Assembly: GCA_002269645.1 (NCBI GenBank)
Contig: NIVC01001331.1
Coordinates: 62,001-126,000, forward strand
Direction of reading: 5' to 3'
DNA length: 64,000 nt
Source of the DNA: Macrostomum lignano
Lineage: Eukaryota
Shown: piece by piece, positions 1 through 64,000 of the stretch
Layout: each line of letters starts with the position of its first letter
Position numbering within the stretch: position 1 is the first letter of the stretch
Notes under the pieces: model-generated
Told to the model about the DNA's origin: nothing
The model's input: only the letters and a program-made list of their open reading frames with translations
The model's database searches: none
Position numbers and translations under genes: made by a program

Positions 1-80
1 TGAACTGCAGGATGTAGCCGCGGAGTTCTAGAGACAGAAACTGGAGAGGTGAACTGCAGGATGTAGCCGCGGAGTTCTAA
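1..80. repeat. Edge of a ~50-bp direct repeat (tgaactgcaggatgtagccgcggagttcta at 1-30 and 51-80)
   Basis: Identical 30-mer occurs twice, 50 bp apart; it probably continues outside the window. Confidence 0.7.
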
Positions 81-450
81 CACCCAAAGTATGGAGGGAA
101 TTCAGCCCAAATCCTTTTAATTTTTACAACTGCAGCAGAATTCCGGGAGCGCAAAATGTGGGGGATTCATGAAGTCGGGAAAACTGAGGGGCTGCCGGAA
201 AAGCCGTGATCGAGCTCCAGATGGCGGTGAATTTGATGGGGCATCTTTTTTCATCCAGGGCTGCCCATCTGCTCCAGTGTTGCCGCATTTATTTGCATTT
301 GTGCGCCCCCCCCCCCTATACCTCATGTGTCTGGCCTGAGTTGGGAAGAGATGCTGGGAGAGAAATGTGTGCAATTGTGACAGATGAAGATGCAGAACTC
401 CTCTTATCTGGCTTAGTAAGATTTTCTGTTGGTTTAGTATTAGTGGAGTG

Positions 451-1060
451 AGAGTGTGACATTCTGTAATAAAGAGTGACATTCTGTAATAAAGAGTGAC
501 ATTCTGTAATAAAGAGTGACATTCTGTAATAAAGAGTGACATTCTGTAATAAAGAGTGACATTCTGTAATAAAGTGTGACATTCTGTAATAAAGAGTGAC
601 ATTCTGTAATAAAGAGTGACATTCTGTAATAAAGAGTGACATTCTGTAATAAAGAGTGACATTCCGTAATAAAGAGTGACATTCTGTAATAAAGAGTGAC
701 ATTCTGTAATAAAGAGTGACATTCTGTAATAAAGAGTGACATTCTGTAATAAAGAGTGACATTCTGTAATAAAGTGTGACATTCTGTAATAAAGAGTGAC
801 ATTCTGTAAAAAAGAGTGACATTCCGTAATAAAGAGTGACATTCCGTAATAAAGAGTGACATTCTGTAATAAAGAGTGACATTCTGTAATAAAGAGTGAC
901 ATTCTGTAATAAAGAGTGACATTCTGTAATAAAGAGTGACATTCTGTAATAAAGTGTGACATTCTGTAATAAAGAGTGACATTCCGTAATAAAGAGTGAC
1001 ATTCTGTAATAAAGTGTGACATTCTGTAATAAAGAGTGACATTCTGTAATAGAGTGACAT
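451..1060. repeat. 20-bp tandem array (attctgtaataaagagtgac), ~30 copies
   Basis: Exact 20-bp periodicity is visible directly. Confidence 0.97.
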
Positions 1061-1616
1061 TGTACGAGTAATACATTGTACGAGTGACATTCTATAAAAG
1101 CAAAGAGAGCCAGTGCCATTCTGCAGATGAAGAACATTATTTTGTAAAGAGATGCTTCATCTTTTTGAGGCGATTCTCCCGAGCATAAGTGCAGGAAGTA
1201 CAGTAACTAAACCCCTTTGTCAGTTTTCTAGACAATAAAAATGAAATATCCCTAACCAGGGTAGCAACCTGTCAGCTGCACGCTTGAACAGGTTTCTCTC
1301 CTCTCAGTTGACTGAAAGTAAAAACCCTGCTCAAATGCCTCTAGGAGCAGGTTAGGATTTTTCAAAACAAGCCATTTTCATCATGCGGCATTTTGACAAT
1401 CCGACCCTGACGTTTTTAGTAGCTCAAAGCTGCTCGACTGTCACGTAAATTGCAAAGCCTCGCTTCACAGCGCTCTGTCTGACTGTGATTCCAACATATC
1501 GCCTTTCATAGAACAGCGGCTTGGCCGTGGAAATCCCTTTGAAAGTTGAGCTGAGACTGCGTGCAGATGCCTGTCTGGCTGGGGCTGGGCTGATGTCGGC
1601 TGGGGCATCGCTCTGC

Positions 1617-2125
1617 CTGCATCTCTGTCTCCCTCTGTCTCCCTCTCTGTCTCTCTCTCTCTGTCTCCCTCTGTCTCCCTCTGTCTCCCTCTCTGTCCCC
1701 CTCTCTGTCTCCCTCTCTGTCTCCCTCTCTGTCTCCCTCTCTGTCTCTCTCTCTGTCTCCCTCTGTCTCCCTCTCTGTCTCTCTCTCTGTCTCCCTCTGT
1801 CTCCCTCTGTCTCCCTCTGTCTCCCTCTGTCTCCCTCTGTCTCCCTCTGTCTCCCTCTCTGTCTCTCTCTCTCTGTCTCCCTCTGTCTCCCTCTCTGTCT
1901 CTCTCTCTGTCTCCCTCTGTCTCCCTCTGTCTCCCTCTGTCTCCCTCTGTCTCCCTCTGTCTCCCTCTGTCTCCCTCTGTCTCCCTCTGTCTCCCTCTGT
2001 CTCCCTCTGTCTCCCTCTGTCTCCCTCTCTGTCTCCCTCTGTCTCCCTCTCTGTCTCCCTCTCTGTCTCCTTCTCCGTCTCCCTCCCTCTCTCCCTCTCT
2101 CTGCCTCCCTCTCTCTGTCTCCCTC
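1617..2125. repeat. CT-rich micro/minisatellite (ctctgtctcc-type units)
   Basis: Low-complexity pyrimidine repeat seen directly. Confidence 0.95.
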
Positions 2126-2834
2126 GGTCTCCCTTTCTAGTCTGGCTTATTTTTTTCCCAATATACAGTTTTGAGTACCCAATCTCTCTGATTCCCTCTC
2201 CCTCTCCAACTCTCCCAAGTCAAATTTGTCCGAACAGAAATTTCTACGAAAAAGGAGATTTGTTAAAATGCAAAGAGAGCCCCCCCGACCTTCATTAGCC
2301 AGGTTGGTCAGGCGTGGCCGGGCAGTGGGGCGATGGTCAATTTGTATTTCTTATTTAAAAAATACTCAACGACTGCAGGTGCGCCGGGTAAGAAACAAAA
2401 AAGAAACTAATGAGGTGTGAAAGCAATATTTTCCTTCCAAAGTCTTGCGCACAGGTGTGCTTTCCCGATCGAGTGGATTAATAATTATTCGACAATAATT
2501 ATTGCCGAATATTCTCGATTGCACCTGTTGGGGAAATCTGTGAAAATTGTGCTTATTTGGCCAACAAAATGCAAAACAATATCCGAATAATATAAGATAT
2601 TTAGTTCAGGTTTGTAGCTGCTTGTGACATGTGATTTCGGCAAAGAGAAAAATATTTTGCAATGAAAAAGCTTCAATTTTAAAAAGTGATTTTGTTTTAA
2701 TTTAAAACTTTGAATTCTGGAAAGGGTTTTTTTAAAGTTCTTGAAAATGATTTTGAACTCCGGAAAATTATTCTGAACTCTGGAAAATATTTTTTTAACT
2801 TTTGGAACCGATTTGAAATTCAAGTAATGATATT

Positions 2835-3030
2835 GAATTCCGGGAAATGATTTGGAATTCCGGGAAATGATTTTGAATTCCGGGAAATGATTTTGAATTC
2901 CGGGAAATGATTTTGAATTCTGGGAAATGATTTTGAATTCCGGGAAATGATTTTGAATTCCGGGAAATGATTTTGAATTCCGGGAAATGATTTTGAATTC
3001 CGGGAAATGATTTTGAATTCTCGGAAATGA
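2835..3030. repeat. 20-bp tandem array (gaattccgggaaatgatttt), ~9 copies, directly upstream of the coding exon
   Basis: 20-bp periodicity seen directly. Confidence 0.93.
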
Positions 3031-3081
3031 CTCCAACTTCAACTCGAAATTTCTCCCCATCCATCGGCGCCGCCCGGCCAG

Positions 3082-3851
3082 GCTCCGCCGTCGCCCCACC
3101 GCCAGCCAGCAAGCGAGCCGCCCTGCCGCCCTCCGAGGCCAAAGCGGCCGTGCTGCGCATGCGCCGCAGCCTGCTACTCGGCGCCATGGAGTCCGGCATG
3201 CCAGCCGCGCGTCGGCGCCGTCGAAAACGCGACCTGGTCGAATTCAGCCCGGAGGAGTACCGGCAGTTGGCCGCCATGCTGGCCAGCCAGCCAGTCGGCG
3301 GCTACGTCGAAGACGCCGAAGGCAACATCCGGCTGGCCGCCGACGATCGCGACGGCGCCGATCCCGAGGCGGCCGCCGAGGAGCGGGCCGAACCGGCCGT
3401 CGACGTCGATGACTACGACAACAATGACGCCGGCGGTCTCTTTGAGGGCTGGGCCGAGGAGCCCGTCAGGGACGACAACTTCCCTGGCGAGGAGAAAGAG
3501 GAGGAGGAGGACGGATCTGGGCGAGAAAACTTCAGCGAAACCGCCGACCTGTCATCGATGCTGCCACCGCCGCCACCGCCGCCACCTCCGCCGCCGCCGC
3601 CGCTGCCGCCGAGCCGGCAGCCGCTGACGATGTTCCTGGTGCGCATGGCGGGCGTGAAGGGCCTGTTCGTGCCGCTGGACCAGGACCGTGCCGAGCAGAT
3701 GGCCGACGAGCTCACCGGAGAGGCGGCCATCGCTGAGGCCGCCGAAGCTCAGGCCGAGGCCGAGCGGCGCTCGCAACTCGAGGCGGCCGGCGTGGCCGAG
3801 CTGAAGCGATTCGCCGAGAAGTTGGCCAGGCGCGTCCCGCCCGGCTACTGA
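3082..3851 (+). CDS. Coding exon of an acidic, dibasic-site-rich (prohormone/granin-like) protein; 5' exon(s) not identified
   Basis: Strongly GC3-biased ORF (3027-3851) containing KR, RMRR, RRRRRKR, KR and RR sites, acidic stretches and a poly-Pro tract. Candidate acceptor ccag at 3078-3081; TGA at 3849-3851; GTGAG donor at 3861. Confidence 0.65.
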
Positions 3852-3874
3852 GCTGCCGAGGTGAGCTGTGTTTC

Positions 3875-4898
3875 TGATCTCACTCTTGATCTCACTCTTG
3901 ATCTCACTCTTGATCTCACTCATAATCTCACTCATGATCTCACTCTTGATCTCACTCATGATCTCACTCTTGATCTCACTCTTGATCTCACTCTTGATCT
4001 CACTCTTGATCTCACTCTTGATCTCATTCTTGATCTCACTAGTGATCTCACTCTTGATCTCACTCATGATCTCACTCTTGATCTCACTAGTGATCTCACT
4101 CTTGATCTCACTCTTGATCTCACTCTTGATCTCACTCTTGATCTCACTCTTGATCTTACTCTTGATCTCACTCTTGATCTCACTCTTGATCTCACTAGTG
4201 ATCTCACTTATGATCTCACTCTTGATCTCACTCTTGATCTCACTCTTGATCTCACTCTTGATCTCACTCTTGATCTCACTCTTGATCTCACTAGTGATCT
4301 CACTTATGATCTCACTCTTGATCTCACTCTTGATCTCACTCTTGATCTCACTCTTGATCTCACTCTTGATCTCACTCTTGATCTCACTCTTGATCTCACT
4401 CTTGATCTCACTCTTGATCTCACTCTTGATCTCACTCTTGATCTTACTCTTGATCTCACTCTTGATCTCACTCTTGATCTCACTCTTGATCTCACTCTTG
4501 ATCTCACTCTTGATCTCACTCTTGATCTCACTTATGATCTCACTCTTGATCTCACTCTTGATCTCACTCTTGATCTCACTAGTGATCTCACTTATGATCT
4601 CACTCTTGATCTCACTCTTGATCTCACTCTTGATCTCACTCTTGATCTCACTCTTGATCTCACTCTTGATCTCACTCTTGATCTCACTCTTGATCTCACT
4701 CTTGATCTCACTCTTGATCTTACTCTTGATCTCACTCTTGATCTTACTCAGGATCTCACTCTTGATCTCACTCTTGATCTTACTCAGGATCTCACTAGTG
4801 ATCTCACTCTTGATCTCACTCTTGATCTCACTCTTGATCTCACTCTTGATCTCACTCTTGATCTCACTCTTGATCTCACTCTTGATCTCACTAGTGAT
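3875..4898. repeat. 12-bp tandem array (gatctcactctt), ~85 copies, filling intron 3861-5042
   Basis: Periodicity seen directly; the array starts ~14 nt after the donor. Confidence 0.97.
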
Positions 4899-5042
4899 CT
4901 TGGTCATGAACTCACTCATTAACTCGCTTGTGAATTCACTCACTCAATGAATAATTCATAAACTCATTTATTCATAGAGTCGAAAAAGACCTCATTTAGC
5001 GGTCTCAAACACTCATACTGCAGTTTTCTAACTGAATTCCAG

Positions 5043-5275
5043 GAAAATTCCGGTCAGTCGATGGCGGTCCCCAAGGAACGAAGGTCTGCGGCCGCACGCA
5101 ACCCAGCACGATGCGCTCCTAATTGAATAGTTTATGAAAAGCTGAGACAGACAGGCTTAAATCTGATTGAATATTTCAAGTGTCGTTCAAAAAAACATCC
5201 GCCGGCCTGCCCGCGTGTCAAACGAACAAAAATATAAGTTTAAAAAATAAAATAAAGTTCAATGCTAATACGAGC
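5043..5275 (+). other. Probable terminal 3'-UTR exon of the prohormone-like gene
   Basis: Branch-point CTAAC at 5028-5032, AG at 5041-5042, and overlapping AATAAA signals at 5246-5256. Confidence 0.5.
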
Positions 5276-5424
5276 GTAAAACTGCAGTGAAAACTAATAC
5301 GCGGTGACAATAATTTTGAGCAGCATCAGCAAAACTCACACGGCTGTGTTTTTGATTTGTTTCTTTTCCGCTTGAAAATTTCATGGTTAGCATTTGTAGT
5401 CTACTGAGAGTAGAAATAAAGGGT

Positions 5425-5660
5425 TTTCTAAGAAATGAGCTGGAGCTAGGTCGATTTTCTTAGAAATGAGCTGGAGCTAGGTCGATTTTCTTAGAAATGG
5501 GCTGAATCTATGTCGATTTTCTTAGAAATGATCTGGAGCTAGGTCGACTTTCTTAGAAATAAGTTGGAGCTAGGTCGATATTCTTAGAAATGAGCTGGAG
5601 CAAGGTCGACTTTCTTAGAAATGAGCTGGAGATAGGTCGATTTTCTTAGAAATTAGCTGG
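5425..5660. repeat. 31-bp tandem array (ttcttagaaatgagctggagctaggtcgatt), ~7 copies
   Basis: Periodicity seen directly, with diverged copies. Confidence 0.9.
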
Positions 5661-6414
5661 AGGTCGGTAAGGAACGTATATCTGTCATATCTCTAGTGCG
5701 CTTAGTACATGCATGCTCTAAAGAACGAGCATTAGCTGAATATAGAAAATAAATAGCATCAAAATGATTTTTCCTTGCTTTTCTTATCGGCCTCCAGTTA
5801 ATTTCTAAGAAAGTCAAGTGTAGCGTCCTTCTACCAAGGACTACTAAGTAAACTCGGGAGGCGGAACTTCAACTTGGTAGGAATTTTTTTCAAGGCCCGC
5901 CCAGAAAGCATTCTCTATGATAAAAAGTTGGTAAATATTTAGCATAACAGTTATGCGTCCTGAGTTTTTCAGTAGTTCTTGCCTTCTACTTCAGTTGTGC
6001 TTGGTATTTTTGATAGGCCTTCAAAATGTTTCTAAGAAATTGTCCTCTCGTTTATATTCTAGAATAATTACAGATTCGTTTCTTGATTTTCTAAAAAGAA
6101 AGTTGAAACAAAGGCAGTAAAAATAGAATTTATACAGATTGAACAAATCAATCGTATTACCGCTAATTACATAATTGCATCATCACTGAGCCCATTAGCA
6201 TCGCATTGATGTGCAATGTTTGAGCAGAATAATGTGTATTTAGACCGCTATACAATGTACATACAATTTACTGTATACAGTTATGGATTGGCAAGAATAA
6301 TTTACAGGTGCACAAATTAAATCAATTATTTTATATTTACAAAGGAAATTATGATATGTGCAGTTATTGCCACCAGCTTGATGCTGACTGATTGACAGAT
6401 TCTGTTCGATGCAG

Positions 6415-6594
6415 TCACCGAACTGCAGCAATGGCTGGAGCGTCACTCGATCGCAGGTACTTGGCGATGTCAGCCCAGAGCCGGTCGAACGTCTGCGACA
6501 GAGAAGTTGAAGACAACCGCCGGCGCCTCTGACAGGCGGTCTCGTTGTAGAAGTACCAGACCGTCACCTCCTTGCTGAATCGGACAGACTTCAT
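6415..6594 (-). CDS. Candidate 59-aa micropeptide with an N-terminal PP1-docking RVxF motif (MKSVRFSKEVTVWYF...)
   Basis: GC3-rich codons within AT-rich flanks; it is the first ATG downstream of a TATA/Inr pair; KSVRF fits K-x-V-x-F. Confidence 0.55.
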   Translation of the reverse strand: MKSVRFSKEVTVWYFYNETACQRRRRLSSTSLSQTFDRLWADIAKYLRSSDAPAIAAVR

Positions 6595-6819
6595 TAGTTG
6601 TAACAAAATTTGTGTTTCAAATCTTTGAAAAGGCGAGTTTTTTTAAAAAGGACCGTTTCGCGGCTGCTTGTCAGAGGTATTTATAGTCTTATTGCGCTGT
6701 TATTGTTTAGCCCTGCGTGTTGGGGTGGGCGGCTGGGGGTTATACACTAACTAAATAGCTGTAGGCACGAGGCGGCTTCTTCTTGTCAGCTGCAACTTCT
6801 CCGCGCGGCCCCTGAGCTC

Positions 6820-6860
6820 CGCTGACTCGCGCCTCTCGTACCCTGCGTGTTTATAATATA
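6820..6860 (-). promoter_or_regulatory. TATA box (TATAAA, 6855-6850) and TCAG initiator (A at 6823) for the micropeptide gene
   Basis: Canonical ~32-nt TATA-to-Inr spacing on the minus strand. Confidence 0.5.
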
Positions 6861-8859
6861 AGAAGACAGGCAGCAGTGTGAGACACAAATCGTGAATCAG
6901 AATGGTTTAGCAGAATTGGGAAAGGCTTCAATTTAGGCAGGGCCAAGCTGTATATGTCTTTTGTTTTTCATGCACAACACAATTTTAAGGTGGACTAGTG
7001 AGTGACCGAAGGATCTATTTTTGGGCTTAACAATAGCAAGTACTGGTATATAGTATATTCCCTCTATAGTCTAAGTGAAGCCCGCACAACTGCACAATAA
7101 AGAGCTGTTCATAAAGATTCATATATGGAGATCGGGGGTGCACTTCAGTAAACAATTTTCCTATTATTACATTGACACATGAAAAAAACATTATATTGAC
7201 ACAAGTTAGAAAATACCAGCTCATAGTACCTAAAAATGCTTCAAGTTCTGTGAAGGAGAGCCGAGAGGATTTGCGCCAGAAATGCCCTGCACTTCTCATA
7301 TCCGTTTGTAAAGACTCCGGATTTCTTCTAATATTGCTGCAGCTATTTTAATTTTGACAGATCCGCATTTAAGCAACGCAGACAATATATTGTTTCGCGT
7401 AGCATATAATTATTGGGGAAGGGGGGTTGGACACTTCAATTCAAAAAGAAGTCTTGGCAAAACTTCGTCTAGCAGCTGTCTGTTTACTTGAGTGGAGTAG
7501 CCTTTAGCCATCACAGCTGAAGCCGGGGACCGCTAGCGACTTATATTATACTCCTCTGCGCGGCCTTCATCAAGCCCATATTGACGCAGTTGGACAATAG
7601 CTCAGTCTGTTTAATTTGTAACTAAAAAGTTTTTGTCTGGGCAGGGACGTCGTTATGGATTTTATTTGTGAGGGGCACAAAGCCAAGTATTTTACATGCA
7701 TATGACTAAATTCCAACATGTTATTTTGAGAATCGAGAGGTGTTATTAGCGCTGATTTTAGCGCCGCAGGTAGGCACTTATTTTGACGCCCTGAAGCAGA
7801 ATTAATTGGCATGTCGTCGAAGTCCAGCTTTTACTAGGGGGAAGGGGTTTACGACGCCCCTGGTGTGCTGGACAACATGTCATGTACATGTACATCTGGG
7901 TGTAATTCTACATGTACAAGCCATTTGCACTGTCAATGACGTATAGTGCTTAGTGCTTTATTTTAACAAATAATTTTAGATTTTTCAACCTCAAGTATGC
8001 GATGCGATTACATATACATCACCTATGATGTACATGTAGGGGATAAGAATTTTAGCAACGGTCTGCAGCTCTGCAGCACATGCACAAAATCCTGTCAGTT
8101 TTTTCGACTCAATGCATTGCATGCACAGTGTGTTGTGTACATGTAAGTCTGTTCAGTTCGGAGTAGCTATTCGAAATAAATCTAGGCACCTTGTGCCCCT
8201 CCGCGAGCTCTCGACAAAAGGCTCCGTCTTTATTATTTCCTTTTTAGATCCATCGCTATCTTACCAAGGACCACTAGGAACACTTCATCTAGTAGTCCTT
8301 GTATCTTACTCGAGAGTCTCCTCTCAGTGATGCTCACATGAACAGGCTAGCAAACGCCGTATATACAAATAGATATTAACTAGCCATTTAGCCCCCCGCT
8401 GGGGGGCTTTAAAATGACACCAAGTGGTTTTTATTTTGGCTCAACAGTAACCATTAATTTCCATTTCCATAAATCAAAAATTACTTTTTCTCATTTTGAA
8501 GAAAATAAATTGTCATGAATTAAAACTTTCACCAGCAAAAAAAGTTTCCTTCATCAGCCCAAAACCCTTTTTCAATCAGCAAATAGTGCTAATCCTTTCA
8601 AGCACAAACTCTTAGAGCATATCGTCATTGGCCTGGGCATATTCTGGTCCGCAGCAGGAGCTCAATATACCAATCCCTGACGGCCTTTGACCCCTATTTA
8701 TTAGCCTAACTCAAAGAATCAAACCTTTAGTAAATACGCTGGTATTTCCTATCAGCAGAATTCAGCATCACTTGTGTGTACTATTTTATTACCTGAATTA
8801 AATGAGCTACCTGAGCCGTACTACTTGACGATCTGACAATCGCTCAACAACCTAACCCC

Positions 8860-10470
8860 CTTCCCCAACAATTCAGCCATCCCCATGAGCCTTGATATCT
8901 CAGAAATTCCCCCAGTAGGCCTTGACATCTCAGAAATTCCCTAAGAAAGCATCGAGATCGCAGCAATTAAACTCGAGCCTTGACATCTACGTAATCCCCC
9001 AGTAAGCCTTGACATCTCAGCAATTCCTCCAAGAAGCCTTGACATCTCAAGAATTTTCCCAGTAAGCCCTGACATCTGAGCGATTCCCAGGAGCCTTGAA
9101 ATCTCAGAAATTACCCCAAAAAGCCATATGACATCTCAGCAATTCCTGAGATGTCTCCACAACAACCTGAAATTATCCCTTCCAATCCCAAAAAACAGAC
9201 TGCAGTCATACTCTAGCGGCCTAGAATTGTCCCCACAGCAAACAATAATTTGCTCAGCAGTCCACAGTAATCCACAGTTACCACCTCAGCAGTTTGCAGC
9301 TATACGCTCATAAGTCTGGAGCAAAGATCATATCATTGCTTCTGAATATGGTCTGGAGGAACTCCGTCTGCAAATCTCACATTTTTACATCTATTATATG
9401 ATCCTCCAGACGATATGATCTATATGTCTGGAGGAACTACCTTAGCAGCTTGCAGTTTGTCCCCTTTGCAGTCTGCAATGATCCTTTTGACAATCTGCAG
9501 TTCTTCTGTCGGCCGGCTCCTCAGTCTCCCATGCTTAGCAAACTGCAATGGTATTTTCAACAATAAAAATTTGCTAAAAATTTATTACGGTTCACTAATC
9601 AATTTTCGATACATATCGGCAGTGTTTGCACAAATCAGCATTAAGCAATACTTTCATTCCTAAATAGCAAGCATCCCCCAAAAGAAAGCAATCTCAGCAC
9701 TTTCACCTCATAAGCCTTTGAAACCTCAATTCAAGCAATTTTTCCAGTAAGCCATGGCATATCAGCAATTCCCCATGGGCCTTGAACTCTCAGAAATTGC
9801 CCCAAAAAGCCATGACATCTCAGCAATTCCTGAGATATGCCCACAACAACCTGAAATTATCCCTTCTAATCCCACAAAACAGACTGCTGTCATTATCTTA
9901 GCAGCCTGGAGTTATCCCCTTGCAGTCTATAACTTTCATTAACATTAAGCATTTATCCCCTCAGCAGCCTAGAACTGTCCCGTCAGCAAACCACAATAAT
10001 TCACTCAGCAGTCCACAGTAATTCCCTAAACAACCTGCACTTAATCACTTAAACTGCACAGTTTTGAAACTGATGTCTTGCTATCCTATCTTCTCTGAGA
10101 GTTGTCTTGCTCAGAATTCTACCAATCCTCCAAGCAGCCCCCTCAGCAGTTATCAGCTATGCGCTTATAAGTCTGGAGGAACTACCTCAGCAGTTTTCAG
10201 TTTGTCCCCTTTCAGCAGTTTTCAGTTTGTCCCCTTTCAGCAGTTTTCAGTTTGTCCCCTTTGCAGTCTGCATGAAATGACCATTTCGCCAATCTGCAGT
10301 TCCCCTCAGCAGTCTGCAGTTCTCCTCTCGGCCGGCTCCTCAGTATCCTCAGCAAACTGAAATAAAGGATCCTTTCTCAGCATTTATTACGGTTCACTAA
10401 TCAATTTTCGATACATATCGGCAGTTTTTTCACAATTCAGCCTTCATTTTAACAATAAATTTAGCAGCTT
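8860..10470. repeat. Degenerate nested duplications (e.g. 9135-9205 vs 9820-9890; 9580-9625 vs 10382-10425)
   Basis: Near-identical blocks recur ~700-800 bp apart, with shorter subrepeats (gacatctcag..attcc, gtctggaggaact). Confidence 0.85.
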
Positions 10471-10674
10471 AGCAATTTGATACTTTCATGGAGCTAGGCA
10501 ATAACCATTGATGCGATGAGTAATACGCGAAGCAGTTTTTTACAAATCAAATTTGCTTAGTAAATTAGCTAAAATGTTTCGTTAAGTGTGTGCCTAGCAA
10601 ATTCAACAAAAATATTCCTATTAGTTGAGCCTGAAGCTATATATAAATGAATAATTTAATTTAATTTTAATCAT

Positions 10675-10756
10675 CCGCCGAGGAGCCAGAATCGAACCTT
10701 GGACCTTACGCCTAGCCTAAACCTAGTCCTAGTGCCTACACTGCGGCTATTCCGCC
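10675..10756 (-). pseudogene. tRNA-derived sequence (SINE head or tRNA pseudogene) with an A-rich tail
   Basis: Minus strand GGCGGAATAGCCGCAGTG...GGTTCGATTC shows A-box and B-box similarity. The acceptor stem does not pair, so it is not a functional tRNA. Confidence 0.55.
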
Positions 10757-11241
10757 AACTGATCGGAGGGCGCAAAAATCAGCCATATATGCTTCGGCAC
10801 TGCAGTCAAATACATAGCAGTGATAGGCTGCTCAGTGTGCACAGGTTGTGTGCAGGCAGAGCCAATGCACAATTGAGTGAAATCTATAAATAGCAATTGT
10901 CTATGCAGTCAGCCAGAGCAGAATGTACACACGCAGCCACTGAGCATTATTTTCCTCTCCCTTGCTGCATCCAGTACTGAGAGGCCTACTACACAATGAA
11001 GAGAGAAAAGTTGTGGCGCAATCTTAATTGGAATTGCTATTCAGTTAGTCAAGATTTTGACCTTTTCTAGCCTCCCATTGAAAGAATTGGGAAAACTCGT
11101 TTTTCGAATATTTAATCATCTTCCCATTCGAATTTTTCAATGCAATTAGATCCACAAAATCTCACAAGAATTTACAATTGAATAAAGCAAGTTTGAAAAA
11201 AATCGGTTTGGGCATTCAGGCTGTAGACTGGAATACCGGTC

Positions 11242-11289
<48 letters not shown>

Positions 11290-12458
11290 CTTAGAGATTT
11301 AGTATATTGTGACTATATAGCCATTTAGCCCCCCGCTGGGGGCTTTAAAATGACACCTAGTGGTTTTTATTTTGGCCCAACAGTAACCATTGATCTCCAT
11401 TTCCATTAATCAAAAATTACTTTTTCTCATTTTGGCAAAAATAAATTGCCATGAATCAAAACTAAATAAATAAATATGGTCTCCTGTGTTCCCAAGCCAC
11501 CCACATGACACTGGTAGATTGCGTAGTAGGTAAGGACTGAAATAATGGCCAAACACGAGTGCGCGTGTAGCACTACTTATAATATAAGACACATAGAGGC
11601 CATTATTTCAGCATAGCGCAGTCTGTCGACCATTATTTCAGCGTGCCGGAAGCGGTAATTATTCCACACTTTTTTATCACGCTTTAATTGGCTGTTTGAG
11701 AGTTATTTTACCCATAGACGACTGAGATGTGTGTCTTAGTTTGACCATAGACAACACTGTGATGAGTGCTGATTTCGTTTGCGTCTTGCAAGAAATCAGG
11801 AAAGCGGATAGTATGAGTGAAAGCTATTTGTCTTGTCAAACAACTATGGCTGGTGCATGTCGTCAAGCCCCCGCTTATTAATTGAAAAAATCTTCTTGTC
11901 AACGACTGAACGAACCATATATAGTGTGCGGCCTTTAGTGAAAATATAAAAAGAACGCATCGATTTAATGCGGCTTCCCATTTTTAAACGAATACATGTA
12001 CATGTATCATCATTTTCAGAAAACAATCTGAATTGATAGTTGATAGATAGGCGCGCATTTTGAACCCGCTAAATTCCAATTGAACTCGGAACTAATTTTG
12101 CATACATTCTAATAAAAAAATATTAATAACAATAATTGCAATTATAATAATTATAATAATCAAAACTCTCTTTAATCTGTTTAAATAATAATAACTGTTT
12201 TATATGTAATAGCTTTTTACTACAAATTGTCGCCAGATTGACTGTCGCTGTTTTGACTGACGTCGGATCGTCTGTCGCCGGATTGACTGGCCCTTAGTAA
12301 GGCGACGAACACCAAATCAACATGACATTCGACACACAGCTGATGTACCTGTACTGTAACTGTACTGGTACTTTGATTTGAGCGCCAATGCTATCTCGCT
12401 GATTGTAGTGTGACTATATTATTTTTTCTTTGAAAAGTCGATATTAGAACGGGCCAAG

Positions 12459-13305
12459 ATGTGCGACTTGAGTCCATTTAGGCCTAATGCAATTCAAAGT
12501 GAAACGTATCTGGAGAAAGATGATGCATTTGCCGTGTCTGTCTCGCATGTACAGAACATACAGGTTGGCGCTACAGAGAATACCACTCAGTTGCCTCTAC
12601 CAGAAGCTTGGAATGAACTATCTTTGCAAGACCCAACAATGTCAAAGGCCTACATGGTTCCTGAAGAAATTGTCAATGATGATGTTCAATTCAATCGGCC
12701 AGCCATTGGAAATGCCACATTAGATCCAATCGAAGACCCACTCGAAGATTCTGATAGGTCATTTTTGGAACAAGTAAAATCGAAATCTGTATTAAAGGAA
12801 AATGGTGAAAATGATTGCCATTTTATTGAAGAACTTGTTCCTTCATTGCCCAGCTCTGTCAACTATGATTTTGTCTCAATGTCACTCAGCCCAAACAAGT
12901 CAATTGATATAGACTCTAGGTCAGAGCATTTAGCAACAACTTTATATAACTTTGGTCAAAATGATGAAATATCTATATCTTTGACTAAGCCTAGTAATGC
13001 CAATGATTTTACTAGCTCTGCATCTATTAGCATTATGCCAAATAACTATGATAGGCATGAGAAGGATAATCAGCCTTCTACTATTACAGATGCAACAAAG
13101 CAACCATGTATTATTAAATTGACAGCGAAACCAAAAAAGAAACAGTCAAAAGTCCCAATCATAAAGATTAATAAGCTTCAAAATTTGAAGTCAGTGTCAC
13201 AAAATGATCCAATGGTTGATATTAAATCTGAGTCATTATATACTACCATGGCTAATTCTGAAATGCCTATGGTTTCAACTATATTTTTTGATATTAATCA
13301 ATCAG
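12459..13305 (+). CDS. Large low-complexity coding exon of the YY1-like zinc-finger gene (true start may lie slightly upstream)
   Basis: 847-nt open frame ending at a phase-1 donor (cag|gtaggc, 13306) that is in frame with the acceptor at 16905-16906. Confidence 0.65.
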
Positions 13306-14794
13306 GTAGGCCTATGTTTTATTATATTTTATTTGTTTTTTCATAGATAAATAGTGCTTCTTTTTTAACTAATGTTTATTAAAGTTTTTAAAAATTATAC
13401 TGGTATATTTAATTTTTCTATTTGAGATTCAATTGCTTGCTTGCAGGCTTAAATAATATATAAAATGCTATATTATTAACTTTATAGATATTTTATTGAA
13501 CTATTTTCGAAAGGCTATAAAATAAAGGTTAGATTATATCATATTTCTAAGATTTTAAGATTTAAAATATATATGTTTAAGCTAGAGCCTAATTAGCATC
13601 GAGTACTCATACTCACAGTAGACTTATTTTTACTATTCTATATATTAATATTGATATTATTATTTTTAAATGTCTATTATGATAATAAACAAAAACAGTT
13701 ATTATATAATATGATATATAATATTAAGCTTCTTAGTAACTTGATAGGATATAGCCCAAGCCCATTTCAGCAAAGCAAATCTACTATAACGGAATAGCAT
13801 CTAATAAAACAAAATTTTACTAATTAAAAGAAAATTGCCATAGAATATAAAAAATATGACATTTTTTTCTTTTGACTTTTTCTTAAAACAATAAAAACTT
13901 TTTGCTCATTGCCAAAGCTTGGATCAATCCTAATAAATTGTTTGCCAAAATAGTTAGCTTTAGACAAAATGGTCACTGCAAAAGTATTTTTTGCTATTAT
14001 GGACTTTTGCCAAAGTGGGTTAAAACCACTTGATATTATCAAATATGAACCCTATTGTAGCCAAGGTCTAAATTGTGCTATGCATCCCCTTTTTTGTTTG
14101 GGGTTTCTATGCTAGCATGCCAGACTGCGCCTATACTATTGAAGGCCAATCTATATCAGACATTGTTTATTATAATGGCTATTGTCTATAATAGGGAATA
14201 CAAATATGATAATATTGTGGTTACCAATAATCATATAGTCACAAGTCTGGACTTTTTTGAGATCTCAAAACCAAGATTGAGATTTTAAAATGTTCTAAGA
14301 TCTTGACAATCAAGATCAAGATCTTGTTCAACCCCTATTATAAAAGTGTCTGCTTTTCTTTTACATAAACCCTATTAAAAAGTAGCTAAATAATAGGTAG
14401 AATATCTAGTATATTTTCAAAAGTGACATAGCATTTAGCATATTTTCTATATTATTCTTGAATTAGCATAGTGCTTAATATAAAGAACTAGGAAATAGTA
14501 TAGTATAGCAATTAATGTAAAACACTTGACATTGTCATAGTGTTGCCCTTTGCAAATGATACTCAGTACCAATATGTACAAGTAGCATTTTGGCCTATAC
14601 CATGAAAATAGTATAAAAAATGTTTATTATTAGACCTTTTCCTAATCTTTCCATTGAATCTCTCCTTGATATAGTTTTATACCTTAGAGAATGATCCCTT
14701 GGTGTATTTTTCGGACCTTCAATACATTTGTATATTTTTAAGCTAATTTTAATAGGATAATATAAGAAATATGACCATTTAAATACCTACAATA

Positions 14795-15747
14795 TAAGGG
14801 ATGTTCCATAAGTACTTATACTTTTGCATGCTGCTCATTAACAATGCAATCAATCATTCCAAGTTAGGTGTTGCTAGAAAGCAGCTTTTCCATTCTATAA
14901 GTTGCTACCAGAATCATTTGGTTGTTCTGTCAGTTTTATCAAAAGTTACAACTACATGTGTAGCCAAAGGTTACCCAGACTTATAAGAAACATTAAACTG
15001 AGAAAACAGAGATACGTGGTTATTAGCAGCAACTTTTTTCTTGATCACTTATCCTTAGATAGTGCAGAAACCCCCACATAGTTTCCACTTGATTTGATAC
15101 ACTTGAACCATCTGGTAAGCATGCTGTTGATGGCATCTGCATACAACTATCAAGGGATGACATAAAGCAGAATTCACCTATGGACCTGGGCAGATCAGCA
15201 ACATTGGTCCTTCCTCCCTCAAACTGCTCAACCCAATTGTAAACCATCATCTTGCTTACCACGCTAGCTTCATGAATGTTGCATAAATCCAAAAAGATCT
15301 CAGAGTGCTTCTTTCCAAGCTTCCAAAGTGTGAAAATTGCAGCACATTTCCTTGTTTTGAGTTCACATTCATGGTGATGCAATAGACAAGGTGGGCAATG
15401 TGCTCTTCAAACAGCAAGAAAAAGCAGTGACATTTTTTTAGGAAGTCAAATGCTAACACTAAAAGTTGAACTTTTCAGCTAAGCTGAAGCTAGAATTTTT
15501 CATAGACAAAAAATTTATGCCTTTAAGAAAGCAAAGGAAGATGAACAAAGATTTTTTTGCACATTTTTTCTTGTAAGTTTGGGTGACCTTTGGCTACATA
15601 TGTAGTTGTAATTGACAGAACCAAATGATTCTGGTAGCAACTTGTAGAAGGGAAAAGCCTCTTTCTAGCAACACCTAACTTGGAATGATTGATTGCATTG
15701 TTCATGAGTAGCATGCAAAAGTATAAGTGCTTATAGAACACCCCTCA
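14795..15747 (-). mobile_element. Internally deleted mariner (Tc1/mariner) element with ~230-bp TIRs and TA target-site duplication
   Basis: Inverted arms ~14795-15020 and ~15520-15747, with TA at 14793-14794 and 15748-15749. The internal frame LGKKHSEIFLDLCNIHEASVVSKMMVYNWVEQFEGGRTNVADLPRS resembles the mariner N-terminal HTH. Confidence 0.85.
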
Positions 15748-16869
15748 TATATCTTTAATTAAACAGTACTTTAAGTTCTGTCAAATGAAGGAGACATCAT
15801 GCTACCATTTCTGCTAAGGGCTAGACCATAGCTAGGTCTGTCCAGGCATTTTTTTAATATACCCATTTATGCTTTACAAGTGTCTATTAGGTGGCTATAT
15901 ATGTTCTAACAAGATGGTATTTGGAAAGTCAAAGTCAGATTTTGGCGACTCCATGAATTGAAGAAAATACAAATAAGTTTCAGTTCTATCTATATTAGTA
16001 TACAATGGCTTATATTCCAAAACTAATGATAAGAATATGGACATTGTTTTGGTACAAAAACTTCTAGTTACTATTATTACTAGATTTAAATCCACTGGAA
16101 TATTATTTCTAGAGAATTGTTAAAAATGAACTTAATAAATATACAAATAAAAATAATGTCATTGTTGATAAATGCAATAATATACCTAAATAATATATGC
16201 AATTGCTTGAAGTCAAGAATTTTAAAGCTATAATTTTTAGGCATTTTTAGTTATATATACAATAAATATATATAATTAGTGATAACCAGATGAAAATATG
16301 CTTTATTTCATTATATTATAGCTTATATAAGTCTAATCATATTTTGTCTTGTCTATAAGCTTATTATAATTGAAAGCTATTGCTTTAGATGAAAACATTT
16401 AAAATATAAATTAGGTAAATACAAAATTTATATAAAATATAAATTATATATCTAAAATCACAATGTTAGGCTTTTTAGATTTTTAAAGCTTGTATGGAAT
16501 GCTCTATATTATAATATTAGTGTTTGTATTGTATTATTATTTACATATTAACTTGCTTCAAAAAATTTAGGTTGGGGGGTAATAGCTGCCTTCCTTCAGA
16601 GGAGACTTATTTTGTGGGCCAGGCACTACACTAGCCATGAAACTTAGTTTTGCAATCCATGGTCTACCACAGTTTTTACCAGTTGGATTGGCTAGGTTAG
16701 CTAGCAGAAGCACATAAGATATAAGATAGGCCCACCTACTCTTTGCACCAAATTTCTTGTTGTACCATTGAAAAAATTCTGCTCATAATTCATAGACTAA
16801 GATTATACATTTTTTAATTATTATATAATTTTGCAAATCTCATCTATATTACTTACAAAGGATCTGTAA

Positions 16870-17397
<528 letters not shown>

Positions 17398-17812
17398 ATG
17401 AATGGCCATAACAATTTGCAATCTGCTATATTGGTGGCATTGGTGTGCGAATCGGCAATTCTAGGAGTTCCAAGCATCTTCAAAGTAGAATAATTGCTCT
17501 GAAGAAGAGAGATTTAACAATGCAATTGTGCCTAGTAATATTTAAACTTAAATTAATCCGCTGAGAATGCGCTCAAAATCATTCAAAGACGGTATCAATC
17601 GTGTTGTTCTCACCGTTGATAGAGATCCGCATCTTTTGCTTCGTTTGCCATAAAAGCATACCAATTGCATATCCATTTGCGACTGACATTGCGCGTCTGT
17701 TTTTGTTATTTTTCTCATTTCTAATTGGCACATTACTTGTATCGATAATTAATTGTGTTGTGTTGCTTTGCACATTTGTGTATTTTAAAATTTGTTCTAA
17801 CATACTCTAGCA

Positions 17813-18111
17813 CATGGGTCGGCAAGCGTTTCTACCTCAGGGGCAAGATAAAGAATCTAGATCATGGATCAGCCGGCCTGATGCGAAGGGGAAGGAGAGG
17901 GAAGAGGAGAGAGGTGAGAGAGAAGATAAGAAGAGAAAAAAGGAGGGCGATGAAAGCCGAAACGAGAGATAAGAGAAAAGAGAATGGGAGAGAGCTGACA
18001 AGAGACGCAAGCCTCGAGCAGGCCGGATTGCTATTGTAAAGTTTCAAAGGACCCGATAGCCGGATAGAGAGGCTTCGCGGCCCGCGTGTGGCTGGAGTTT
18101 GCCGACCCCTG
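17813..18111 (+). mobile_element. hAT-type MITE, copy 1 (ends CA(T/G)GGGTCGGCAA ... TTGCCGACCCCTG)
   Basis: 13-bp terminal inverted repeats of hAT style; internal sequence is shared with 18631-18895. Confidence 0.7.
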
Positions 18112-18630
18112 GTTTAACATGATGCTAAATAGTTTATTTTCTTATCCAAAATTAAGTCATCCGTTGGTAATTGTTGTTTTTATATTTATGTTAATTCAAT
18201 ATGCTAATATTTATGTTCTTTTTTCTACATATATTCCGTTAAAAAGTAACATTATTTTTTCTTTCAAAACTTTTTCATACTTTGCTTGCTTCCGTATTGA
18301 AATGTGTATTTAGCGTCTGTTCAGTCATTCACTCACTCTCTGCTTGGTTTTCAAAGTGCTTTTCAGAACAGCGCGTTTTATTGCTTTTAATTACATTTTA
18401 TTTTCAAAATTTGTACGATCGTTTCATTGCGTTGTACATGCTTGGGCGCAACCTTGGGATTCACTCGGCCGTTTCTATTGGCAACATACACATGTAAGTC
18501 GCTATTGGACGGAATAGTAGTCACGTGACTGCTCTCAGCCAATAGCATGTATGTATTGTATCTGTGTCTTCTTTGTAGCATTTTGGCAGCATTTTGTGTG
18601 ACTATTACATATACTTCTCTCATTCTAGTG

Positions 18631-18895
18631 AGGTTCTAGGCAAACTTTTTTTACCTTAAGAGCCAGATAGAGGCTACGGGCTAGATGTGAGTGGAGAGGA
18701 TATGGAATAAAAAATAAGAGAAGAGAGAAGAGGATGCAAGAGATGGGATGAGATAAGAGAGCAGAGGGGAGAGAATAGAGCCGAGAAGAGACAAAACTGG
18801 AGCGGATGGTATTGCTATTGGGAAGTTTCCCGAGGCCGGATGGAGAGGCTTCGTGGGCCGCATGTGGCCCTCAGATCGGACTTGTCCGAGCCCTG
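18631..18895 (+). mobile_element. hAT-type MITE, copy 2
   Basis: Homologous 3' portion (attgctattg..aagtttc..gccggat.gagaggcttcg). Flanked by ttctagtg / ttctagtc, a 7/8-matching 8-bp TSD. Confidence 0.65.
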
Positions 18896-20316
18896 TTCTA
18901 GTCTTTTTGTGCGCGTTTTGTGCCCCAACCAGGCAGCTCTATTTTTCAGGTTAACTCACTGACTGTAATTTGAACAAGCTACATTGTGACTTAGTGTATC
19001 CTTGACTTAATCTCTGGTTAATATTCTGGACGTGATGCAACTTCCGTAATCTTCGAACTTGCACTGTTTGATCAGAATTTTTTTTTCTTACGGTACATGC
19101 ATTTATAAGGTTGCTAATTATCTAACAATAACGTACAATTTTTACTACAATCAGAGCTATGCATTTAATTACGCTCGTCGTAGGTATACATCATGCTTCA
19201 AATAGAAACTTAAAACGACATGCAGAAGGAAGATCGTTCTGTAGCAATATATGCAGTGGTCCTTGACTAAGATCTTGACATAACCCCTAAGTCAGTCCGT
19301 GTTTGAGTTTCTTCTCGACTGAAGTTGTAGTACATGTACATATGTATTGTCTTCATCTCATACAAGCAAGGATAAATGTTATCCTTTTCAAGTTCAACCA
19401 CACATGTATGTCATTATACATTGAGCGATATCACGTGTCACTAATACATGTACGTAATATACTGATTAATAGAATAAAAACTTCAGGCGCATTAATTATC
19501 TTATAACATCTTTCATACAAATGTGTAATGAAAGATTTAGGAACTGTACGTATACGTTCGTACACTTACAATGTACGTACACACAGCATGTACAAAGTCT
19601 GACTCGAGTAAAAGGTCGATAGCTGATTTGCTGTTTCTTCCAAGGACTGCTTAAGTAAAGCCAGGAAACTTCGTTTTTTGAAAATATTTTCTATGCTGGC
19701 TCAAAATTAATCTGAGACAAAAATTAATCTGCAACCCAAAATAGCGATAGCTTTTCATGCTAGGCAGATCAAATGCAATTCAAGCCTTTTTCATGACACC
19801 ACGTCCCTGCCTTTTTCTTAACTTCAAATTGATTTTGCACGGCTTACAAAATGAATAAACAGCATAAAATGGAACCCATGGAATCATTAACCTTTTAAAG
19901 TTTAAAAGGATAAGGATGTCATATTTTTTAGATGTCTGTTTTGTTTTCAAATGGCACTTCAAAAAACCAGGCAGTTAATTGTCTTTTAGTTAGGAGTTAC
20001 GGCGAAGCATTCTGAGCTCGTAAATAACGAGGTTGATAGACAAAATGCCAGTGGGAAAAATTGACGTAGCACTGCGAAGACTGTTTTCTATTCTTCAAGC
20101 TCTGTTGCATAGCGATTTGGCAGTAGTTGCCTTGGTTACTAGCCCACGATTGGACAACAAAATTATACAGTCGTTTTCCAAAAAGCCCGGGCTTTTAAAT
20201 TCCAGCGGTAGATCAACTCATCAAGTTCATTGCGTTTCAATTGCATTTCTCTTGTGAATTCAAAACACATTCTATTTTCGAATCACCCTTAACTCTAAAC
20301 TTTGCTGTCATACAAA

Positions 20317-20319
20317 ATG
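20317..20319 (+). CDS. CaM: Calmodulin exon 1 (initiator ATG only)
   Basis: caaaATG|gtaagt: a perfect donor right after the ATG, the conserved calmodulin architecture. Exon 2 begins with the Ala2 codon. Confidence 0.85.
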
Positions 20320-22106
20320 GTAAGTTTTTTCTTGTTTATCTTTCTTACTCTTACTTCTTACTTTTTCTATGTAAAATCCGAGCAAGTAGCTTCTTCCCTT
20401 GACTTGTGAATGTCATTCTCAATTGTCATGCAAGGCATGAAATTTTATTTGTTGCAATTTTATGTTTCACTTGACTTCAGCTTTCTAATTTCTTTAATTA
20501 ATTACTACCTTATGGCTTATCCTTGGCTTTTGGCCTCATCAAATATTTAATTTATAAAACCAGGCTAGCTAGGCTTATAAATTATAATAGGCCTAATATA
20601 ACTAATCATATTCTAAATCATATTTTGATTTTTTTTATCATATTGATATTTATGATTTCAAAGTAATTGTTTTGTGAAAATTTTAATCATCACCAATCAG
20701 TGTTAAGATATTTTTGACTTCAGATCACCTGATTTCAAGAGACTTTAGTTTAGACTTTTCATTTTAATTAATTATAAAACACTACTTTGAATTAGGTTAA
20801 AAAACTTTTTTGTCCTTGGCTTAATGATTTTGGTTTAAACTACTTACTTTTTTGTTATACTATAACCCTATTATATAACTTTGCTCTAAATAGATAAAAA
20901 TCACGAAGATTAAGATTTGAGAACTATATTATTTAACTTTTAAAAGTACTTTTAGCCATATCATAATTATTATATAATATTATTAAAAATATAGCTTTAT
21001 AAAACTTGTTTAGTATATAAATGTATAATTGCTTGCTGACCTAGCTAATTGTAGTTGACTAGAAGCATACATGCCCAATTTCAAAATGTCACCCCTCCAG
21101 TGCAACTTAATTTTATCTAGATTTGCAACTTTGTTGCTCTCAATTGCAATTTATTTACTTATTTTCACTTTGTATATGACTTTTATTGCCTTTTTCTCTT
21201 TTTTCTCTTCTTTCTCTTTCATCTTTTCCTCTTTCTTTCTCCTTCCTTTCTTTTCCTTTTCTCTTTCTCTCCTTTTTTCTTCTCCCAAATTTTCATTTTT
21301 TGCATTTTCAATTTTGCAACTTACCTTGGCTAGTGGCCCGTCTAGTTTGGACAGGTTATATGGGTATTGGGCATGTATGACTAGGGGTAAGTCTCAAAAA
21401 TGCCCACCTAAAATAATATAGACATAGTACTAATTTGATGACAAGATATTTAGCTTTAATATAAGATAGTCAAGTATAATATATGCCTTATTATATTAAA
21501 CTACTTTATCTTAACCTTAGCTTTAAAAATATGCTATAAATATCTTGCAATGTTTAATTTTTCTTATTGGTTATATAGATTAAATCTAATATTTTTTACA
21601 TTTTTATTTTAACTTTAAATGTCATTTTGAAGCTAACTAAATTCTAGAAAAATATTTTTAAAAATGTAAAATTTATGTTTTAGGTCTAAAAAATCATGTC
21701 AACCTTTTAGCAAAAAAATTGAGGGTTTTCGTTTTTATTAGAAAACCACTATTTAAATCTTGTCAAGACTTTAATATCATAAATATCTTAAGTGATTTTA
21801 GAGTAGAAAAGCAGACACATACATGTGCGATCGACCGACCGATTTGGTGGCCAACCAAGGAAGTTGCAAAAATGCCAACCCGAAAGAACACCGAGTAGTA
21901 GTACTAAGTAGCTGACGAGGCATTTTGGCTTTATAAGACAGTCATAGTTACTCCTGCCGTTTACCCAAAGTTGCGTTAATTTTGCTTTTGGGTTTTTTTA
22001 CATTTAAGTCGCATTTTTGGCCAAAAACTACGTCGCATTTTCGTTAAAACTAAGTTGCACGGCCAACTGAAATTTGGAGGTTGCGCATGTATGAGCAGAC
22101 ATATAG

Positions 22107-22643
<537 letters not shown>

Positions 22644-23422
22644 TGACCTCTGCTCACTCGCGCACACACCTGCTGCTGCTGGGAACTAATAGTTATTTAA
22701 GGCTGTTTCTAGATAAGATTGCATAGCGTATATAACTTACTAATATTTTAAAACCCTTGCATCCCTTCCAAAGCAGCTTTAGAATTAATCTATATAAATC
22801 AATTTTGCCTTGTCGGTGCTTTGAACAAGGTTGCATGGGTTATATACGGCACAGTATTTCAATTCTTAATGCACATTCACTGATCTGTTGTGTCCCACTC
22901 GCCAGTGTCCCTCTAGACACGCAAGACACGTATTTATGCACATAGGCTGATAATAAGTACTAACTATTCGGTTAAGCTTTGTTAACTTGCAATAGCGGGA
23001 GCATTGTCGGTGGCTTTAGCTAGTCAGCTTATCGTAGATTCTTAGCTCGGACCCGGATCTCGTTTCAAAGCCGAGCCTAGGTGATGTAAACAACAATTCC
23101 GGGGCATTTTGGTGTTCTGAAGGCCATATGGGGTTATTTATGATATGTAATCCGACGCTTGGCTGAAATTAAATATTCAGTCGGATTATAGATGAAAATC
23201 CGCCGTAGCAGTGTAGGCGAAATGCAAGACATCTGTACATTGAATTTTTCGGCTTCAACCGTAAACGAGTTTTATAGGTGTCAGTAGGCTCGAAATTGCG
23301 TGCTTTCGCGTTACAACTAACTATAGACGCGTAGGTAAATATAAAAAGTGTTTTGATTGTCTTTCCCTAACAAGAGAGCAGACTCGTAATGAAACCGCCT
23401 CACGCCGGTCTAAAGCGGGGCT

Positions 23423-23731
23423 GGCCATAGACTATTGCTGTCATTTTAACAGAGTGCTCCCTATACAAACCTGCACGAGCGGTGTTAAGAAAGCATGGCC
23501 ATAGACTACTGCTGTCATTTTAACAGAGTGCTTCCCATACAAGCCTGCACGAGCGGTGTTAAGAAAGCATGGCCATAGACTACTGCTGTCATTTTAACAG
23601 AGTGCTTCCCATACAAGCCTGCACGAGCGGTGTTAAGAAAAACATGGCCATAGACTACTGCTGTCATTTTAACAGAGTGCTCCCCATACAAGCCTGCACG
23701 AGCGGTGTTAAGAAAGCATGGCCATAGACTA
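23423..23731. repeat. 74-bp tandem array (ggccatagactactgctgtc...aagaaagcat), ~4 copies, in CaM intron 2
   Basis: Unit starts at 23423, 23497, 23571, 23646 and 23720. Confidence 0.95.
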
Positions 23732-24318
23732 CGCCAGTATAATCATAGACTATAAATGGATAATCATGAGACGCAGTTCTATCAATACGAGAACGAGTCC
23801 CTCAGCTTGTTTCTCTGCTTTAATCTGATGCATCTGAACTTAAATTGTACGACTCATTTAGATTGTCAAAAGAGATAGCACACGGGCTGTCTTTGGTGCT
23901 GTGCTAGTTTTGGCCATAGACTATAAAGTGGACAATAAAACAAAGGAAACAATAATATAAAAAATCCATGAGAAACATGTGGGCTAGGTAGAGAGAGAGG
24001 TATTGCTAATCGTGTCTCATTCATAAGCCGACAAGTGCCTCGAACTGTTTGCAAGTTAATTTTGGCTTTACTATTCGGACGCGCGCTTTATTAATTATGT
24101 ATCAAAATATAGAGATAAGACAATAGAATTGAGAATAGTTAGCTTTTTGATTGGTTCAATATTAATTTTGCAGTTGTATTTTTGCTTGCCTCGAGTTTAC
24201 ACTGCGTTACTATTACTATTATAATTACTATTAATATTATATAGCTGACGCAGCCGACAATTTGCCGTTGTCTCTAAATGTTGTTTATTTTTGCTTTTTG
24301 ATTTTCTCTTCATTTCAG

Positions 24319-24347
24319 AGTTTGTTAGAATGATGACCACTAAGTAG
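24319..24347 (+). CDS. CaM: Calmodulin alternative last exon 3a (EFVRMMTTK*)
   Basis: Polypyrimidine tract ending tttcag; phase-1 compatible; TAG at 24345-24347; AATAAA at 24621. Confidence 0.88.
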
Positions 24348-27300
24348 ACAGAGAGGCATCGCAGCATGTTCTATACAGTTAGTTATTGACAGAGACCCAG
24401 CTTTAAGTAATTCTTACTTCTTCTTCTCTTCAAATTTCTCCTAATGAATATTCTAAAAGCTTTGCTTACTAACCAAGCACTAACAGTCTGTCTATATGCT
24501 TAACAAACCTGCTTAAAAAGCTACCAGGCGTTTTTTCTTCTATAAAATCTATCTAAAAAATTCCTCAGACACTATTCTAGATCTAGGTCAACTAGGATTA
24601 AAGATAGATTTAGCATCCATAATAAAATGGGATTAGCGCACCTAGAGGATTAAGAGTTGACCGAGCCACCCATCATCGAAGTTCGAAGCGCGCAGTTGGT
24701 AATTTTGAATTTTGTGACAAATTTGTTTTTGTTTTATTTTTCTCTCATTTACTAATCTTTGTTAGTTCTGCCGAAATGCCAAACAAGATTTCTATATAGC
24801 CGCCAAATTTAACTTTTGTTTGAGCAATTTAATGACTTTCTAACTGCTGTCCGCTTGCTTTTGTATTTATTTGTTCATTTTATTTATTTATTTTAAAGCA
24901 AATTTTGCTCAGTCTTTCTTGTCAATTCGGTGCTGAAAGTTGATTTATTAATTACTCGATTTGTTCTGCTGGCAGTGTGGTAAAATATGCCTGCTAGGCT
25001 CTGGTGTCCTGTGTGTCAGTCTCACTTCTGTCCCTCTAATTTCTAATTGACTTACTTTTACACTTCTGCTAAACCGTGTGAAAAATTCTGTTCCAGCACA
25101 GCGTGCTATTCATAAATTACAAATGATTTTCACACGGAAATTAGCAGATTTTTATTTTATAAAGTTTACAGCAATAGCTAGTCAGTCTCTTTCTCCGGAG
25201 GGCTAGCAAGACTCTCCCAGGTTGGATTTTAGGGGCTGGCGTCAGTTTGGTTTGGCTGTGCCTCCCATTCCTGCAGCATTTTCCAGCCGAAGTTGACCTT
25301 TTGCGCCAACATGCCACGCGCAGCAGCCTGTGTAAATGTCGAGAGTTCTGGTAAAGGGGAGAGGGCGGTAGCTAGGTAGAAATACTGCCAGGTTTAACTT
25401 ATAGGTTAGTTTAATTCTATCAGAAAAAAATTGTCTTTTCCTATATAGTCGCAGATCCTATGGATAAAGATGAGAGAGGGAATATAGAGGACAGAAGAGG
25501 AAAGACGTAAGATTAGAGATTAAAGTAGAGAAAAGAACTGAGAAGAGACGCAAACTTTGAGCGGGCCGTAGGATATAGTTTAGCTTCACTATATAGAGCT
25601 ATCCGCCTGTTCAATGATCCCTACGCCAATTTGTCCTTGAGCCTGGCTTGCGGCTACAAAAATCTTTGCCGAGGGGGGTGGGGCTTCAGCTTAGGCTTTT
25701 TTCACATCCCCTTTTCTTCCTCCTCATGCATCAGTTTCCCCGTTGAATTCCTTCTCACTCATCATCCGGCTCTGCCTATAAGCATTTTATTATTCTTAGT
25801 TCTCAGTCTCTCTCCCTCTCTCTCGCAGTTTTCTATAGTTGCAAAATGAGCCTTTAATTTCTCCATTTCCTTTCAACTATAAGCCTTCTTTCCCAATCGC
25901 CATAGTCTCAGTCTGCCTACTTCCTCATCGCAAAAAAGTAGAGAGAGGCACCAACCTCCCCACCCACCCCTCGGGCTGTGCTGTCGCTTCAATGCCGCGC
26001 ACACTATGAAATCGATGCGATCCCCTCTCTCTCGAGCAGCGGAGCCTCAGAGAAGGGAGAAGAGTGTGTGCGCATGTGTGTGTGTGTGTGGCCTACATCG
26101 AGCCAGTTATATTTTTTGGCTTAAAAAAGACGGGTTGGCTTGCGGCTTTCAAAGAAAACCTGCGCGTTAGCCTTTTTCTTCTTCTATATACTACAGCTAC
26201 TACTTTCTCTTTCCCGCTGCTCGGCTTTCATACTTACTGCCTTACTCCCTCGTGGGATTCTTTTTGTCCGTTGCAGGCTCGCCCTCTCCTCCACTCTCCT
26301 CCCCTTTTCATCAGCTACTCCTCTGCTGCACTTCTCTCTTGCCCATTAAATCCGGCGGCGTGTACATTGCCGGCAGCGCTGCGCGGTTGTATAGGGGAAA
26401 AGAGGAGGAGGAGGAGACGGGGAACAGAGGGGGGGGGGTATCGGCAGAGATGGAATGAGGTGGAAGGGCGAAGCTTGGAGGAATCGGCTTTTCGTTAAGC
26501 CCACGGCTACAGCCACCTAAGCCCGCATCTCTCGTTTTGGGGTCGGGGAGAAATGGCCGGGGAGTCTGATGCGTTGTCATGACGGCTCCCGAGGTTAAGG
26601 GATAGGTGGGTAGGCAGGCCCAGCGCCTGCAGTTGTCGTCCGCCCACTCGCACACAAAGCCAGCCAGCCATGGGTCCGGTGTCGGATTGCCCGTAGGGAC
26701 ATTCAAAACCTCCCTTCTCTTCCTACTCCTCTTACATAGGCGAGCCGCGCGTCGCAGGAAACTCTCTTGCTTCCAGGCGCGCATCCATAGCTGTAGCGTT
26801 GTAACTTTTTTTTGCCTACACATCTACATGCAGTTTCTACGCAATCGTGCGCGCAATAAAGGCAGCATAGGATTGAGGAGCGGTAGTGTGCATCTTAGCT
26901 AGCCAGTGTGTATCTTTTCTGTCCAGTGCCGGATCGGTAAATCTACGCATTTAAGAAATAATATCGCATTGCGGGCATTCTTATCTTTTAGCTCAGGCCC
27001 AGTTAGCTGGTTTCAGCATTCCCTATGTATTTGAGGAAGAAACAAGTCGGAGAGTGCAATAATGGGACTTCTCAGGGGAGAGTTAATGAAAAAGTCATGC
27101 CACGGCCGCTTGGAGAGCTGGCGGCCTGCCCTGTGTATATTGGAACAGGCCTGAGTAATAGGAGCTATAGTCCGTTTGCATATGGGTGGCTAGTGGGGTG
27201 GGTAAATGCTGGGGGCGTGTAAATATTTAATGCTAGCATTTTTGTTAGGCCATCCAAGCTCTTTCTGGTGAATTGGTTTAGCTATATACTAAGCTACTAA

Positions 27301-29336
27301 GCGAGATGAAACGAAAGATGCTTTTTAGAGCAGTCATCTGCATCAAAATTGGACCGGGAACACCGCCTAAGCTGCTGCTATAACTGCATTTTCGATTTAT
27401 AGTTTGCATAGTAGTTGGCGCGTTTGACTTGTAGGTTTACTTGCGCTCCATGCATGACAGTTTGCTTTTGGAGTAAGCACTTAGTTGTCATGGGTAGCGG
27501 ACTTCCTCTTAACGATGCAGTTGGGGGGGGGGGGGCAAGTCCAACACACTTGATGGTTCTATATGCATGCAGTAAGGCTAAACACATGGTACGAATGCGA
27601 ACTATTTTATGTTTGTGTAAGCGGCCTAGGTTAGACGCAAAAAGGCTGACAAAAAAGGCTGGAGTGCTGCGCTAACAACGCTCCGCATATAAGTGCGTTT
27701 ATGTATTAAATAGTTATTTAAAAATCGGCCATAACTGCACTGAGCAGTGAGCACACTTGCTCAGATGAATCGGTTTTATCTGCTACTCTGCAACAATATA
27801 TAATGATAGATTGGTCTGTCTGTTTCGATTCAACTCGTCCCAATTCGAGTCCTCAATCTAATGCAGAAGGCTAGCCTACCCTGGCCGCTGTTCTAATATG
27901 CAAAAAAGCAATTACTGCCAGTCCCCGCGGGCCTCCTGTATTGGCCCCTCCTATAATGGCTAGTTGGGCCTTGCGTGAAGGGAAATAGGGCTAGGCCGGC
28001 CTAGTGCTCTGGTTGGCAACTGCTGGCTATTATAGGATGGGCAATGCGAGGAAAGAGAGATGGAGAAGATTTCCACCGTGCCGCTTTCGGCCGAGGATTT
28101 GGGCTATCGAGGCCCGGAGAGAGATGGGAGGTTATAAAAAAGGATGGGGCTAAGGGGAAGCGGCGAGAAAATAAAATTATTCCCTCCCCTCTTTCCCCTC
28201 TATAGCTCTCTTCCTAATTTTCAATGCCCTCTACCCAACGATGGGGGGAGATGGGGATGGCTGGAGAGGCTGCTCCTGCTGCACTTTAAGAGCTCAAACT
28301 CATTCCCTCTGTGCCCAGTCTGGCCTCAAATTTCTAGGCTGTCGTGCGTTCTCTGTCTCTCGCCCTTATCTATCTTCATCATCCCTCCATCTAGCCCCTC
28401 TTTCCCAGGCCTTGCTCCCATCGGGGGCTATAGGATTAGGAAGGCTTGAGATGCTGCCGCCACCGCCTCCTCCTCTTTCTCGTGTTCCGCGCCTTGTCAC
28501 ATGCCAGCACCATCCGTGCCCCGCGCTATTGCTCTCTCTCTCTCTCTCCATCTCTCTCTCTCTTCTTTTTTCCTCATCGCGCCCATCAGTCCCATTCCAA
28601 TCGCTCTTTGGCTTTGCTAATCCATTCCAAGTCCTTCAGGCCGCCCATCCTCCTATCTCTGTCCTGCGTGATGTTTTCAATGGAGTATAGCCGTCATGCC
28701 GATAGAAATCATGCCCCTAACCCACTGCCTCTGTTTAGATTCACCCCAGGGCTAAGAAGGGCAGGCAGAGAGCGGATAGAGGGGGAGGGGGGCGCATCTT
28801 TTGAGAGCGGCAGTCTGTTTGACTTTTAACTTATCGATCTGATGAAGCGTTTTGGAGCGATGCTGATCCAAATCCCGCACGGTTCTGTTTGCTCTTTGAA
28901 CTTGAGAGGGAGATGCCGATGCCGCCTCTAGCCGATTGAGTATTTGGGACAAAAGTTTAGAATTGCCAGGCATTCACTCTATTGCCATTCTCTGAAATCT
29001 TCCATCTGAATTGGCTGGCTGGCTAAATTATTTAATTTCCTCTCCATGCTTGTTTTGGCTTAACGAAATTTCCTATTCTTGTCCTTTGTTATGAATAACT
29101 CAAAAAAACTGGTTGGTAGTCAGCCAGTACTGATCCAGTAGAGCCGTTATGCTGAATTTTGTTGCATTAATTAATTCTAATGCAAAATTACAATTTTTCT
29201 GCTAATCGCACGGCAAATGCGGGTCATTTTCCGGCTAAAACTTCAATTTTGTCTAGTCTGAAAATTGAAATCATTTATAATGCTGAGGTTGTCATTAGCA
29301 GCGTGATAAGAATTTGTGTTTTTTGGATTTTTTCAG

Positions 29337-29365
29337 AATTCGTCACTATGATGACCACCAAGTAA
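29337..29365 (+). CDS. CaM: Calmodulin alternative last exon 3b (EFVTMMTTK*)
   Basis: Acceptor ggattttttcag; phase-1 compatible; TAA at 29363-29365. Confidence 0.88.
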
Positions 29366-31417
29366 GGGTTGGACTGTGGCGCACCCTCGGCCGTTGATAG
29401 CACCCGTCAATTGAAGATCTTAGCAGTGCATTGTGAACACTTGCCGTCACTACAGCCACCACCAACACCACCCAATCTAGCGGCGAGTTTTGCTAATGTT
29501 AAAAAGTGCAGCATGTACTGTTTCTACCTAGGTTTTTATATCTTCTATTGATCTATTTCCCTCTGTTTTCTCGATTATAAACAGTTGAGCTCTGAGTAAA
29601 GTGATATACAATTTGCATAGTAACAATGTGCACCCAGCCACTAACCCCAACTAAGACAACCTGAGTGTTAATCTGTACAGTTAAGATTCGCTGTCTCTTG
29701 GCTCCGTCTGTCCAGCGTCTGTCCTCCATAGACTAAAAAGTGCAAGCGCAAATAGACTACTGCCGCAAACAGTTAGTAGTAGGTGTATTTAAAAGAAAGT
29801 GATTTTTGAAGAAGAAATGAAAATAATAGAAGATGCAACTGGATGAGCCTACAGCTGTCTGTATTGTCTGCTATTTGTATTCTGTCTGTCATTTTATCTA
29901 TATCTTTATCTTTTCCTTTCTGTGTCCCTAAATTTTAACTACTTACTATCAACTTAAATTAACAAAAATAGGCAAAATGCGCAGTGAATTTTCCTATGGT
30001 ATTACTTACTCGCCTGGTCTGCAAAAAAGTAGCATATAGCGAACAAATTGCGGGACGAATTTTCGCTATTTCGCTTTTTGGCTCGCATTTTTTGATGTGG
30101 CGCCGGAAGCGTATCTTTAATATTTTTAATATGCACTTTTATTATTTATATTAATAATTTATGCTTTATTCTGTATCTTATTATAGTTATTCGATAAGAG
30201 TTTTTTCCATCTATTTATTATTAATGATAATACTTACTAATATATTAATAGCAATACCCCCTAAGCATTGTTCTCTCTCTCCCTCCCCAATCTCAGTCAT
30301 CTGTGCAACTATCTAAGCGCTTATTTAATTGTGTAAAAGTGCAAATGCTTACATTTCCGTCTGTTCTCTCTATTCTATATATACACATGGCAATAATATG
30401 CTAACAGTTTAATTGTTATTACTATGTCTAAATACTGTACGCAAGCAAGGCGACATGCGGGCACCCGGACATTCCTCTCTTTGTTGCTGCCATTTGCACT
30501 GACTCCAATTCAATAGCGATAGCGTTAGCATATGTTATAAGTCAGGTTTGAAGTCCCCGCTTTTTTAATATGTCATCTTTAGCCCCTCCCCCCCCCGACT
30601 CAAAGAAGCAATACGATACAGGTATATTAATTACAGACTTGAAGCAGTTTTCCTTCAAACATTTGCTATTATTTTTTTCTGCGCTAATTCGCTTTACTCC
30701 GGCTTGTCACCTGACGTGCAATGCACCGACTTATATTATATAATCATTTACTAAATGATTAATTACTGCTATTAATCTGTTTCAGCTTCTCTGCCTCATT
30801 GTCTAGCAATTTTAACATATATATTATTTCTATTAGGCCTGATCCCCGAGCCTTATCTATCGCTTGCTAATAATGTCCTCGGTTAAGTCAAATTTGCCCC
30901 CCCCCTATACGAGTACTCGGCAAGCACCAGCAGCACTAGCACAGTTAAAGCAAAAATATGCACTCAGCGACCGATTGACTGCTCTAGTGTCTTTTCCTCG
31001 CTCTCTCTCTCTTGTTCTCTTTTATCTAAAAAGTTAATTTATTATTGGTCTAAAAGAATCATAAAAACAAAACAGTTTCTTCTGTTCTGCCTAAAATTAA
31101 ATATTGCTTCTTTTAGTATTGTTTTGACTTTGACTTATTTTTTTGCATAGCTTATTGCAAGCTAGTAAGTAGAGCTTGAGAACAAGCAAATTAATCTTCT
31201 CAAATGAATCTAATAATATAAGTAAAATGCACGAGTTGAGCGATTAGATCCTTCGAGCACACATTTAAGCTTGTGTGCACAGATTCTATAGCATTTTGCA
31301 GTCTAGTTTGAACCAGAGAATATCTAGCTAAATATCGAATGCGGGATCTACTTTTGAGCCATAAACTATGACAGCTTGAGTTTGCAACTCTGGCGCCTGC
31401 CAAATCTCCAGTAACGT

Positions 31418-31928
31418 CAGTATTGGTTTTGTCAGCCTAACTGAAAATAAAGCCATCCAAAGTGAGAATCCTGCCTACGCTGACTGCGAAGGGCCTGGCT
31501 GCGTGCAGCCTTAGTCTATGGGCCATAGACTATAAAGGATAAGCAAAGTGATAAAAAGCCATCCAATGTGAGAATCGATTGGTCTATGCGTCGTATTCTT
31601 TTATTTTTATACCTTCTGAGCCATATGACTAGCCAATAACTTAAACGGAATAACGGAAACAGGAACACACTGGATGATACAGTACAGTAAAGTAAAGAGT
31701 TAAATAGCCGTCCCTCAATGCACTGCCCAAAGAGTCGTCTGCTAGGCCCTTCGTATTCAGCGTAGGCAGGATTCTCACATTGGATGGCTTTTTATCACTT
31801 TGCTTGTCCTTTATTGTCTATGGCCCATAGACTAAGGCTGCACGCAGCCAGGCCCTTCGCAGTCAGCGTAGGCAGGATTCTCACTTTGGATGGCTTCATT
31901 CTCAGTTAGGCTGACAAAACCAATACTG
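31418..31928. mobile_element. Foldback/MITE-like element: 159-bp inverted arms around a ~190-bp spacer
   Basis: Arms 31418-31576 and 31770-31928 differ at about 4 positions by eye; each contains the palindrome gtctatgg(g/c)ccatagac. Confidence 0.8.
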
Positions 31929-32019
31929 AAAGCCCTTTGATGAAGCATCCAATGGAATCACTCATCCATAGTAAAAGCTGCATGAGCTTTAGCATTCTAT
32001 ATTTAGCTCGCTCGAACAG

Positions 32020-32300
32020 CAGGTTGGTGCGGCACACGCTGGCCTGCTGCGCGCCGCCTTCAAGATCGGCTTCGAGCTGAGTACTCTATCGCCGCACCTG
32101 TCTGTCCCGTCCCAGCGAACTGTTGCGACTCCAGCTGACAGGTCATATCATCCGTGCCGAGTCCTACTGCCCGTGTACGAGGTGCTGTTGCTGACGTTTT
32201 AGGCGTGGACAGTTACGCACCCGACTGCCTGCTGGCTGATGCTGGCGCTCCGGACACTGCCGGCGGTGCGGCCTCCGTTCGCGACCTGTGACGTCTTTGC
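32020..32300 (+). mobile_element. Degenerate 3' fragment of an RTE-like non-LTR retrotransposon
   Basis: Frameshifted peptides LLRAAFKIG / LYRRTCLSRPSELLRLQLTGHIIRAESYCP / EVLLLT / DCLLADAGAPD. The RLxLxGH motif is typical of the post-RT C-terminus of RTE-clade ORFs (recognised from memory, no search run). Confidence 0.6.
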
Positions 32301-33399
32301 CTCTATTGACTCGCTTGACTGGCTGACAACGTATTTTGTTGCATTTTTGTACTGAGTTGCAAGCATACTGGGGGGATTTCATAACGCCTTCACAAGACCG
32401 AAATTTCACATCGTAGAAAACTCAATATAACAAAGACCATGTAGATTTTTCGGCGTTATGCAATTTCGGCGTTGAAAACGACCTGTGTACTTGTATGCGC
32501 TAGTCGCTAGAGCGCAGGTTGCTACATGTATATTGTACAGCACGTATGTGCTTTTCACTCACTCTCTGTCTCTATCTTTTATACCAGGTATGTAACAATC
32601 GCATCACATTTAACTTGCGTATCGATCTAATAAACGTCAAGAGGCTTTTCGTCAACTCACAGTTGAAAAAGTAAAAAGCGAAGAATAATGAAACCTATAT
32701 TTTCATAAGCACCAGAAAGGAGGAAAGGGTTTTGCATACTTTCAGACTTTAGAAATTTAACAAAATCGTTTCCCGAAATTGTCTAACAAAATCTGTTGTG
32801 ATCTCTGTCCTCTACTATTCTGTGCAGCACAAGTCCCTACCACTCGCATAGCGTGATGTCCAGAGGTAGATTGTCGAGTTCCAGTTCCACTGCTTGATGG
32901 CTGCCTTCAGACAAGAGCTTCCGGGTTTTTTGCTTCCGGGACATTGGCATTGTGTCCTAGGTACTTTAACGTATATGTACTGTATAAGCTGTTTTAACTT
33001 CCAGAGTACGACTCAGTTGCTTTGCTCGCGTCCATTCCATCAAACTGATCCCGTAAAATGCGCTCATTCAAAGTCAAGAGAGGATTCTGGTTCAGTGCTG
33101 TCAACAGCGCCTGCACATGTTCCAAATGCCACCTTCGATGATTGATCACGGCCACGTTGCAGCCAGTAATTTCATACCGTCATCGAATACTCGCAACAGT
33201 CTTTGCCTTGACATTCGGCCAACGCGAAAAATGCTTCCGTTGTTATTGCTGGACGATTTGACACGGCTCTTACCATAGACAACTGGCATAGACGACGCGA
33301 ATGCATGCGCGTTTTCATATTGGATTCTTTTGCTTGTTTGTAAGCTCTACTTACTAGCTGGCAAATTGCTAGACTAGGAAATTCGCTGATGGAACTTAG

Positions 33400-33970
33400 C
33401 ACATCCCAGCCCACCTCATCCCAATTCCCACTCAGCCCATCACATCCCAATCTATCCTATCCCATCCCATTCTATCCTATCCCATCCCATTCTATCCTAT
33501 CCCATCCCATTCTATCCTATCCCATCCCATTCTATCTGACCCCATCCCATTCTATCTTATCCCACCCCATTCTATCCTTTACCATCCCATTCTATCCTAT
33601 CCCATTTTATCCCATCCCATCCTATTCTTTCCTATCCCATCCCATCCCATTCTATTCTATTCTATCCCATCCTATCCCATTATATCCCATCCCATTCTAT
33701 CCCATCCCATTCTATCCCATACCATTCTATCCCATCCTATTCTATCCTATCCCATCCCATTCTGTTCTATCCCATCCAATTCTTTCCTATCCATCCCATT
33801 CTATCCTATCCCATTCTATCCCATCCCATCCCATTCTATTCCATCCCATCCTATTCTTTCATATTCCATCCCATCCTATTCTTTCATATCCCATCCCATT
33901 CTATTATATCCCATCCCATTCTTTCATATCCCATCCCATTCTATCTCACCCCACCCACCCCATCCCACCC
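33400..33970. repeat. Low-complexity (atccc/ttcta) pentamer microsatellite
   Basis: Seen directly. Confidence 0.95.
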
Positions 33971-34529
33971 CAGCATGCGATATCTGGCCTCAGGTCTCAG
34001 TGTGGCTGTTTCAAAGTCACTATCGACGTGTAAATAAAAACTCTGCACAAACCCATAGTGCAACAGATGTATGCCGTAATTTGGGTAAATAGTGTTCATT
34101 ATTATAAATCACCAGTGAACATCTTTTTTGGCCTCGTTAAAATTTATTAATGCTCATACATAGGTGCAGGCACAAGTTTATAAAATCATTTTATATAAGA
34201 TTCACTCCAGCTGCAGCAGCACAAGTGCGGCCAGCGTGTCCTGTGCAGTTGAGAATTTTACAGATATTACTACTAATTACTACTAACATCATAAAGGCAC
34301 GTATAGTAGCAAAACTTTCACTTTTTGTGGCCAAACATTTTAATAATTACAAAAGCAACATTTATAAGTGTATGATTCCTTTCTGAACAGTAGGTTAACA
34401 TATAGTAGAAAAGAGATAATCGAGAGCAAAGGCACTACACAGCTAAAAAGCACTCGATGATGTATTGAATTAACGGAAACTTGAAGGCAGTCACGTCCGA
34501 ATCCAGGAAAGAGTTGACAGGCCGATGCG

Positions 34530-34576
34530 GGAAACTACACGAGAGCCAGACGCGTTTACCGCTGAGCTGCCCTGCC
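34530..34576 (-). mobile_element. Possible tRNA-like SINE head remnant
   Basis: Minus strand gcagctcagcggtaaacgcgtctggctctcg has an A-box-like motif and resembles gcgtctgaatctcg at ~59779; no B box. Confidence 0.3.
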
Positions 34577-35062
34577 ACTCTGCTTCAACTTTGGTCTTCA
34601 GATTAAAGTTTTAGTTTTCCTAATTTTTTAATTGTCCACTTGCTAAGCCAGTAGTAAGTAACTGGTTAAACACAACCTAGTGAGCCACTTTAATCAATGC
34701 AGAAGAAGAAATTAACATCAAACACAGCGAATAAATCTAGCTTTAAATCGTCATTTAAACAGACAGCAACACAATTAGTGGAAGCAATTAAATGCTGAGC
34801 ATTACAGCGCATCAACTATCAGCAATGTTTCCCCAGTTAGTTAATGGACTGAAACAGAACCTAAGGATAAAAAACAACTGGAGTAAAGATACAGAGATGG
34901 TGACAGACAATATATCAGAGCTTGATTGATTTATGAATCAGCTGCATTTTGATTAGCTGTGGTAACATTTTGTATGGGCAATAAAAATGCTGCCAAAATG
35001 CCTTACATATAACCCAACAACCCAATCTGAGAAAAAGACGTTTCTAAGCATGGATGGCCCTG

Positions 35063-36040
35063 ACAGATCTGTTCTAACCGTCTGACAGCTTTGGTCTGAC
35101 TGTCTGACAGATCTGTTCTAACCGTCTGACAGCTTTGGTCTGACTGTCTGACAGATCTGTTCTAACCGTCTGACAGCTTTGGTCTGACTGTCTGACAGAT
35201 CTGTTCTAACCGTCTGACAGCTTTGGTCTGACTGTCTGACAGATCTGTTCTAACCGTCTGACAGCTTTGGTCTGACTGTCTGACAGATCTGTTCTAACCG
35301 TCTGACAGCTTTGGTCTGACTGTCTGACAGTTCTGTTCTAACCGTCTGACAGCTTTGGTCTGACTGTCTGACAGATCTGTTCTAACCGTCTGACAGCTTT
35401 GGTCTGACTGTCTGACAGATCTGTTCTAACCGTCTGACAGCTTTGGTCTGACTGTCTGACAGATCTGTTCTAACCGTCTGACAGCTTTGGTCTGACTGTC
35501 TGACAGTTCTGTTCTAACCGTCTGACAGCTTTGGTCTGACTGTCTGACAGATCTGTTCTAACCGTCTGACAGCTTTGGTCTGACTGTCTGACAGATCTGT
35601 TCTAACCTTCTGACAGCTTTGGTCTGACTGTCTGACAGTTTTGTTCTAACCTTCTGACAGCTTCGGTCTGACTATCTGACAGTTCTGTTCTAACTTTCTG
35701 ACAGCTTTGGTCTGACTATCTGACAGCTTTGGTCTGACTATCTGACAGTTCTGCTCTAACCGTCTGACAGCTTTGGTCGGACTGTCTGACAGCTCTGCTC
35801 TAACCTTCTGACAGCTTTGGTCGGACTGTCTGATAGATCTGTTCTAACCGTCTGACAGCTTTGGTCTGACTGTCTGACAGATCTGCTCTAACCTTCTGAC
35901 AGCTTTGGTCTGACTGTCTGACAGTTCTGTTCTAACCGTCTGACAGCTTTGGTCTGACTGTCTGACAGTTCTGTTCTAACCGTCTGACAGCTTTGGTCTA
36001 ACTATCTGACAGTTCTGTTCTAACTTTCTGACAGCTTTCA
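35063..36040. repeat. 44-bp tandem array (ctgacagatctgttctaaccgtctgacagctttggtctgactgt), ~22 copies
   Basis: 44-bp periodicity seen directly; it begins ~20 nt past the GalNAc-T stop codon. Confidence 0.97.
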
Positions 36041-36060
36041 ACCACAAACATCCAACCCGG

Positions 36061-36561
36061 CTACCCCTTGCCAGCTTGCCGCTGCCATTTCCACTGCTGC
36101 CGGAGGTTGCCAGGCCGGCAGGCGGTCACCAGTAAGCCGGCATTGTCGGCGGCCGCCTCAAGGCACATACGGCGCAGCACGTGATAGATAGTGCCATCAG
36201 GCCTGTACAGCCACTCCTGGTTGCCGCGGCCGCCGTGGCAATTGTACACGATGACGCCGCTGCCCGGATAGTCGATGCAGCCTTCGTCGCGTCGAATTTC
36301 GCCCAGCTTAGACAGCATCCAGAACTGGTTGCCGCCCTGGCCGTGGCATTGCCACAGTTTCACGGCAGTCTGCCCAGTCTCTCTGTGACTAACTGGCGCG
36401 TCGATGCAGTAGGGCCCGGCCGCGCTTCGGATGGCGCCTTTGGCGAGCGCGTGGCGCGGCAGGAACAGTTCGGGATAGACGGTGTCCAGGTACCATTGGA
36501 AACTGCGACAGCCCAGCCGTTGGCGGAGGGCTTTGCGCTCGGAGACGTCGCCGAATTCACC
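36061..36561 (-). CDS. GALNT: Polypeptide GalNAc-transferase exon 5 (ricin-B lectin domain)
   Basis: [25 protein letters not shown]...[10 protein letters not shown]...[10 protein letters not shown]...QQW; acceptor cttcccag; 167 codons including the stop. Confidence 0.95.
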
Positions 36562-36834
36562 CTGGGAAGTGTAGTTTGGCAGGGGTTACTACTGACAGTA
36601 GGCTAAAGAGAAAATGCTGTGGCTTCTTCAAAATCCATTAAAAAATATAACCTTTAAGATTTATAAAACATTCTAGCCTCTTAAATTTAATCTATAGTGA
36701 CCTCTAAAATTCTCCTCAATTCATCATTTTCATTCCCATCATTCTCCATTACTCTCCCCATTAGTCCCATGCCATTGTCCTCTCCATCGTCTCCTCTAGC
36801 TACCATTTCACCATTTCAATCTCCGTTTGGTCCG

Positions 36835-37700
36835 ACTTTGCATCGCTTCGTTTACCCCTTCACCCTCCTCTACCCCTTCACCCTACTTCTCTACCCCTTC
36901 AACTTACTTCTCTACCCCTTCACCTTACTTCTCTACCCCTTCAACCTACTTCTCTACCCCTTTACCCTACTTCTCTACCCCTTCACCCTCCTCCTCTACC
37001 CTTCACCCTACTTCTCTACCCCTTCACCTTACTTCTCTACCCCTTCACCTTACTTCTCTACCCCTTTACCCTACTTCTCTACCCCTTCACCCTCCTCTAC
37101 CCCTTCACCCTACTTCTCTACCCCTTCAACCTACTTCTCTACCCCTTTACCCTACTTCTCTACCCCTTCACCCTCCTCCTCTACCCTTCACCCTCCTCCT
37201 CTACCCTTCACCCTCCTCCTCTACCCTTCACCCTCCTCCTCTACCCTTCACCCTCCTCCTCTACCCTTCACCCTCCTCCTCTACCCTTCACCCTCCTCCT
37301 CTACCCTTCACCCTCCTCCTCTACCCTTCACCCTCCTCCTCTACCCTTCACCCTCCTCCTCTACCCTTCACCCTCCTCCTCTACCCTTCACCCTACTTCT
37401 CTACCCCTTCACCTTACATCTCTACCCCTTCAACCTACTTCTCTACCCCTTTACCCTACTTCTCTACCCCTTCACCCTCCTCTACCCCTTCACCCTACTT
37501 CTCTACCCCTTCAACCTACTTCTCTACCCCTTTACCCTACTTCTCTACCCCTTCACCCTCCTCCTCTACCCTTCACCCTCCTCCTCTATCCTTCACCCTC
37601 CTCGTCTACCCTTCACCCTCCTCCTCTATCCTTCACTCTCTCCCCTATCCCTTCACCCTCCTCCTCTATCCTTCACTCTCTCCCCTATCCCTTCACCCTA
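36835..37700. repeat. Pyrimidine-rich ~21-bp minisatellite (ctctacccttcaccctcctc) in GalNAc-T intron 4
   Basis: Seen directly. Confidence 0.95.
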
Positions 37701-37737
37701 CTCAACCGCACCACCCCGCCCCTCTTCCGCCTCTCAC

Positions 37738-38184
37738 CTTGCCCCCAACCCGCTCATAGTACAGCTTGCCGTAGTCGTCCATCCACACTTCGGCCAGTCG
37801 CACGGAGTTCTTCTTGAGCACGTTGCCCCGGCCCCAGGAATAGGGCGATCGTTTCCTAAACACGTGGCCAACAATGGAGCAGGGCACAATCTCTAGCGTG
37901 CCGCCGCACATCCAAATTTTAAAGCTAATCTCCAGATTCTCGCCGCCCCAGATATCGAAGCCGGGATCGTAGCTGCCCAGGTGGGCAAAATAGCGCCTGT
38001 CTATGGCAAACAGGCCGCCAGCCATGGTGGGGCTGGGCACCGGGTCGATGCGGCTGGCCCGCTGGTTGCGGACCCGGTCGGGCAGGACGTGCCAATTGAA
38101 TTGCAGATTCCAATCGAAACCGCCCACGCTGACCGAGTCCAGGTTGGTGGTTGAGGACATTGCGAAGGTGTCGTCATTTATCAC
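37738..38184 (-). CDS. GALNT: Polypeptide GalNAc-transferase exon 4 (Gal/GalNAc-T motif)
   Basis: [11 protein letters not shown]...[13 protein letters not shown]...[17 protein letters not shown]...[11 protein letters not shown]...RLAEVWMD; cag|GTG acceptor and AAG|gtgaga donor. Confidence 0.97.
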
Positions 38185-38254
38185 CTGGATGTTGGCGGAT
38201 TGAAAACTTTTGAAAATCTGTTTATCAACAGGACATTCAAGCTTTTAAGCTTTA

Positions 38255-40045
38255 GGATTGCGAGATTCAAAGCTTCAGGATCGGGGAATTCAAAGCTTCA
38301 GGATCTGAGAACTTAAAGCTTCAGGATCGGGGAATTCAAAGCTTCAGGATCAGGGAATTCAAAGCTTCAGGATCGGGGAATTCAAAGCTTCAGGATCAGG
38401 GAATTCAAAGCTTCAGGATCAGGGAATTCAAAGCTTCAGGATCGGGGAATTCAAAGCTTCAGGATCAGGGAATTCAAAGCTTCAGGATCAGGGAATTCAA
38501 AGCTTCAGGATCGGGGAATTCAAAGCTTCAGGATCAGGGAATTCAAAGCTTCAGGATCAGGGAATTCAAAGCTTCAGGATCGGGGAATTCAAAGCTTCAG
38601 GATCAGGGAATTCAAAGCTTCAAGATCGGGGAATTCAAAGCTTCAGGATCAGGGAATTCAAAGCTTCAGGATCAGGGAATTCAAAGCTTCAGGATCGGGG
38701 AATTCAAAGCTTCAGGATCAGGGAATTCAAGGCTTCAGGATCTGAGAACTTAAAGCTTCAGGATCAGGGAATTCAAAGCTTCAGGATCGGGGAATTCAAA
38801 GCTTCAGGATCGGGGAATTCAAAGCTTCAGGATCAGGGAATTCAAAGCTTCAGGATCGGGGAATTCAAAGCTTCAGGATCAGGGAATTCAAAGCTTCAAG
38901 ATCGGGGAATTCAAAGCTTCAGGATCAGGGAATTCAAAGCTTCAGGATCAGGGAATTCAAAGCTTCAGGATCAGGGAATTCAAGGCTTCAGGATCTGAGA
39001 ACTTAAAGCTTCAGGATCAGGGAATTCAAAGCTTCAGGATCGGGGAATTCAAAGCTTCAGGATCGGGGAATTCAAAGCTTCAGGATCGGGGAATTCAAAG
39101 CTTCAGGATCAGGGAATTCAAAGCTTCAGGATCGGAGAATTCAAAGCTTCAGGATCAGGGAATTCAAAGCTTCAGGATCAGGGAATTCAAAGCTTCAGGA
39201 TCAGGGAATTCAAAGCTTCAGGATCAGGGAATTCAAAGCTTCAGGATCGGGGAATTCAAAGCTTCAGGATCAGGCAATTCAAAGCTTCAGGATCTGAGAA
39301 CTTAAAGCTTCAGGATCAGGGAATTTAAAGCTTCAGGATCAGGGAATTCAAAGCTTCAGGATCGGGGAATTCAAAACTTCAGGATCTGGGAATTCAAAGC
39401 TTCAGGATCAGGGAATTCAAAGCTTCAGGATCGGGGAATTCAAAGCTTCAGGATCTGGGAATTTAAAGCTTCAGAATCGGGGAATTCAAAGCTTCAGGAT
39501 CGGGGAATTCAAAGCTTCAGGATCAGGGAATTCAAAGCTTCAGGATCAGGGAATTCAAAGCTTCAGGATCAGGCAATTCAAAGCTTCAGGATCTGAGAAC
39601 TTAAAGCTTCAGGATCGGGGAATTCAAAGCTTCAGGATCAGGGAATTCAAAGCTTCAGGATCAGGCAATTCAAAGCTTCAGGATCTGAGAACTTAAAGTT
39701 TCAGGATCAGGGAATTCAAAGCTTCAGGATCGGAGAATTCAAAGCTTCAGGATCTGGGAATTTAAAGCTTCAGAATCGGGGAGTTCAAAGCTTCAGGATC
39801 GGGGAATTCAAAGCTTCAGGATCAGGGAATTCAAAGCTTCAGCATCAGGGAATTCAAAGCTTCAGGATCGGGGAATTCAAAGCTTCAGGATCAGGGAATT
39901 CAAAGCTTCAGGATCAGAGAATTCAAAGCTTCAGTATCAGGGAATTCAAAGCTTCAGGATCAGGGAATTCAAAGCTTCAGTATCAGGGAATTCAAAGCTT
40001 CAGGATCGCGGAATTCAAAGCTTCAGGGTCAGGGAATTCAAAGTA
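38255..40045. repeat. 23-bp tandem array (caggatcagggaattcaaagctt), ~75 copies, filling GalNAc-T intron 3
   Basis: 23-bp periodicity seen directly; most units carry GATC, GAATTC and AAGCTT. Confidence 0.98.
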
Positions 40046-40066
40046 CCGGAAGCACGGCAGGCCCAC

Positions 40067-40268
40067 CTCAATGACAGGGGTCACTACTCGAGTCCAGTTC
40101 TGCGCAATGCGGTGCAGCAGAGGCTCCAGCCATCCAGTGACGCACTCGCAGTGAGAATCTAGGAAAGTCAGCACGGCGCCAACGGCTTTTCGGGCGCCCA
40201 TCAGACGGGCGCGGATCAGGCCTTCGCGTTTGGCGGCGCGGAGAATGCGCACCTTTGGCGAGTAGAAC
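40067..40268 (-). CDS. GALNT: Polypeptide GalNAc-transferase exon 3 (DxH motif)
   Basis: [21 protein letters not shown]...[18 protein letters not shown]; splice phases 2/0 are consistent with neighbouring exons. Confidence 0.97.
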
Positions 40269-40429
40269 CTGGAAATAGGCAAGGCTAGATGAGAAGATCA
40301 AATGAATAAAAGTGAAAGGTTATTGCTCGAGATGACAGGTATCGCATTTTCAAAACTAAAAAAGGACTTTGTTTGCAAGGTGAAAGGGTATGAAGCTAAG
40401 GGTTAAGGAAGTGGGTGAAAAGGGATTAA

Positions 40430-40770
40430 GGGAGGCAGAATGAAGGGAGGCGGAATGAAGGTAGGCGGAATGAAGGGAGGGGGAATGAAGGGAGGGGGAA
40501 TGAAGGGAGGCGGAATGTAGGGAGGCGGAATGAAGGGAGTGGAAATGAAGGGAGGCGGAATGAGGGGGGGGCAGAATGAAGGGAGGCGGAATGAAGGGAG
40601 GCGGAATGAAAGGAAGCGGAATGAAGGGAGGCGGAATGAGGGGGGCGGAATGAAGGGAGGCGGAATGAAGGGAGGCGGAATAAAAGGAAGCGGAATGAAG
40701 GGAGGCGAAGCGAAATGAAGGGAGGTTGAATGGAGGCGGAATGAAGGGAGGCGGAGCGAAATGAAGGGAA
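40430..40770. repeat. 15-bp purine-rich array (gaagggaggcggaat) in GalNAc-T intron 2
   Basis: Seen directly. Confidence 0.93.
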
Positions 40771-41337
40771 TTTTAAGATAGAGGCGTTGCTTCAGGTGTA
40801 ACTGCCAATTACTGATATGATCTATTCATGTTCGTTTTTAATAGGTGAATCCGTATTCCCCTTCTAGAATATTCTAGAATGTTTTTTTTAATTTCGTATA
40901 GTGCTTGTCTATGTTTAAATACCCCGCAGTTAATCTTTAAGAGCAACTTAATTTTCAATAACGTTATGCTTCTCAACTCTTCTGCTTTTGGATCTGATCC
41001 AAATGAAACCCTGGTTTTCTTAATAGGGAAGTGGGATGAAGGGAGGGAAATGAAGGGTAGGGGTTAATGAAGGTGAGTGGGGAATAAATGGAGAACGGAG
41101 TGAGAAGAGAGTTGGGTGAAGAAAGTCAGGAAGAAGGATATGAGGGAGTGAATCTTCCTGTGAAATGAAGGGAGAGTGGAACGAAGGTAGAAAGTCAAAA
41201 AATGACTGCGACATGAAGAGAAAAGAGAATTAAAATACTAATGAAGAAGCTTGTACTTGGGAAGTTCACAAGGTTTACAATGAAGGACAATTGAATCTAG
41301 TCCAGCCGCCCCCAATCAGATCAGTCGATAGTCTCAC

Positions 41338-41630
41338 TTCATATATTCCTCTAGCGGTCGTTTGAGATGGTCGAGCTCAGAAGCATCGTCAACCAGTATA
41401 ACCTCGCGCAGCAGAGAGCCGGGCGATTTATTAATAACCGAGTGGACGGTGCGCAGCAGCACAGACCAGGCCTCGTTGTGAAAGCAGATAATAACGGACG
41501 TGTCCGGCAGCTGGCCGGCGTACACGGCCGATTTGCACTGGGCGTCGCGATTATCGCCAACGTCTCGATCTACCGAGATCATATCGCTGACGTACTGGTT
41601 GAATGCGTTCCTCTGCCAGCCGTCTTCTAC
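41338..41630 (-). CDS. GALNT: Polypeptide GalNAc-transferase exon 2 (start of GT-A domain)
   Basis: NAFNQYVSDMIS...LPDTSVIICFHNEAWSVLLRTVHSVI...EVILVDDAS; phase 0 in, phase 2 out (AA|gtgaga). Confidence 0.97.
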
Positions 41631-41689
41631 CTGCGTTTTTTTCAAGGGCAAGGTGAGAGCGCTTCCAACTAGGAGTTTCTGGCCAATTT

Positions 41690-43410
41690 AGGCGCCAATA
41701 ACTGACCAATTTTGACGCAAATAACTAACCAATTTAGGCACCAAAAACTGACCAATTTCAACACCACTAACTGACCAATTTTGACGCCAATAACTGATCA
41801 ATTTCAACACCAATAACTGACCAATTTTGACGCCAATAACTGACCAACTTTGACGCAAATAACTGACCAACTTTGACGCCAAAAACTGACCAATTTCAAC
41901 ACCAATAACTGACCAATTTCAACACCAATAACTGACCAATTTTGACGCCAATAACTGACCAACTTTGACGCAAATAACTGACCAACTTTGACGCCAAAAA
42001 CTGACCAATTTCAACACCAATAACTGACCAATTTCAACACCACTAACTGACCAATTTTGACGCCAATAACTGACCAATTTCAACACCAATAACTGACCAA
42101 TTTCAACACCAATAACTGACCAATTTCAACACCAATAACTGACCAATTTTGACGCCAATAACTGATCAATTTTGACGCAAATAACTAACCAATTTAGGCA
42201 CCAAAAACTGACCAATTTCAACACCACTAACTGACCAATTTTGACGCCAATAACTGATCAATTTCAACACCAAAAACTGACCAATTTCAACACCACTAAC
42301 TGACCAATTTCAACACCAATAACTGACCAATTTCAACACCAATAACTGACCAATTTCAACACCACTAACTGACCAATTTCAACACCACTAACTGACCAAT
42401 TTCAACACCAATAACTGACCAATTTCAACACCAATAACTGACCAATTTCAACACCAATAACTGACCAATTTCAACACCACTAACTGACCAATTTCAACAC
42501 CACTAACTGACCAATTTCAACACCAATAACTGACCAATTTCAACACCAATAACTGACCAATTTTAACGCAAATAACTGACCAACTTTGACGCCAATAACT
42601 GACCAATTTCAACACCGAAAACTGACCAATTTTGACGCCAATAACTGACCAATTTCAACACCAATAACTGACCAATTTTGACGCAAATAACTGACCAATT
42701 TAGGCGCCAAAAACTGACCAATTTCAACACCACTAACTGACCAATTTTGCTCTGGTGTGCCGCGACCCATGCTCGATTCCAAGTGCAGTCATTAATTTGG
42801 GGCTGGATTGGAATCTCGGCTTGGCTCGCTTGTGCAATTAACGGCCTTGAGAGCCAACCCCCCCAAGGCGCAGTGAAGTGTACATGCCTAACAATTGATA
42901 AAAGTTAGGGCCGCTGTACACTCCTGTGTGTGTGCCTGCGTAACGTATCCGCGCGCTTGTATGCCTGCTCAGGGGAGTCGGCGGAATGGGCAGTAATGCC
43001 TCTCGCCGGTTGTGTGCCTATGTCGCTTAAAGTGCGCCAGGGTGCACACAACCCCCCTGCCTCTAAAAAAAAAAACTGACCAATTTCAACACCAATAACT
43101 GACCAACTTTGACGCCAAAAACTGACCAATTTCAACACCAATAACTGACCAATTTCAACACCAATAACTGACCAATTTCAACACCAATAACTGACCAATT
43201 TCAACACCAATAACTGACCAATTTCAACACCAATAACTGACCAATTTCAACACCAATAACTGACCAATTTCAACACCAATAACTGACCAATTTCAACGCC
43301 AATAACTGACCAATTTCAACGCCAATAACTGACCAATTTCAACGCCAATAACTGACCAATTTCAACACCAATAACTGACCAATTTTGACGCCAATAACTG
43401 ACCAATTTCG
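41690..43410. repeat. 23-bp tandem array (ataactgaccaatttcaacacca) in GalNAc-T intron 1, interrupted by a SINE
   Basis: Periodicity seen on both sides of 42749-43075. Confidence 0.97.
42749..43075 (+). mobile_element. 5'-truncated poly(A)-tailed SINE inserted into the satellite array
   Basis: B-box-like gctcgattcc near the 5' end; A11 tail at 43065-43075; central region homologous to 59846-60010. Confidence 0.75.
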
Positions 43411-43532
43411 AGGCCTTTTGCAAACTTAACTAACTAATCTTGCCGCAAACATCCCACAATACGAACAAATCTTTCTTAGCGGCCTCAGCCAACAACAAGA
43501 AAATCTGTCTGGATTTTGAACACGCCAATCAC

Positions 43533-44039
43533 CTTTTTTCTCTCCGCAGCCGACAGTTTCTCTTTGTCAACTGTGACCGGCTGGCCACCCTCGCCGTGCT
43601 CCCGGCCGGCGGCCGAGGGCAGGCCGGACCACAGGGCGCGCACTTCCGGCGGCGGCGTCACAGCGAAGCCTCGGTCGGAGCCGGCAGCGCCAGCGGCTGC
43701 TAGAGGAGCTGCTCCTCCATTCCGCTGCGCCCCGCCGGCAACGGCCGCTGCAATGCTGTGCCGCCTGCCAAACAGCAGCTCGGCGCGCACCTCAGCAATG
43801 TCCTCCTCAACGCCCATGACAATTCCCGGCTGTAATTGTTGTCGCTGTCTGGCGCCAGCAGCTTCTAGCACCGCCCGCGGCAGCGGAGGTCGCAGAATTG
43901 GTGGCGGCGGCTGGTGTTTAGAACTGAATAAACTGCTGTTGAATCTGCTGCCAGTTGGGAGCAGAACCAGCATCAGCAGGGCGATGACTGCGCAGGAGCA
44001 ACCAACCAGGATCCAGCGAACTCGGCCTTTTAATCGCAT
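43533..44039 (-). CDS. GALNT: Polypeptide GalNAc-transferase exon 1 (type II membrane anchor and stem)
   Basis: Basic N-terminus, hydrophobic WILVGCSCAVIALLMLVLL, stem ending GEGGQPV; phase-0 donor AAG|gtgatt. The five exons total ~649 aa. Confidence 0.92.
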
Positions 44040-47000
44040 TTAGGCTGAGGAGATTGAGGGCTTTTAGGCTGAATGTCAAGTCATATTTCAATTTAAATCA
44101 TATGATACCCACTAATGTAGCAGTTTATATCAATATACCTTTTTTAGGCAAAAGAATTGAGAGTAGAATTTTTTGGGAAGAGTATCCAAAAGTTTTAATT
44201 TTTGCAGTTTAAATTTTTTGGTCAGTTTTTTTTAACAAACATTATATATATATACAAATTTATAAAAAAAGTTTTTTCTTTGGTTCTACTTTAGTTTAAT
44301 GCCAAATAAACATAGTTGAATGCCAACCTTAAGGCCTTGATAAAAATATGTTGGATAATTATTGCATTATATACACTAATATACCTTTAAGACTCATGGT
44401 CATACAATAAAATATTATATTACTCAGAAGCTACCAGTAGACAAATACTAATATTTAGATATATATTTAATAGATTAAAAACAATTTAAGGGCTGAAATT
44501 ATTAAAAAACACATTTTCTTAAAAATACTAACAATTCTTAAATTTAAAAAAGCTAAAAAATTGTAAAGATGACTATGTGAGTTTGACTAAATTGTTGAGT
44601 TTAGAAATTAGATTCAACAATTTTTTAAGCTTTAATCAACTTTAACTTCAATAAAGTTCATAATAAACTTAATAATCTTTAATAAAATATGCTTTTTCTA
44701 GCTTAAATAAACTCTAATTTCTAGACTCTACAATTTAGACAAACTCATATAGTCATTTTTACCATTTTTAGCTTTTCAAAATTCAAGAATTGTTAGTATT
44801 TTTTAAGAAAATCAGTTTCTTTATAATTTATATGTATTAAATTTTTTTTAGTTTAATACTTGTTGGACTAGTTTCTAGTATATAGTTCCATTTTTCTTTT
44901 AGTCTATATTTGATATTTTTATTTGAGAACTTAGCTTTTAAATTCTATTTCATAGAAACCTAAATTCTAAAATAATATTAAGCCTATAAAGGTATGGTGT
45001 TAGATTAGTTATAGCATATAATAGGCCTTAAAATCACTTTAATTTCAAGTTAATAATGCCACACTTATAAAGCCATTAGAAAAAAGTAGCAAAATCTTTT
45101 GCACTTTAAATCTTTGTCCCTTTTAATACCTATTCATCTGCTGATATTGCTTGCCAACTCATTTCAGTAAAGGACAAGGCACTTCACTTTATCTTTACTT
45201 GTTACTTATTTTGATTTAGAGAAGAGGCCTGGAAAGACCCAGAGATAATCAGATTTGAGTAGGTATAAGACCTTAAGCAAGCTGCAACTCCCTGTCTGCA
45301 ACTATTATTTTGTTGAACTTAAATTTAAAGTGCAAATGCAGCTGTTCAACTCTCGTCTAGTCGCAGGAAGTCACACGAAAAAACACACGAAATTCATATT
45401 TAGATGTGCAACAAAAATGCATCACATATTTAATCATACATAAGTCTAAATCAGGAAGATTACTACGAGTACGTTCACTGTACTGTATCAGTATATTTCA
45501 ATATTGTATCGCGTTGCCATGCCTTTGATGATGATGTGGACCGCGTTTCCTGTAAAGATTAACTCTCAAATGAGAGTTAAATCCTCAGTGTGTTATAACA
45601 AATCAGTTAAATGCTTTTATCAACTTTTTAAAGTAACTGAAAAGATATAAAACTCAGCGATGTTTGTAAGTGCGCTAAACGGAGCTTTTGTGTTCCATTA
45701 ATGAGTATTATAACCGATTTCCGGCATAAGCGCACAGGTAAAATTTGAGTCTGTCTGCAAAAGCGCGCGCTTAAAAGTAATACCGGAAATACGAGCTAAT
45801 TAAAAGCTCGTGTTGGTGACATGCGCATGTAAATTTGTAGATTGATATCCAAAAATTAGGTAGCTAGCTCCTACATGTATTGTCACTTTATTTTAGTTGT
45901 ACATGCACAAATTTTGAACGTTGAAACGTTAAAAACGTTTACAGAAAGTTTAAAAATATTGCTAGTAGCCAGGCTGGAAGGTTGCTAGAACAGCGGCTAC
46001 TCTGACCAAACTATAGTCCTGGGACCCCTTTTCGGGAACAGACGCTCGACTCATTGTTGATATACCATACATGGAATTGATTAAACCATGCAGAAAAAGT
46101 CAAATCGATCTATCTACACGATTAGCATGAAATCGTCAAATACGCTATTGCCCGTAATCTTACATGCGTGCTTGTGCAAAGCGACGTTTTAATTAGTGGC
46201 CGAGTCACTAATGAGATGTTACAGACGTTGGTCTACGTCAACGCAAGTCGCGGAATACACTACTTCCTAACTTTCTTTAAAGTAATATGATGACTTAAGT
46301 AGTATATAGAGCTTCTTATTGTCATTGACTGTTTTGCTTTGTTTTGATTTGTTCTTGACTTGCACTTGTCTATTCAATTTTTAGCGCCACACGAACGACG
46401 ATCACTACGGCGCCATTCGGACACCTACTTTGGCGCCATCCAGACTCCCAATATGCGCCATCCGGACACCTATTTCGGCGCCATCTAGCACTACCTAATT
46501 ATAGCTATATTTTCTTGTCAAATGTATTTCCCTTCACTTTGGTGCAATCGCAGAGTTTATTACTGTAAAAAGCGTTTATTACTATAAAATAGATTTTTAA
46601 ATCCTATTATTACACCCTTTATTACACCACCTCCTTTGCAGGTAGAGCTAACGCTTGTCGCTAATGGTTATTTTCTCTGCAAGTAACCCCTCCTCAACTG
46701 AAGGTCGCGAACTAAGCGCCCCCCCCATTTATAAGCCCCCCAAAAGCTCAAGCATGCGCTCTGTTCCCACTGCTTTTGAACACTGCACAATTTGCACCTG
46801 GACCAGCTGCAGTGCCGACCGCCCCCCCCCACACTCCGCTGCATTGCGCACCAAGCGCTGACAACTTCTTCATCTCTCACTCTCAGACCAAATCCGCATG
46901 AGCTGAGGGAAAACAATGGCAAGCGGAAGTGTTCCGCGGCCTATTATAATTGAGAGATGCGCAGTCTAAATCTGCTGTATAGCTGTATGCGAACTCCGCT

Positions 47001-47389
47001 CTTGCCACCCTCAACACACAAGTGTATAGAACCTGTTGTGCTTGGAGACGCGTCGCTGCCCACTCCACAATGCCCCCCCCTGTCTCTCAAACTCTCCTCT
47101 CTTATCTCTGCAGCGCATGCACTGCATGGCTGTTGTATAGCTCGCGTATACTCTTAAATGCGGTGGTGGCCTGCATGCTTTTCAACTGCACCATCTGCTT
47201 ATGGAAATTGTGTCCGTTTCCTTCCGCTGCATTGGGCTCTCCAAAATCTTCAAGGATTTTGTGCAAGGCTCCCGGAGCATAGAGTTTGCTCTGCATGCTC
47301 TACAAAGTATTCTTAATTCTCGACTTAGCGTGTTGCATGCAGGAATGCAGAACTGAATTATTTTTATCTACGAGGCGCCATTTTAGATC

Positions 47390-48075
47390 TATGTTTACGG
47401 GGGCAGTTTAAATCTTCGGGCGCCAGTTAAATCTACGGAGACGGTTTAATCTACGGGAGATGGTTTAATCTACGGGAGACGGTTTAATCTACTGGAGACG
47501 GTTTAATCTACAGGGCGCCGGTTTAACCTACAAGGCGCCGGTTTAACCTATGGGGCGCCAGATTACATTTACGGGGCGCTAGTTTAATCTACGGGGGCCA
47601 GTTTAATCTACGGGGCGCCAGTTTAATCTACGGGCGCCATGCAGTTTAAATATTTGGGGCGCCAGTTTAATCTACGGGGCGCCAGTTTAATCTTTGGGGC
47701 GCCAGTTTAATCTACGGGGTGCAGTTTAATCTACGGGGCGCCGGTTTAATCTACGGGGCGCCGGTTTAATCTACGGGGCGCCGGTTTAATCTACGGGCGC
47801 CGGTTTAATCTACGGGGCGCCGGTTTAATCTACGGGGCGCCGGTTTAATCTACGGGGCGCCGGTTTAATCTACGGGGCGCCGGTTTAATCTACGGGGCGC
47901 CGGTTTAACCTACTGGGCGCCAGATTACATCTACGGGGCGCCGGTTTAACCTACTGGGCGCCAGATTACATCTACGGGGCGCCAGATTACATCTACGGGG
48001 CGCCAGATTACATCTACGGGGCGCCAGATTACATCTACGGGGCGCCAGATTACATCTACGGGGCGCCTGTTTACA
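47390..48075. repeat. 20-bp tandem array (ggggcgccggtttaatctac, grading to ggggcgccagattacatctac)
   Basis: Periodicity seen directly. Confidence 0.95.
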
Positions 48076-49399
48076 TCTGAGGGGGGGGGGGTAATTTGTC
48101 TTCTAATGGCGCCAGATTATCCTTCAAGGGGCCTATAAGTCAACATAAATGCCTTGGTAGTCACGCGGCAATGTCAGTCGATCCCAAATTTTTTTATCCT
48201 GCCTTGCGGCCTGTCATCAAAAGATTTAATGGCACGAAAGAAATCCAATGTAGCTCCATGCATCAGTTCAATAGCAGGATATTTAGACAATAACTGAGTT
48301 GATGGCTCTGTGTAGAATTTATGGCTTGCTAAATGCATCGCATCAGAAAACTCGTACTCATGGCCTGCACTTGCCGAATATATATATAGCTTTGTCGCAA
48401 TTTGCTTTTAAAAAGCTTCTGACAGAGTTCTCGTAGCAATCTGTTGTATTGAGTTAACGGTTTAGTTAAGTTAAGTAAAAGGGGAGCAGCTAGCATTATA
48501 TATTGAGTGAGCATAGAGCTCAGAGCGGAACACGAATCCCCAGCAAACCTTATCTTATCTCTCGCACCCCTGCTTGCGGCAAGCCAGCTGCCCTCTCCCT
48601 CATCCTCCGTCAGGACCCACCCCGCCTGTCCGCAGATAAGCGAGGCAAACAGTCTGTCTGTCTGCATCTCTTGCCAATGTGCTCATTCAGGCTCCGTCCC
48701 CTTGCCTCTTCCTTCAGCCGTCAAATTCCTCTCTCTGCAGCTCAGCGCGCTCCCAAAGACTTGTCCCGTGCGATAAAACTGAGTTGGCTCCGATTCCTGC
48801 TCCGATTCCTCCCGCTTCGCTCTGCGCGTTCTGAAAAACTTTGAGGTTTTGTGGAGACAGCGAGGGGTGGGGGGAAGATATCCTTCCCCAGTGGCTGCTG
48901 ATTCTAAATCCTATCCCGCCCAGCTTCAGTCTTCATCCGAGTCTTCGAGGTCCACGGTCAGGAAGGAGGTAGGGAGGGTGCTCAAGCGGCCTCAGGCGGC
49001 CCCATCCGATGGGTGTAGCCCAGCCAATGACGAGGCTCCCCCAGCAAGCTCCAAAACTTCTGTCTCTCTGGAGGCGAGCACCGCCTGTGCCTCCCTGTCG
49101 GTTTTGAGCAGAGCAGAGGAGAAGAAGAGAGAAGCAGCGGAGCGGCGGAGCGGTGGAGGCTGAGGTGGGCGGCGGGCCAACCGGAGCAGCTCAACTGAGC
49201 CTGTCAGCTCCCCAGCCCGCCGCCTCCCCCCGCGGCCCCCAGCCCCCCTACTGAGCGAGGGTTTAAAGTCAAGTGTAATCATTTCCCTATGCTTTAGTTG
49301 GGAATTTATTTTCCGAGCAATCAAAGTTGGCAAATTTGCCCAAGAAGAACTGACCGGCTGTCCGACTTCTCCTCCTGCCCCTCTCGCCCCAGATCGAGT

Positions 49400-49585
49400 T
49401 TTTGTTTGCTCAAACACCGAGGCGGCTTATTGTTTGCGAGAGTTAAACTCGGTGGCACTGCTACTCTCCTTGTGCTGGCATCGAAGGCGATAAGGAGCAG
49501 CTTGCGGTTTGATCAAAAAGGACGAGTAAGGAAATTGAAAGACAAGCAATATTAGCATAGCGGTGAAGACTTATATAGAAAAGTG
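49400..49585 (+). promoter_or_regulatory. FoxA proximal region with forkhead-type sites and a TATA-like box
   Basis: TGTTTGCTCAAACA dyad at 49403-49416, TATTGTTTGC at 49428-49437, TATATAGAAA near 49572; GCCGCCATG context at the start codon. Confidence 0.45.
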
Positions 49586-49601
49586 CAGTCCCTGAGCCGC
49601 C

Positions 49602-51209
49602 ATGTTGACAGGGAAAACATACGATCCCAGCAGCGTGTCCGCCTGCTACTCCGGCATGAGCAGCGGCTACGCAATGAGCTCGGCCATGTCACCCGGCTAC
49701 AGTCCACAGATGGCCGGCCACATGATGGGCATGGGCCCCATGGCCGTGTACAATGGCGCCGCAGCCGCAGCAGCTGCTGGGATGCCGACAGCCGCCGGGC
49801 ACATGGGCATGCCACCGTCGGCAATGCGGAGTGTCGACCTCAATAACGGCATCGGCGGAACCGGCGTCGGCGGCGGCGGCGGCCTGTCCACAAGCCGCAG
49901 CTCCAGCCCGACTGGACGCAGCGTCATCGGCGGTGGCGGCGGCGGCGGCCTCGCGGGAGTCGGCGGCATGAGCGGCGCGGTGAGCGGCTTGGACGGCGGC
50001 AAGGCGGCCGCGGCGGCGGCCTACAGGCGGACTTACACGCATTCCAAGCCTCCCTACAGCTACATCAGCCTCATCACCATGGCCATCCAGCAGTCGCCGC
50101 AGCACATGTGCACCCTGGCTGAGATCTACCAGTACATCATGGACAACTTCGCCTACTACAGGCAGAACCAGCAGCGCTGGCAGAATTCCATCAGGCACTC
50201 GCTGTCATTCAACGACTGCTTCTTGAAGGTGCCGCGCAGTCCGGACAAGCCGGGCAAAGGCTCCTACTGGACGCTGCACCCGGAGAGCGGCAACATGTTC
50301 GAGAACGGCTGCTACCTGCGCCGGCAGAAGCGCTTCAAGGACCCGAAGCGGGAGGCCACTCGGCGGGCGAATCGAGCCGCGGCCGCCAATGACGACTCGT
50401 CGAATCAGGACGACCGGGACGATGACGACGACGAAGACGACGACGGTTGCATGAAGGCGGAGCCAGGCAGCCCGTGTGGCAGCAGCCCGGCCTCCACGCC
50501 AAAGTCCAAGCTACAGGCAGCAACTCCGGAGGCTGCGGCGGCCGCTGCGGCGGCGGCGGCAGCGGCAGCAGCGGCGGCAGCGGCTTCCCAGTGCGGCCAG
50601 GAGCAGCAGGGCAGCAACCTCGAGCAAGCGCAGCATCCTTCATCACAGCAGCAGCAGCAGCAGCTTCACGATCCTCAGTCGAGCATGGCTGCTGCAGTAT
50701 CTTCGTCGGCTCCAGTGGGGTGTCACGGCATGCCGGTGGGTCCCCACCTGGCGCCTCACCAAATGATGGGACCACCTTCTCACCATCAGCTCATGCAGAT
50801 GCCGCATCAGCAGCACCAGTCGCATCAGGCTCTTCAGCATCAGCACCAGCACCAGCCGCACCAGCAGCTCCAGCAGCAGCAACAGCAGCATCTGCAACAG
50901 CAACAACAGCTTGGACAGCAGGAGCTCCAGGGCCTTCACAGCGGCCACCATGCCGGCATGATGGATGGGTCGCTAGCACCGCCTCCTCACGGCTACTTCC
51001 TGTCAGCCGACATGATGGCCATGGACCCCAGTCTCATGGGCAACTTCAGCCATCCGTTCTCCATCAGCTCGCTGATGAACCACGGCGCCGCGGCTGCGGC
51101 AGACTTGAAGTACTACGACATGGCCAGCTACGGCTATGGGCCCATCAAGGCCGAGGACCCGGCTGCGCAGCACCAGTACTATTACAAATACCACAGCGGA
51201 GCCTTGTAG
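49602..51209 (+). CDS. foxA: Forkhead box A (FoxA/HNF3/fork head), single exon, 535 aa
   Basis: Forkhead domain [15 protein letters not shown]...[15 protein letters not shown]...[21 protein letters not shown] is FoxA-diagnostic. C-terminal eh1-like HPFSISSLM; poly-Ala and poly-Gln/His tracts. Confidence 0.98.
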
Positions 51210-54124
51210 TCAGGTGTGTTTACAGTGTAATCATGCGAGTTACCCCCATGCCTACTGCATGCACATATAGGCTGTGAGTGAGTGCTGCCTGTCTGCCTGT
51301 CTGCCTGCATCCTCTTCCCGTGTCTGTTGCTGCACAGGCCCCCATATACTTTGATTGTGATACCAACTCCTCCTTGTTGAGTGCACTGGAACTCTTCTCA
51401 TTGCAATTTGCAGCAACCAATTGAACTACTCAATGCACTTCTGTTTCTCTTGCTTGATTGCTACTTGACATGTCTGTGCGGTACAGAATAAGTTAAATTA
51501 ATTTATTGGGTATAATTATGAAGTCAGTGTGTGTACAGTTGAAGATGTCTCAGCTCTTTGCTTTGGCATGAATGTCTTGCATGCCAAATAAATCATCGCA
51601 TTCTGTTCTGTTTGCTTTTTTGTTTGAAATCTCTTTGGGATCAGAGCTGCCAAGAAGCTCATTGGAGAAGCATTGTAAAACTGTTCTTTTGTTTTTGTTT
51701 TGTATTTTACTCATATATCTTTTGTGCAGAACCATTTTTCCTGGCAATGCCCCTGGCATAAATAGATTTCTGACCAAGGAAAATCAATCAATATCTCAGC
51801 CATTTTGTGCGTTCTGGGGTAAACTTTACTGTAGTTACTAAGCATGTTCTCTTCTAAAACATTGTCTTATTCACAGAACTTTTATTCTGTTCAATTTCAT
51901 TGTGCAAGACTCGTGCATTATGCCAGTTATTTGCTGTTTAATTGACTAATTGGCTTGAGCCAGAGAACCGGCATCTCAAAATTGGAGAAATATTGTCCGT
52001 TTTCTGCTTTTAATTTCTCTGTATGGGGGGTTTTGGGGCGCTGTTTTTTTTCCGACAATTGTTCTGAGTCTGTATTTTGAGTTGCGGTTAACGATTAACT
52101 ATATTTAATTCTTTAATAAGCGTGCAAAATATACAATATTATCTATCTCTGTTATGCATAAATTATATTTATTGCATATATTATCTTACAATGCCTAACA
52201 ACATGCCTAAATGATTGAAACTTTCAAAAATTTAGTGTTCATTTTTCGAATTTTTTGAATTCTAAGTTTTCACAGGAAGGAACTTTTGAGGATCTGAGCG
52301 GGGTATTAGGATTAGGATATGTTGGACTGTTCTCTTTGCAGCTTAGCCGAGTATTGAGTAAAGTAAATTGAATGGTAAACATTTGGCATTGTGCGCGGGT
52401 GGCCGTTTGTGTATTATAGAATTTATAATCTCTTAAACTCTATATAGACGTTGCTATGCCAGGGGATTATTATGTCACCTGATCCTTTCGCTTGCGCGGG
52501 GGGTGGTTAAGACTTTGCGCATATATATATAAGAAGTCTTTGTTGTAGGTGGGGACGCTGAGCTATTCTCACACCTGTGCTCATGGAGACGGAAAGTGAG
52601 AACAAGAAAGCTTATTATATTTTGAATTGGCTGTGGCACTTCAGCAATTCTTCCATTATATCGCTAAATAATGGCTAAAGCGAGCCCCTGCACCCCCGTC
52701 CCAGTAACTCTGAGGATGGCTTCTTTGATTCAAGTGGCCCCGAATGCAGAGAAGTGAGAAGTGAGGCTGAAGACGAGTGGAACTTTGCCGAGAGATGGAG
52801 AAAGGTGTGAAACGATATTATATACCAATGCGTATCATATATTAGAGTCCCGAATATAGATCATTTTATTGGCCACTCGAAGCCCAGGTGTTGTCTGATG
52901 ATATATGGATGTTTGCCTTGAGAAGTTTGTGGCTGCACGGATGGATACTAATACCTTCGCGTTTGGGTTGTGCGGTGGGAAAGTCGAGTCACAAATAGAT
53001 GGGATATGCTTGGGATTCAAGGGTGGGAATAGATATGAGACGAGGCGTGCTGGTACCCTGCATGCATCTTCATCCAATTTTTTAGCACGCGCGCCTTCTG
53101 AACTCAACTGAGCTGAAGCTGTCTATTCTCACTGTGAATTAGCCAGCAGCTCCAGGCCTGTCAATCAAAGCCACGCGGCACTGCATGAGGAGATGCGGGA
53201 AGTCGAAATGCAGTGTGTTTGACTTCTGCCCATCAGTCAGCCGAGTGGCAAACGGTTTTGGCAATCAGGACTGCCATGGGCCAAACTGCTGGGCCACTCG
53301 CCTTTCAGAGCCATCAATTGTCTTTAATTGATCCCCCACCCACCTGATTTTAATCAACTGTTTTATAAGGGCTATCATAATAGAGTGGGGTCTGCTACTG
53401 ACGCCCCCATTGTCTTATGGCCGCGGTCAATAGCAATCAAAGAGCCATTAGCTGCCAACTATATACCCCACGAGGCTTAATTGGGGCGAAAATATTGCTG
53501 CATTTTTTTACAAAACTGTCAAATGGAATGCGCTATGATATGCATTGACTGTAGATAATTGGCACCGCCCATCTCATGCTTAACCCATTGCAGCAGAATC
53601 CGCGGACTGATTGTTGGTCCCCATCTCTGCAGACTTTGCACGTGCGCAGCAGGTCTCATTCTCCTCAGCTCATTTGAACAATGCTTTCGGTTTAGTGCTG
53701 TCTTCTAAATAGCTAATTGCTGCACCAGCCGATTGACTGACAGGGGATAATGCCCGGTCCGAGTGGCCACTTCAGCTGGGCTGTGGCTGAAATTTATCGG
53801 GGGGGGGGGAATAGGTGGGGATGCGATGGTGTCAAACTGCCCCTGAAACCATGGATTGCTAGGCCAGAACTCACTGACTGACTGACTGACAATGCAGCAC
53901 TTTGAGTGCCCTCGTACCTGCATTGGGCTGGGGGCGGACGCGTTGGTCACCTTTTTAGGGGGGGGGGGAGATCTTCCTTATACTAGATAGCTGTGTGACT
54001 GACAGCCTGGGAGAAATGAGAAATACATGTACGAGCGTGCGAACTCTAGCAGTTTACACACAGAGAGAATAAGAAAATTCGAAAGAAAAAAGAAAGCGAA
54101 ATTTTAAGGCTAAGAGAGGGTACG

Positions 54125-54765
54125 AGTGATGGGAGAGAGGATAGAGTGATGGGAGAGAGGGTAGAGTGATGGAAGAGGGGGGTAGAGTAATGGAAGAGTG
54201 GGTAGACTGATGGAAGAGGGGGAGAGAGGGTAGAGTGATGGTAGAGAGGATGGTAGAGAGGTAGAGAGGTAGAGTGATGGGAGAGAGGATAGAGTGATGG
54301 GAGAGAGGGTGGAGTGATGGGAGAGAGGGTGGAGTGATGGGAGAGAGGGTAGAGTGATGGGAGAGAGAATAGAGTGAAGGGAGAGAGGGTGGAGTGATGG
54401 GAGAGAGGGTGGAGTGATGGGAGAGAGGGTGGAGTGATGGGAGAGAGGGTGGAGTGATGGGAGAGAGGGTGGAGTGATGGGAGAGAGGGTGGAGTGATGG
54501 GAGAGAGGGTGGAGTGATGGGAGAGAGGGTGGAGTGATGGGAGAGAGGGTGGAGTGATGGGAGAGAGGGTGGAGTGATGGGAGAGAGGGTAGAGTGATGG
54601 AAGAGAGGGTGGAGTGATGGAAGAGAGGGTGGAGTGATGGGAGAGAGGGTGGAGTGATGGGAGAGAGGGTGGAGTGATGGGAGAGAGGGTAGAGTGATGG
54701 AAGAGAGGGTGGAGTGATGAGAGAGAGGATAGAGTGATGGGAGAGAGGGTAGAGTGATGGGAGAG
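54125..54765. repeat. 20-bp purine-rich array (gatgggagagagggtggagt)
   Basis: Seen directly. Confidence 0.96.
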
Positions 54766-55824
54766 ATGGTGCAGTCTTAATGCCCTGACTATTTTTATTA
54801 AGTGTTTAATTTTCAGCAAATGTCATTATTTTGACTTTGATACTCCCAAACCGCGGGAAGTAGTTCGAAGAAAATATTTAAAAAATGTGTCGAATAAGAG
54901 ACTGTCAGACAGAGCGAAGAAGTGCTATTTCTGCTGCCCCAGAGCATCCCTATTATCTGCTTCTCCCAAAGCCTGCGTTCGACTCGCATTTGAAAGTATT
55001 GGTAAAAGAAGCTCACAGTAAAGGCAAAGGCAGTGATGAGTTGATGAGGCTCCGCGGGATCCTAGATGATGGAGGAGAGTCTGGAATGGAAAAAAAACGG
55101 TAATTTGAGGAGGCCCCACGCGGGAAGGACGGTTGAGACGGACCCCACCCTCACTGAAGCCGTTCTCGAGGCCTTTAATGACATGTTTGCCCAGGCAGGC
55201 TGTGTGAATGGGGGGGGGGGTTGGTGGGCATCTAATAGCGGCCGAATTGCTTCCAATAGTGGAGGCGCACCTTGCGGCAGACTTATACGTATATTGTCTG
55301 CAGACAGAAGCAGATCCACTTCTATCCTCAGCTTTCTCCCTCTTCTTGCCTTTCTCATCCCCCCCGTGTGTTGTGTCCCTCTCGATATCGCCTCTTCCCC
55401 CAGATACGGGACTGAGCACAGGGATCCCCATCTATGCATGTTGGGCGCACGCACAATGGATGGCCGCGGCTGCAAGCGGGGTGGTGGACACTGTTGAGTA
55501 GGTCACTCAAGAAATGCTTTAAAATTCCCTCTCTCGGATAGTAAGGGAAGGCGTTTTTTAACATTTCCCTCTGTCAGGCAAGTACTTCGTGAGTATTTTA
55601 ATAAAACTATATTGCACCGGGGACGAGGTTCTGTATAATGGAAAATGTTCAATAAAGCATTACATAGTAAGAAGTCTCTTTACTGCAATCGATTGATCGA
55701 CAACTGGAAAATATGAATGCGGCATGAGCACAGCAGGGTCATCGATCTGTGCAGTTCTGCCCGCTGCGATTCAGCATGAATTTCGTTTAATGCTCATCAT
55801 ACTCTGCTAGACTGTCGGGTCTTG

Positions 55825-56808
55825 GCTGATCTCGGCGCCCCGTTTGTGAATCTCGGCGCCCCATTTGTGAATCTTGGCGCCCTATTTGTGAATCTCGGCG
55901 CCCTCCTTGTGAATCTTGGCGCCCTTTTTGTGAATTTCAGCGCCCCATTTGTGAATCTCGTCGCCAAATTTGTGAATCTCGGCGCCCTATTTGTGAATCT
56001 CAGCGCCCCATTTGTGAATCTCGGCGCCAAATTTGTGAATCTCGGCGCCCCATTTGTGAATCTCGGCGCCAAATTTGTGAATCTCGGCGCCAAATTTGTG
56101 AATCTCAGCGCCCCTTTATTGAATCTCGGCGCCCTGCTTGTGAATCTTGGCGCCCTATTTGTGAATCTCGGCGCCCTCCTTGTGAATCTTGGCGCCCTTT
56201 TTGTGAATTTCAGCGCCCCATTTGTGAATCTCGTCGCCAAATTTGTGAATCTCGGCGCCCTATTTGTGAATCTCAGCGCCCCATTTGTGAATCTCGGCGC
56301 CAAATTTGTGAATCTCGGCGCCCCATTTGTGAATCTCGGCGCCCCATTTGTGAATCTCGGCGCCCCATTTGTGAATCTCAGCGTCCCTTTATTGAATCTC
56401 GGCGCCCTGCTTGTGAATCTTGGCGCCCTATTTGTGAATCTCGGCGCCCTCCTTGTGAATCTTGGCGCCCTATTTGTGAATCTCAGCGCCCCGTTTGTGA
56501 ATATCGGCGCCAAATTTCTGAATCTCGGCGCCCCATTTGTGAATCTCGGCGCCCCATTTGTGAATCTCGGCGCCCCATTTGTGAATCTCAGCGCCCCTTT
56601 ATTGAATCTCGGCGCCCTGCTTGTGAATCTTGGCGCCAAATTTGTGAATCTCGGCGCCCATTTGTGAATCTCGGCGCCCATTTGTGAATCTCGCTGCCCC
56701 ATTTGTGAATCTCGGCGCCAAATTTGTGAATCTTGGCGCCCATTTGTGAATCTCGGTGCCCCATTTGTGAATCTCGGCGCCCCGCTTGTGAATCTCGGCG
56801 CCCCATTT
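55825..56808. repeat. 21-bp tandem array (tttgtgaatctcggcgcccca) with higher-order blocks
   Basis: Periodicity seen directly; the order of variant units repeats over longer blocks. Confidence 0.97.
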
Positions 56809-57289
56809 AAGTGTCGGTGTAAGGGGTCTACTTAAAGCATTTAGATGTACTTATAAGTTATCAGTTAAAACCAAAGGCTCAGTAACAAAAATTGATTAGA
56901 CTAATGGATCTAATTAAGTATAATTAAGTAGACAACTTGAGTCACTAAAAATTGAAGAGCATAAATGCGTTATTTAACTACAAAAATGCGTCACTGCGTG
57001 TATTTGTACAACCTGCTGCAGGAGCCGGATTGAGATTGGCAAAAAAGACAACAATATTTAGTTACATATCAAAAAGACAAAATAGTCATAGGTCAATCTC
57101 GCGAGCCACTAGGTCACCGAGGCCTCTTCAAGTGTCTGCAATGTTCAAAGAAGAAGACCAATTTTAATCAATATATTTATTAACTGTCATGAGCTAAGAG
57201 TATGTTGCTTATTGAAATAATTGGATTTAACAATTGAATGTTGCATCTTTTCAGAGAGGGTATCGCAAAACCAAAACTTTACAAACCCT

Positions 57290-58175
57290 GATGGGGACTT
57301 TACGAACCCTGAATGAACCTCACGAACCCTGAATGAACTTCACAAACCCTGAATAAACTTCGAAAACCCTGAATGAACTTCACAAACCCTGAAATGAACT
57401 TTACAAACCCTGAATAAACTTCACAAACCCTAAGTGAACTTCACAAACCCTGATGAACTTCACAAACCCTGAATGAACTTCACAAACCCTGAATAAACTT
57501 CGAAAACCCTGAATGAACTTCACAAACCCTGAAATGAACTTTACAAACCCTGAAGAAACTTCACAAACCCTGAAGAAACTTCACAAACCCTTAATGAACT
57601 TTACAAACCCTGAATGAACCTCACAAACCATAAATGAACTTCACAAACCCTGAAATGAACTTCACAAACCCTGAGTGAACTTCACAAACCCTAAGTGAAC
57701 TTCACAAACCCTGATGAACTTCACAAACCCTGAATGAACCTCACAAACCCTGAATGAACTTCACAAACCCTGAATGAACCTCACAAACCCTGAATGAACT
57801 TCACAAACCCTGAATGAACCTCACAAACCATAAATGAACTTCACAAACCCTGAAATGAACTTTACAAACCCTGAGTGAACTTCACAAACCCTAAGTGAAC
57901 TTCACAAACCCTGAATGAACCTCACAAACCCTGAATGAACCTCACAAACCATAAATGAACTTCACAAACCCTGAAATGAACTTTACAAACCCTGAGTGAA
58001 CTTCACAAACCCTAAGTGAACTTCACAAACCCTGAATGAACCTCACAAACCCTGAATGAACTTCACAAACCCTGAATGAACCTCACAAACCATAAATGAA
58101 CTTCACAAACCCTGAAATGAACTTCACAAACCCTAAGTGAACTTCACAAACCCTGAGTGAACTTCACAAACCCTA
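57290..58175. repeat. ~20-21-bp tandem array (tgaacttcacaaaccctgaa)
   Basis: Seen directly. Confidence 0.96.
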
Positions 58176-58669
58176 AACTGACTAAACTTCAAGGCATCCA
58201 CCGTGTATTTTATACCACATGAAATTTTTGGTTGTTCAAGTTTTTAGTTTAAAATAGTGCTGGACCCTGCTGCACTTTTTAGCAGAGACTCTCTCAGATT
58301 TTTTCGTGTTTTCACAATGAGTCAGTGCTTCATCAACTCATACATTGAGAGCAGCTGTATCTCTATCTAAATACGAGCGTTTAATTATAGAATTGAACCT
58401 GCTGTCAAATTTAGCAACAAAAACGACGGCTCATAAATATATTAAACTTCAGGCGTGTAAAAATATGGGCGGTTCTGCGGCGCGCGGGCCATGCAGCCCC
58501 CGTGTGGGTGGCGCGCGGCCTCTGACGAGGGCGCAAGCGAGCGCTACTACCAAAACAACCTGCGGCAACGCAGCCTTGCCCATTGTGCGGGCGGCTGGGC
58601 TGCTTTCACTCCCCGAACTGGACAACAATAGACGGGTCCCCTGGCTTCAGTTCTGCGTGACGAAATGGA

Positions 58670-58671
<2 letters not shown>

Positions 58672-58704
<33 letters not shown>
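58672..58704. repeat. (CT)n microsatellite
   Basis: Seen directly. Confidence 0.95.
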
Positions 58705-58706
<2 letters not shown>

Positions 58707-59754
58707 TAAACGGGTCTGACAGCCTCAGATACCGCAGAGGGGCTATGCTACAGAGTCTTAAACAAACAATGAACCGATCCAAAGGCGCTGGCTGAGCCTA
58801 TTTTTAAACGCGGCGCCTCTCAAAACCTGTGGGTGGTCGTCCCTTTTTCTTATCCCTCCCGCCGCTTCCCCAATCGAATTAAGGTTGTCGAAATCTCTTT
58901 TTTTGTCTAACCGTCTGTCCGCCTGCCACCCCCCGCCACAACACAGCACTGTCTCTGCCACGCTCAATTGCTTTCAATGAAAACAAACAGGTATAAGGGT
59001 AGGTGGGGAGGCTTCGGTTTTAACGTCCATCGAAGAGACTCAAGAGAGCAACCTTTCTTACACTGGAATTTAAAGTATAGACTTAAGTATAACGAGCTCA
59101 AGATAAATGGCGCTCACGGACAAGCATCTGGGCAAGTCGGTTTTAAGTGAAAATACGAGAGAATTGAAGCAAAGTCTTGCTCCGTCTTTGGGCCTAAGCC
59201 CTTCTTTTTACCTTTGCATCATCCGTTCCCGAAGCCCTTTACCCTGCACTCCAGTGGGGGCCGCCTGCGCATTTGTTTGCTCATTTCACCGCCAGCCCCC
59301 CCCCCACAGCGCGCTCCGCTATTCTAAGGAAATGATGAAAGTTTGTTCAACCCGGGGCCTCGCCAAGGCGGACTCACACGCGGGCAGGGCACTCCACAGC
59401 TCCCCCCGCCCGCCCCAACCCTCGGCAAACAACTTTGAGTTGTCGGCCGTGTCGGCGGGACAAGGGGCCCCGGGGTCGGGGCCGGGCCGGCGGTGAAAGT
59501 CTTGAGTCAACAACTCAAAAACCCGAGCTCCCATGGCGCATGAGACAGGCGGCAGGGGCTGAGATGAAGGAGAAAGTGTTTAAGCAAGCTGGCGAGCTCA
59601 GGTAAAAATAAAAGCGGGACAGACAGATGGCGGGGACCCCCCACGAGGTAAAGGGGATGTCAGACTGACATGAAGCCTGAAAGCAGTTTTCTTTCTAAAG
59701 GCAATCTGAAGCAGTTAATTGCTCAAAATTGATAACATTTTTTGGCGCATTGGT

Positions 59755-60035
59755 ACCGGGACCGGACAATCTGAAAATGCGTCTGAATCTCGTACCACGA
59801 ACCCTGGTTCGATTCCCTGCGCAAACGCATTAAATTGGGTCCATGAGGGCCAGCCCCCAAGGCACGGAGACTGTACATGCCTGACGATTGGAAAGTCAGG
59901 GCCGCTGTGCACCCTGTGTGAGCGTACAGCATTGGTGCGCTTGCATGTGCTCAGGAGCCAGCGGAATGGGCAGAAGGCGTTGCGCCATGGTGCCCGCAGC
60001 CCTCCTGGAGTTATTAATCCCACTTTCACATAATG
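59755..60035 (+). mobile_element. tRNA-derived SINE, diverged relative of 42749-43075
   Basis: B box GGTTCGATTCC at 59806-59816; shares cccccaaggc..tgtacatgcct..agggccgctgt..gcggaatgggcag..tgcgcca.ggtgc with the other copy. Confidence 0.7.
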
Positions 60036-61743
60036 CTAAGTGAATTCACATCATCTACCGGAAGAGTAACGTTTTCTCTCGATTCAGAGAGCAGAATTCT
60101 GAGCAGACATCCAGCTCACTGCAGTTTGCTGACTGAGGCATGCTATGCTGCATGAGCCAGATTTTCAGGCAGGCCATGGTACACGCGATAAAACGTTTGC
60201 TTTCGCTGCTGCTATGGGAGACGGCGCGCGCTGCAGGGGGTTCCGGACAAACAAATGGAGAAATGGAGGATGGAGGATGCAGCGCCTACCTACCTACTGT
60301 GTTTGCTCTCATCCTGAGCATCCTGCTAAGGCCTCATCTGTCAATTCAATATTCCCATAGAGAGCTGCTAGGCTCATGGGATCTGCACAACCGGCTTTCT
60401 GGTGCAGTTTGGGAAGGTCTGGCATAAATTACGAATACTGGGATTTTCGCCATAGACAAATTTCGGTCGAGAAACAATGCGCTGCAGAGACAGGGACAGC
60501 TGAACTCTAGCCGCAACTTTGCTTGCCTGCCGGTCTCCGGTAGCAGTTCATGAAAACAAATGGCTTGATGAAATTTTTCTGCTGCAGCTTTCTGCTTTTT
60601 CTGCAGCAGCTTTATACTTTTTCTCTGCAGCGGATTTCTGCTTTTTCTGCAGCGTCTCTCTCCCGCGTCAAAGTCAGTTTCGACTATGGGTGTGAAATTT
60701 GAGAACTCGATTTTTTTGCTTTTGGCTTCGGGTTGGGGAAGAGGATGAGGCACTGGTAGAAAGTGATGAAGCGTCCTTACGGTTTGCTTGATCTGTCCAG
60801 CATCCATACAGCTCAGCTTTAGCCAATTAACTAGATTAACTGATGGAGCAGCCCCCCACTGTGTCACTTGGTTCGGTTTGATCTGTTTTCACGCTCAATT
60901 GAGTCATGCAAGCTTGCAAAGTACAAGAAATCTAAGCATTTCTGCGATTAAAACGTATCTGATATTGTATTTAGCTGGCTTTTCTCCAGATGACTGACTG
61001 ACAGACAGACCGCCGGTCGCCGGTCGGTCTGGTGCCTGCATTGCCTCTTAGTTAAAGAAAATAACAGCATTCTTGATCTTGCACATGTACTGCATTAATA
61101 TGTGGGCGTATATTTTATACAATCTGGCTGATTGCTGAGTTTCATACCCACTCTCTGAGTCTCAATCTGTTCCTCCCACTCCACCACCCACTGAGCCTCT
61201 CGTATCGCACAGCCTTCAGCCACTCCCCCCCAATCTGTACCATTTCTACGATAAGAAACCCCCAGCGCAAGGCCCCTGGCAGCAATGGCGCAATGGCGGA
61301 GGACTCATTGGGGGGGGGGGGCTGCTTGAGCCGAGTTCACGATATAGACCATAACCCGGCTGATAAGGAGGTTGGAGTTGCTCATTGCTGGATCTGTCGT
61401 AACTTCCATCTTCTAAAAGACCTCCGAGAGCGTTCTATATATAATATATAATAAGATAGATAAGAAATATCCTTGAGTGTGCAGAATTTAAACTGCCTTG
61501 GTTCACTGAGCCAATTTGCGCGATACAATTCATTTGTTTTCATTTATATCGTAAATTGCAAAGCCTCTGGCTTATCTTACTTTGCGATGCCGCTCTTTTG
61601 TTTCTTTGAAAATGACGACTTTTTTGCTTATCTACCAGAAATACGAATGCGACCAGTTCTGCTCGGGCTTATTTGACGTGAACTCAGCTTCTGACACAGT
61701 GCTAAATTGTGATAACTGCATTTAGAGTTTTGACACTTTTTAG

Positions 61744-62328
61744 GATTTTATCAGCTTACGCCATTGTTGTTCATCTGTTTCACCAACTAGCGCCATTGTT
61801 GTCACATCCGTTTCACCAGCTAGCGCCATTGTTGTCACATCTGTTTCACCAACTAGCGCTATTCCTGTCACATCTGTCTCACCAGCTAGCGCCACTCCTG
61901 TCACATCTGTCTCACCAGCTAGCGCCACTCCTGTCACACCTATCTCACCAGCTAGCGCCATTGTTGTCACACCTGTCTCACCAGCTAGCGCCACTTCTGT
62001 CACATCTGTCTCACCAGCTAGCGCCACTCCTGTCACATCTGTCTCACCAGCTAGCGCCACTCCTGTCACACCTATCTCACCAGCTAGCGCCATTGTTGTC
62101 ACACCTGTCTCACCAGCTAGCGCCACTTCTGTCACATCTGTCTCACCAGCTAGCGCTACTCCTGTCACATCTGTCTCACCAGCTAGCGCTACTCCTGTCA
62201 CACCTGTCTCACCAGCTAGCGCCACTCCTGTCACATCTGTCTCACCAGCTAGCGCCACTCCTGTCACATCTGTCTCACCAGCTAGCGCCACTCCTGTTGC
62301 AATCCTCAGCAAAGCCGGTGGCATCTAG
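61744..62328 (+). CDS. Possible mucin-like exon made of 33-bp repeats (SPASATPVTSV)n
   Basis: Open frame begins exactly after the acceptor ttttgacactttttag (61742-61743) and runs 194 codons to TAG. The unit length is a multiple of 3. No upstream exon was identified. Confidence 0.35.
   Translation, partial: DFISLRHCCSSVSPTSAIVVTSVSPASAIVVTSVSPTSAIPVTSVSPASATPVTSVSPASATPVTPISPASAIVVTPVSPASATSVTSVSPASATPVTSVSPASATPVTPISPASAIVVTPVSPASATSVTSVSPASATPVTSVSPASATPVTPVSPASATPVTSVSPASATPVTSVSPASATPVAILSKAGGI
61775..62298. repeat. 33-bp tandem array (tcaccagctagcgccactcctgtcacatctgtc), ~16 copies
   Basis: Periodicity seen directly. Confidence 0.96.
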
Positions 62329-62624
62329 TAATTTTTGAGTTTAAGTTTCCGCCCCACCCAGGAGCTGAACTGAGCTGAGCAAGCAGATGCGCAGACTTGA
62401 TCAGCTTATTTAGCCGATCAGTATACATGCTCAATAATATATGGTGCACAGGGAATCGGGTCTGAGGTACTGCGTACTTCATACCATATGCATATGCGAT
62501 TACTGTGTACCCTCTTTCTATTGCTAGGGCGTGAACCGACTTCAAGTAGCTTATTTATTTGAGCTGATATAATAGCAATCTTCTTGAAATCGCTGCTATA
62601 TTATTTGGAAAAATGATCTTTTAC

Positions 62625-62790
62625 GAGGGAGAGCGAGGGAGAGAGGGGGAGAGGGGGAGATATAGGGAGAGAGGATGAGAAAGAGGGGGGAGAGAGAGGG
62701 GTGAGAGAGGGAGAGAGGGAGAGAGCGATGGAGAGAGTGAGGAAGAGGTCGAGTGAGAGAGGGGGAGAGGGCGAGGGAGAGGGCGATAGA
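62625..62790. repeat. GA-rich low-complexity tract
   Basis: Seen directly. Confidence 0.9.
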
Positions 62791-63264
62791 TGGGAGTAGG
62801 CTGCAAACAGAAGAGGACAGGTTAGTGAAAGTGGGGCTGTATATGAGGCTTGATTATTATCATCAGTCATCGAAAAAATACAAATGAGAAAATGAGTGTA
62901 TTTTGGATAGCAATGACCGATGTAGATCTGTCACTCCGGACTGGAGCGGATGCTGGATTCCCATCACTCGCTCACATGGGAGCGGACCACCCAGGCGACA
63001 GCTGGGAAAATTAGCTCATATTAAGAGAGCGATGAGGCAAAAAGTTGTTAAAAAGGCCCATTTTTCACCATGCACTCCGCGCGGTTTCTATGCGGCTGGT
63101 TACGCGGTTTTTTCTCTCTATGGGAGGCAACAAAAACAAAAAAAAACGACAAAGAGAAATTGAGAGCCAAATACTTCGATTATTTACTATGCCAGTTGAA
63201 CATATTGGGACCAAATTTGCTCCACGTTTATCCGTTTGATCCGTCCGTCCGTTTGATTATCCGT

Positions 63265-64000
63265 CCTCTGAGATTCGTCTCATCTGAGATTCGTCTCCTC
63301 TGAGATTCGTCTCCTCTGAGATTCGTCTCCTCTGAGATTCGTCTCCTCTGAGATTCGTCTCCTCTGAGATTCGTCTCCTCTGAGATTCGTCTCCTCTGAG
63401 ATTCGTCTCCTCTGAGATTCGTCTCCTTTGAGATTCGTCTCCTCTGAGATTCGTCTCCTCTGAGTCGTCTCATCTGAGATTCGTCTCCTCTGAGATTCGT
63501 CTCCTTTGAGATTCGTCTCCTCTGAGATTCGTCTCCTCTGAGATTCGTCTCCTCTGAGATTCGTCTCCTTTGAGATTCGTCTCCTCTGAGATTCGTCTCC
63601 TCTGAGTCGTCTCATCTGAGATTCGTCTCCTCTGAGATTCGTCTCCTTTGAGATTCGTCTCCTCTGAGATTCGTCTCCTTTGAGATTCGTCTCCTCTGAG
63701 ATTCACCCTCCTGAGATTCGTCTCCTCTGAGATTCGTCTCCTTTGAGATTCGTCTCCTCTGAGATTCACCCTCCTGAGATTCGTCTCCTCTGAGATTCGT
63801 CTCCTTTGAGATTCGTCTCCTCTGAGATTCGTCTCCTCTGAGATTCGTCTCCTCTGAGATTCGTCTCCTCTGAGATTCGTCTCCTTTGAGATTCGTCTTC
63901 TCTGAGATTCGTCTCCTCTGAGATTCACCCTCCTGAGATTCGTCTCTTCTGAGATTCATCGCGTCTGAGATTCGTCTCATCTGAGATTCGTCTCCTCTGA
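63265..64000. repeat. 16-bp tandem array (tgagattcgtctcctc), running off the window end
   Basis: Periodicity seen directly. Confidence 0.97.

Follow-up and report, generated by a model that had tools for sequence, protein, structure and literature searches.

The window, a stretch of 64,000 nucleotides of Macrostomum lignano contig NIVC01001331.1 (positions 62,001 to 126,000; coordinates below are those of the window unless a contig is named), encodes on its minus strand a protein of 59 amino acids whose first residues contain an RVxF motif and a PhiPhi segment, two elements used by regulators of PP1. The gene has the following features:

6415..6594, minus strand: ORF of 59 aa plus TGA, single exon
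6577..6591, minus strand: RVxF motif K2-S3-V4-R5-F6
6550..6567, minus strand: PhiPhi segment V10-T11-V12-W13-x-F15
6505..6528, minus strand: four-Arg run followed by L-S-S-T (R23-T30), a PKA-type site
6451..6501, minus strand: predicted amphipathic helix, residues 32-48
6124..6414, minus strand: AU-rich 3' UTR of 291 nt with an untemplated poly(A) end and no AATAAA
6678..6685, minus strand: proximal TATA box, likely the main promoter
6821..6858, minus strand: distal TATA box with Inr-like element, at most a minor start

The 59-aa ORF is a real gene, as seen from its codon bias, the RNA-like contigs that cross it without joints and the NCBI entries for two other copies. A single-exon frame of 59 codons, with its deduced sequence and a strong GC3 bias, had been noticed in a preliminary description, and both observations hold. 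GC3 is 0.73 (43 of 59 codons), between flanks with a GC content of 0.30 (5' UTR) and 0.33 (3' UTR), and of the 18 codons with two-fold degeneracy, 17 have G or C in the third place (binomial p = 1.4e-4). For comparison, GC3 is 0.33-0.37 in three neighbouring ORFs of 55-90 aa. The start context lacks a purine at -3.

The genome assembly contains three copies of the gene, on contigs C1331 (the window), C1771 and C132, with synteny over at least 10 kb. M. lignano was described as a hidden polyploid (PMC12869490), which would account for this copy number. NCBI names the C1771 and C132 copies hypothetical proteins of M. lignano. The three proteins differ only by A52T and W40R, both non-synonymous and too few to judge selection. 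The letter that encodes Arg at residue 40 of the C132 copy (window 6477) is absent from all four aligned sequencing runs, even from those with other C132-type alleles, and Arg40 is either a rare allele or an assembly error. The shared synteny of at least 10 kb speaks against a transposon or viral origin, and the jointless contigs together with a poly(A) end 291 nt past the stop speak against the ORF being an exon of a longer protein, such as the automatic 1445-aa model P0128. This public model fuses the ORF with antisense and repeat-derived sequence, a PPP phosphatase and a GPCR, and it joins unrelated proteins in one 90% cluster. Elsewhere in the window, positions 3027-3851 of the plus strand hold an open frame of 274 aa (GC3 0.82, acidic, Pro-rich, no Pfam match) that probably belongs, as an exon, to a gene convergent with the 59-aa gene. 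Tandem arrays at 456-1061, 1623-2134, 2745-3030, 3875-4900 and 5424-5662, with units of 20, 10, 20, 12 and 31 bp, create long false ORFs and vary in length among the three copies.

Evidence for transcription comes from contigs of four runs from four studies, taken from 14 runs that contain 32-43% of the words of 6200-6900 and whose type was guessed as RNA, none being recorded as such. All four aligned runs cover the ORF without any splice joint, and none covers 6853-8200, which was used as a silent control. On a contig of run X14 that bears the window copy's own alleles, nine untemplated T precede 6124, and the genomic DNA past this position is not A-rich. The gene is transcribed and polyadenylated, and the transcript likely makes the 59-aa protein. 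The preliminary description had proposed a distal TATA box and Inr upstream of a 229-nt leader without ATG. TATAAA at 6855 and the Inr-like TCAGC at 6825 are both present, and no ATG occurs within 300 nt upstream of the ORF in any of the three copies. As the main leader, the 229-nt version did not hold up: the deepest contigs end at 6647 (X1, depth 31) and 6652 (X2, depth 144), about 30 nt below a proximal TATA box that had been overlooked (TATAAATA at 6685-6678; TATAWA in all three copies), and contigs upstream of 6652, which reach 6797, have a depth of only 5-17. The main leader would then probably measure about 55-60 nt, starting below the proximal TATA box, with a minor start farther upstream; this is only a weak hint, since contigs cannot prove starts. 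In a table of PMC7336406, to which ids were matched by name across annotation versions, the C132 gene id has no positional specificity and is listed as lower in groups of eight worms than in worms kept alone.

To model the complex with PP1, the 59-aa protein was combined with residues 7-300 of an insect PP1 as stand-in, which is 95-99% identical to two exons of the PP1 gene of M. lignano itself. Structure prediction had been proposed as a check, and it placed residues 2-17 at the PP1 sites for RVxF and PhiPhi with an ipSAE of 0.90, against 0.00 for the best of three controls; the runs shared at least 58% of contacts and the pLDDT of the 59-aa partner was 51. In the calibration, which was composed without peptides or disordered chains, 51 of 78 solved microbial complexes attained the ipSAE mark, against 2 of 108 mismatches. 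Among eukaryotic pairs, 39 of 65 solved ones without an older like complex attained it, against 2 of 126 unrelated ones. Residues 2-7 and 9-17 form the confident interface, lying on PP1 residues 74, 78, 168-169, 242-243, 261 and 288-299, i.e. the RVxF groove and the PhiPhi site. V4 and F6 make the lowest-error contacts (PP1 242-243, 261 and 289-292), and the PhiPhi segment contacts PP1 residues 74, 78 and the region 293-299. PP1 Asp71 of the Arg pocket is outside the confident contacts, and none of these extends beyond residue 17 of the small protein. It is thus predicted that residues 2-17 dock on the RVxF and PhiPhi sites of PP1. Since complexes of RVxF-PhiPhi strings with PP1 have been solved already, the result expresses likeness to known docking strings, which the predictor may have learned from those structures, and is not proof of binding. 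At least 85% of PP1 regulators contain RVxF and about 20% contain PhiPhi (PMC10743859), and the combined string is common to several unrelated regulator families (PMC10743859, PMC12185105).

A second gene with this string was found in the M. lignano genome:

G000:C1410:256530-256745 (L138:1320-1535), minus strand: ORF of the 71-aa paralog; second copy on G000:C1615 (L140)

A tblastn-type search missed this paralog, and it was recovered with the DNA pattern M-x-x-V-R-F-x-x-x-V-x-V (49 matches, mostly repeats, against 20 for the control; 12 loci were translated). The K-x-V-R-F-x-x-x-V-x-V-type pattern alone is not rare in the genome (19 matches, control 24). Two genomic copies of the paralog were found, fewer than the three of the 59-aa gene. 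Like the 59-aa gene, the paralog has a coding-type GC3 (0.72), and it has a TATA-like box 55 nt upstream and a hypothetical-protein entry at NCBI. The two proteins share 12 of the 15 N-terminal residues, covering RVxF and the hydrophobic pair and including 6 of the 9 positions left free by the pattern; K2-F6 is identical and five of the six PhiPhi residues are kept. DNA likeness is limited to 39 nt, and 5 of 10 shared degenerate codons differ synonymously, one through a switch of Ser codon family. Beyond residue 15 the tails are unrelated (3650 of 5000 shuffles score equally well). The tail of the 59-aa protein is basic (net +6) with the PKA-type site, and that of the 71-aa protein is acidic (net -4), with S-T-P in an acidic spacer and a second RVxF-like motif, K-R-V-F-F, at 43-47. 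A basic run is found in both proteins, as is a C-terminal segment of hydrophobic or amphipathic character. Conserved residues with synonymous changes inside a 15-residue string, next to unrelated tails, are what selection confined to the docking string would be expected to leave. The preliminary description had named a lack of KSVRF conservation in related species as refuting; this condition is answered in part, between two genes of one species.

The family has two members, both from M. lignano, and lineage restriction is the best reading of the searches. The 59-aa sequence recovered nothing beyond M. lignano among 5.8 billion proteins in a single-sequence search, nothing new besides the three copies in a protein search of the genome, and no match in the PDB; no relatives were found in viral or metagenome contigs. 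A search with a four-row alignment, covering proteins of 32-125 aa only, recovered just the two M. lignano genes. The sole further match, among 1.84 billion representatives, was a bacterial-type repeat protein that we judged to be chance, and a Pfam match to FabD_helical_ins (E 0.016) was below the cut-off. The tails of both proteins match no Pfam family at cut-off. Several further DNA patterns yielded only repeats, short frames and exons of unrelated genes among the translated loci, most pattern rows being judged from the matching letters alone, with no locus fetched. Literature searches on Macrostomum with GADD34, the gene id Mlig034040 or RVxF PP1 microproteins found nothing. The gene ids are absent from the supplements of PMC12801592, PMC12896417 and PMC5730564 as far as these were available, and those of the micro-genes from PMC8662610 and the orthogroup rows listed in PMC7336406, which is not evidence of absence. 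By the literature searches above, the two-gene microprotein family is undescribed.

The 59-aa protein had been likened specifically to the PP1-docking module of GADD34/PPP1R15 and viral DP71L/ICP34.5. Two features of this group, RVxF and PhiPhi (PP1 Tyr78), are present in both sequence and model. As in PPP1R15A/GADD34, PPP1R15B/CReP and DP71L/ICP34.5 (PF10488), RVxF is followed by a hydrophobic pair at Phe+6/+7, here V12/W13 with an aromatic second residue, at the places of V564/H565 in GADD34 (numbering of PMC10743859). Size and layout are like those of DP71L (71 aa), and residues 9-15 resemble the CReP segment after its RVxF. The expected Arg is also found at the described spacing, as R26 lies 20 residues after Phe6, like R578 after F558 in GADD34 (PMC10743859 numbering); R578/R658 occupies the PP1 Asp71 pocket. 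R26 is only a putative equivalent of this Arg: the paralog has Ser at this position, and R26 is outside the confident contacts.

Past the docking string the likeness ends. In contrast to PPP1R15 and DP71L, the 59-aa protein has neither R-x-G-x-W nor the A-x-D-R-x-R-F-x-x-R-I helix and no Pfam or profile match, and unlike cellular PPP1R15 it has no uORF, PEST or membrane domain. As controls, a motif search of viral contigs yielded 43 loci for natural DP71L-like ORFs, 30 of them with the motif in frame, and 11 non-redundant ORFs were used. PF10488 matched 11 of 11 controls and not the 59-aa protein. A profile of these controls scored it at 1.6 bits over residues 2-15 only, against 54.5-104.8 bits for members left out in turn. 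When residues 16-59 were shuffled, 1368 of 2000 sequences scored equally well (121 of 2000 for full shuffles), and the weak resemblance of DRLW..I to the eIF2-alpha motif does not stand out from chance. The residues with which GADD34 recruits eIF2-alpha and G-actin, namely W582, the helix contacts R587, D588, R591 and R594 for eIF2-alpha and F592 and R595 for actin (PMC8500838, PMC10743859), have no counterparts in either the GADD34 or the CReP register; in the former, the positions of W582, R587, D588, R591, R594 and R595 are T, T, F, L, D and I. The invariant Trp that follows the Arg at a distance of four residues (W582/W662) is replaced by T30 in the GADD34 register or R25 in that of CReP, and W582A and R591A strongly weaken the holophosphatase (PMC8500838). 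No uORF as in cellular PPP1R15 (PMC10743859) was found within the ATG-free 300 nt of the three copies. Apart from this comparison, short DP71L-like ORFs in which both the RVxF and the eIF2-alpha-binding motif are complete are numerous in environmental viral contigs (L017-L059, several metagenomic).

In the ESM Atlas the clusters nearest to the 59-aa protein include small viral proteins, two clusters having PF10488 on 16-29% of members (0.90-0.92). PF10488-bearing viral clusters score 0.85-0.86 for the paralog, and the values of both proteins are weak by the tool's own yardstick; the viral clusters can be explained by the shared first 15 residues. Canonical PPP1R15 was not found in the M. lignano genome with a PF10488 search (run without a positive control) or a DP71L-like protein query, and two motif patterns gave 12 and 13 matches, among which those translating to the motif had no in-frame RVxF at the right spacing; this is no proof of absence. 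For C. elegans, too, no PPP1R15 is known (PMC10743859). Membership of the 59-aa protein in PPP1R15/DP71L is not supported by these comparisons: only residues 2-15 are alike, in a string common to many PP1 regulators, and the special tie proposed earlier finds no support.

The tail also invites comparison with Inhibitor-1 and DARPP-32, in which the phospho-Thr is followed by Pro. In the 59-aa protein, R23-R26 lie at Phe6+17 to +20 and S28/S29 at +22/+23, which fits the Inhibitor-1 layout of R8KIQF12, Arg30, 31 and 33 at +18 to +21 and PKA-phosphorylated Thr35 at 23 after Phe (PMC5758809). Shuffling produced the four-Arg form at this spacing 72 times in 200000 and a plain R-[RK]-x-[ST] 6050 times in 200000, both counts being post hoc. 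Inhibitor-1/PPP1R1A and DARPP-32/PPP1R1B (PF05395) share with the 59-aa protein the N-terminal RVxF, the Arg cluster and a phosphoacceptor at about +23. They differ from it in that it has Ser-Ser-Thr with a Ser acceptor instead of Thr, contains a PhiPhi segment and is basic, not acidic; it has no PF05395 match at E 10, and its layout is absent from the paralog. PF05395 was also not found in the M. lignano genome in a search without a positive control. The R23-T30 run could be a localisation signal. The helix at residues 32-48 was predicted by single-sequence AlphaFold2 (mean pLDDT 64), with a hydrophobic moment of 0.73 for residues 34-48. With the RVxF-PhiPhi-R-W interactors (Phactr1-4, neurabin/spinophilin, PNUTS; PMC12185105) the protein shares the first two docking elements and their predicted path. 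In contrast to these, it has only a putative R element, no W element (no Trp or like residue is found four after any of R23-R26) and no PDZ, RPEL or substrate domain, the whole protein being 59 aa long.

All three copies of the 59-aa gene have an intronless phosphatase gene 17-23 kb downstream:

G000:C1331:49747-51156, minus strand: 470-aa divergent PPP phosphatase, upstream of the window start (L221, L229)

It has intact catalytic motifs and a 60-residue insertion, is 33-40% identical to PP1 and belongs to an orthogroup of 70 Macrostomum species; it is annotated as testis/germline and up in groups in PMC7336406. PPP-family genes are greatly expanded in the genome (more than 80 PPP-like places); many of them occupy long open frames, and on C1474, C4086, C1283, C458 and C1814 some form tandem or inverted clusters. 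The flanks searched for the two paralog copies, about 87 and 98 kb, contained no PPP gene. Around the closest paralog of the phosphatase, 574 kb with 3844 frames contained no docking micro-ORF of this kind. Since the link did not repeat around the paralogs and the phosphatase is testis/germline, the neighbourhood is treated as coincidence.

We give about an even chance to the reading that the 59-aa protein is a lineage-restricted RVxF-PhiPhi microprotein that would occupy PP1 and compete with other regulators, and not an eIF2-alpha adaptor. Residues 2-17 would bind the RVxF groove and PhiPhi site, and the bound protein would be a small subunit that inhibits or competes and so damps PP1 holoenzymes. 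Other RVxF regulators would be displaced, because the groove is shared and no substrate-binding domain is recognisable. The unrelated tails of the two paralogs may set where or when each acts. The weakest step is that phosphorylated S28/S29 would reach the PP1 active site as an Inhibitor-1-like switch. A regulator bound to PP1 commonly inhibits its action on non-cognate substrates, and the fragments of PPP1R15 that bind PP1 do not by themselves form a functional holoenzyme (PMC6282683). The earlier idea of a minimal PP1 regulator, possibly a decoy that does not recruit eIF2-alpha, is thus retained in its docking string and its missing eIF2-alpha module (PF10488, shuffles, register) and given up as a decoy aimed at the eIF2-alpha phosphatase; as a decoy, a general PP1 competitor is the likeliest mode.

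As the main rival, the same docking would serve a minimal targeting subunit, in which the Arg run and amphipathic helix carry PP1 to the nucleus, nucleolus, a membrane or a substrate and promote dephosphorylation. The basic run and the hydrophobic or amphipathic C-terminal stretch occur in both paralogs, 44 and 56 residues past the docking string are kept with coding-type codon bias, and a basic patch with an amphipathic helix could recruit a substrate or location; with tails that are not detectably related, differ in the sign of their net charge and have no Pfam match at cut-off, this function seems rather unlikely. Somewhat less probable again is a shared N-terminus for a role outside PP1, for example a targeting or degradation signal, or an untranslated RNA. 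The string at the extreme N-terminus and the start without a purine at -3 would fit this, whereas the codon bias, the synonymous changes under a conserved string and the canonical predicted contacts of the RVxF-PhiPhi residues argue against it.

Two readings build on known phosphatase systems. A degenerate PPP1R15/DP71L core might still direct PP1 to phospho-eIF2-alpha and stand in for the GADD34 that the worm seems to lack (five queries, the family search without a positive control). It draws on the DP71L-like size and layout, the CReP-like residues 9-15, the Arg at Phe+20, a Phe at +30 that opens a helix (+28 to +34 in the family) and the viral, PF10488-bearing Atlas clusters. It is very unlikely against a PF10488 test passed by every control and failed by the 59-aa protein, the wide gap in profile scores, the six replaced contact positions, the missing uORF and PP1 D71 outside the confident contacts. 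At least as improbable is a partnership with the expanded, divergent, intronless PPP phosphatases, such as the 470-aa neighbour, rather than with canonical PP1. The neighbour lies on the same strand in all three copies, and PPP-like places are numerous; the fetched flanks of the paralog and the surroundings of the phosphatase's closest paralog do not repeat the arrangement, its identity to PP1 is low, and the neighbour is testis/germline and up in groups whereas the micro-gene is non-specific and down (PMC7336406).

The preferred reading, competition for PP1 by a docking microprotein, touches on how this phosphatase is tuned. PP1 specificity is set by regulators, which are mostly long proteins, and to our knowledge cellular PP1 regulators cut to little more than a docking string have rarely been described. 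Short ORFs escape homology searches, as did the paralog in the tblastn-type search. The 59 residues might also hold an independently arisen Inhibitor-1/DARPP-32-like switch, in which an RVxF-PhiPhi anchor presents the PKA site as pseudosubstrate and links cAMP to PP1, the paralog using the same anchor with an acidic tail for another kinase input. We consider this doubtful; if true, the two genes would make up a family of modular PP1 microregulators below the size of all vertebrate counterparts, and the family would allow a test of whether Inhibitor-1 logic arose more than once. One anchor combined with exchanged tails, in a worm that serves as a regeneration model and is open to RNAi and transgenesis, would make it possible to test directly for PP1 tuning by competing microproteins in animals.
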